Assembly: GCF_055900595.2 (NCBI RefSeq)
Contig: NZ_CM148325.1
Length of the DNA stretch: 64,000 nucleotides
Strand: one strand, 5' to 3'
Shown: positions 1 to 64,000 of the stretch, one piece after another
Layout: the number at the start of each line of letters is the position of its first letter
Position numbering within the stretch: position 1 is the stretch's first letter
Translations under genes and position numbers: made by a program
Notes under the pieces: model-generated
What the model was told of the DNA's origin: nothing
The model's input: only the letters and a program-made list of their open reading frames with translations
Databases searched by the model: none

Positions 1-229
1 CGGATGCTTCCAGCTCGTTCGCCAGCAGTGCCGCCAGTTGTGTAATGCTTCTGAGCGGTTCCAGATGGCGAAGGCGATCGCGCCCCGGCCAGGTCACCAG
101 AGAAAGCGCGCAATCAGCCAGTTGCTCAGCTTGCCAGTGGCGAAACGCGCTACTGCTGCCGCCAGCGAAAGGGCACATGACCAGATGCGCAGTATTGCCG
201 TTCCGGGCGGGCCACAGCGGGATGCACAT
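1..229 (-). CDS. ybtT: Yersiniabactin type II thioesterase YbtT, N-terminal part only (gene continues beyond window start)
   Basis: Hand translation of the minus strand from ATG at 229 gives MQSAMCIPLWPARNGNTAHLVMCPFAGGSSSAFRHWQ..., a thioesterase N-terminus; position directly downstream of ybtU matches HPI gene order. Not in the ORF track because no stop lies inside the window. Confidence 0.75.
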   Translation of the reverse strand, partial: MCIPLWPARNGNTAHLVMCPFAGGSSSAFRHWQAEQLADCALSLVTWPGRDRLRHLEPLRSITQLAALLANELEAS

Positions 230-240
230 TGCAGATTGCG

Positions 241-1341
241 TCACAGCGCCTCCTTATCATCATCGTTGTAGAAACCGGCTAACCGGTCGTGGTGCGGCGG
301 CGTCAGGCGTCTGATCTCCGCATTGCCGGTCTTACGTAAAATCTGCTGCCATAAACGTGATAACGCGATCTGATGTACGCTTTGGCAGGCCGCTGGTGGA
401 TGTTCGCCCGCCAGATTGCTGCGCAACTGGTGTAGCAACCAGCTGACGCCCTCCGGCCCGACGGTTTCGCAGCAGTCGCGCCAGCTCAGGGGCGCCGCGC
501 TGCGCATCAGACCCGGCAGATCGCGCAGGATCTCCGGTCTGCGGTAGAGGCTGTGGGCGTTCTCCTGATGGTCTGCGACAAACAGGCTGGATGACCAGAT
601 GACGGGGCCGTAGCTCGCCTCCAGCGAAAGATGACCTTCCGGCCAGCCCAGCAGCAGGCGGTGCATGATAAGGCTATGCATATCTGGATCGTCAGGATCG
701 AGATAGCGCTGAAGCAGCAGGCAGGCTTCTCCCTCCGGCCAGAAGAGTCTCAGACAGTGAAAATCGCTAAAGCTGCCAACCACGTCGCACTCCACGGCGG
801 CGGCATCAACGCCCAGAGCCAGCAACAACAAATCCAGAGTGGAGTAGAGCAACTGTCGGCTGGTGGTGGCGTGGACTACCGGCGGCGTCTTAGCCAGGCA
901 GCGACGCAGCTGCTGCGCATCGCGAAGCCATGTGCGTCCCGCGCGCGTATGCGGATAAAACGTGTTTACCCAATAGCAGCAGCCCTGTTCCTGCGCCAGC
1001 GTTTGTAAGGAACTGATGTCATCCGGGTGGAGGGGATGCTCCTGAATGACGTGTACGCCGCGCGTCAGAAAGTGTCTGGCAAGCTGCGTACCGGTTCCTC
1101 CGGCGACGGTCGAACGCACGACAATACAGGCGATATCCGGCATCCTGGTTATCTGTTCCGGCGAGGTATACAGCGGAATGCCAAACGCATGAGCCAGCTC
1201 TCTTGAACGGGCGCTTCCCTGCGCCAGCAGGCCGACCAGTTCCAGCCCCTCCGGGGGCTGCATAAAGGCATTCAGGTACATTTCGCCAAATTTGGCGCCC
1301 ACAATCAGTACGCGTTGCTTTGGGGAGGCGGACGGCATCAT
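241..1341 (-). CDS. ybtU: Yersiniabactin thiazolinyl reductase YbtU
   Basis: ORF 241..1401; likely start MMPSASPKQRVLIVGAKFG at 1341 with GGAGAA upstream, overlapping the irp1 stop; NAD(P)-binding N-terminus; HPI synteny. Confidence 0.85.
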   Translation of the reverse strand: MMPSASPKQRVLIVGAKFGEMYLNAFMQPPEGLELVGLLAQGSARSRELAHAFGIPLYTSPEQITRMPDIACIVVRSTVAGGTGTQLARHFLTRGVHVIQEHPLHPDDISSLQTLAQEQGCCYWVNTFYPHTRAGRTWLRDAQQLRRCLAKTPPVVHATTSRQLLYSTLDLLLLALGVDAAAVECDVVGSFSDFHCLRLFWPEGEACLLLQRYLDPDDPDMHSLIMHRLLLGWPEGHLSLEASYGPVIWSSSLFVADHQENAHSLYRRPEILRDLPGLMRSAAPLSWRDCCETVGPEGVSWLLHQLRSNLAGEHPPAACQSVHQIALSRLWQQILRKTGNAEIRRLTPPHHDRLAGFYNDDDKEAL

Positions 1342-4300
1342 AACGTGTTCTCCGGTTGCGTTGAGGTTGCGCAAAGCCAGCGCGTAATGTGTTGCGCACA
1401 AGCCTGAACGTGGGGGGCTTCCATCATGATTTGCCAGTGGCTGGCTTCAATCACAGCGTCGTCGGCGTTGTTTATCCAGCCCTGCCACTCGGTTTCTGCT
1501 GGCGTCCAGCGCGCGGGTCTCCCGGCGGCATACACCATGAGACAGGGGACCGGAACGCTTTCGCCCGGCGTATGCTCAGTCAGTAAACGCAGCAGATGCT
1601 CGATGTTGTCGAGCCACGTTTCTGCCGCTTGCAGCGTCAGGTTTTGCGACACCATACCGACCGTTTTAGCGAGGCTGATAAAGTCGGCAAGCTGGCTGTC
1701 GGGCGTCTGATGGTCGAAATGTTCGGGCAGTGCCAGAGGCGTTTGTCCTTCGGCTAACAGGCGCAGCAGGGCCGCCCGGTTTTCGCAACAGAAATCCTGT
1801 CGGCACACGGGATCGATTAACACCATCCGAACCTGCTTGCCTTTGGCGTACAGGCGCTGTGCGGCGCCCGCCGCAAGAAACGCGCCATACGACCAACCCG
1901 CCAGCACATAAGGGCCGTGAGGCTGCTGACGACGGATGCACCCGACATACTCATCGATCATCTGGTCGAGCGTGGCAAAGTGCTGCGGCGATTTTGCTTG
2001 CAGGCCGAAAACGCGCCTGTTCAACGCGTTAGCGAGCGGCAGCCAGGCGCTGATATCGCCGTCTGAAGCGTGGAAGACAAACAGGGTTTCCTCACCGTCG
2101 CCCTGGCAAAGGGGTATCGGGTTGTCCTCTCCTGACGTAGCCGCCTGTAGATGGGCGCAGAAGTCGCTCAGCGTCGAATGGTTGAACAGATCCTGAAGGT
2201 TAGCCCTGGCAATCCCTCTCCGGTTTAGCTGCGCGACCATCCTTGTCGCCATCAGGCTGTCGCCGCCCAGTTCGAAAAAGTCGTGATGCCTTGCCACGGG
2301 GCGAGACAGCAGCGATTGCCAGAGTTCAGCCACCTGTTTTTCCAGCGCCGAATTCCCCCCGGCAACTGGCGTGGGTTTGGCTGGCTCAGTCGGCGCATCA
2401 GACGGGGCATGCAGCGGCGTAAATAACGCTTCTCTTTGCCGGATCTGTAAAATGGGCAGACCGGTGCCAAAGCGCTGCTGTAAATAGCGGCTCACGGCTT
2501 TTTTATCCGGGCGATTTACGCCAGGCGAACGCGCTACCAGCAGATGCTGGCGCAGCGGCGACGATTCCTGCGCGGGCCACGCCAGCTCGTTTGCAAACCC
2601 GGCCTGAACGAGAACCTCCTGCCATGCGGAGCGGGTGAGCATCGGTTTCTCATCCCGGCGGCGGAAATCGCGGTATCCGCTTAATCCCTCAATAAAGCCC
2701 ACGCTCGCCAGCTGGAATACGCTGTTTCGCTCCGTCGCTTCAACGATCAGCAAACGTCCGCCGGCTTTCAGCAACAGTTTTAATCTGCGCAACGTCTGGA
2801 CGACATGGCTGGCGTCGTGGAGCACATTGACGGCAACGATCAGGTCGTAACCCGCCTCCGGGTGGGCGGTGAAATCCAGCGGCTGGTTGATGTCGAACAA
2901 GGCATAAGACACCTGCGATTCATCATGGAAACGGGCTCTGGCGTCATTGAGGAACTGCGCGGAGACGTCCGTGAAGTGGTACGACTGCCGCGTGTTCCGC
3001 GTGGCCTTCAGCACCGGCGCGGTAGTGGCTGCGGTTCCGGCGCCAACCTCCAGAATCCGTTCTGCGCTGCACAAGGCGGCAATCTGCGCGGTATAGCGAT
3101 TCAGACAGGCGCTGGCGGGGTTGTCGCGATACAGCGCGTCGGTAACGCGATGCTGCTCGTTGAACAGCAATTCCAGCGGAGAACACTGCCCGGAGAAGAG
3201 GGCGTCGTGCCGGGCGATGCAGGTTTCCAGATACTGCGCCAGCGCCTGGCTCCATTGGCTTTGCGGGCACGCTTCCTGAGGCTCAGGAATCTCGCTGAGC
3301 GGAATACGGCAGCGCCAGCTTTCACCTTCGCGGATTAACCACTCTCTTTCCGTCAGACACTGTAGCCACTGGCGCAGCAGACGCTGGTGAGACGCTTGCG
3401 CGGACAGCGCCTGTACTACTGCGCTAAAGCGATGGGCGATCTCCGGCGTGGTAAACAGGCCGTGACGATTTAGCGTAGCCGCGATCCCCTGTAGCGCACG
3501 CGCCTCCAGCCAGCGCCAGGTCGCCTCCAGCTCATCAAGCTGCGCCTGCTCAGGCAACGGCAGCGCCAGTTGGGTAAGTTCGTGCTCATCAGGCATCGCC
3601 GCTGATGGCGACGGATCGTCGGCCATCACGATATCCAGCGTCAACGCGCCCTGTTCGGTTATTTCCGCTCTGGCCTGCCGGATGCCGGGGTATTCGAGCG
3701 TCGCCTGCTCAATATCCCGCAGGTCGTAGTCCGCCTGCGCGTTCAGCGGCCAGCGTCGGCGGGGAATGTGCCCGGCGATGCCGCTGGCGAGAGTCTTCAG
3801 GCTTTCAGGGGCGGCGATGACGGCTTGCAGGATGGCGCAATAGTCATTAAACATCGCCTCGGCAGCGCCGGGTTCCAGCACGTTGTCCATGCAGTACCAG
3901 CTAAACATCAACTCGCCGTCGCTCTCCATGACCTGATGATCCAGCCAGACCTGCGGCGTTTGCGTGAATACATAGCAGGGTTCGCCGAACAGATGGCTCA
4001 TCGCCTGATCGATAGTCATGCCTTCCAGCGTCATCCCCAGCATACTGGTAAACACTACCGGCATCAGCGGTTGACGTTGTGATCCGCGCAGGCGGCCCAG
4101 CTCACGGATCACCTCAACACCGTTCATTTCACTGTGCGCCATGTTTTGCCAGAGGCGCTGTTGGGTCTGTTGCATCTGCTCTTGCAACGTCACCGGCGCT
4201 GAGAAGTTAAAATCAACCAGCGTGACGGAGGTAAAATCACCAATCAACTGGTTGATTTGCGGATGGATCGGCTGGCGATTGAAGAACGTCAGGTTCAGCG

Positions 4301-7300
4301 TAAATGTTGTGGTACGGCTCCAGCGCTCAAGGGTGGCGGCAAACAGCGTGAGCAGCGCGGCAGACGGTGTGACGCCTTGCTGCTGCCAGCGCTGTTTCAC
4401 GGCCTGCCATTCTGTCTTGCCGATCGTCGATTTGAAGGTGGTGAAGTGTGGCGTTTCCGGGGGCGTCTCAACCACCGGCAGCTCTGGCGCTAAGGGCAGT
4501 TGCGGCAGTTTTTCCTGCCAGTAATCCCAGGCATCGTGCCATGCCGATGTCTGTCGGCGCGCCTGTTCAGCCATCACATAATCACGGAAGGTAATAGCGA
4601 GCGGCGCCAGCGTTTCACCGCGCCAGACCTGCGCCAGGTCGTCCATCATGACTTTAAAACTCTGCACATCAAACTGCAAAAGGTCGAGGTTCATATGCAG
4701 ACGGTAATGGCAATCGTCGATTTCGCTGACCACCAGCTCAAAAAGAGGCCACTGGTCGGCAGGCAAAACGCGATAGCTCAGTTCATGCCGCCGTTTTTCC
4801 AGCGCGATGCGCTGTTCTTCCGGGGAAAGCGCGCGCAGATCGTCACGCGGGATGTGATACTCCGGCGTTGTCGCCAGGATTCGCTGCTGCCCGTCGGCAT
4901 CAACCACCATACGCAACATATCGTGGCGTGCGATGAGCTGGTTCCATGCTTTCTCCAGTATGGCGAGATCGAACTCATCGTGGCGTTTATCCCACTCAAA
5001 CAGGACGTGACAGGCGACGCCGCCATAGCCAATGAGGTGGGTTCGCCCCAGCCAGTAGGCGTGCTGAATGGGCGTCAAAGGGAAGGGCGCATAACGCTCG
5101 TCGGCGTCGTGCCGCAACACTTCCGGCTGCGAAGCGGCAGGCGTCGCCTCTGGCTTAGAACAGATAAGCTGCGTGAGTCCATGAGGAGACAGATCCTGCC
5201 ACGCCCGTTCCGCATTGATGCGTACGCCCAGGTAGTGCTGAATATCGCTACTGAGTTCAAGGAAGAGCAGCGAGTCCATGCCGAGTTGCAACAGATCCTG
5301 GTTTGGATGCAGTGACGCCGGATCGCTCAGCCTTAGCTGAACCGCAATCCGCTTTTTCAGCCATGCCATCACCGCTGTTTCATCGCTCAGGCTGCCGTTA
5401 AAGGCGTTGTCATCAGCAGGAGGAATGACCGGCGTTGCGGCTTTTTCTGTGGCGCTGATGTTAAACAGGGCCTGTTGTAACGGGGGCATTTTGTCGGTAA
5501 AAACGCGCATCGCCAGTCGCCACGGGGCGCCGCGCATCACCGCCTGTTCCAGGTGCCAGCAGCCTTCGGCATCGCTTAACGCGCCCATACCTCGGCTGGC
5601 GAGCGTCGCCAGCATTTCCGGCGTGGCCGCCCGACCGCTTTCTCCCCATGCGCCCCAGGCGACAGAGAGCGTTTTCGGCGCATCAAGGGTGGAAAACTGC
5701 TGGGCCAGCCCGTCCAGGTAGCCGCAGGCCAGCGCATGGGCGCTCTGACCCGGCGCGCCGAGGGTGGCGGCAGCGGAAGAGTAGAGAATAAGATAGCGTC
5801 CGTCGTGGTTGCGCAGGGTTTGCACCAGCTGGCTTGCCGCCTGCGCTTTTACCGCGAAAACGGCAGCCAGCTGGTGGTCATCAAGCTCCTGCAAGGGCGC
5901 GTCAGCCAATACGCCAGCGGCATGAATCGCTCCGGCAATGCCGCCGTTGGCCGCCAGATCGTCAAGAACCGTGGCCAGTTGCCCGGCATCGCCCACATCA
6001 CAACGGCAGACGCGCGTCTGCCCGCCCTCCACGTCGCGTAGCCATGACTCATCCACGCGCGGCGCCAGCAGGGCGATGCGTCGCGCCCCTTTTTCTCTGA
6101 GCCAGTTCACGGCAAGGCGGCCTAATCCGCCAAACGCTCCGGTCACCAGATGCCAGCGGCTATCGCCGGTAAACACGTTTGCCGGTAATTCAGCGGCGCA
6201 TCCCGTATTGGGCGACAGTGAAGGAAGCCAAAGGGTGTCACCCCGTGCGGCGAGCCAGCGCTGTGATAGTGAGACTGCACTCAACCCTTGATGCAGCGTT
6301 TCCCACGGGGTGTTTTCGGCGAGATCGATGGCGGCAAGCAACCGTTCCGGCTGTTCGTTGGCCGCGACGCGAAGCAAGGCCCATAGCGCGTGATGGGATG
6401 CAGAGAGTGCTTCATTTTCCTCGACTCGCCACGCGCGGCGAGTAACCACAATCAATCCGGCTGCGCTGGCGGTGAGCGCTGCTATCACTTTCTCCGCTAA
6501 GGCCAGCGTATCCTCGCTCTCCTCAACAATCATCAGTCGTGAAGAGGCGTGCGGATCGTGAATGATGCCGTATTGCGCCAGCTCGTCGCTGCGCGCAAGC
6601 GTACCGGCGCTGAAGCTAAAGGTAAGCGGATGGTCAATGCTGGCGACGTTGAGGGGCGTCCAGCGCCATTGATAATGCGTTTGCGGCGCAGGAAGAGGCG
6701 CGGCGGGCGATAGCGGCAGCCACTCGCCAGCAGGATGACGGGCTTCAACGCGCATCTGACCGCGGGAAAAGGCTTCGTTTTGCCAGCTTAAGCGAACCTT
6801 CCCTAGCCACTCCGGGGCGGCGACGGGGGGCGGTTCCACAGGCAGAGCGTCGCCATGACGCTGTGAAAGCAGACGCCAGGCCTCCTGCCAGCGGGCGTTA
6901 AACCGTTCGGGCTGACCTGCGCAATCAGACCAGTCGGCGAGATAATCACCGTTATCCGTCAGCGCCTGCCCCAACACGGGTTCTGATGGCGCGGTGAATG
7001 TTACGGCGCTAACCGCCTGACCGGGCAGCGTGGCGAGAATGATATGTTCGCTCATCCCGGCGGTCGGGCTGCCATCCTGCGGTAGCCACGCCACTTTGCT
7101 GAATCCGGCGTGGCGGCACTGTTGTTGCCACTGAGCGGTGGTGAGGAATAACTCACCTTCGCGGGCGTCGAGATCCTGTAGCGGAAGAACCAGCGGGCCG
7201 AAAACGAAGTCAAACAGACGCATTGGCTGGGTGATTTCGCGCATCAGCAGGCGCCCGCCCGGCTTGAGCAGGGGGCGCAGATTATCGAGCGTGCGGCCAA

Positions 7301-10300
7301 TATGGCGGGTGGCGTGAATCACGTTCGCTGCCACGATAAGATCGTAAGACTGTGCCTGGAAACCCTGAGACTGCGCCTCTTTTTCGAGATCCAGCTCGCT
7401 ATACTTCACAAAATCATAGTCGGCGAATTTCTGCTGGGCGCGACGGGTGAACAGCGCCGAGATATCGGTGAAATGGTACTCCAGTGCCGGAACGCCGTTG
7501 AGTTCCGGCAGCAGCCACGCGGTGGTGCCGCCGGTTCCGCCGCCAACTTCAAGAATACGCAACGGCTGGCGGGGCTGACGCGTCTGGACAATGCCGCGTA
7601 ATACCCCGGCGGCGATTTGGTTGAAATAGCGGCCAAAGCTGAATTCCTGATACAGCACTTCCACGCCGTCGGAGGCGCTTTGCGGGAAGATAATCGCCAC
7701 CGGTTCTTCCGCGCCGCTCATCATTTCATATAACCGATCGCCGGCACGGGCGATGGTGTCGGGAATAGCCTGAAAACCTTCACAATAACCGGCAAGTTCC
7801 GTCAGCGGTGATTCCCGCTGTTGATGTTCAATGGGGCGGGCGCGGACGTATCGCCCGTCGGTGCAGCGGTAATCGCCGTCGACCACGCAGTTATTCAGCA
7901 GGCGCTGGAGTAGCTGCTGGTAGCGGGGCAGCAGACGTCCACGGCGCATGATGGTCATGGCGTCCACGCCGTTCTCAATGGCATCGCCGGTACAGCGTTG
8001 TACCAGTTGATCGACGTAGATGGCGTGCAGTCGCGTGGCGCACTGTTTAAGCGCTTCCAGGCGAGGGAGATCGAGCGCTGTCGCGGCGCGACTCGCCACC
8101 TCCAGCCCGGCAGACAGCGCTGCGTCGGCAGGCTCGCAGGCCGGGGAGACGCGCTCTTTCCAGTAACGTTCAGTATCAAACGGATAACATGGCGCAGCGA
8201 TACGTTGTCCATCGCCCGCCAGCAGGTCGGCCCACGGTAGGGCGACGCCGGCAGCGTAAAGCTGGAGCAGGGCCTGATTGAGGACATCGCTCGCCTCTTT
8301 GTTACGCCGGGCGCTGGCTATCCAGTATGCGTTATCGCGGTATTCGCGCTGCCCGCAAGCAACCAACTGGGCATCGGGCCCCATCTCCAGAAAAACGCGG
8401 GCGCCGAGCTGATGCGCCACCTGAATACTCTGGATAAAACGCACCGGCTGGCGCATGTGTCGGCGCCAGTAATCCGCCTGGTTGAGCGTTGACTCATCAA
8501 TGACGTCGGCGGTGAGCGTGGAAATAATCGGTATTTGCCCCGGCTCCGCGTGCAGTCCCGCGCAGGCGTCCTGGAACCGATCGAGTATCGGCTCCAGTAA
8601 AGCGGAGTGCGCCGCACCGGTTACGCTCAGGCGACGATAGTTAATGTCATGCTGCGAGAGCGTGGCGCAAAATACCGCGAGACGGGCTTCCGGCCCGGAA
8701 AATACCGTATGTTGCGTACCGTTGTTGGCGGCGAGATCCAGCTCAAACTGGCGAGCCAGCGGCATCAGCGTGTCTTCGTCTGCAAATACCGCCACCATCG
8801 CGCCGCTTGCGCACTGCTGCATTAGCGCGCCGCGCCGACAAACCAGTGGCATGACCTGTTCAATCGTATAGTGTCCGCAGACAACGGCAGCGGCAAATTC
8901 ACCGACGGAATGCCCAATGGCGAAGTCTGGCTTCAGTCCTTCAGCACGCCAGTGCGCCGCCATCGCGATTTCAAACGCGACAATCGCCGGCTGCGCCCAG
9001 GCCATATTGTCCAGCTGCGCCGAATCGGGGTTAAACATCGCTTCGCGCAGTGACGGCGTGAGCATTTCGCTACAGGCGGAAAAACAGCGATCCAGCGTGT
9101 CGGCAAACGCCGTTGAGTGCTGGTACATCGTTTGGCCCATAGTGCGCCAGTGCGAGCCCTGGCCGGTAAACAGCCACACCTGCTTGCCGCTGGCGCCGTG
9201 GCCGCTGTATACCTGCGCCCCCGATTTCTCACTAGCCCAGGTGCTGAGCGCGTCGGCGGTTTCACGGTTTAATGGCACCGCCAGGCGGAAAGGAAGATCG
9301 AGACGGCGCGCGTGCAGGGCCGTGAAGGCCAGATCGCTGGCATCCGCATTCTTCCTCAGCGCCCCGGCATAATCCGTCGCCAGCCGCCGCAACGCGCTGT
9401 CGCTGGCGGCGCTGAGCAGCAGCGCAGTACTTTTTCTGCCGCCATCCGTATTGGGGAGGCGCGCGTTGAGCGCATCGGGCAGCGAGGCGACGATCATATG
9501 GCAGTTGGTGCCGCCAATACCAAAGGAGGATACGCCCGCATAGCGCATTTCATCCTGCCACGCTTGCGCCGACACTGGTACGGTAAAGGGGCTCTCCTCA
9601 AGCTTCAGCGCCGGGTTGGGGGTGTGGAAATTCAATAAGGGTGGAATTTGTCCGCGACTGACGGCCAGAACGGTTTTCAGCAGTCCGGCAATGCCTGCCG
9701 CGGTATCCAGATGCCCCATATTGCTTTTCACGGAACCGAGCGCACAGCGCCTGTCCTGCGGGCGCGGCGCATAGACGTTGCGTAACGCTTCTATTTCAAT
9801 CGCATCGCCCAGCGGTGTGCCGGTGCCGTGGGTTTCAATGTAACCTACCTGCCTGTCGTCGATGGCCGCCAGCATTAACGCCTCTTCGATGACCGCCTGC
9901 TGCCCGGCGACGGAAGGGGCGGTATAGCCGACCTTTCTGTTGCCGTCGTTATTGACCGCGCTGGAGAGGATCACCGAGATAATCGGATCGCCTGACAGTA
10001 GCGCGTCTTTCAGGCGACGCAGAACCACGCAGCCGAGACCATTACCGGCCCAGGTGCCCTCAGCCGAGGCGTCAAAAGGACGACAGTGGCCATCGGGAGA
10101 GAAAATCATTCCGGGCTGGTAGCGATAGCCCGCCTGCTGGGGGAAAGAGAGCGCCACGCCGCCGGCCACCGCCATATCGGATTCGCCTGCGCGCAGGCTT
10201 TCACAGGCCAGATGCACGGCAACCAGCGAGCTGGAGCAGGCGGTCTGTACCGATAACGCCGGGCCGTGCAGGTTGAGTTTGTACGCGGCGCGGGTGGCAA

Positions 10301-10829
10301 TATAGTCTTTATCATTGCCCATCAGAGATTGCAGACCTTTTACCTGCGCGACTTCTGTCACGTTCAATGCTTCGCGACCGGGGTAGGTACTCATCCGGGA
10401 AGAGGCGAAAACGCCGGTCTTATGGGGGACGGCGCCGGGGGCATAACCGGCATGTTCCAGCGCATGCCAGACCGCCTGCAAAAACAGGCGCTGCTGCGGG
10501 TCCATCGACTCCGCTTCCTGTCGCGAATAGCCAAACAGGGTGGCGTCGAAGCAGTCGGCGTTGTCTAACACCGTACCGATATTGACATAATGAGGATCGT
10601 CAATGATGGCGGCATCCAGACCGACGGCCAGAAGCTCTTCGCGCGTAAAGCGTCGGCTGCATTCACGACCTTCCAGCAGATTTTGCCAGAACGTTTCGCC
10701 ATCCGGCGATTCAGGAAAATGGCAGGCGTAGCCGATAACCGCGACAGGTTCGCAGTCCGGGTAGTGTTGAGCGATCGATGCATCAATGGAATCTGCTGTC
10801 GGCGCAGAAGAGAAGCGCAAGTTATCCAT
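1338..10829 (-). CDS. irp1: HMWP1 yersiniabactin PKS/NRPS hybrid (KS-AT-MT-KR-ACP-Cy-MT-PCP-TE)
   Basis: 3163-aa ORF with KS active-site motif DTACSSSLVAVHLACESL, AT motif GHSVGEFAAAVVCG, two SAM-binding motifs (LEVGGGTGGTTAWLL, ILEVGAGTAATTAPVL), cyclization motif NLDLLQFDVQS, carrier motifs LGMDSL and LGGDSL, and TE motif GWSYG. Confidence 0.95.
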   Translation of the reverse strand: MDNLRFSSAPTADSIDASIAQHYPDCEPVAVIGYACHFPESPDGETFWQNLLEGRECSRRFTREELLAVGLDAAIIDDPHYVNIGTVLDNADCFDATLFGYSRQEAESMDPQQRLFLQAVWHALEHAGYAPGAVPHKTGVFASSRMSTYPGREALNVTEVAQVKGLQSLMGNDKDYIATRAAYKLNLHGPALSVQTACSSSLVAVHLACESLRAGESDMAVAGGVALSFPQQAGYRYQPGMIFSPDGHCRPFDASAEGTWAGNGLGCVVLRRLKDALLSGDPIISVILSSAVNNDGNRKVGYTAPSVAGQQAVIEEALMLAAIDDRQVGYIETHGTGTPLGDAIEIEALRNVYAPRPQDRRCALGSVKSNMGHLDTAAGIAGLLKTVLAVSRGQIPPLLNFHTPNPALKLEESPFTVPVSAQAWQDEMRYAGVSSFGIGGTNCHMIVASLPDALNARLPNTDGGRKSTALLLSAASDSALRRLATDYAGALRKNADASDLAFTALHARRLDLPFRLAVPLNRETADALSTWASEKSGAQVYSGHGASGKQVWLFTGQGSHWRTMGQTMYQHSTAFADTLDRCFSACSEMLTPSLREAMFNPDSAQLDNMAWAQPAIVAFEIAMAAHWRAEGLKPDFAIGHSVGEFAAAVVCGHYTIEQVMPLVCRRGALMQQCASGAMVAVFADEDTLMPLARQFELDLAANNGTQHTVFSGPEARLAVFCATLSQHDINYRRLSVTGAAHSALLEPILDRFQDACAGLHAEPGQIPIISTLTADVIDESTLNQADYWRRHMRQPVRFIQSIQVAHQLGARVFLEMGPDAQLVACGQREYRDNAYWIASARRNKEASDVLNQALLQLYAAGVALPWADLLAGDGQRIAAPCYPFDTERYWKERVSPACEPADAALSAGLEVASRAATALDLPRLEALKQCATRLHAIYVDQLVQRCTGDAIENGVDAMTIMRRGRLLPRYQQLLQRLLNNCVVDGDYRCTDGRYVRARPIEHQQRESPLTELAGYCEGFQAIPDTIARAGDRLYEMMSGAEEPVAIIFPQSASDGVEVLYQEFSFGRYFNQIAAGVLRGIVQTRQPRQPLRILEVGGGTGGTTAWLLPELNGVPALEYHFTDISALFTRRAQQKFADYDFVKYSELDLEKEAQSQGFQAQSYDLIVAANVIHATRHIGRTLDNLRPLLKPGGRLLMREITQPMRLFDFVFGPLVLPLQDLDAREGELFLTTAQWQQQCRHAGFSKVAWLPQDGSPTAGMSEHIILATLPGQAVSAVTFTAPSEPVLGQALTDNGDYLADWSDCAGQPERFNARWQEAWRLLSQRHGDALPVEPPPVAAPEWLGKVRLSWQNEAFSRGQMRVEARHPAGEWLPLSPAAPLPAPQTHYQWRWTPLNVASIDHPLTFSFSAGTLARSDELAQYGIIHDPHASSRLMIVEESEDTLALAEKVIAALTASAAGLIVVTRRAWRVEENEALSASHHALWALLRVAANEQPERLLAAIDLAENTPWETLHQGLSAVSLSQRWLAARGDTLWLPSLSPNTGCAAELPANVFTGDSRWHLVTGAFGGLGRLAVNWLREKGARRIALLAPRVDESWLRDVEGGQTRVCRCDVGDAGQLATVLDDLAANGGIAGAIHAAGVLADAPLQELDDHQLAAVFAVKAQAASQLVQTLRNHDGRYLILYSSAAATLGAPGQSAHALACGYLDGLAQQFSTLDAPKTLSVAWGAWGESGRAATPEMLATLASRGMGALSDAEGCWHLEQAVMRGAPWRLAMRVFTDKMPPLQQALFNISATEKAATPVIPPADDNAFNGSLSDETAVMAWLKKRIAVQLRLSDPASLHPNQDLLQLGMDSLLFLELSSDIQHYLGVRINAERAWQDLSPHGLTQLICSKPEATPAASQPEVLRHDADERYAPFPLTPIQHAYWLGRTHLIGYGGVACHVLFEWDKRHDEFDLAILEKAWNQLIARHDMLRMVVDADGQQRILATTPEYHIPRDDLRALSPEEQRIALEKRRHELSYRVLPADQWPLFELVVSEIDDCHYRLHMNLDLLQFDVQSFKVMMDDLAQVWRGETLAPLAITFRDYVMAEQARRQTSAWHDAWDYWQEKLPQLPLAPELPVVETPPETPHFTTFKSTIGKTEWQAVKQRWQQQGVTPSAALLTLFAATLERWSRTTTFTLNLTFFNRQPIHPQINQLIGDFTSVTLVDFNFSAPVTLQEQMQQTQQRLWQNMAHSEMNGVEVIRELGRLRGSQRQPLMPVVFTSMLGMTLEGMTIDQAMSHLFGEPCYVFTQTPQVWLDHQVMESDGELMFSWYCMDNVLEPGAAEAMFNDYCAILQAVIAAPESLKTLASGIAGHIPRRRWPLNAQADYDLRDIEQATLEYPGIRQARAEITEQGALTLDIVMADDPSPSAAMPDEHELTQLALPLPEQAQLDELEATWRWLEARALQGIAATLNRHGLFTTPEIAHRFSAVVQALSAQASHQRLLRQWLQCLTEREWLIREGESWRCRIPLSEIPEPQEACPQSQWSQALAQYLETCIARHDALFSGQCSPLELLFNEQHRVTDALYRDNPASACLNRYTAQIAALCSAERILEVGAGTAATTAPVLKATRNTRQSYHFTDVSAQFLNDARARFHDESQVSYALFDINQPLDFTAHPEAGYDLIVAVNVLHDASHVVQTLRRLKLLLKAGGRLLIVEATERNSVFQLASVGFIEGLSGYRDFRRRDEKPMLTRSAWQEVLVQAGFANELAWPAQESSPLRQHLLVARSPGVNRPDKKAVSRYLQQRFGTGLPILQIRQREALFTPLHAPSDAPTEPAKPTPVAGGNSALEKQVAELWQSLLSRPVARHHDFFELGGDSLMATRMVAQLNRRGIARANLQDLFNHSTLSDFCAHLQAATSGEDNPIPLCQGDGEETLFVFHASDGDISAWLPLANALNRRVFGLQAKSPQHFATLDQMIDEYVGCIRRQQPHGPYVLAGWSYGAFLAAGAAQRLYAKGKQVRMVLIDPVCRQDFCCENRAALLRLLAEGQTPLALPEHFDHQTPDSQLADFISLAKTVGMVSQNLTLQAAETWLDNIEHLLRLLTEHTPGESVPVPCLMVYAAGRPARWTPAETEWQGWINNADDAVIEASHWQIMMEAPHVQACAQHITRWLCATSTQPENTL

Positions 10830-10916
10830 AATCGGTCCCGTTTCCTAAGATTCACAAAGTCAATGGAACGCCATGCGTTCGCGATGGCGTTCCGGGGAAA
10901 ATCAGTTTGCTTCGCG

Positions 10917-13900
10917 CTATATCCGCCGCTGACGACGGCGAACAGGGCGAGGTCGTTTTGTTTTCTCCACCGTGGCGACGCCGGCCAGATAATCGGCCAG
11001 GGCAGCAGGAGAAGGGTGGGTGAAGAGGTCAAGCAACGTCAGGGTGGAAAATTCGTGACGTTGTAACAAAACGTGCAGTTGCACCAGATTCAGCGACGTT
11101 GCGCCCGCCTCAAAGAAGTTTTCTGCGGGCGTGACAGACTCGCCAACCACCTCGCGGAAGGCGTCGCAAATCAGGCTGACGGTGCTCTCGTCCGCCGCAA
11201 TGTGTGGCTGAGAGTGCTCAGGGCATACGCGCGGTGAGCGCTCTGCGCATTGCCCTGCGTGTTTAACGGGAGGCACCAGCGCGGCGAGCGGCAGTTGCCA
11301 GCCGCTTTCATCCTCGGCCATTCGGTTTAGCAATGCGCAATACTGTTCAAACTGGCGCTCCACCTGCCCGGCAGGAAACAGCGCGGCGACAAAATCCCAG
11401 TTAAAGCGCAGTTCGCCTTCGGATTCATAAATCTGGTGATCGAGCCAGACCTGCGGCGTCTGGGAGATGCCCCAGACCGGTTTGAGCAGATTACGCCGGG
11501 CGAGGAAGTTATCCTGCTCAAAGCCCAGTGCGCTGGTAAAGACGACGGGCATCGGAACGGCAGGCACGTTTTGCCGTTGCGCCAGTTGACGCATCACGCG
11601 GATGGCTGACACATCGCGGTGGTTGAGGTTCTGGCTCAGCCGCTGCTGTAGTGACTGCGCGCTGTGCAGCCAGCTTTCGCCGGGATGCCAGCTCAGCAGC
11701 ATCAGCGAGGTGAAATCGCCCAGAATCTGGTTGATTTGCGGGTGCAGCGGTCGCCTGTCGAAAAGCGTAAGGTTAAGCGTGAACTCAGGCTGTGCACTCC
11801 ATGCAGAGAGAACCGTTGACCACACCGACAACAGTACGGCCGACGGGGTGAGATGGGCGTCAGCCGCCCGTTTTTTCAGCCGATGCCAGCGCGTGCTGTC
11901 CAGTGCGCCGTTCAGGCGGGCGAAGCGCGGTGTTTCAACCTCCTGAGGCAAGCAGCGCAGCGGCAACGCAGGCGCCGGAGGAATATCATCAAGCTGCGCC
12001 TGCCACCATGCCAGAGAATCTGGATTGGGCGACTGTAGCGAGGGTTGTTGCAGATAATCCCTGAAGGTGACGGGCAGCGGCGGAAGCAGCTGTTGCGGGT
12101 AGCGGTAGCCGTGCTCCAGCTCCGCCAGCAGGATCTGCATGCTCAGACCGTCAAGCAACAGGTTATCCAGACACAGCCACAGGCGGGCAGGCATCCCGTC
12201 CACGTATCCGACCTGGAGATCGAATACCGGCCACACTTCGGGGTTGAGTACCTGATGCGCCAGTTTTTCGCGCACCCGCAACGCCTCTTCAGGCGTATGG
12301 AGGGTGTGTGCGGGTATCACCCAAGGGGGCGTCTGTTCGAGCACCTGTTGCTGTCCATCACGCACGATGGCGCGCAGCATATCGTGGCGGGCGATTAATC
12401 GGTTCCAGACCGTCTCCAGCCGGGTGAGGTCCAGATCGGCAATTTCAAATTCAACAAAGAAATGTGAGCCGACGCCGCCCAGGGCAAAGCCCGGCTGACG
12501 CCCCACCAGGTAAGCCTGCTGCACGTCGGTAAGCGCAAAGGGCTGGTAGCGATCTTCAGGGGAGTGGACGAATGGTTGTTCGACCGGGACGTCGGTTTTC
12601 CGCAGCGTGGCGGCAAAATCCGCCAGCCGGGGATGATTAAACAGGTCGCTTAATTGCGCTTCATAACCTGCCTGATGAAGTTGCCCGGTCAGACGGGTCG
12701 CCAGCAGGCTATCGCCGCCTTGCTGGAAGAAGTCGGTTTCTCTGGTGACATTGCCAGTTGATAAGAGTTGCTGCCAGAGGGCGGCAACCTGTTTTTCAAT
12801 GTCGCCCTGGGGTAAATCCGCTTCGGCCGGGTTTTCCGCTTCAGGGGTATGACGACGCTTCAGCGCCTGGTAGTCAATTTTCCCGTTAGCCGTCAGCGGT
12901 AAGGCGTCGAGGAATACGATCCGTTGCGGCACCATCCACCCCGGCAGACGCCCGGCGAGGGCGGCCTGAAGTTGACGGGGATCGCGGCGCACCTGCCTGT
13001 CAGGACATTGTACGAGGAAGCGTTGTAACCCCGCGACCTCATCGCCATGCTGACAGTTGAAGCCGGCCGCGCTAAATAATGCCGCCCAGTCGGCGCTGTT
13101 ATGCAGCAAGGCCTCCGGCTGCCCATTGGTTAACAGGAGCGTGCTGAGTAGGGCGGACGGCGTTAACTGGCGAAACTCCATCACGTAGAGCAGCGCGCCG
13201 GGAACGGCAAGCTGTTGTAATGTCGCAAGGAGCCCGGGATCTTCCGGCAGCAGACGATGCAGGGCGTTATTAAGCCAGATAATGTCCGCCGAGTGAGCGT
13301 GCGTCGCCAGCGTGTCTGCATTCCAGAGGGACAGACGGGCGCCAGGCCAGGGGGCGAGCCTCTGCCGGGCGCTCAGCAGCATCTCCTGGCTCTGCTCAAG
13401 CCCGACATACTCAATCTGTCCGGCGTTGAGCTGTGCTAACAGCGATTCTGCGGCGCGGCCAGTGCGGGTTCCCACCTCAAGCAGGCGTACCGGGCGCTGT
13501 AAGCGCTGTGCAAGCTGTTGGCAAATTGTCGCCAGTTCCTGAATATACGGGGCGCTGGCCGGATGGTTAAAGGCCAGGCTTTCCGGCGACCACTGCGCGT
13601 CGTTCAGTAACGACAGTTCGTTACGGGCACCGCGAAGAATTTGCGATAACGTTAAATCATGTCCGCTGAAGTGCGGGTGCTCATCCTCGCGTTCTTCACC
13701 AGCGCAGACCTGATAACCTTCAGCAGCGGGCTTCAGTCGCCGTTGTGTCACCAGAAATGCTAACCAGCGTTCCACCACGGCCTGCCAGCGCGGCTGGATA
13801 GCGAGTGAGTTCATCAGGGGGAGAGGATCGGCGCCAGCGGTGTGACCCGGCTTCAGTTTTAGCAGGCGATGCTGAAGGAAATCGGCTACCTGTTCTGCGG

Positions 13901-16900
13901 AGATCTCTGGCGAGATGGCGCAACAGGGCAACGTTCCCGCAAGCGTGTGCCACGCCTGCGGCAGTGCCGGGTTCCGATGATCGGTAACGCAAAAAGCCTC
14001 GCCCTGAGGAACAACGTATGCCGCCAGCGTTTTTTCTTTTTCGCCGATCGCCAGAACGGTTGCTTGTTTCACCCCCGCCAGCTGGCTGAGCGCGCTTTCG
14101 ATTTCGCCCAGCTCGATGCGATATCCTCCGACTTTGACCTGCTTGTCACGACGACCGAGGAACTCGATTGTGCCATCTGGCCAGTAGCAGCCGAGATCGC
14201 CGGTGCGATACCAGCGCTCGTCCGGGAGCGTCAAAAATTGCTGCTCGCTACGCAGGGGATCGTTGAAATAGCCTTCCGCGACCCCAATGCCGCCAATCCA
14301 TAATTCACCCGGCACCCAGTCAGGGCAGTCCCGGCCCTGTTCATCCACCACCCGGTAGCGTTGGTTGGTTAGCGGAAAACCGTAAGGGATGGAGCGCCAG
14401 TGGGCGGGGACGTCGTGAATTTCGCAGGCGTTAGACCAGATAGACGCCTCGGTGGCGCCGCCCATAGCGATAAATTGTCCTTGTGGCCGGAAGGCCCGAT
14501 AACGGGCGGGGAGGTCAAGCCCGATCCAGTCGCCGGAAAGCATCACTGCGCGCAGGTTTTCCGGCGTGGCGTTGGCGAAACCTTCACACCAGGTCAGCAG
14601 CATATCGAACAGCGCCGGGACGCTGTTCCAGAGCGTGACCTGATGGCGCTGGATCAGCTCACACCATGCGTGAGGATCGCGCCGTTGATTTTCCATCACC
14701 ATCACCAGCGCGCCGCCCGCGCGCAGTACGCCAAAAATGTCGTAAACCGATAAATCAAAATGTAGGGCGGAGAGGGCCAGCACCCTGTCATGCGGGCCAA
14801 CCTGATAGCGGGTATTGATATCGCAACAGGTGTTAAGCGCTCCCCGGTGAGAAATGACTACCCCTTTCGGCGTACCGGTAGAGCCGGAGGTGTAGATAAT
14901 GTAGGCCGGTTGCGTGGGGGCGCGTACTACCGGGTTGGCGATCGGCTCCGCCTCAATGGCCTGCTGCCAGGCAAGGACGGGAATATCGTCTGACCCGGCG
15001 CTGGCGTCGTGCTGACAAATGAGCACCAGCCGGACGCTGGCGTCAGCGTAGATTTTCTCGCGCCGTGCGGCAGGCTGATCCAGCGAAACCGGAACGTAAA
15101 CCGCCCCGGCCAGCAGGACGGCCAGAACCGCAACAAGTTGTCCTGCGCCTTTCGACATCGTGATAGCCACATTATCGCCGGGCTGAACCCCGCACTCGAT
15201 TAACCTGCCCGCGCAACGGCGGGCATAGTCTGTCAGCTCATGATAATTCCACTGATAACGCATGTCCGTTACCGCCAGCGCCTGCGGCTGTTGCAGAGCG
15301 ATACGGAAAATGCCTTCATGCAGCAAGCCTTCGGGAATGGGGGCGCCGGTGGCGTTGACCCGTTCGCGTATCGCGCGCTGGCTGGCGGGCATCATATCTG
15401 CGAACGGCTTTTGCCAGGCGCTTTCGTCATCGCAGAGTTGGTTAATCAACTGGCAGTAGGCGTCGAACAATGTTTCGACTAACGCCGGAGGGAACAGCGC
15501 GTCGTTGCTGTCCCATTGTAGCCAGACCTCGCCGTGATGCTCGAACGCCAGATGATCTATCCAGACCTGCGGCGTTTGCGAGATGCCCCATTCCGGCTCG
15601 CCCAACGGCGATTCTGCGCGGCTGCTGTAGAGGGAACGCCCCAGATTGCTGGTAAATACCACCGGGGCGCCGTGGGGGTAGCGCTGCTGGCGTTTGAGTT
15701 CACGGAGTAATTCGACGCCGGACCAGTGGCGATGCTCCCAGTCCTCCGTAAACGTGAGCTGGTTTTTACGCGCCAGGTTGCTGACGGTATCGCCATCGCA
15801 GGCGGTATCCAGCAGAAGAATATTGGTGAAGTCGGCAAGCATCGCGCCAACCGCCGGGTGCAGCGGCTGGCGGTCGAATAAGGTGATGTTAAGCAGCAGA
15901 CGCGTCAGGCCGCCCCAGCGAGCCAGCACGGCAGAAAAACAGGTCGCCAGTGCCATTGTCGGCGTCACGCCATACTCGCCGGCCCGGTTGCTAAAGGCGT
16001 GCCAGCGTGTTGCCGGGACAATCATGCGGCGTCGGGTATTACGGACTTCACGTAGCGTGGCGGGTTCGCAGGCCAGCGGCAAGACGGGCGCGGGGGGAAG
16101 CGTCGATGCTTTCGCCAGCCAGTAAGCGCGCGCGTCGTCTCTCAGTGGTTGATTGATCTTCTGCTGGTGCAGCAAATACGAGCGGAAATCATAGCGGGTG
16201 TCGATAGCCGGCAGTGATTCTCCGGCCAGCAGGGCGTTAAGCTCATCGAAGAAAAGCGTAAAGCTGGAGGCATCCATAATCAGCAGGTCAATATTGACAT
16301 GGAGGCGGTGGCGATTGTCCGGCAAGAGCGTCAGCTGAAAATCAAACGTTTCGCCGATTTCCACGCGTAAAAGACGGTGGCTCAGGCGCTGGCGCAGTGC
16401 GTCCAGATAGGCCTGGCGGCTTTCAGCGTCGTTATGGCGTAAATCATGAACGGTGACGCCGTTCCAGTAAGGTTGCGGTAGCCAGACCTGCTGCCCGTCG
16501 GGGCGAAAGGCGATATGCAGCATTGGGTGGCGTTGCAGCAAGGTCGTGATGGCCTGCTCCAGCTGCGACGCCGTCAGACAATGGCCTTCAAACTCCTGAT
16601 ACAGGTGGCAACCCACGCCGCCAAGCGTCTGCCCCGGCATGCGGCCCGTCAGGTAGGCGTGCTGTACTGGCGTCAATGGGAAGGGCGTACTTTCGGTCAT
16701 GTTCGGCCAGGATGATTCGTCGGGCGGCGTTTCTTCTTCCGCGTTCTCCGGCGACCGGCTGAGCATTAACTGGTTCCATGCCGCCAGCGTGGGGGCGGCA
16801 TACAGCTCGCGAAGGGTAAGGCGGTAGCCATTTTTACGAAACCAGTGTAACCATCTCATCAATCTTATGGAATCCAGGCCGGCCTGGATCAGGTTGCTCT

Positions 16901-17024
16901 CTTCATGTAACTGCTGCGGCGTTAAATTCAGTTCCTGTATGAGCCGCTCGCGTAATTGTTGGTAATCAGCCGCGTGGCGGTTGTCCGGTAACAGCGAATC
17001 CTGAGATGGTGCGCCAGAAATCAT
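10917..17024 (-). CDS. irp2: HMWP2 yersiniabactin NRPS (ArCP-Cy-A-PCP-Cy-PCP)
   Basis: ORF track starts at a GTG (17042); preferred start is ATG at 17024 preceded by AGGAGG. Adenylation motifs [12 protein letters not shown] and YRTGDLG, two cyclization motifs ([22 protein letters not shown]), carrier motifs [11 protein letters not shown] and [11 protein letters not shown]. Confidence 0.95.
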
Positions 17025-17074
17025 TCTTCCTCCTGATGGCACGTCTTACCGAAAAGCATTACTCATATGAGAAT

Positions 17075-17135
17075 AATAATTATTAACAATTGGATGCTAC
17101 CCGAAACGGGTTTATTTATGCCCGTTTCGGGTTGG
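17075..17135 (-). promoter_or_regulatory. irp2 promoter region: Fur-box-like AT-rich site plus inverted repeat cccgaaacggg/cccgtttcggg (candidate YbtA repeat)
   Basis: gagaataataattattaac resembles the Fur consensus GATAATGATAATCATTATC; an 11-bp inverted repeat lies at 17101-17132; location just upstream of the irp2 start. Confidence 0.4.
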
Positions 17136-17149
17136 TAACAGGCGGAAAG

Positions 17150-17185
17150 AACAGAGGCCCGGATGAGGTATCCGGGCCTCTGTCA
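17150..17185 (-). terminator. Putative intrinsic terminator downstream of ybtA
   Basis: Inverted repeat gaggcccggat / atccgggcctc followed by a T-rich run on the minus strand, about 30 bp after the ybtA stop. Confidence 0.4.
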
Positions 17186-17214
17186 GGGAGGAGTTTAGGG
17201 GGGCGCGACCCCGG

Positions 17215-18174
17215 TTACATCCCGCGTTTAAAGGTCGAAGGAGTTACGCCAAACTGTTTCTGGAAGGCGGCAGAGAAATGGCTGGCGTTGGCATAGCCCA
17301 GATCGGCCGCCACCGTCATGACGGAGGTATTGCCGTTGGCCAGGCGTCTTCTGGCTTCCTGCATTCGTTCAGCCTGAAACAGGCCATAGACGCTGTTGTT
17401 GAACAGAACGCGGAAGCCTCGCTTAATTTTGAGAACGCTCAGACCGGACTCTCTGGCCAGCTCCGCGACGCCCGGCGCTTGCGTCAGATCAGCCAGCAGC
17501 AGATCCTTCGCCCGCAGCAGTTTCTGGCGTTCCATCGGGTTGAAGTGGCAGGAGAGGCAACTGGCGTCTTCGCGATGTTCATCCAGCACCAGGCTGAGCA
17601 TGACCAGACTTTGCCCCTGCAACCATAGCGTCGACGGCTTTTGTTCATGACTGAATCCGCCGTGCATGCGCATCAGCGCGTGACGCAAGGCCTGAGCCGT
17701 TAAGTGGGTTTCAGCATTACAACGCTGCTGCTGGCAACAGCAGTGGGAGTCGATCTTATTCTTAATGACCGCGCTAATATCCGGCACCCACAGCGCGAGG
17801 GTTTCAGGGCTGAAGGAGAGGGTAATGCTCTCGAATCGGCCACAATAGGAGGCGCTGCCGCGACAGTCTGGCGTATGGGTAATGTAATGGCGATTGCGCG
17901 CAAGCTCCCAGTCGGTGTGGCGCCGGAGTCCCTGAATCGCAAAGCGCGATGTGCCTTCCAGGATGCACGAGAAGTTAATCCTGCCCAGATCGTCGTGTAG
18001 CTGCAACGTCTCTGGCCGCGCAAAATGGCCCCTCCAGAGCAAAATATCCATACCTTCCTGCAACGAACAGCGCAGCAGTTCACACTGAGCAGGAATATTG
18101 CCATCGTTTGCAGGTTTCCCGACCACCAACTGGTGAATAGAGATTTCAGATTGCGTTTGCGGTGACTCCGTCAT
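17215..18174 (-). CDS. ybtA: AraC-family transcriptional activator of yersiniabactin genes
   Basis: 319-aa ORF with a C-terminal AraC-type HTH; sits between irp2 and the divergent ybtPQXS operon as in the HPI. Confidence 0.9.
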   Translation of the reverse strand: MTESPQTQSEISIHQLVVGKPANDGNIPAQCELLRCSLQEGMDILLWRGHFARPETLQLHDDLGRINFSCILEGTSRFAIQGLRRHTDWELARNRHYITHTPDCRGSASYCGRFESITLSFSPETLALWVPDISAVIKNKIDSHCCCQQQRCNAETHLTAQALRHALMRMHGGFSHEQKPSTLWLQGQSLVMLSLVLDEHREDASCLSCHFNPMERQKLLRAKDLLLADLTQAPGVAELARESGLSVLKIKRGFRVLFNNSVYGLFQAERMQEARRRLANGNTSVMTVAADLGYANASHFSAAFQKQFGVTPSTFKRGM

Positions 18175-18240
18175 GACCTGGTTATCTCCCTGTGGCTTAG
18201 ACCAATGCGGGTATAAATAGAACCGAATGGGGTAGATGAG

Positions 18241-18262
18241 TTATTGATAATGGTTATTATTC
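18241..18262. promoter_or_regulatory. Fur-box-like site in the divergent ybtA / ybtP promoter region
   Basis: ttattgataatggttattattc matches the Fur consensus well; lies in the ybtA-ybtP intergenic region. Confidence 0.45.
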
Positions 18263-18340
18263 ACATTAATTCTCAGAACGCCACCCTGAATTGTCGTTTT
18301 TGGCGTCCGTAAAAATTCATCAGGAAATTCAGTTACTCCC

Positions 18341-20143
18341 ATGTCATCTCAATCATCCAATACTGAATCGCTGTCCCGATTTCCTCTCTGGCAGGTGATT
18401 ACACCGGTTCGCAGGAAGGTTATTTTAGCTATGGCGCTGGCGGGGCTGGCGGCATTAACCAGCCTGGGGGCGCTCCTTTTTCTGGCGTGGAGCCTGCGTG
18501 ACATTCGCGCGACGCCTGACGCTATTCCGGCCTGGCCGCTGGGCGGCGTGATCGGCTGCGTGGTCTTAACTTTTGTTCTGCGCTTACAGGCGTTCAACAC
18601 CTCTCATTACGCGGCTTTTCATCTGGAGAACATTCTGCGCAGCAGGTTAGCCCGTAAAGCATTGCAGCTTCCGCCTGGCGTGTTACAGCAAATGGGCAGC
18701 GGGTCAGTGGCGAAAGTGATGCTGGATGACGTGAAGTCGTTACATATTTTTGTGGCCGACAGCACGCCGCTCTATGCCCGCGCGATCATCATGCCGCTGG
18801 CGACAATCGTTATCTTGTTCTGGCTGGACTGGCGGCTGGCAATCGCGACGCTGGGGGTACTGGCGTTTGGATCGGTTGTTCTCGTGCTCGCCCGCCAGCG
18901 TTCGGAAAATATGGCTCAGCGTTATCATAAGGCGCGCGAGCAGGTTAGCGCGGCGGTTATTGAGTTCGTGCAGGCCATGCCCGTGGTGAGAACGTTTGAT
19001 AGCGGCAGCACCAGTTTTTTGCGCTATCAACGCGCCCTTGAAGAGTGGGTCGATGTGCTCAAAACCTGGTATCGCAAAGCCGGTTTTTCAGCGCGTTTTT
19101 CCTTCTCGATTCTGAATCCTCTCCCGACCCTGTTTGTCCTGATCTGGTCGGGATACGGCCTGTTGCACTATGGCAGTTTCGATTTTATCGCGTGGGTGGC
19201 CGTTTTACTGCTGGGCAGCGGAATGGCCGAAGCCGTAATGCCAATGATGATGCTCAATAACCTGGTCGCGCAAACGCGTTTAAGCATTCAGCGTATTTAT
19301 CAGGTTCTCGCGATGCCGGAGTTACCGCTGCCGCAGTCTGACCAGCAGCCGCAAGAGGCGAGCATTACCTTTGAGCAGGTGAGCTTTCATTATCCGCAAG
19401 CGCGTACTGGCGCCGCGTTGCAGGAGGTGAGCTTTCATGTGCCTGCCGGGCAAATTGTGGCGCTGGTCGGGCCAAGCGGCGCCGGAAAAAGCACCGTGGC
19501 GCGCTTGCTGCTGCGTTACGCCGACCCGGACAAAGGCCATATCCGTATTGGCGGCGTGGATCTGCGTGATATGCAGACGGACACCCTGATGAAGCAACTC
19601 TCGTTTGTGTTTCAGGACAACTTCCTTTTTGCCGACACGATAGCCAATAACATTCGTCTGGGCGCGCCGGATACGCCGCTGGAGGCGGTTATAGCGGCGG
19701 CCAGAGTGGCGCAGGCCCATGATTTTATTAGCGCTCTGCCAGAAGGTTACAACACTCGAGTCGGGGAACGTGGGGTATTTCTCTCCGGCGGCCAGCGGCA
19801 GCGCATTACTATCGCCCGGGCGCTTTTGCAGGATCGCCCCATCCTGGTGCTCGATGAGGCGACGGCGTTTGCTGACCCGGAAAACGAAGCGGCGCTTATC
19901 AAGGCGCTCGCGGCGGCCATGCGTGGCCGGACGGTCATCATGGTCGCGCATCGTCTCTCAATGGTGACTCAGGCCGATGTGATATTGCTGTTTTCCGACG
20001 GACAACTCAGGGAAATGGGGAACCATACGCAACTGTTGGCGCAGGGCGGCCTGTATCAACGGCTCTGGCAACACTATCAGCAGGCGCAGCATTGGGTGCC
20101 GGGTGGAACACAGGAAGAGGTGGTGGAAAATGAAAGACAATAA
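18341..20143 (+). CDS. ybtP: Yersiniabactin ABC transporter, fused permease/ATPase
   Basis: 600-aa ORF with N-terminal TM domain, Walker A GPSGAGKST, ABC signature LSGGQRQR and Walker B ILVLDEAT. Confidence 0.9.
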   Translation: MSSQSSNTESLSRFPLWQVITPVRRKVILAMALAGLAALTSLGALLFLAWSLRDIRATPDAIPAWPLGGVIGCVVLTFVLRLQAFNTSHYAAFHLENILRSRLARKALQLPPGVLQQMGSGSVAKVMLDDVKSLHIFVADSTPLYARAIIMPLATIVILFWLDWRLAIATLGVLAFGSVVLVLARQRSENMAQRYHKAREQVSAAVIEFVQAMPVVRTFDSGSTSFLRYQRALEEWVDVLKTWYRKAGFSARFSFSILNPLPTLFVLIWSGYGLLHYGSFDFIAWVAVLLLGSGMAEAVMPMMMLNNLVAQTRLSIQRIYQVLAMPELPLPQSDQQPQEASITFEQVSFHYPQARTGAALQEVSFHVPAGQIVALVGPSGAGKSTVARLLLRYADPDKGHIRIGGVDLRDMQTDTLMKQLSFVFQDNFLFADTIANNIRLGAPDTPLEAVIAAARVAQAHDFISALPEGYNTRVGERGVFLSGGQRQRITIARALLQDRPILVLDEATAFADPENEAALIKALAAAMRGRTVIMVAHRLSMVTQADVILLFSDGQLREMGNHTQLLAQGGLYQRLWQHYQQAQHWVPGGTQEEVVENERQ

Positions 20144-21932
20144 TCCTGCGGATAACCTGGCCTGGCGCGTCATCTGGCGCCAGCTTATCTCCAGCGTTGG
20201 CAGTCAGGCCAGGATGCTGCGACGCAGTATGCTGGCGCTGTTGCTGGCGGCATTCATGCAGGGGATCGCCTTTGCCTGTCTTTATCCGATCATTGACGCG
20301 CTGTTACGGGGAGACGCGCCGCAACTTCTTAACTGGGCTATGGCCTTCAGCGTCGCCGCAATTGTGACGCTGGTGCTACGCTGGTATGGCCTGGGCTTTG
20401 AATACCGTGGTCATCTGGCGCAGGCTACCCATGAGTTGCGCCTGCGACTTGGCGAGCAGTTACGCCGCGTGCCGCTGGAGAAGCTCCAGCGCGGCAGGGC
20501 GGGTGAAATGAACGCCTTGCTGCTGGGCAGCGTGGATGAAAACCTCAATTATGTTATTGCGATAGCCAATATTTTGCTGCTCACCATTGTCACGCCGCTG
20601 ACGGCGTCGCTGGCGACATTGTGGATAGACTGGCGGCTGGGGCTGGTGATGTTGCTGATCTTCCCTCTGCTGGTGCCGTTTTATTACTGGCGCCGCCCGG
20701 CGATGCGGCGACAAATGCAGACGCTGGGGGAAGCGCACCAGCGTCTGAGCGGCGATATCGTTGAATTTGCTCAGGGGATGATGGTATTGCGCACCTGCGG
20801 CAGCGATGCCGATAAAAGCCGGGCGCTGCTGGCGCATTTCAATGCGCTGGAAAACTTACAGACCCGCACTCACCGTCAGGGCGCTGGCGCAACGATGCTG
20901 ATCGCCAGCGTCGTGGAGTTGGGCCTACAGGTGGTGGTGTTATCCGGGATCGTCTGGGTAGTGACGGGCACTCTGAACCTCGCCTTTTTGATTGCCGCCG
21001 TCGCGATGATTATGCGCTTCGCAGAACCGATGGCGATGTTTATCAGCTACACCTCGGTTGTGGAACTGATCGCCAGCGCCCTGCAACGGATTGAGCAGTT
21101 TATGGCGATAGCACCGCTTCCCGTCGCAGAGCAAAGCGAGATGCCGGAACGTTACGATATCCGCTTTGACAACGTCAGCTATCGCTACGAAGAAGGTGAC
21201 GGCCACGCGCTTAATCATGTTTCTTTGACGTTCCCGGCAGCCAGTATGAGCGCGCTGGTGGGTGCCTCCGGCGCAGGCAAAACTACGGTCACCAAACTGT
21301 TAATGCGCTATGCCGATCCGCAGCAAGGGCAGATTTCTATTGGCGGCGTCGATATTCGCCGCCTGACGCCGGAACAGCTCAATAGCCTGATTTCTGTTGT
21401 TTTCCAGGATGTCTGGCTGTTTGATGACACGCTGCTGGCGAATATCCGTATCGCGCGCCCACAGGCGACGCGGCAGGAGGTAGAAGAGGCCGCCCGCGCG
21501 GCGCAGTGCCTTGAGTTTATTTCCCGTCTTCCGCAAGGCTGGCTGACGCCAATGGGAGAGATGGGCGGCCAGCTATCGGGCGGCGAGCGCCAGCGGATTT
21601 CCATTGCCAGAGCGTTATTGAAAAACGCGCCGGTCGTCATTCTCGATGAACCGACTGCCGCGCTGGATATTGAAAGCGAGCTGGCGGTGCAAAAAGCGAT
21701 CGATAACCTGGTTCACAACCGGACGGTGATTATCATCGCTCACCGTTTATCCACCATCGCCGGGGCCGGAAACATTCTGGTGATGGAAGAGGGACAGGTG
21801 GTTGAGCAGGGTACTCATGCGCAATTGCTCTCACATCATGGACGTTATCAGGCGCTGTGGCAGGCGCAAATGGCCGCGCGCGTGTGGCGCGACGACGGGG
21901 GTTCCGCGTCTGGAGAGTGGGTGCATGAGTGA
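20130..21932 (+). CDS. ybtQ: Yersiniabactin ABC transporter, fused permease/ATPase
   Basis: Likely start MKDNNPADN at 20130, overlapping the ybtP stop; Walker A GASGAGKTT, signature LSGGERQR. Confidence 0.9.
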   Translation: MKDNNPADNLAWRVIWRQLISSVGSQARMLRRSMLALLLAAFMQGIAFACLYPIIDALLRGDAPQLLNWAMAFSVAAIVTLVLRWYGLGFEYRGHLAQATHELRLRLGEQLRRVPLEKLQRGRAGEMNALLLGSVDENLNYVIAIANILLLTIVTPLTASLATLWIDWRLGLVMLLIFPLLVPFYYWRRPAMRRQMQTLGEAHQRLSGDIVEFAQGMMVLRTCGSDADKSRALLAHFNALENLQTRTHRQGAGATMLIASVVELGLQVVVLSGIVWVVTGTLNLAFLIAAVAMIMRFAEPMAMFISYTSVVELIASALQRIEQFMAIAPLPVAEQSEMPERYDIRFDNVSYRYEEGDGHALNHVSLTFPAASMSALVGASGAGKTTVTKLLMRYADPQQGQISIGGVDIRRLTPEQLNSLISVVFQDVWLFDDTLLANIRIARPQATRQEVEEAARAAQCLEFISRLPQGWLTPMGEMGGQLSGGERQRISIARALLKNAPVVILDEPTAALDIESELAVQKAIDNLVHNRTVIIIAHRLSTIAGAGNILVMEEGQVVEQGTHAQLLSHHGRYQALWQAQMAARVWRDDGGSASGEWVHE

Positions 21933-32627: not shown

Positions 32628-33985
32628 TGAAAAGATTATCTATAACCGTCCGTTTAACCTTGCTTTTTATATTGCTGCTGTCTGTTGCTGGCGCTGGAAT
32701 TGTCTGGACTCTCTATAATGGCCTGGCAAGTGAGTTGAAATGGCGCGATGATACAACACTCATTAACCGGACAGCACAGATCAAGCAGTTGTTAATTGAT
32801 GGGGTAAATCCAGATACGTTACCTGTATACTTTAACCGGATGATGGATGTTAGTCAGGATATCTTGATCATTCATGGTGATGGCATCAATAAAATTGTTA
32901 ACCGGACAAATGTCAGTGATGACATGTTAAATAACATACCTGCTAGTGAGACAATCAGCGCAGCTGGCATTTACAGAAGCATTATTAATGACACTGAGAT
33001 TGATGCTTTACGAATTAATATTGATGAAGTTTCGCCATCATTGACGGTTACTGTGGCTAAATTGGCTTCAGCCAGACATAACATGCTTGAACAGTATAAA
33101 ATTAATAGCATTATAATTTGCATTGTCGCCATTGTACTTTGCTCAGTATTAAGTCCGCTGTTAATCAGAACGGGATTACGAGAGATCAAAAAGTTGAGTG
33201 GTGTAACGGAAGCGCTGAATTATAACGATAGCCGGGAGCCTGTTGAGGTTAGCGCATTACCGAGAGAACTAAAACCTCTTGGGCAGGCGTTGAATAAAAT
33301 GCATCAAGCCTTAGTCAAAGATTTTGAACGCCTAAGTCAATTTGCTGACGATCTCGCTCATGAACTTAGAACGCCAATTAATGCATTACTGGGTCAGAAT
33401 CAGGTTACGCTCAGTCAAACCAGAAGTATCGCTGAATATCAAAAAACAATTGCCGGTAACATTGAAGAGCTGGAAAATATTTCGCGGTTAACAGAGAACA
33501 TACTGTTTCTTGCCAGGGCAGATAAAAACAATGTTTTGGTGAAACTGGACTCGCTTTCTCTCAATAAGGAAGTCGAAAATTTGTTGGACTATCTTGAATA
33601 TCTTTCAGACGAGAAAGAGATTTGCTTTAAGGTCGAGTGCAATCAGCAAATCTTTGCGGATAAAATTTTACTGCAACGAATGTTATCGAATCTTATTGTT
33701 AACGCCATTAGATATTCGCCAGAAAAATCGCGTATTCATATAACCAGTTTTCTTGATACCAACAGCTATCTTAATATTGATATCGCCAGCCCTGGAACGA
33801 AAATTAATGAGCCTGAAAAACTCTTCCGTAGATTTTGGCGGGGAGATAATTCGCGTCATTCCGTAGGTCAGGGACTTGGTCTTTCTTTAGTCAAAGCGAT
33901 TGCCGAATTACATGGGGGAAGTGCTACGTATCACTATCTCAATAAGCATAATGTGTTCCGGATTACGTTGCCGCAAAGAAATTAA
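32627..33985 (+). CDS. hprS: Two-component sensor histidine kinase
   Basis: 452-aa ORF with two TM segments, H-box ELRTPINAL and ATPase G-boxes; start overlaps the hprR stop. Confidence 0.85.
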   Translation: MKRLSITVRLTLLFILLLSVAGAGIVWTLYNGLASELKWRDDTTLINRTAQIKQLLIDGVNPDTLPVYFNRMMDVSQDILIIHGDGINKIVNRTNVSDDMLNNIPASETISAAGIYRSIINDTEIDALRINIDEVSPSLTVTVAKLASARHNMLEQYKINSIIICIVAIVLCSVLSPLLIRTGLREIKKLSGVTEALNYNDSREPVEVSALPRELKPLGQALNKMHQALVKDFERLSQFADDLAHELRTPINALLGQNQVTLSQTRSIAEYQKTIAGNIEELENISRLTENILFLARADKNNVLVKLDSLSLNKEVENLLDYLEYLSDEKEICFKVECNQQIFADKILLQRMLSNLIVNAIRYSPEKSRIHITSFLDTNSYLNIDIASPGTKINEPEKLFRRFWRGDNSRHSVGQGLGLSLVKAIAELHGGSATYHYLNKHNVFRITLPQRN

Positions 33986-34092
33986 CATAGGGCTTCAGTA
34001 CGCCATAAATTAACCGTGAAAAAACGCAGCCACGTCGTGAATACTAACGCGGCTGCGATTGATTATGCGCTTACATTAAAACGTAACAGGGA

Positions 34093-34944
34093 TTAACCCG
34101 CGTAAGCTGCCAGCATTTCCTGCGCCGCCAGTTTACCCAACGCATTCGCTGAGAAAGGACTGTCGCCGGTGAGAAGTTTACGGTCCTTATGTACTCGCCC
34201 GGTGATGTCGTCATTAATGATGTTCATGCCCATTTTCTTCAGTTCTTCGCCGAAGTACCAGTTGAGATGACCCGGCATATAGCCTATCTCTGGCGTTTGT
34301 TTGTCAGCGGCGTCTGGGAATGCACAAATGGAATAACCATTCAGTGGGTTATCGCCGTGGCGAAGCGCCAGAAAAGCCGCCGGGCCGTGGCAAAGGGAGA
34401 TAACAAAACGGTCATTTTTGATTGCCCACTGTAAAGCAGCAGCCACGTCCTGGCTTTCTGGTAAACCAATAAGTGCGCCATGACCACCAGGAACAAAGAT
34501 TGCTGCATATTCGCTATCAGCGTTGAGGCTGGCGACAACATCCGCGAGTTTCTTCGGATTGCGGAACAACGATTTATGCTGCTCAAAGAATGGCATTACT
34601 TTTTCATCTTTGTGCGGCATAGCCCAGTATTCAAACTTGGTCATCAGACCGGAAATGGTCGCCACTTCGAATTCGAAACCTGCAGCATGGAGATGATACA
34701 ACGGCAGCAACGTTTCAATCGGATGGTTACCAGTCGAGAACAGTTTTCCGTTATCGGTCGGCAAATAACGTTCGTCCGCGGCGATCACCAGAATTTTATG
34801 CTTACCGCGATACGGTTTTGGATAGTCCACGCCATCAAGATCAGAGACGGGACTGGTATATTGGCTAAGCGAATATTCTGAAGGGAAGAATGCATTATCT
34901 TCAGCAATATCGACCTGCGGATTTTTACTTGTTTGAACAGTCAT
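34093..34944 (-). CDS. hchA: Hsp31 glyoxalase III / protein deglycase (DJ-1/PfpI family)
   Basis: 283-aa ORF; DJ-1/PfpI-family fold including the conserved SLCHGPAAF segment. Confidence 0.9.
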   Translation of the reverse strand: MTVQTSKNPQVDIAEDNAFFPSEYSLSQYTSPVSDLDGVDYPKPYRGKHKILVIAADERYLPTDNGKLFSTGNHPIETLLPLYHLHAAGFEFEVATISGLMTKFEYWAMPHKDEKVMPFFEQHKSLFRNPKKLADVVASLNADSEYAAIFVPGGHGALIGLPESQDVAAALQWAIKNDRFVISLCHGPAAFLALRHGDNPLNGYSICAFPDAADKQTPEIGYMPGHLNWYFGEELKKMGMNIINDDITGRVHKDRKLLTGDSPFSANALGKLAAQEMLAAYAG

Positions 34945-35307
34945 AGTGTATTCCTTATTGTTGCTTAGTTAGGGTAGTCACTATATTTGCGACTGAGCTG
35001 GTCGCTATTTTTAACCAGGCTGGAAAATTGAGTCAATATATCGAAAGCGGTAGTCGGCGGGTGTAAGTATGTAATGATGATGCTGCACTGGTGTTGAATA
35101 TTATTCACGCCAAATTTTCCTTATTGAGCAACGTCGTCGCAAGTGGCCTCAATGATTTTAGACCATTATCAGAGGTACGGGGCGGCGGGGAGAGATTTAG
35201 TGCTGTGGAATATTGTGGTGCTGATGAATATTTATATCCTGGATTGGTAGAGAAAAAGCTTATTTCATGCACTATTTTTGCAAATATTTCTATATGGGAA
35301 GCGTGTT

Positions 35308-35316
35308 TGTTACGGG
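35308..35316. repeat. IS1 target-site duplication, left copy (tgttacggg)
   Basis: The 9 bp immediately left of IS1 are identical to the 9 bp immediately right of it (36085-36093). Confidence 0.85.
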
Positions 35317-35371
35317 GGTGATGCTGCCAACTTACTGATTTAGTGTATGATGGTGTTTTTGAGGTGCTCCA

Positions 35372-35647
35372 GTGGCTTCTGTTTCTATCAGCTGTCCCTC
35401 CTGTTCAGCTACTGACGGGGTGGTGCGTAACGGCAAAAGCACCGCCGGACATCAGCGCTATCTCTGCTCTCACTGCCGTAAAACATGGCAACTGCAGTTC
35501 ACTTACACCGCTTCTCAACCCGGTACGCACCAGAAAATCATTGATATGGCCATGAATGGCGTTGGATGCCGGGCAACTGCCCGCATTATGGGCGTTGGCC
35601 TCAACACGATTTTACGTCACTTAAAAAACTCAGGCCGCAGTCGGTAA
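35372..35647 (+). CDS. insA: IS1 InsA
   Basis: 91-aa [46 protein letters not shown]... identical in character to IS1 InsA. Confidence 0.9.
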
Positions 35648-36069
35648 CCTCGCGCATACAGCCGGGCAGTGACGTCATCGTCTGCGCGGAAATGGACGAA
35701 CAGTGGGGCTATGTCGGGGCTAAATCGCGCCAGCGCTGGCTGTTTTACGCGTATGACAGGCTCCGGAAGACGGTTGTTGCGCACGTATTCGGTGAACGCA
35801 CTATGGCGACGCTGGGGCGTCTTATGAGCCTGCTGTCACCCTTTGACGTGGTGATATGGATGACGGATGGCTGGCCGCTGTATGAATCCCGCCTGAAGGG
35901 AAAGCTGCACGTAATCAGCAAGCGATATACGCAGCGAATTGAGCGGCATAACCTGAATCTGAGGCAGCACCTGGCACGGCTGGGACGGAAGTCGCTGTCG
36001 TTCTCAAAATCGGTGGAGCTGCATGACAAAGTCATCGGGCATTATCTGAACATAAAACACTATCAATAA
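35566..36069 (+). CDS. insB: IS1 InsB reading frame (expressed as InsAB transposase by -1 frameshift)
   Basis: 167-aa ORF overlapping the insA 3-prime end in the -1 frame, the standard IS1 organisation. Confidence 0.85.
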
Positions 36070-36084
36070 GTTGGAGTCATTACC

Positions 36085-36093
36085 TGTTACGGG
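36085..36093. repeat. IS1 target-site duplication, right copy (tgttacggg)
   Basis: Identical to 35308-35316. Confidence 0.85.
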
Positions 36094-36313
36094 TTAATTC
36101 ATCAGAATGTGCATTTGGGGTGTTGGCTGGAAGAGTCGCTGGTAGATGTTATTGTGCCAGCAGGGGCAGGGTAAGGTACTGTATCGATATGCTTTGGCAA
36201 TTGCATGTGCCGCAGATGGAGATGAAATGCCAATAAAAAAGCCTGAGTTCGATGAGGGACGAACTCAGGCTAGTGTTAAGTTTTACAGTAACACGCCGCA
36301 GCGCGTTGGCTGA

Positions 36314-37429
36314 TTAGAACTGGTAGACGATACCAACTGCAAACTGGTCATCAGCTGCTGCGCCAGTAATGGCGGCGTCATCTTTATCCAGCATGTTGAA
36401 TTTGTATGCAGTATAAACGTTCATGTTCTTATTAAAGTAGTACCAGGTACCAACTTCAATGTAGTTCACACGGTCAGCGTCAACATATCTATGTCCAGGT
36501 ACCCCTTTGATATCTTTACCTTTAGAGTACACATAACCTAAGGACGGACGCAGACCAAAGTCGAATTGATACTGAACAACCGCTTCAAAGTTCTGGGTTT
36601 CATTGATAAGTTGATCACGCATTATTGTATTGCCTTCTCGATCGGCAACACCTGTATCAATAGAACCCGGAGTCATATTACGAGTTTCGCCGTACATTAC
36701 AGCTGCGTAGACATTGTTCGCGTCATACTTTGCAGCCAACGACCACAGTTCAGCATTTGAACCGTTTCCATCGGCAACTTGATCGTTGGTGCGATCAGAT
36801 TTGCTATATGCACCAACGATACCAAAACCATTGATGTTATAGTCTACAGACAACGCATAGCCGTCACCATTTTGTTTCTTAGTGCTACGGTTGCTGTTTT
36901 TGCCTTGGTACTGAATCGCAAAATCAAGACCATCAACCAGGCCAAAGAAATCATAGTTACGGTAGGTTGCAACACCGTTGGTACGACCATTCATGAAGTT
37001 GTCAGCGGAAGCCCAGGAATCGCCACCCCATTCAACTAACATATCGGTATAAGCTGCGGCATCATAAGCAACACCGTAGTTACGGCCATAGTCAAATGAT
37101 CCTAACTCGTTATATTTCAAACCGGCGAAGGTTAAACGGGTTTTTTCCTGGTTTTCACCTTCGGGCTTGCTGGCGTCGAGGTTGTATTCAAACTGACCAA
37201 AACCAGTCAGTTCGCTGGTGATTTGGGTTTCACCTTTAACACCGAAACGAGCATAGGAGGTATCTTCGTTTTCGCTGTTATTATCATCAGTATTTGACCA
37301 GATGCGTTCGCCAACCATCTTGCCGTAGAAATCAACTTTATTGCCATCTTTATTATAAATTTCAGCCGCATTTGCTGCGCCAGCAACTAATAACGCCGGG
37401 ACCAGCATTGCCAGAACTTTTCTTTTCAT
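36314..37429 (-). CDS. yedS: Outer membrane general porin (OmpC/OmpF/PhoE family), apparently intact
   Basis: Track ORF 36314..37459; likely start [21 protein letters not shown] (signal peptide) at 37429; C-terminal ...GIVYQF typical of general porins. Confidence 0.8.
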
Positions 37430-37976
37430 TATGTATTCCCTTGTGATTATAATCTTCATGAATATATCAATAAGTGCCGTTATCCAAAAAAAAGCACATT
37501 TGGATACTATTCTATGAAGTTCATTTTATTTTAAGGATTACATGTAACAAATGTATTTAAAAGATTTCAAAATGTTTCTAATCTATTTAATATAATTCGG
37601 GATTATGAATTCTGAATATAAACATTCATGAATATTATAAATGCATATCAATAAGTTATGAGTTGAGCAGAAAGATAGGGGGTATCAATGATTGTTGCGC
37701 TAAACACCTGGTGTGATCACGCGCACATTAATGAAGGAATAAAAAAAGCCGGCATCATGCCGGCCCCAAAAATATAAACAAGACGATAAAAGGCTAATAA
37801 CGTAAGCATCATGACACAGAATAATAAAAAGGTATAATTGTAATCAGTGCTAATATATTGATTAAATGAATTAATAAAGCCGATATCAAAGATAAATAAA
37901 ATCGCTCAAAACGATTTTTCCTGTATTCACTGCCGTTGCGCAAAAATTATCTATTTGTTCAAAAAATGAGTGAGTC

Positions 37977-38360
37977 TTGACTGGCTCATCCAATGTGGAA
38001 AAATGTGACTTTTATCACATAATAGTACTAAGTCTGAATTTTCCGGGTTATCTCAAAATGGAATACGGTTCGACAAAGATGGAAGAGAGACTCTCTCGCA
38101 GCCCTGGCGGCAAACTGGCTTTGTGGGCTTTCTATACATGGTGTGGCTATTTCGTCTGGGCAATGGCGCGTTACATCTGGGTGATGAGCCGGATCCCCGA
38201 TGCCCCCGTGTCGGGATTTGAAAGCGATTTAGGCTCTACCGCGGGAAAGTGGTTAGGGGCACTGGTCGGATTTTTATTTATGGCTCTGGTCGGGGCATTG
38301 TTAGGCAGCATTGCCTGGTACACCCGACCTCGTCCCGCACGTAGCAGACGCTATGAATAA
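37977..38360 (+). CDS. yedR: Small inner membrane protein YedR (start uncertain)
   Basis: ORF with two hydrophobic segments; synteny with yedJ and dcm; the true start may be an internal GTG or ATG. Confidence 0.6.
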   Translation: MTGSSNVEKCDFYHIIVLSLNFPGYLKMEYGSTKMEERLSRSPGGKLALWAFYTWCGYFVWAMARYIWVMSRIPDAPVSGFESDLGSTAGKWLGALVGFLFMALVGALLGSIAWYTRPRPARSRRYE

Positions 38361-38399
38361 AAACTGCTAAGGTGGCGACTCTTTGGCAACGGAGCGCGT

Positions 38400-39095
38400 A
38401 TGGACTTACAACACTGGCAGGCACAGTTCGAAAACTGGTTGAAAAACCATCATCAGCACCAGGACGCGGCCCATGACGTGTGTCATTTTCGCCGCGTCTG
38501 GGCTACGGCACAGAAGCTGGCGGCAGATGACGATGTCGATATGCTGGTGATTTTAACCGCCTGTTATTTTCACGATATTGTGAGCCTGGCGAAAAATCAT
38601 CCGCAAAGGCAGCGTTCTTCAATCCTGGCGGCAGAAGAGACGCGTCGCCTGCTCCGTGAAGAGTTCGAGCAATTTCCGGCGGAGAAAATCGAGGCCGTTT
38701 GTCATGCCATTGCCGCTCACAGTTTCAGCGCGCAAATCGCCCCCTTAACAACGGAAGCTAAAATTGTCCAGGATGCGGATCGGCTGGAAGCCCTGGGGGC
38801 GATTGGCCTGGCGCGCGTGTTTGCCGTTTCAGGGGCATTGGGCGTGGCGCTGTTTGATGGTGAAGATCCGTTCGCACAGCATCGCCCGCTTGATGATAAA
38901 CGCTACGCGCTGGATCATTTCCAGACTAAGTTGCTGAAGCTACCGCAAACCATGCAAACCGCAAGAGGCAAGCAGCTGGCGCAGCACAACGCGCATTTTT
39001 TAGTCGAGTTTATGGCGAAGCTCAGTGCCGAACTGGCGGGGGAGAATGAAGGTGTCGATCACAAGGTGATAGATGCGTTTTCATCCGCTGGCTGA
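38400..39095 (+). CDS. yedJ: HD-domain phosphohydrolase
   Basis: 231-aa ORF with HD motif (HFRRV ... HDIV ... DADRLEALG). Confidence 0.8.
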
Positions 39096-39161
39096 GCGCG
39101 TGGCCCTAAATGGCTGTAATTATGTTAACCTGTCGGCCATCTCAGATGGCCGGTGAAATCT

Positions 39162-40580
39162 ATGCAGGAAAATATATCAGTAACCGATTCATACAGCACC
39201 GGGAATGCCGCACAGGCAATGCTGGAGAAACTGCTGCAAATTTATGATGTTAAAACGTTGGTGGCGCAGCTTAATGGTGTAGGTGAGAATCACTGGAGCG
39301 CGGCAATTTTAAAACGTGCGCTGGCGAATGACTCGGCATGGCACCGTTTAAGTGAGAAAGAGTTCGCCCATCTGCAAACGTTATTACCCAAACCACCGGC
39401 ACATCATCCGCATTATGCGTTTCGCTTTATCGATCTATTCGCCGGAATTGGCGGCATCTGTCGCGGTTTTGAATCGATTGGCGGACAGTGCGTGTTTACC
39501 AGCGAATGGAACAAACATGCGGTACGCACTTATAAAGCCAACCATTATTGCGATCCGGCGACGCATCATTTTAATGAAGATATCCGCGACATCACCCTCA
39601 GCCATAAAGAAGGCGTGAGTGATGAGGCGGCGGCGGAACATATTCGTCAACACATTCCTGAACACGATGTTTTACTGGCCGGTTTCCCTTGTCAGCCATT
39701 TTCGCTGGCTGGCGTATCGAAAAAGAACTCGCTCGGGCGGGCGCACGGTTTTGCCTGCGATACCCAGGGCACGCTGTTTTTTGATGTGGTACGCATTATC
39801 GACGCGCGTCGTCCGGCGATGTTTGTGCTCGAAAACGTCAAAAACCTGAAAAGTCACGACCAGGGTAAAACGTTCCGCATCATCATGCAGACGCTGGACG
39901 AACTGGGCTATGACGTGGCTGATGCAGAAGATAATGGGCCAGACGATCCGAAAATCATCGACGGCAAACATTTTCTGCCGCAGCACCGTGAACGCATCGT
40001 GCTGGTGGGTTTTCGTCGCGATCTGAATCTGAAAGCCGATTTTACCCTGCGTGATATCAGCGAATGTTTCCCTGCGCAGCGAGTGACGCTGGCGCAGCTG
40101 TTGGACCCGATGGTCGAGGCGAAATATATCCTGACGCCGGTGCTGTGGAAGTACCTCTATCGATATGCGAAAAAACATCAGGCGCGCGGTAACGGCTTCG
40201 GTTATGGAATGGTTTATCCGAACAATCCGCAAAGCGTCACGCGTACGCTGTCTGCGCGTTATTACAAAGATGGCGCGGAAATTTTAATCGATCGCGGCTG
40301 GGATATGGCCAAAGGTGAGAAAGACTTTGACGATCCGCAGAATCAGCAACATCGTCCACGTCGGTTAACGCCTCGGGAATGCGCGCGCTTAATGGGTTTT
40401 GAAGCGCCGGGAGAAGCGAAATTCCGCATTCCGGTTTCGGACACTCAGGCCTATCGCCAGTTCGGTAACTCGGTGGTCGTGCCGGTCTTTGCCGCGGTGG
40501 CAAAACTGCTTGAGCCAAAAATCAAACAGGCGGTGGCGTTGCGTCAGCAAGAGGCACAACATGGCCGACGTTCACGATAA
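39162..40580 (+). CDS. dcm: DNA cytosine-5 methyltransferase (CCWGG)
   Basis: C5-MTase motifs FAGIGG (motif I), GFPCQPFS (motif IV, catalytic Cys) and ENV (motif VI); start MQENISVTD at 39162. Confidence 0.9.
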
Positions 40581-41031
40581 GGCCACTCGCAGCAAAAATA
40601 TGCGCGCGATTGCCACGCGTTATACGGCGATAGAGAAGCGCCTCGCCAGTCTGTTAACCGGGCAGGGCCTGGCGTTTCGCGTTCAGGACGCCAGTCTGCC
40701 CGGACGTCCGGATTTTGTCGTTGATGAATATTGTTGCGTGATATTTACCCACGGCTGCTTCTGGCACCATCATCACTGCTATCTGTTTAAAGTGCCTGCG
40801 ACTCGAACCGAGTTCTGGCTGGAGAAGATAGGTAAAAATGTTGAGCGCGATCGCCGCGATATCAGTCGCTTGCAGGAACTCGGCTGGCGCGTATTGATTG
40901 TCTGGGAGTGCGCGTTACGTGGGCGCGAGAAGCTGACGGATGAAGCGCTTAGCGAGCGTCTGGAAGAGTGGATCTGCGGCGAAGGTGCCAGCGCGCAGAT
41001 CGACACGCAGGGGATTCATTTACTCGCTTGA
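40561..41031 (+). CDS. vsr: Very-short-patch repair endonuclease
   Basis: Start [20 protein letters not shown] overlaps the 3-prime end of dcm; 156 aa; the track ORF 40399..41031 is an upstream over-extension. Confidence 0.9.
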
Positions 41032-41940
41032 TGCGTCCTGAATAACTGGCGTAACTACGGGTTTTGCCGGGAAGAGATATTTTCCCAACGTGACCAGTAC
41101 CACCGCGAAGACAATTACGCCGAGCGCCAGCCATTCAATCTTCGACAGCGTTTCTCCGCCCAGTCCCGTACCCAGCAAGACCGCGACCACCGGGTTAACG
41201 TAGGCGTAACTGGTGGCGAGAGCCGGACTGACGTTGCGGATTAAATACATATAAGCGTTAATGGCGATAATCGAACCAAACAGCGCCAGATAGCCGACCG
41301 CAAGGAAGCCTGAAAGGGAAGGGAGCGCCGTCAGTTTTTCACCTGCAATCATCGACGCGATCATTAACACCACGCCTGCCGCCAGCATCTCAATCGCACC
41401 CGCCATCATCCCTACAGGTAAGGTAATGCGCGAGCCATAAACCGAGCCAAACGCCCAGCTAATCGAGCCGATTAAAATCAGAATCGCGCCCCACGGATTG
41501 CCGCTTAAATTTCCACCGCTATTGAGCATGATGATTCCGGCAAGCCCAATGGCAATACCCACCCATTCCAGTTTGCGCGTTTTAATGCCAAACAGGCGGC
41601 TGAAGCACAGGGTAAAGAGGGGCACGGTTGCAACCACTACGGCGGCGATGCCGGAAGGAACATTTTGATGTTCGGCAACCGTCACCATGCCATTACCGAC
41701 AGCCAGCAATAACAGGCCAATCAGCGCGGCATTGAGCAGAGGACGTAGCGGGGGGAGTTTGTGTCCGCGCAGTAGTAAAAATGCCAGCAATAAAATACCG
41801 GCTGCCAGGAATCGAACGCCCGCCATCATTAACGGAGGCCAGCTTTCCACGCCAATCCGAATGACAAAATAGGTTGAGCCCCAAATGATATACAACGCAA
41901 ACAGCGCGCCAAAAAGCGGTAATAACTGGCGGAAACGCAT
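41020..41940 (-). CDS. yedA: EamA/DMT-family transporter
   Basis: 306-aa ORF with about 10 TM segments; two EamA repeats. Confidence 0.85.
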   Translation of the reverse strand: MRFRQLLPLFGALFALYIIWGSTYFVIRIGVESWPPLMMAGVRFLAAGILLLAFLLLRGHKLPPLRPLLNAALIGLLLLAVGNGMVTVAEHQNVPSGIAAVVVATVPLFTLCFSRLFGIKTRKLEWVGIAIGLAGIIMLNSGGNLSGNPWGAILILIGSISWAFGSVYGSRITLPVGMMAGAIEMLAAGVVLMIASMIAGEKLTALPSLSGFLAVGYLALFGSIIAINAYMYLIRNVSPALATSYAYVNPVVAVLLGTGLGGETLSKIEWLALGVIVFAVVLVTLGKYLFPAKPVVTPVIQDASSE

Positions 41941-42112
41941 AATCCCTCACGGTGGAAATAAAAAGGTGGTTCATAGTAAACGTGAAAATCATTCTGCTGG
42001 CGAGAGATATAATTGCACTTGATTGTTAAAAAAATGTTGCCCTGTGAAGCAAGTATCAGAGCTGCCGTTTTTGCTTCATACTTACACCCTTCAACAATAA
42101 AAATGAGAGGGA

Positions 42113-43030
42113 ATGCTTTTGGCCGGGAGTAGTTTACTGACGTTGCTCGATGATATCGCCACACTGCTGGACGATATCTCCGTGATGGGCAAACTGGCGG
42201 CGAAGAAAACCGCCGGTGTATTAGGGGATGACTTATCGCTCAATGCGCAACAAGTTTCAGGCGTGCGGGCCAACCGGGAACTTCCCGTGGTCTGGGGCGT
42301 GGCGAAAGGATCGCTGATTAATAAAGTGATTCTGGTGCCGCTGGCGCTGATCATCAGTGCGTTTATCCCGTGGGCGATTACGCCTCTGTTGATGATTGGT
42401 GGCGCGTTTCTCTGCTTTGAAGGAGTAGAGAAAGTGCTGCATATGCTGGAGGCGCGTAAACATAAAGAAGATCCGGCGCAGAGCCAGCAGCGTCTGGAGA
42501 AGCTGGCGGCGCAGGATCCGCTGAAGTTTGAAAAGGACAAAATAAAAGGGGCGATTCGTACCGATTTTATATTGTCTGCCGAAATCGTCGCCATCACGCT
42601 GGGGATTGTGGCCGAAGCGCCGTTGCTTAATCAGGTGCTGGTGCTTTCAGGCATCGCGCTGGTAGTGACCGTGGGCGTCTACGGTCTGGTAGGGGTTATC
42701 GTTAAGATTGATGACCTGGGGTATTGGCTGGCGGAAAAATCCAGCGCGCTGATGCAGGCATTAGGTAAAGGATTATTGATTATCGCGCCCTGGCTGATGA
42801 AAGCGTTATCGATTGTCGGCACGCTGGCGATGTTCCTCGTCGGCGGCGGGATTGTGGTACATGGTATTGCGCCGCTGCATCACGCCATTGAACATTTCGC
42901 CGGGCAGCAAAGTGCAGTGGTGGCGATGATATTACCGACTGTTTTAAATCTGATTCTTGGATTTATCATCGGCGGCATCGTGGTGCTGGGAGTGAAAGCC
43001 GTAGCGAAAATACGCGGTCAGGCACATTAA
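42113..43030 (+). CDS. yedI: DUF808-family inner membrane protein
   Basis: 305-aa hydrophobic ORF; synteny. Confidence 0.8.
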
Positions 43031-43108
43031 TACTCGCACAGGCTATTATGCAAAATTCGCCATCTTCAACTAAGGTGAACAAGTTTCACTCGAAAAAAGG
43101 AGGCGAGT

Positions 43109-43291
43109 ATGAGCTTTATGGTTAGTGAGGAAGTTACGGTTAAAGAGGGCGGCCCGCGGATGATTGTCACCGGATACTCCAGCGGTATGGTTGAGTGTCG
43201 TTGGTATGACGGTTACGGGGTCAAGCGGGAAGCTTTTCATGAAACCGAGCTTGTTCCGGGGGAGGGAAGTCGTCCTGCGGAAGAAGTTTGA
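43109..43291 (+). CDS. yodC: Small protein YodC
   Basis: 60-aa ORF MSFMVSEEVTVKEGGPRMIVTGYSSGMVECRWYDGYGVKREAFHETELVPGEGSRPAEEV with upstream AGGAGG. Confidence 0.7.
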   Translation: MSFMVSEEVTVKEGGPRMIVTGYSSGMVECRWYDGYGVKREAFHETELVPGEGSRPAEEV

Positions 43292-43317
43292 AAGGGTATC
43301 ATTAACACCCGACCGGA

Positions 43318-43490
43318 TGTGGCGCTCACGTCGCATCCGGTCGGGTGTACCAGTGTCTGCACTGAATTGCCTGATGCGACGCTATCGCGTCTTATCATGC
43401 CTACGTTATAAAACTATCGATGTCTGTCGCGTCTTATCATGCCACCATTATAAAATTATCGCTGTTTTGCGGTACGCTATCGCCAGGTTA
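43318..43490. repeat. Cluster of REP/BIME-like palindromic units
   Basis: Repeated gcctgatgcgacgctatcgcgtcttatcatgcc-type units between yodC and dgcQ. Confidence 0.5.
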
Positions 43491-43528
43491 TGCCAGAATC
43501 ATAAAAAAGCAGGTTGGGAGTCGTCAGG

Positions 43529-46053
<2,525 letters not shown>

Positions 46054-46232
46054 TTACCAGGATGATTCTCAAAACAGCACAAATAATCAAAGATGATTTT
46101 TTCGGGAGCGATCCCGTTGACGCCAGAGCCACCAAGGGGTGACGCACGTCACATTTCTATTCATAAGTAGCGTTAATCATTCATATCGCGAATATTTTCT
46201 TGTCAGCGAAAAAAATTGCGGATAAGGTGATG

Positions 46233-46319
46233 AACACATCAGATTTCCTGGTGTAACGAATTTTTTAAGTGCTTCTTGCTTAAGCAAGTTTCATCCCGAC
46301 CCCCTCAGGGTCGGGATTT
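46233..46319 (+). ncRNA. dsrA: DsrA small regulatory RNA with intrinsic terminator
   Basis: Sequence AACACATCAGATTTCCTGGTGTAACGAATTTTTTAAGTGCTTCTTGCTTAAGCAAGTTTCATCCCGACCCCCTCAGGGTCGGGATTT matches DsrA; the terminal hairpin is followed by a T-run. Confidence 0.9.
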
Positions 46320-46332
46320 TTTTATTGTGCAT

Positions 46333-46560
46333 TCAACGATTCACTTCAGAGACGCTGAAGTCATGAATATCCAGTTCGAAGGCATCCGCCAATTCACGCC
46401 ATGTATGATATTCACGTCCATCGACGCTAACGTGTTCAGAATCGTTCTGGCTGCGATGAACTTCGCTTTCGCTAATTTCATTGATCGCCGCCAGCAGGGC
46501 ATCGACATCGACGCTGACCTCACGTTTTGCGGTATCGCTGTACTCTTTTGCGGTTTTCAT
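46333..46560 (-). CDS. yodD: Small protein YodD
   Basis: Likely start MKTAKEYSDTAKREVSVDVD at 46560; about 75 aa. Confidence 0.75.
   Translation of the reverse strand: MKTAKEYSDTAKREVSVDVDALLAAINEISESEVHRSQNDSEHVSVDGREYHTWRELADAFELDIHDFSVSEVNR

Positions 46561-64000: not shown

Follow-up and report, generated by a model that had tools for sequence, protein, structure and literature searches.

Results

Locus and gene context of irp2

The DNA analysed here is a single stretch of 64 kb (hereafter designated the window), in which ybtA and irp2, both read from the minus strand, are separated by an intergenic region of 190 bp that extends from the end of ybtA at 17215 to the irp2 ATG at 17024. The product of ybtA shares 99% identity with proteins named YbtA and contains AraC-type helix-turn-helix domains. 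The intergenic region matches its counterpart in E. coli copies of the high-pathogenicity island with 100% identity and is carried by 2265 of 5426 complete genomes. In an identical E. coli island, the annotated gene order is fyuA-ybtE-ybtT-ybtU-irp1-irp2-ybtA / ybtP-ybtQ-ybtX-ybtS-int-tRNA-Asn. Features of the window outside the promoter element itself are as follows.

17022-17024, minus strand: irp2 start codon ATG, with the ribosome-binding site AGGAGG at 17029-17034 (RefSeq annotation of the identical sequence)
17151-17183, minus strand: terminator-like hairpin of ybtA (14-15 bp stem, -29.3 kcal/mol, z -7.2), followed by TTCTTTCC
26155-26230: tRNA-Asn, the island attachment site, adjoining the integrase gene at 24731-25993
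27222-27311: tRNA-Ser
37741-37830: small RNA RseX
46233-46319: small RNA DsrA

Taken as a group, the two tRNA genes, the integrase gene, and the two small RNAs locate the window in the E. coli chromosome. For irp2, the annotated ATG at 17024 behind AGGAGG is a credible start and is preferred over the GTG at 17042 given in a mechanical list of open reading frames; this GTG falls within the predicted irp2 leader. Between ybtA and the irp2 promoter lies the hairpin at 17151-17183, the probable terminator of ybtA. Its loop base varies among island lineages, and its stem is degraded in a metagenomic locus of 91% identity. The run of six C at 17198-17203, located after the ybtA stop codon and ahead of the terminator, is present as seven C in E. 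coli AREA_499; either this homopolymer is polymorphic in length or the difference is an artefact of sequencing.

A palindrome made of two in-phase units, next to a Fur box

Two exact copies of CCCGAAACGGG, and no more, are present in the 64-kb window, one at 17100-17110 on the plus strand and the other at 17121-17131 on the minus strand. The two copies lie within a perfect inverted repeat upstream of irp2, the arms of which (ACCCGAAACGGG at 17099-17110 and CCCGTTTCGGGT at 17121-17132) are separated by a 10-nt gap; the original prediction of an inverted repeat at this place was therefore real, except that its arms are 12 bp long and not 11 bp. At 4 loci, the window has a perfect inverted repeat with arms of 12 bp or more and a loop no longer than 20 nt, as compared with about 0.1 expected per first-order Markov shuffle; such repeats are roughly forty times commoner in the window than in the shuffles. 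Three further perfect inverted repeats of 11-15 bp, located between chromosomal genes at 36240-36271, 43305-43348, and 46923-46948, are probably terminators or REP-like elements.

The irp2 palindrome is composed of two copies of a self-complementary 13-bp unit, ACCCGwwwCGGGT, placed 21 bp apart from start to start, and the pair occupies the positions 75-108 bp upstream of the irp2 ATG. The element reads as a long inverted repeat because each of the two adjacent units is nearly self-complementary, and it is better described as two in-phase self-complementary units than as one inverted repeat. The parts of the element, with reference to the 17 cassettes compared below, are as follows.

17120-17132, minus strand: distal YbtA-type unit (RS1-like), ACCCGAAACGGGC; the left palindrome arm, invariant in 10 island lineages and aligning to unit 1 of the 17 cassettes
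17112-17119, minus strand: AT-rich 8-bp spacer, ATAAATAA; sets the 21-bp phase, AT-rich and of equal length in all 17 cassettes
17099-17111, minus strand: proximal YbtA-type unit (RS2-like), ACCCGTTTCGGGT; followed by a conserved AG (GGGTAG)
17095-17100, minus strand: predicted weak -35, GTAGCA, from a relaxed hexamer comparison; overlaps the proximal unit by 2 bp
17073-17078, minus strand: predicted -10, TATTAT, from the same comparison; within the Fur box
17069-17087, minus strand: Fur box, GTTAATAATTATTATTCTC on the irp2 strand; 19 bp, 15/19 match to the consensus GATAATGATAATCATTATC

Read in the direction of irp2, the order is thus the terminator hairpin 17183-17151 with TTCTTTCC, then ACCCGAAACGGGC, ATAAATAA, ACCCGTTTCGGGT, AGCATCCAATT, and GTTAATAATTATTATTCTC, and, after a further 44 bases, the ATG; the gap between the palindrome and the Fur box amounts to 11 bases. 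When the whole window was searched for two ACC-N6-GGG 12-mers spaced 20-22 bp apart, the irp2 site alone was recovered, and within the 190-bp intergenic region the palindrome is the only candidate for YbtA repeats.

An AT-rich, Fur-like site had also been noticed upstream of irp2, and this assignment holds. The Fur box ties with a site in the ybtA/ybtP promoter (18246-18264) as the best consensus match on both strands of the 64 kb; a score of this height is expected at about 0.13 sites per shuffled window, and when the 190-bp intergenic region was shuffled 2000 times, it was reached once. Moreover, the box is letter for letter the putative irp2 Fur site described in a 2024 study of pESI, a plasmid of Salmonella Infantis (PMC11225919). 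The distance to the irp2 start codon is 44 bp in pESI as in the window, and the pESI site was reported to overlap the predicted -10. In that study, the pESI irp2 promoter fragment containing the Fur site underwent a dose-dependent gel shift with purified Fur (PMC11225919). The operator range first proposed, 17075-17135, leaves out 6 bases of the Fur box (17069-17087), namely the first ones.

Predicted promoter geometry

A strict sigma-70 promoter scan of 16900-18500 gave zero matches, which the poor -35 predicted for irp2 would explain; a relaxed hexamer comparison over the irp2, fyuA, and ybtP promoters was used in its place. The sole hexamer pair consistent over the three promoters consists of a -35 of GTAGCA or TAGATG and a -10 of TATTAT or TATCAT with a spacer of 16-17 bp. 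Given the outcome of the strict scan, the assignment of the irp2 -35 and -10 is a prediction. The lack of a sigma-70 match at irp2 fits with an activator-dependent promoter.

Recurrence of the cassette at fyuA and ybtP

The arrangement found at irp2 is repeated at other promoters of the island. At fyuA, in the identical E. coli island, ACCCGAAACAGG is followed after 9 bp by ACCCGTTTCGGGTAGCA and, 12 bp further on, by a Fur box; the proximal 13-mer is identical to that of irp2, and the distal unit differs by one mismatch. At the divergent ybtA/ybtP promoter (18175-18340), three elements were distinguished.

18200-18264, plus strand: ybtP-directed cassette, consisting of GACCAATGCGGGT, 8 bp, AACCGAATGGGGT, 12 bp, and the Fur box GATAATGGTTATTATTCAC
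18294-18280, ybtA strand: third, single unit, ACAATTCAGGGTGGC, upstream of the shared Fur box
18195-18184, ybtA leader: published CsrA motif, CCACAGGGAGAT

The proximal unit of the ybtP cassette can also be written as AACCGAATGGGGTAG (GACCAATGCGGGT, 8 bp, AACCGAATGGGGTAG, 12 bp, GATAATGGTTATTATTCAC). The two ybtP units are not mutually complementary, yet their ACC...GGGT ends and the 21-bp phase are kept. From the positions of the cassette and the CsrA motif, it follows that the two ybtP units are located within the 5' leader of ybtA, which fits the reported autorepression.

Two observations on the fyuA side may be added. In E. coli 14EC001 (827-870 of the segment analysed), the fyuA repeat pair stands 11 nt past the ybtE stop codon without an intervening terminator hairpin, and the end of the irp2-ybtE transcript is not obvious from the sequence. 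On the Salmonella Birkenhead plasmid NZ_CP045959.1 (segment 1-5200), a decayed yersiniabactin remnant is composed of a ybtQ fragment, a truncated ybtE-like open reading frame, and fyuA split into two open reading frames; the fyuA-type repeat pair and its Fur box (about 3005-3075) are still intact there.

The cassette beside distant YbtA homologues

The DNA around eight YbtA homologues was examined. Cassettes of the same layout precede genes for non-ribosomal peptide synthetases (NRPS), ABC transporters, MFS proteins, and TonB receptors beside the homologues in six other genera, in which the identity of the regulator to YbtA is 79% (Serratia symbiotica), 57% (Pluralibacter), 55% (Pectobacterium), 51% (Erwinia), 49% (Burkholderia), and 47% (Xanthomonas). 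At a locus with a YbtA of 91% identity, both units and the Fur box are unchanged and the terminator hairpin has diverged. In Serratia symbiotica, ACCCGAAGCGGG is followed after 10 bp by CCCGTTTCGGGT and then by a better Fur box; in Pluralibacter gergoviae, AACCGATCCGGGG is followed after 8 bp by AACGTTTTGGGGT and a Fur box, the pair being non-palindromic. Among the four remaining loci (55-47%; Pectobacterium, Erwinia rhapontici, Burkholderia oklahomensis, and Xanthomonas hydrangeae), where the cassette stands before ABC-transporter, MFS, TonB-receptor, and NRPS genes, that of B. oklahomensis contains a proximal 13-mer, ACCCGTTTCGGGTAG, identical to the irp2 unit.

The siderophore clusters of Pectobacterium, Erwinia, Burkholderia, and Xanthomonas are arranged differently, and every adjacent promoter has the two units and GGGTAG. 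A Fur box is also present with one exception, an Erwinia cassette ahead of an MFS gene in which none could be recognised. At a YbtA-like locus of Xenorhabdus bovienii, consisting of an orphan regulator gene with zero siderophore neighbours, the cassette was not found.

Altogether, 17 cassettes could be aligned without internal gaps, giving the consensus CCGATnCGGGTAGAAATAGAnCCGATTCGGGTAG; the start-to-start spacing of the units, 21 bp at irp2, is 20-22 bp over the 17. A profile HMM was constructed from the 11 non-island cassettes of the five most distant loci and searched against both strands of the 64 kb with nhmmer. Only two significant matches were obtained, the ybtP promoter (18200-18264, E 1.2e-14) and the irp2 promoter (17133-17069 in irp2 orientation, E 1.5e-12). 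This test is partly circular, because the training cassettes had been picked by eye and by pattern search for their resemblance to the island sites.

Variation within the island

Among ten lineages of the island (E. coli, Klebsiella plasmids, and Salmonella plasmids), about ten positions of the intergenic region are variable; none of these falls in the units, the spacer, or the Fur box, and one lies between the proximal unit and the Fur box. Furthermore, 1939 of 2265 E. coli genomes have the 65-bp cassette without any change.

Two variants of the cassette were sampled. In the distal unit of E. coli E14, a C is replaced by G (ACCCGAAAGGGGC). In E. coli AVS0947, 3 bp (ATT) are lost inside the Fur box and the predicted -35/-10 spacer is shortened by 3 bp; this deletion might silence irp2.

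Regulatory reading of the element

On these grounds, we consider, with a probability of about 0.92, that 17069-17132 forms the core regulatory region of the irp2-irp1-ybtUTE promoter, in which a weak -35 adjoins the sites for a YbtA dimer and the -10 is covered by a Fur operator. The view that iron (through Fur) and YbtA control this promoter, already expressed when the element was first noticed, is supported by the presence of the same cassette at fyuA, at ybtP, and beside distant YbtA homologues, and by the RS repeats of the literature.

The units at 17132-17120 and 17111-17099 (minus strand), being 21 bp apart, would face the same side of the helix and would serve as sites for the AraC-family protein YbtA encoded immediately upstream. 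When loaded with ferric or cupric yersiniabactin, as the literature has it, YbtA on the proximal unit would abut the poor -35, or overlap it by 2 bp, and would recruit RNA polymerase in a class-II manner. The Fur box (17087-17069) spans the predicted spacer and the -10 TATTAT, and iron-loaded Fur would therefore block the irp2 promoter when iron is plentiful. Under iron scarcity, the irp2 operon for yersiniabactin synthesis would be switched on. The positions of the -35 and -10, the dimer stoichiometry of YbtA, and the class-II mechanism at irp2 are all inferred.

Much of this arrangement is in the literature. YbtA-binding 'repeated sequences' are described for the irp2, fyuA, and ybtA/irp6 promoters, expression of irp2, fyuA, and ybtP is reported to depend on YbtA, and YbtA has been proposed to bind as a dimer with yersiniabactin (PMC5634559). 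Physical binding of YbtA to the RS repeats is attributed to Anisimov 2005 (PMC5634559, PMC11225919), and every leader of the island is reported to contain a Fur box together with pseudopalindromes predicted as YbtA sites (PMC8725597). Among open papers, a search for YbtA footprinting or gel shifts found none that maps YbtA on irp2, and a search of paper texts for the literal repeat sequence brought up unrelated papers only, the sequence being printed in none of the papers searched. The two units presumably correspond to the 'RS' repeats that Fetherston 1996 and Anisimov 2005 assigned to YbtA, a base-by-base identity to which their position, the sequence comparison, and secondary sources point.

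Alternative readings of the palindrome

Readings at the RNA level start from the stability of the fold: if transcribed, the palindrome would form a hairpin of -21.7 kcal/mol (z -6.2) at irp2 and of -20.2 kcal/mol at fyuA, and each of the two palindromes lies just downstream of a co-directional gene. At fyuA, 11 nt separate the ybtE stop codon from unit 1, which forms part of the sole hairpin before the promoter. Because the perfectly or nearly complementary units stand behind the co-directional genes ybtA and ybtE, they may have a second role in addition to protein binding, as a hairpin of about -20 kcal/mol that insulates or stabilises the 3' ends of read-through transcripts; we regard this as having a slim chance of being correct.

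The same fold would also permit the palindrome to act as an RNA hairpin in its own right, that is, as a terminator, an attenuator, or a 3'-end stabiliser on read-through from ybtA to irp2 and from ybtE to fyuA. This alternative, which had been put forward together with the operator, fares poorly and is very improbable. On the irp2 strand, the bases following the palindrome are AGCATCC, with no U-tract; the sole terminator-like call at the palindrome has a 5-bp stem and is on the antisense strand; and ybtA already possesses its separate strong hairpin at 17151-17183. Searching Rfam gave zero family matches at the palindrome. Nor is the foldability conserved: the equivalents at ybtP (z -0.5) and at Pluralibacter irp2 (z -0.9) fold no better than shuffles, and over the 17 cassettes foldability is scattered without relation to the presence of an upstream co-directional gene, 9 of the 17 being not above shuffles. 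The C-to-G variant of E. coli E14 breaks one pair of the stem.

For the 12 pairs, 65.7% of cells in the alignment of the 17 sequences are paired as compared with 63.5% after shuffling, and the covariation is 0.089 as compared with 0.087; the dyad internal to each unit gave the same outcome. With no excess of either pairing or covariation, the complementarity is to be seen as following from the conserved sequence of the units, not as a selected pairing.

A separate idea, that palindromic cassettes are confined to sites behind co-directional genes, was rejected, since three divergent cassettes also fold well.

Still less probable is that the main binder of the repeats is a regulator other than YbtA, such as a core-genome AraC-like protein. 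A full ybtA promoter fusion with all the repeats was active in the island-free E. coli DH5-alpha, and an unknown factor binding YbtA sites was proposed (PMC5634559); from this activity without YbtA, it follows that another factor may also use such sites. However, the cassette accompanies YbtA homologues in six genera, ahead of their siderophore genes, it is confined within the window to promoters of the island, and the expression of irp2, fyuA, and ybtP is reported to depend on YbtA. An irp2 activation that is lost on deletion of ybtA and that YbtA alone restores, and binding of YbtA in vitro, have likewise been reported.

That the palindrome is a functionless chance feature or neutral remnant, for which nothing speaks beyond the general frequency of short repeats, is practically negligible as a possibility in view of the approximately 0.1 perfect 12-bp inverted repeats expected per window and the invariance of the palindrome among island lineages. 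As the palindrome is also conserved at paralogous and orthologous promoters, this reading already stands contradicted.

Discussion

Collectively, 17069-17132 can be annotated according to the operator reading, as a stretch of the irp2 promoter that contains a pair of YbtA repeats and the Fur operator. The YbtA repeats and the Fur site of this promoter have already been described, and the observation is correct but ordinary, with little significance beyond annotation. A modest comparative addition is the cassette shared beside YbtA-like regulators, from Enterobacterales to Burkholderia and Xanthomonas. Its layout could be used as a search profile for promoters under YbtA-like control: a pair of dyad-symmetric units in a 21-bp phase, then GGGTAG, and, after another 10-13 bp, a Fur box.

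The closest known system is that of the YbtA RS repeats themselves (Fetherston 1996, Mol Microbiol 22:315; Anisimov 2005, Int J Med Microbiol 295:19; via PMC5634559, PMC8725597, and PMC11225919), with which the present element shares the island, the promoter, and the adjacent regulator gene. In both descriptions, two repeats stand upstream of a Fur site and recur at fyuA and ybtP; no difference was found at this level of description.

Compared with the E. coli Fur consensus, the irp2 box is likewise a 19-bp AT-rich site that overlaps the predicted -10, and its four mismatches are within the normal range for functional sites.

A further parallel is the PchR-box of the pyochelin promoters of Pseudomonas aeruginosa, which Michel et al. 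are said to have described in 2005 (Mol Microbiol 58:495) and which is reportedly bound by a siderophore-sensing AraC-type activator. Its two repeats reportedly lie about two helical turns apart beside the -35 of Fur-controlled siderophore promoters, a possible resemblance to the YbtA repeats; the PchR repeat sequence differs, the YbtA units being GC-rich and dyad-symmetric.

The geometry may finally be compared with that of AraC at the I1-I2 sites of araBAD, where two sites are 21 bp apart, the proximal one overlaps the -35, and the dimer, each subunit of which has two helix-turn-helix motifs, activates in the class-II manner. The half-sites of AraC, 17 bp each, are asymmetric and directly repeated, whereas the YbtA units are self-complementary, so that the pair reads as inverted. 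By analogy, knowledge of the AraC/XylS family supports a model in which a YbtA dimer would occupy the two in-phase sites of irp2, the proximal one touching the -35, and would contact RNA polymerase.

Follow-up and report, generated by a model that had tools for sequence, protein, structure and literature searches.

An IS1A copy between hchA and a yedS-like porin gene: probably a simple, strain-private and near-neutral transposition

The question raised by this locus is whether an insertion sequence lodged between hchA, which encodes the glyoxalase III/Hsp31 protein, and a yedS-like porin gene is a mere occupant of non-coding DNA or has altered the expression of its neighbors. We analyzed the 64-kb stretch of DNA that contains it (hereafter the window) and compared the locus with those of other E. 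coli strains. The explanation that we consider probable is a simple transposition of an IS1A-type element into a permissive spacer of low GC content, private to this strain and near-neutral in its effects.

Direct reading of positions 34800-36700 together with a repeat search delineates a complete IS1 of 768 bp at 35317-36084 (+ strand). It is bounded by imperfect terminal inverted repeats of 23 bp which start with GGTRATG and are 78% complementary (GGTGATGCTGCCAACTTACTGAT / ATCAATAAGTTGGAGTCATTACC); as an inverted-repeat pair they comprise IRL on the hchA-proximal side (35317-35339, +) and IRR on the porin-proximal side (36062-36084, +). Between them insA (35372-35647, +) encodes a 91-aa protein with full-length Zn-ribbon and HTH domains (PF03811 and PF12759), and is followed in the -1 frame by insB' (35566-36069, +), whose product covers the entire DDE_Tnp_IS1 profile (PF03400, positions 1-131 of 131). 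The A6C slippery site at their junction (TTAAAAAAC, 35621-35629, +) is where a programmed -1 frameshift is predicted to yield the 232-aa InsAB' transposase. Consensus matching further detected a promoter-like site, CTGCCA-16-TATGAT, within IRL (35324-35351, +), which reads into insA and away from hchA and corresponds to what we take to be the position of the IS1 pIRL promoter. The element is identical at 768 of 768 positions to the IS1 of strain B-JRPT-4119 (NZ_CP106756.1), an unrelated genome, and for that identical copy RefSeq records a programmed frameshift and the label 'IS1-like element IS1A family transposase'. With every sequence feature intact, the copy in the window is apparently transposition-competent.

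The element is bracketed by a perfect 9-bp duplication, TGTTACGGG, with its left copy at 35308-35316 and its right copy at 36085-36093 (start-to-start spacing of 777 bp), as seen by direct reading, the repeat search and a count of 9-mers. The same 9-mer has one further copy in the window, at 20302, with 0.31 matches expected per window, and the chance of an exact 9-bp repeat in the register that brackets IS1 is about 4^-9. In coordinates and repeats alike, these observations match exactly the original prediction of a complete 768-bp IS1 with an intact 9-bp repeat on both sides.

The original prediction had also proposed a comparison with strains lacking the insertion. We removed IS1 and one copy of the duplication in silico, and searched the resulting 2,600-bp reconstruction against the complete RefSeq E. 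coli genomes. It matched EC931 and B771 at 100% identity, each as one uninterrupted piece, 1217KP, whose bit score was slightly lower, at 100.0% and again as one uninterrupted piece, and two further strains at 99.9%. All five of these genomes, with flanks 99.9-100% identical to those of the window, are free of the insertion, and the empty site in such near-identical strains bears a single TGTTACGGG; the uninterrupted matches therefore give a direct view of the pre-insertion allele. The target is likewise present once, at the same position of the spacer, in F1022 and in K-12; the latter has a yedS pseudogene at the porin position and a spacer of 591 bp with a single TGTTACGGA at the corresponding place.

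These data also bear on whether the arrangement might be something other than a simple insertion: an error of assembly, a composite transposon of which IS1 is one arm, or a scar left by a rearrangement through IS1. Rearrangements of this kind are seen at the locus: in strain EH10-18-47 the IS1 lacks a duplication and both the porin gene and the rseX small RNA gene have been lost, and a 41-kb deletion in E. coli B ends at hchA (PMC3032704). In the window, however, the two copies of the duplication agree perfectly, the DNA on either side is colinear with the uninterrupted locus of other strains at 100% identity, and no second IS1 copy or IS1 fragment was found within the 64 kb. An origin by artefact or rearrangement is consequently extremely unlikely, and the complete element, intact duplication and colinear flanks bear out the earlier reading of the site as a simple transposition and speak against a rearrangement junction. 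On a larger scale, the gene order of the window follows that of B771, from the yersiniabactin island through tRNA-Asn, mtfA, yodB, zinT, msrQP, hiuH, hprRS and hchA, and continues with the porin gene, rseX, drpB, yedJ, dcm and vsr on to the fli operons.

The exact insertion is absent from all 5,426 complete RefSeq E. coli genomes, in which it would be expected to give a single-piece top match at 100%; within that collection the insertion is hence private to its source strain. The perfect duplication, the undiverged element and this strain-private state are together compatible with a recent event. The suggestion that the transposition was fairly recent is thus plausible, though the closest genomes, at about 99.5% identity over 25 kb, are too distant to fix its date.

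Both flanking genes are intact, as judged from their open reading frames, Pfam matches and the annotation of relatives. hchA (34093-34944, - strand) encodes 283 aa, and the yedS-like porin gene (36314-37429, - strand) encodes 371 aa with a full Porin_1 domain. IS1 lies 372 nt from the ATG of hchA (34944), on its upstream side, and 229 nt from the stop codon of the porin gene (36314), on its downstream side, in agreement with the roughly 370 and 230 bp initially proposed. The porin locus is 100% identical to that of strains in which the protein is annotated as WP_000824355.1; in several other strains the gene is frameshifted, truncated or interrupted by IS1, and in K-12 it is a pseudogene. Upstream of the porin gene lies the small RNA gene rseX (37741-37830, - strand; Rfam RF01401, 95 bits), in the very AT-rich spacer between porin gene and drpB (GC 0.25-0.35).

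The hchA-porin spacer itself is 592 bp long and has a GC content of 0.434, against 0.528 for the window, and its 80-bp segment of lowest GC content (0.30, at 35220-35300) has the insertion at its edge. IS1 prefers AT-rich DNA as its target, and the location of the insertion fits this preference. In K-12 no features are annotated in the hchA-yedS spacer, and no Rfam families were detected in the interrupted spacer of the window. The insertion breaks no gene, annotated feature or known RNA.

With regard to the porin gene, folding and a terminator scan identify a textbook intrinsic terminator at 36240-36271 (- strand). Of the 12 base pairs in its stem 7 are GC, its loop spans 8 nt, and UUUUUUAUU, the U-run, comes after the stem. 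Its local fold has an energy of -35.4 kcal/mol, with a z-score of -6.26 relative to shuffled sequences. The structure begins 43 bp past the stop codon of the porin gene, and about 155 bp separate its end from IS1. With so strong a terminator intervening, porin transcripts should stop short of the element and porin termination should be unaffected by it, which speaks against the proposed effect of the insertion on yedS termination.

On the hchA side, the best sigma-70-like site, TTGACT-18-AAAAAT (35007-35036, - strand), is intact between IS1 and the gene. It can be read as TTGACT-17/18-TAAAAA/AAAAAT at 35036-35007, and no other sigma-70-like site on the hchA strand reaches 9/12. A good -10 element (TATAGT, 34985-34980) likewise lies between IS1 and hchA. 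All these promoter-like sites are consensus matches no more than about 92 bp from the ATG; IS1 is situated about 280 bp further upstream. In a permissive scan of the hchA strand nothing that scored 9/12 or better spanned the junction of IRL and flank, and hence no hybrid promoter faces hchA at the left end of IS1. Consensus matches, rather than mapped promoters, thus suggest that the hchA promoter was left intact. The supplements of three genome-wide studies of transcription start sites or 3' ends contain no usable hchA entry. We also considered as a candidate hchA promoter site the RpoS SELEX peak designated 'rseX > hchA' (PMC5493296), and rejected it as it maps, by our own conversion of the older coordinates, beside rseX and the start of the porin gene.

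The sequence of events that we favor would then be as follows. An intact IS1 of the IS1A type would have entered the low-GC spacer between hchA and the porin gene by simple transposition, duplicating its target, and would have come to rest past the porin terminator and well upstream of the hchA-proximal promoter-like elements, with its insA promoter directed away from hchA. With this placement and direction, IS1 most probably has little or no consequence, and would be a near-neutral passenger insertion that presumably leaves expression unchanged.

The principal alternative is that the insertion is regulatory, with IS1 breaking or displacing a silencing region (for example, an H-NS nucleation site at 35220-35300), or adding bent or IHF-bound DNA, and thereby changing hchA expression at a distance. 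hchA is reported to be RpoS-dependent and silenced by H-NS, and IS elements such as IS1 and IS5 inserted several hundred base pairs upstream can activate silenced promoters or operons, as in the cases of bgl and flhDC. In the neighborhood of hchA, rseX has also been reported as H-NS-regulated (PMC8313858). As the hchA promoter-like sites are known from consensus matches, this background makes a long-range effect on hchA conceivable, and the position of IS1 upstream of the gene, beside the most AT-rich part of the spacer, would be compatible with it. However, AT-richness is only moderate across the entire spacer, the H-NS high-affinity motif occurs in it twice against an expectation of 0.74, which we count as no enrichment, and no outward or hybrid promoter faces hchA. 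The support for a long-range effect from the sequence is weak, and we regard a regulatory role as unlikely.

Other strains offer an independent perspective on this issue. We took a census by querying with the spacer carrying IS1 in both orientations and then reading the junctions, with the proviso that such a chimeric query joins only same-strand pieces; '+' denotes the window's own orientation, with insA pointing away from hchA. This recovered another nine independent IS1 insertions in this spacer of 592 bp, making ten with that of the window. Every one of the ten has a different position, between 21 and 494 bp from the hchA ATG, and nine of them show a perfect 9-bp duplication. Their orientations are without bias (four '+', including the window, and six '-'), and six of the ten fall within about 100 bp of each other near the segment with a GC content of 0.30.

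Closest to hchA, at 21 bp from its ATG, is the '-' insertion of strain 2e (ATTGTTGCT, 34957-34965). The adjacent 9-mer (TAGTTAGGG, 34966-34974, '+') was the target of an independent event in the 55989/O104:H4 clade (at least 18 genomes); in 55989 itself the IS1 (2508-3275 of the retrieved locus) is 30 bp upstream of the ATG, and the O104:H4 outbreak genomes share this arrangement. Here the element is downstream of all the promoter-like sites, so that hchA has probably been severed from its native promoter. Further upstream are the insertions of M2 (GTGGTGCTG, 35215-35223, '+'), 27992 (GCTGATGAA, 35220-35228, '-') and RM9088 (CCCGGATTG, about 35238-35246, '-'). That of B-JRPT-4119 (GGAAGTGTG, about 35297-35305, '+') is only 11 bp from the site in the window. 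In EH10-18-47 the '-' insertion, with a junction near 35297 (IS1 at 954-1721 of its locus), has TCTATATGG on one side and CACTGCCGT on the other, and on the right it is joined to DNA near drpB, an arrangement suggestive of an adjacent deletion mediated by IS1. On the far side of the window's element are the events of 2020S05-235 (GGGCGGGGT, about 36163-36171, '-') and F1022 (GTGCCGCAG, 36206-36214, '-'). The IS1 of F1022 (NZ_OY754357.1, 4423-5190 of its locus) has three nucleotide differences and is placed about 120 bp nearer the porin gene than that of the window and in the opposite orientation, in flanks that are 100% identical over 2.6 kb apart from a gap of 777 bp. Two near-identical alleles have therefore gained IS1 independently. 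Outside the spacer, EC6622 carries an IS1 (301-1068 of its locus) in the first codons of hchA, at about 34919-34927, with an 8-bp duplication, GATTTTTA, instead of a 9-bp one.

The clustering of six events near the most AT-rich segment is what might be expected if a silencing region resided there. It could even be proposed that the IS1 of the window and the cluster in other strains mark an upstream silencer of hchA, and that insertion relieves H-NS repression and turns on Hsp31/glyoxalase III, constituting a recurring IS-based switch; we consider this very doubtful. In 2e and the 55989/O104:H4 clade IS1 sits 21-30 bp from the ATG, and in other strains inside hchA itself, a pattern that points to a tolerated loss of hchA expression rather than to selection for its activation.

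The number of events also raises the possibility that the spacer is a preferred or selected target of IS1, and reflects parallel evolution acting on the expression of hchA or the porin gene. By our own calculation uniform placement would put an IS1 into the spacer of about 7 genomes, and about 26-30 genomes have one; ten events do leave some room for selection. However, 18-22 of these genomes belong to a single clade, 55989/O104:H4, the orientations are balanced, and the range of distances from the ATG is such that the expected effects on hchA would be very different from one event to another.

As controls, we placed the same IS1 in silico in the zinT-yodB and yedP-yodD spacers of the window, both likewise non-essential, and repeated the census in one orientation; counts of configurations were inferred from match spans, with junctions read for part of them. 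For the hchA-porin spacer, 44 genomes with IS1 nearby were found in the '+' orientation, representing at least 17 configurations, and 14 in the '-' orientation, with 13 configurations as a minimum. The controls returned 7 genomes with at most 7 configurations for zinT-yodB, and 13 genomes with 7 configurations at most for yedP-yodD. The enrichment of the hchA-porin spacer over the controls is thus about two-fold at most, on small counts uncorrected for phylogeny. In strain MLI105 a real IS1 lies almost exactly at the arbitrary control point 28583/28584 in zinT-yodB, recovered as a single-piece match, which illustrates how often IS1 lands in low-GC spacers. Since the controls too have been hit independently, recurrent insertion of IS1 appears to be normal for low-GC, non-essential spacers, an observation that also weighs against a regulatory role of the insertion. 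Taken as a whole, an adaptive hotspot is in our estimate very improbable.

Elsewhere in the window, positions 1-25993 are occupied by the yersiniabactin high-pathogenicity island (ybtU, irp1, irp2, ybtA, ybtPQXS and an integrase), adjoined by tRNA-Asn at 26155-26230. The list of open reading frames gave the island integrase the appearance of being truncated; its frame is open over 421 codons and has the same ATA start that is annotated in B771, and hence we do not regard it as a lesion. At about 58850-61040, colinearity with B771 places emrE, ybcL and an HTH regulator after an integrase fragment, the whole adjoining fliE. We take emrE and ybcL to be DLP12-prophage genes which in K-12 are elsewhere on the chromosome, and the segment accordingly resembles a small remnant of a prophage in another location.

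Both the type of element and the type of event are already known. Outside annotation the insertion has very little importance, being a copy, specific to one strain, of the IS most familiar in E. coli, in non-coding DNA. It can be used as a strain or lineage marker, and could in principle give rise to subsequent deletions or inversions in the hchA-porin-fli region, like those seen in EH10-18-47 and E. coli B. Were hchA expression to prove changed, this would add one more case to the well-known class of IS-mediated promoter effects.

The known system closest to the element is IS1 itself, in the form of the IS1A and IS1R isoforms of E. coli and Shigella, with which it has in common the length, the terminal repeats, insA and insB' with the A6C -1 frameshift site, and the 9-bp target duplication; the element itself shows no differences from these, and the insertion site alone is new. 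The activation of bgl and flhDC offers a second comparison, in that there, too, an IS is found a few hundred base pairs upstream of a stress- or condition-regulated promoter that is reportedly silenced by H-NS. Unlike in those cases, the hchA-facing end of the IS1 in the window has no outward or hybrid promoter, and the spacer is of only moderate AT content with no enrichment of H-NS motif matches. A third comparison is with the spacer insertions of other strains, which involve the same element family in the same 592 bp, mostly with perfect 9-bp duplications. Among these, the IS1 copies of 2e and the 55989/O104:H4 clade part hchA from all of its promoter-like sites, whereas that of the window leaves those sites intact.

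Follow-up and report, generated by a model that had tools for sequence, protein, structure and literature searches.

The hairpin and the 31-codon hydrophobic reading frame upstream of yedS overlap the known small RNA gene rseX

The locus lies in a window of 64,000 nucleotides (the whole stretch of DNA analyzed, from contig NZ_CM148325.1 of RefSeq assembly GCF_055900595.2), in which the gene order is the same as in Escherichia coli K-12: yedS on the minus strand (36314 to 37429), rseX, drpB on the plus strand from position 38058, and, beyond it, yedJ and dcm. In K-12 MG1655, rseX is annotated as an ncRNA gene (b4603; NC_000913.3, positions 2033649 to 2033739) located between drpB, formerly named yedR, and yedS. 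The window gene occupies the orthologous position, between the divergent drpB and the co-oriented yedS. In the window strain, the yedS gene beside rseX is intact and encodes a 371-aa porin of the OmpC family, whereas in K-12 it is a pseudogene. The list of open reading frames (ORFs) gives drpB as a 127-aa frame that starts from TTG at 37977, compared with 100 aa in the current K-12 annotation. DrpB translation starts at the ATG formerly numbered as codon 22 (PMC7648144), which in the window is the plus-strand ATG at 38058. The features of the rseX region are listed in Table 1.

Table 1. Features of the rseX region, in window coordinates
Feature	Position	Strand	Basis
rseX, gene for an Hfq-binding small regulatory RNA	37741..37830	minus	Rfam RF01401 match and alignment with K-12
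rseX -10 hexamer TACAAT	37837..37842	minus	Read from the sequence; -12 to -7 from the RNA 5' end
Weak RseX 5' stem-loop, nt 14 to 38	37793..37817	minus	Minimum free energy fold and Rfam consensus structure
Conserved single-stranded RseX core, nt 29 to 49, CGTTATTAGCCTTTTATCGTC; likely target-pairing region	37782..37802	minus	Conservation and complementarity to ompC
RseX terminator hairpin, GGGGCCGGCA-UGA-UGCCGGCUUU	37745..37767	minus	Terminator scan, fold and conservation
Intrinsic terminator U-tract, also the 3' Hfq-binding tail	37741..37747	minus	7 T directly after the stem
31-codon candidate ORF, judged a chance frame and not a gene	37717..37812	minus	Chance frequency, no Shine-Dalgarno sequence, not conserved

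The porins encoded at the syntenic site in other Escherichia show only 51 to 64% protein identity, compared with 93 to 97% identity for the flanking drpB, and rseX is nearly invariant. Judged by these identities, the yedS porin locus is hypervariable; PGAP names its alleles either "porin" or "porin OmpC." Between yedS and the rseX terminator lies a ~280-nt spacer (37460 to 37740, minus strand) that is very AT-rich and contains two weak promoter-like sites (37616 to 37589 and 37550 to 37523) and an 8-T run at ~37483 to 37490. It probably represents the promoter and 5' untranslated region (UTR) of yedS and is likely to be bound by H-NS. A copy of IS1 is found at ~35317 to 36084, ~230 bp downstream of yedS, with an exact left inverted repeat (GGTGATGCTGCCAACTTACTGAT) at 35317 to 35339, the insA frame at 35372 to 35647, and the insB frame at 35566 to 36069; K-12 has hchA after yedS where the window has this element. 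In E. coli strain H32 (NZ_CM184319.1), an annotated IS1 family transposase divides the drpB-rseX-yedS intergenic region in two.

An Rfam search that covered positions 36000 to 39500 of the window returned a sole strong match, to the family RF01401 (rseX Hfq-binding RNA), with a score of 95.3 bits against a gathering score of 50 and an E value of 5e-13. The match spans model positions 1 to 94 of 94 and is not truncated. Pairwise alignment places the K-12 rseX gene exactly on positions 37830 to 37741 of the window. The RNA is 90 nt long in the window and 91 nt long in K-12, and the two alleles differ by two substitutions within the gene and by one T in the tail. The window allele has A instead of C at nt 28, which is part of the hairpin 1 loop, and G instead of U at nt 64, which gives the terminator an additional G-U pair at its base; its tail contains 7 U residues, compared with 8 in K-12. 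The window gene shares with RseX of K-12 (b4603; Rfam RF01401) its position, strand relation, 5' end, core, and terminator. Judged by its sequence, the element is RseX proper and not a relative, with differences at the allele level only. rseX is already known, as an annotated and published small RNA (sRNA).

A 151-nt segment of the locus is present in 4,879 of the 5,426 complete E. coli genomes, and the larger intergenic region of 621 nt is present in 4,908 of them; the best match, with 100% identity, is in strain Res13-Lact-PEB01-20. The gene is variable within the species, being missing from ~10% of complete genomes (see also PMC3318445). Among the matches listed, the PGAP-annotated E. coli records have no feature under the rseX match, and because of this the gene can look unannotated.

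Conservation was analyzed in a set of 19 homologues that consisted of the window, K-12, ten E. coli genomes selected to span the range of identities, and seven species representatives (E. albertii, E. whittamii, two other Escherichia species, two divergent E. coli, and Citrobacter amalonaticus). The representatives came from a pattern scan of a genome collection that gave 14 pattern matches. The other seven matches, in Bacteroidia, Fibrella, and other distant taxa, differ in spacing; they are chance matches and were left out. This exact-pattern scan of the collection yielded no Salmonella or E. fergusonii sequence. All seven representatives score above the RF01401 gathering threshold (70.9 to 95.2 bits), and all of them, six Escherichia genomes as well as Citrobacter amalonaticus, have the order drpB, rseX, porin.

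The position of the -10 hexamer of rseX agrees with the RseX 5' end annotated in K-12. The -35 element is weak, TTAATC at 37860 to 37865, with three matches out of six and a 17-bp spacer. A consensus promoter scan did not report this promoter, because its -35 element falls below the threshold. A sigma-70 promoter and a primary transcript mapped by 5'-RACE are on record for K-12 rseX in PMC8313858, which cites Douchin 2006 and Chen 2002 for them. The plus strand carries a strong sigma-70-like promoter at 37811 to 37838 that faces drpB (ATGACA, a 16-bp spacer, and TATAAT, matching at 11 of 12 positions). Its -10 element (37833 to 37838) overlaps the rseX -10 hexamer on the opposite strand, and its -35 hexamer, read on the other strand, is TGTCAT, the invariant sequence of RseX nt 15 to 20. 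Competition for RNA polymerase between these divergent promoters is possible, and a promoter constraint could account for some of the conservation at the RseX 5' end. The drpB plasmid described in PMC7648144 begins downstream of the plus-strand site, so this promoter is not the only one for drpB.

As a whole, RseX does not fold better than its shuffled versions (z = -1.27), and most of its variation among the 19 homologues affects the hairpin 1 loop and the lengths of the T-runs. The loop of the 5' stem-loop (nt 24 to 28) is the most variable part of the molecule, and some homologues break one of the pairs; support for this structure is therefore modest. None of the 19 homologues, which range from E. 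coli to Citrobacter amalonaticus, shows a change in nt 32 to 49 (TATTAGCCTTTTATCGTC).

At the 3' end, an inverted repeat (GCCGGCATGATGCCGGC) on the minus strand at 37764 to 37748 is followed immediately by 7 T. The terminator scan lengthens the stem to 10 pairs. A 32-nt fold of this region has an energy of -15.1 kcal/mol, compared with a shuffle mean of -7.4 (z = -3.41; 1 of 200 shuffles was as good), and the hairpin is more than chance. The 15 Escherichia sequences that were folded share an identical stem; in Citrobacter, the outer G-C pair is replaced by A-U, a single compensatory change. The loop, AUGAU, is the same in 17 of the 19 homologues, and the U-tract varies from 6 to 8 T. The initial annotation had described a GC-rich hairpin at 37748 to 37764, followed on the minus strand by a T-run, and had read it as an intrinsic terminator. 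Both the hairpin and that reading are borne out: with its GC stem and U-tract placed at the RseX 3' end, the element is the Rho-independent terminator of RseX. The U-tail of such a terminator constitutes the 3' Hfq-binding module in sRNAs of this class. The Rfam models STnc430 (25 bits), AniS (21 bits), and C0719 (14 bits) also align to the same hairpin, with scores that lie far below the gathering scores and reflect generic terminator similarity. The loop of the terminator hairpin has been reported as necessary for the repression of fepA by RseX (PMC11979758); according to that paper, the hairpin is, besides a terminator, a regulatory element in its own right.

The candidate ORF opens at an ATGATG (first ATG at 37812, minus strand), reads MMLTLLAFYRLVYIFGAGMMPAFFIPSLMCA, and ends at the TGA at 37719 to 37717; the initial annotation had placed it correctly and proposed that it might encode a small membrane protein. 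Frames of this size are frequent. The window contains 375 ATG-initiated ORFs of at least 31 codons, and 72% of shuffles of the intergenic region (628 nt, 30% GC) contain at least one such ORF. A second reading frame is also open across the RseX stretch. The frame is no more than expected by chance. T accounts for 46 of the 90 nt of RseX, and the hydrophobic character of the peptide follows from this base composition. The ATG is only 18 nt downstream of the RseX 5' end, and both candidate start codons fall in the 5' arm of the 5' stem-loop. No purine run resembling a Shine-Dalgarno sequence is present within the 23 nt that precede the ATG (ATACCTTTTTATTATTCTGTGTC), in line with the initial remark that a clear one is lacking. 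The peptide has no match in Pfam and no meaningful match in NCBIfam (the best score is 12.2 bits against a cutoff of 569), and no coding sequence is annotated at this position in K-12 or, among the matches listed, in the RefSeq records.

Among the 19 homologues, ORFs in the homologous frame have lengths of 18, 27, 31, 36, 37, 39, 42, and more than 44 codons. This variation results from insertions and deletions in two T-runs, which shift the frame: the run at nt 58 to 63 contains 4 to 6 T, and the terminator tail contains 6 to 8. The C-terminal half is found in three different frames, even within E. coli, and K-12 reads a C terminus different from that of the window. An ATG at codon 1 or codon 2 is retained in 18 of the 19 homologues; three E. 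coli strains have ATC in place of the first ATG, and in Citrobacter the two codons read ATT ATC, which leaves no start codon. The substitutions in codons 1 to 5 are nearly all nonsynonymous and fall in the 5' hairpin loop. By contrast, nt 32 to 49 are invariant at all three codon positions. The coding reading fails because the frame is not conserved and the peptide belongs to no protein family, while the RNA features are held. Given its varying frame, length, and start codon in these homologues, together with the missing Shine-Dalgarno sequence and family and the chance frequency of such frames, the small membrane protein is rejected. The initial annotation had left the two readings in conflict and had suggested comparing the conservation of the ORF with that of the hairpin. 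In this comparison, which covered Escherichia and Citrobacter, the hairpin proved conserved and the ORF did not. The terminator reading stands, and the small-protein reading does not; what had been overlooked is that this terminator is the end of an annotated sRNA gene.

The predicted target-pairing region was compared with known targets of RseX. Nucleotides 30 to 43 form an ungapped 14-nt complement to positions -14 to -1 of ompC, including its Shine-Dalgarno sequence; 2.1% of shuffles equal this run. In the same ungapped-run test, RseX does no better than shuffles against ompA, and its duplex energies with the whole UTRs of ompA and ompC are likewise no better than those of shuffles. Restricting the energies to the translation initiation regions gives marginal values (5.8% of shuffles for ompA and 7.2% for ompC), and the ungapped-run test with ompC is the only one of these with a result clearly better than shuffles. 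Against the translation initiation region of yedS, RseX has no complementarity beyond chance (the longest run is 10, equaled by 59% of shuffles).

Published work on K-12 describes RseX as a 91-nt primary transcript with a Rho-independent terminator (PMC8313858). As PMC8313858 and PMC7648144 relate from Douchin 2006, it was isolated as a multicopy suppressor of the essentiality of rseP and represses ompA and ompC in an Hfq-dependent manner. It also binds and represses fimB and ihfB; the native RNA cannot be detected in wild-type K-12, and loss of hns, alone or together with stpA, derepresses it (PMC8313858). Both Hfq binding and the in vivo repression of targets have been published for the K-12 allele (PMC8313858, PMC11979758), and we infer that the allele of the window strain behaves like it. 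The present analysis provides the identification and boundaries of the element, its pattern of conservation, the lack of ORF conservation, and the complementarity to ompC; Hfq dependence, the targets, silencing by H-NS, and the role of the terminator loop are taken from the literature.

These data fit the following mode of action. Transcription of rseX would start at 37830, from a sigma-70 promoter with the TACAAT -10 hexamer, and would end at the Rho-independent terminator formed by the GC-rich hairpin and U-tract at 37767 to 37741. As in other Hfq-dependent sRNAs, this terminator would also provide the 3' module for Hfq binding. The U-rich core, nt 29 to 49, which is invariant and single-stranded, is predicted to pair with the translation initiation regions of target mRNAs, classically those of ompC and ompA, with fimB and ihfB as further reported targets. 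Pairing would block ribosome binding and thereby reduce porin synthesis, and the terminator loop would additionally mediate the repression of fepA. Expression of rseX would normally be silenced by H-NS and StpA. The 31-codon ORF would be a by-product of a U-rich sequence poor in stop codons, from which no functional protein would be translated. With very high confidence, the minus strand at 37741 to 37830 can be assigned to rseX, a free-standing gene for a ~90-nt Hfq-dependent sRNA that acts in trans in the manner just described. No observation speaks against this identification.

RseX shares its architecture with MicA, MicC, MicF, and RybB, namely, a target-pairing stretch and, 3' of it, a Rho-independent terminator that doubles as the Hfq-binding module. 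It also shares their action, the occlusion of the translation initiation region of an omp mRNA, as is well established (PMC8313858). Unlike these four sRNAs, RseX is not controlled by sigma-E or OmpR; instead, it is silenced by H-NS and StpA and is undetectable in the wild type (PMC8313858). A further difference is its variability within E. coli. With another group, SgrS/SgrT, AzuCR/AzuC, and Spot 42/SpfP, RseX has in common a short ORF inside an Hfq-binding sRNA. Translation has been demonstrated for all three, and conservation extends to the ORF, its reading frame, and the ribosome-binding site. The ORF of RseX, unlike SgrT, AzuC, and SpfP, is conserved in neither frame nor length and has no Shine-Dalgarno sequence.

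Two other readings give the ORF a function. In one, RseX would be a dual-function sRNA like SgrS/SgrT or AzuCR, with a transcript that also encodes a small hydrophobic membrane peptide translated from the AUG at 37812 or 37809. Such sRNAs are well established in E. coli, and the retention of an ATG at one of the first two codons, the hydrophobicity of the peptide, and the conservation of its first ~15 residues (M-x-x-x-LLAFYRLVYIF) all agree with this reading. However, the conserved N-terminal part coincides with the RNA core, which does not vary at any codon position, so this conservation is attributable to constraint on the RNA. Past codon 15, both length, from 18 to more than 44 codons, and frame, of which three are used, drift among E. 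coli strains themselves, and the substitutions in codons 1 to 5, start-codon loss included, are almost all of the kind that alters the peptide. The AUG is embedded in an arm of hairpin 1, close to the RNA 5' end, with no Shine-Dalgarno sequence, and Citrobacter has no start codon there at all. The missing family matches, the missing coding sequence in K-12 and in the RefSeq records among the matches listed, the chance expectation for ORFs of this size, and the openness of a second frame also speak against it. The dual-function reading is, in our judgment, very unlikely.

In the other reading, the segment would be a cis-acting leader of yedS, an attenuator of the pyrBI type in which translation of the ORF through the terminator hairpin lets transcription proceed into yedS. 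The two genes have the same orientation, and ~310 nt separate the terminator from the yedS start codon downstream of it (ATG at 37429); the ORF reaches at least the hairpin loop in every Escherichia variant; and the linkage of rseX with a porin gene is kept as far as Citrobacter. Against this, RseX accumulates as a separate RNA species of ~91 nt and, when expressed from plasmids, acts in trans on the unlinked ompA, ompC, fimB, ihfB, and fepA (PMC8313858, PMC11979758). Ribosome loading would have to occur without a Shine-Dalgarno sequence and, in Citrobacter, without a start codon. The 310-nt AT-rich spacer has promoter-like sites of its own for yedS, those described above; no antiterminator alternative appears in single-sequence or alignment folds; and K-12 keeps rseX despite its yedS pseudogene. 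Attenuation of yedS is exceedingly improbable. It is also conceivable, at a probability hardly worth weighing, that once silencing by H-NS is lifted, translation begins at the AUG that lies 18 nt from the 5' end of RseX and runs into the hairpin, giving a short hydrophobic peptide or read-through into yedS; if true, either product would give rseX a cis role beside its role in trans.

With the trans-acting sRNA RseX as the assigned product of this segment, the importance of the finding beyond annotation is small, and the conflict between the ORF and the terminator is settled in favor of the terminator. U-rich sRNA genes readily yield hydrophobic pseudo-ORFs, and a check against Rfam is advisable before small proteins are proposed.

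Follow-up and report, generated by a model that had tools for sequence, protein, structure and literature searches.

The overlapping dcm and vsr genes of an Escherichia coli chromosome: a standard arrangement with a 20-nt overlap shared across most Enterobacteriaceae

Do the overlapping dcm and vsr genes found in this DNA represent the known coupling of a cytosine methylase with its repair endonuclease, and is the pair intact? The dcm-vsr overlap is a classic case of a mutagenic modification enzyme hard-wired to its antidote. The open reading frames at the locus were read directly in the 64,000-nucleotide stretch of DNA that was analysed (the window). The original prediction had put the overlap at about 20 bp, with vsr starting inside the 3′ end of dcm in a different frame; the coordinates bore this out to the base. 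The following features were read:

39162–40580, + strand: dcm, 472 aa, from the ATG at 39162 to the stop codon TAA at 40578–40580.
40561–41031, + strand: vsr, 156 aa, from the ATG at 40561 to the stop codon TGA at 41029–41031.
40561–40580, + strand: dcm/vsr overlap, exactly 20 nt.
40549–40554, + strand: Shine-Dalgarno-like AAGAGG for vsr, 6 nt before its ATG and within the dcm coding sequence.

The vsr frame was +1 relative to dcm ((40561 − 39162) mod 3 = 1). The bases of the overlap encode both the Dcm tail Q-H-G-R-R-S-R-stop and the Vsr start M-A-D-V-H-D-K, and the dcm TAA is made from the vsr codons GAT-AAG (Asp6-Lys7). An in-frame GTG at 39153 lies upstream of the annotated dcm ATG, and the ORF finder starts dcm there. 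The PGAP annotation of a 100%-identical genome gave matching relative coordinates for dcm, vsr and yedA (dcm 3063–4481, vsr 4462–4932), and the K-12 MG1655 annotation showed the same 20-nt overlap (vsr 2030448–2030918, dcm 2030899–2032317; b1961/b1960). Over positions 40480–40600 (121 bases) the junction was identical to that of K-12, and a 161-nt junction alignment against K-12 showed a sole difference, at 40621. Co-directional overlaps are common in operons. Because neighbouring overlaps of 1–14 nt were found in annotated relatives of the window, an overlap alone is not beyond chance; the conservation of exactly 20 nt is. The dcm/vsr overlap was the longest co-directional one among the annotated genes of the neighbourhood.

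The identity of the locus was then established by comparison with complete genomes. Across positions 39100–41100 (2 kb), 25 complete E. coli chromosomes matched the window at 100% identity. Of 5426 complete genomes of E. coli, 5358 contained the dcm-vsr locus (39100–41100 at 80% coverage or more), showing that the window is E. coli chromosome at dcm-vsr. The gene order drpB-yedJ-dcm-vsr, followed by a convergent yedA, was the same in the window and in K-12. At the 3′ end of the pair, one further overlap was read:

41020–41031, vsr on the + strand and yedA on the − strand: convergent 3′ overlap of 12 nt (yedA 41020–41940, −), the same in K-12 and in strain H1827/12.

On the + strand between vsr and yedA, no terminator-like hairpin was called. 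The K-12 dcm-vsr pair (M.EcoKDcm/V.EcoKDcm) thus resembles that of the window in its genes, neighbours, 20-nt +1 overlap, junction and 12-nt vsr/yedA tail, and differs from it by 13 nucleotides over the 2 kb. At the protein level the window shows R100C, T384K and L393Q in Dcm, and D21Y, R58C and T131S in Vsr. The overlap is the textbook E. coli arrangement: intact, ordinary, already known and present in nearly all E. coli.

The identities of the two proteins were assessed with family models, solved structures and orthologues, and residue conservation was scored over orthologues from 60 (Dcm) to 80 (Vsr) enterobacterial species. The Dcm of the window matched the Pfam models PF00145 (257 bits, cut-off 22) and PF18284 (70.7 bits, cut-off 25) and the NCBIfam models NF007772 (949 bits, cut-off 710) and TIGR00675 (347 bits). 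It was identical to K-12 Dcm at 469 of 472 residues (99%) and near-identical to two Dcm-type methylases of solved structure, 3ME5 and 3LX6. The catalytic C177 of the PCQ motif, motif I FAGIGG (A94/G95/G97/G98), E224-N225-V226 of motif VI and Q274/R276/R278 of motif VIII (QxRxR) were all present, and all were the same in 60 of 60 orthologues. At position 100, the window has Cys where all 60 enterobacterial orthologues have Arg. This residue aligns with R25 of M.HhaI, right after the AdoMet-binding glycine loop, and we know of no catalytic or AdoMet-contact role for the position equivalent to M.HhaI R25. R100 is conserved within the subfamily and is not a recognised catalytic residue, so Cys100 leaves the assignment to the family standing, though full activity is less certain. 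By its sequence, the protein is an orthologue of Dcm (M.EcoKDcm), a C5 cytosine DNA methyltransferase, with predicted methylation of CCWGG. Dcm methylation is reported as conserved in E. coli in PMC9210283 (citing Militello et al. 2012).

The Vsr of the window likewise scored well above the cut-offs of its family models (PF03852, 126.8 bits against 27; TIGR00632, 176.5 bits against 97.85) and was identical to K-12 Vsr at 153 of 156 residues (98%). In the PDB it matched 1CW0 (E = 1.2e-103) and also 1VSR; the crystallised protein was 98% identical. It keeps D51, T63, H64 and H69 together with D97, the active-site and metal residues, as well as C66, H71, C73 and C117, the Zn ligands, and F67, W68 and W86, the intercalating aromatics. 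These 12 residues were conserved in 69–80 of the 80 orthologues. [quoted passage not shown] Vsr is known to nick T:G mismatches in CTWGG/CCWGG with the help of MutS and MutL, to act mainly in stationary phase, so that VSP repair is separated from mismatch repair by growth phase, and to be mutagenic in excess (PMC2715241).

Previous work gives these two identities their functional context. According to PMC4444293, PMC4924334 and PMC12907096, which draw on Dar & Bhagwat 1993 and Sohail et al. 1990, dcm partly overlaps vsr and both genes lie in one operon. Vsr repairs the T:G mismatches that are left by 5-methylcytosine deamination at CCWGG (PMC2715241). Strains with dcm-6, a nonsense mutation at codon 45 of dcm, lose vsr activity too, as stated in PMC4444293 citing Dar & Bhagwat 1993. 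The locus had been described beforehand as the known coupling of the methylase with the T:G repair endonuclease, and this description was supported, both in the identities of the proteins and in the operon, overlap and dcm-6 effect related in PMC4444293, PMC4924334 and PMC2715241. We estimate the probability at roughly 92% that the window carries the canonical chromosomal E. coli dcm-vsr operon, with Vsr synthesis translationally coupled to dcm. The gene identities, the geometry, the identity of the junction to K-12, the catalytic residues and the deep conservation of the 20-nt overlap were all observed directly.

The pair had also been called apparently intact. This held for the frames, which carry neither frameshift nor stop, and for the catalytic residues; it was weakened by R100C and D21Y, which fall at otherwise invariant or near-invariant positions. 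The substitution sites are 39459 (dcm codon 100), 40621 (vsr codon 21) and 40732 (vsr codon 58). Vsr residue 21 was Asp in 78 of 80 orthologues and is Tyr in the window; Vsr position 58 was R, Q, H or D among orthologues and never Cys, the residue of the window. The remaining differences from K-12 fall where orthologues vary, at residues 384 and 393 of Dcm and at residue 131 of Vsr. The exact 61-mer around Dcm codon 100 was found in 31 of 5426 complete E. coli genomes and that around Vsr codon 21 in 48 of 5426, giving the clade a share of ∼0.5–0.9% of complete E. coli genomes (<1% with surrounding sequence). The nearest non-clade alleles were 9–10 SNPs away, and R100C, D21Y and R58C were the sole amino-acid changes in dcm and vsr relative to them. 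All three are derived in the clade when compared with the nearest relatives and K-12.

These substitutions raise an alternative, namely that two intact frames encode an attenuated or inactive pair, R100C weakening or abolishing CCWGG methylation and D21Y and R58C weakening repair, by joint decay or down-tuning. The conservation of Arg at 100 and of Asp at 21, the rarity of the surrounding 61-mers and the derived state of all three changes speak for it, and a rationale for joint attenuation comes from Caulobacter, where Vsr does harm in the absence of the methylase that it is paired with (PMC12907096). However, both exact protein alleles were found on at least 1000 contigs each, and the 25 identical complete genomes came from humans, pigs, poultry, cattle and seawater, indicating that the clade is successful. 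The absence of frameshifts and stops points the same way, and the clade-specific changes in dcm and vsr (3 non-synonymous and 5 synonymous) give no sign of relaxed selection. Moreover, Dcm position 100 corresponds to R25 of M.HhaI, which is not known to be a catalytic residue or an AdoMet contact. We consider attenuation unlikely; the frames are intact, and the Dcm-Vsr pair is probably functional. That a natural lineage has had CCWGG methylation and VSP repair attenuated or lost together, with frames and overlap intact, is an improbable outcome. If true, such a joint loss would represent an early step towards the state reached elsewhere in Enterobacteriaceae, where vsr stands without dcm or beside dcm remnants.

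Traces of VSP repair were also looked for in the sequence composition and in recent substitutions. The window contains 172 CCWGG sites against 23 CTWGG and CCWAG sites together, and CTAG was observed 13 times against 43.8 expected. Under a maximal-order Markov model, CCAGG occurred at 0.60 and CCTGG at 0.73 of expectation, so CCWGG is not over-represented relative to its own tetramers. The ratio of CCWGG to product sites and the depletion of CTAG agree, if loosely, with a long-term VSP bias. For the substitutions, strain 203740 and K-12 served to polarise the SNPs in 31 kb. Of the 137 window-derived SNPs, none fell at the methylated C of CCWGG (∼0.75 expected), and 1 of 166 did so in the control lineage. 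The polarised SNP test over these 31 kb, low in power, gave no sign of a VSP-defect signature; the lack of an excess of CCWGG-to-CTWGG changes counts, within the same low power, against attenuation.

We return to the reading of the locus as an intact, translationally coupled dcm-vsr operon. Since the junction in the window is identical to that of K-12, the same translational coupling should apply. Co-transcription, and the loss of Vsr when dcm translation stops early, would carry over to the window by analogy from what the literature reports for the identical K-12 junction. In the mechanism that we propose, a single mRNA starting upstream of dcm would give rise to the two proteins. Dcm would methylate the inner C of CCWGG, and Vsr would nick 5′ of the T in the T:G mismatch that arises from deaminated 5-methylcytosine, leading to very-short-patch repair back to C. 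With the vsr ATG and AAGAGG placed within the last dcm codons, ribosomes ending dcm would stop 17 nt past the vsr ATG. Coupling may then proceed through ribosome delivery or hand-over and re-initiation near the dcm stop, in addition to a genuine Shine-Dalgarno sequence. The output of Vsr would thereby be tied to dcm translation, linking repair to the mutational risk and keeping Vsr low.

A hairpin that hides the vsr ribosome-binding site was considered as another basis for coupling and rejected as unsupported. The minimum-free-energy fold of 40500–40620 encloses the Shine-Dalgarno sequence, the ATG and the dcm stop, with z = −1.5 and 19 of 200 shuffles folding as well, and RNAalifold over 33 species found no conserved helix over the vsr ribosome-binding site and no covarying pairs. 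Because the hairpin was supported neither by an excess over shuffles nor by covariation, ribosome hand-over and re-initiation would be the favoured route. A GAG-rich purine block at Shine-Dalgarno distance from vsr was kept in nearly all of the 33 aligned species. The vsr gene has a good Shine-Dalgarno sequence of its own, and some independent initiation is possible. In the search for an internal vsr promoter, a sigma-70 consensus scan of the + strand over 38024–41860 gave no match, although this crude scan also misses the dcm promoter. The absence of a sigma-70 match inside dcm is consistent with co-transcription and goes no further.

The depth of conservation was examined by scanning species-representative genomes with Vsr, which gave 80 loci at 76–97% identity, and by locating the Dcm homologue and its stop at each. 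The overlap was exactly 20 nt in 49 of the 80 species, with dcm near-complete or flank-truncated, corresponding to 49 of the 64 species loci with a Dcm homologue near vsr and to 49 of the 58 directly adjacent dcm-vsr pairs. Genera with 20 nt include Escherichia, Citrobacter, Salmonella, Klebsiella, Enterobacter, Lelliottia, Trabulsiella and Intestinirhabdus, among others. In 8 species the overlap was 14, 17 or 35 nt. Klebsiella indica (locus L030, ∼2300–2520) carries a dcm remnant of ∼50 aa at 59% identity next to an intact vsr, and this remnant has kept the same TAA, 20 nt into vsr. A gap replaces the overlap in Buttiauxella sp. B2 and Cedecea colo, where dcm ends 35 nt and 12 nt before vsr, respectively. 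The dcm genes that end before vsr lie in the survey loci as follows:

L079, 1014–2465: dcm ending before vsr.
L083, 1010–2488: dcm ending before vsr.

Four Buttiauxella loci (L052, L056, L061 and L072) have ∼0.9–1 kb between dcm and vsr; the insert in L052 includes a 172-aa ORF on the minus strand, which had no Pfam match. In 16 species vsr was found without a Dcm homologue in the 2.5 kb upstream. These include Kosakonia, Phytobacter, Pseudescherichia vulneris, Klebsiella oxytoca, K. spallanzanii and others, and vsr directly follows either a yedJ-like HD-domain gene or a GntR regulator in them. The loci are:

L024, L035, L036, L038, L039, L041, L042 and L047: vsr alone, at ∼2501.
L055, L065–L068, L071, L078 and L081: vsr alone, at ∼2501.

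The 20-nt geometry is thus kept across most Enterobacteriaceae, but several genera have lost it or separated the two genes. Since it is found in most species, with gaps or losses in others, the overlap is ancestral and strongly retained, yet dispensable. Within the overlap, vsr third-codon positions vary among species and the Dcm tail varies with them, indicating that the overlap is constrained by the Vsr N-terminus and not by protein-level conservation of the Dcm tail.

The survey bears on a second alternative. Here the overlap would be an accident of history that regulates nothing, and ribosomes would initiate on vsr independently, at its own ribosome-binding site. Several of its features would fit such an accident. 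On this view, the 20-nt geometry would persist only because the dcm stop is embedded in the conserved Vsr Asp6-Lys7 (GAT-AAR). Conservation of the Vsr N-terminus MADVHDK holds the TAA in place, and the Dcm tail, lying beyond the last conserved methylase motif, is free to vary with the third-codon positions of vsr. The Shine-Dalgarno sequence of vsr is good and properly spaced, and there are species with separated dcm and vsr, or with vsr alone behind its own GGAG/GAGG site. On the other hand, the loss of vsr activity in dcm-6, mutated at codon 45, reflects polarity or coupling and not independence (PMC4444293, citing Dar & Bhagwat 1993), and that K-12 junction is identical to the one in the window, while the exact 20 nt recurs in 49 of 58 directly adjacent pairs. 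An accident of this kind is very unlikely in our estimate. The weakest alternative, a programmed +1 frameshift in the overlap that yields a Dcm-Vsr fusion protein, has a negligible chance of being right and was dismissed for want of a slippery motif: although the vsr frame, +1 relative to dcm, is already open at 40399, ahead of the ATG (a 210-aa ORF), the overlap has neither a slippery nor a hungry-codon motif, Vsr has its own ATG and Shine-Dalgarno sequence, the solved Vsr chain 1CW0 begins at residue 2 of the window ORF, and the separated-gene and vsr-only species show Vsr working as a free protein.

The coupled dcm-vsr operon was compared with related systems. Coupled operon pairs in general resemble it in having the downstream start and Shine-Dalgarno sequence inside the upstream coding sequence and the upstream stop just past that start; they typically overlap by 1 or 4 nt (ATGA/TGATG), whereas dcm and vsr overlap by 20 nt. 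In Neisseria, V.NgoAXIII and V.NgoAXIV are also T:G nicking enzymes paired with m5C methylases, the product of which deaminates to T (PMC6116569), but their targets are different and their genes adjoin the methylase genes without being described as overlapping. The Caulobacter pair VsrA-ScmA similarly combines a T:G nicking enzyme with a cytosine-5 methylase (PMC12907096); in contrast to dcm-vsr, it has another target sequence and its two genes are unlinked.

Upstream of the pair, the region between yedJ and dcm was read and compared across species. The leader contains the following features:

39120–39161, + strand: yedJ-dcm intergenic leader, from the sequence and the cross-species comparison of upstream regions.
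39120–39134, + strand: block TTATGTTAACCTGTC, candidate −10 region of a dcm-vsr promoter, at which the sigma-70 scan made no call.
39134–39152, + strand: palindrome CGGCCATCTCAGATGGCCG, 19 nt, perfect 9+1+9, 10 nt before the dcm ATG.
39152–39156, + strand: GGTGA, ribosome-binding site of dcm, from the sequence.

Escherichia, Citrobacter and Salmonella share block TTATGTTAACCTGTC ahead of dcm, and Enterobacter has a related TGTGGTAATCTGT there; the block may serve as the −10 element of the dcm-vsr promoter. The palindrome CGGCCATCTCAGATGGCCG, perfect or with one mismatch, was found only in Escherichia loci in the cross-species comparison of upstream regions, and chance alone would be expected to yield a palindrome of about this size in 64 kb. 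Its role as a conserved operator was rejected on account of this Escherichia-only distribution and near-chance frequency.

Other features of the window were recorded as well. A yersiniabactin high-pathogenicity island, with irp2, ybtA, ybtPQXS and an integrase, makes up the first ∼26 kb (∼1–26000) and is inserted at a tRNA-Asn (26155–26230, −). The island has a GC content of 0.589, higher than that of the core part of the window (0.488). An IS1 copy (35317–36084) lies between hchA (34093–34944, −) and a 381-aa ORF (36314–37459, −), which occupies the place of the porin gene yedS. This porin gene is a pseudogene in K-12. In H1827/12, the IS1 at the hchA-yedS locus is opposite in orientation, hchA is truncated and the porin is lost. 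Two small RNAs, rseX (37741–37830, −; 95 bits) and DsrA (46233–46319, +; 102 bits), were each found at their K-12 positions.
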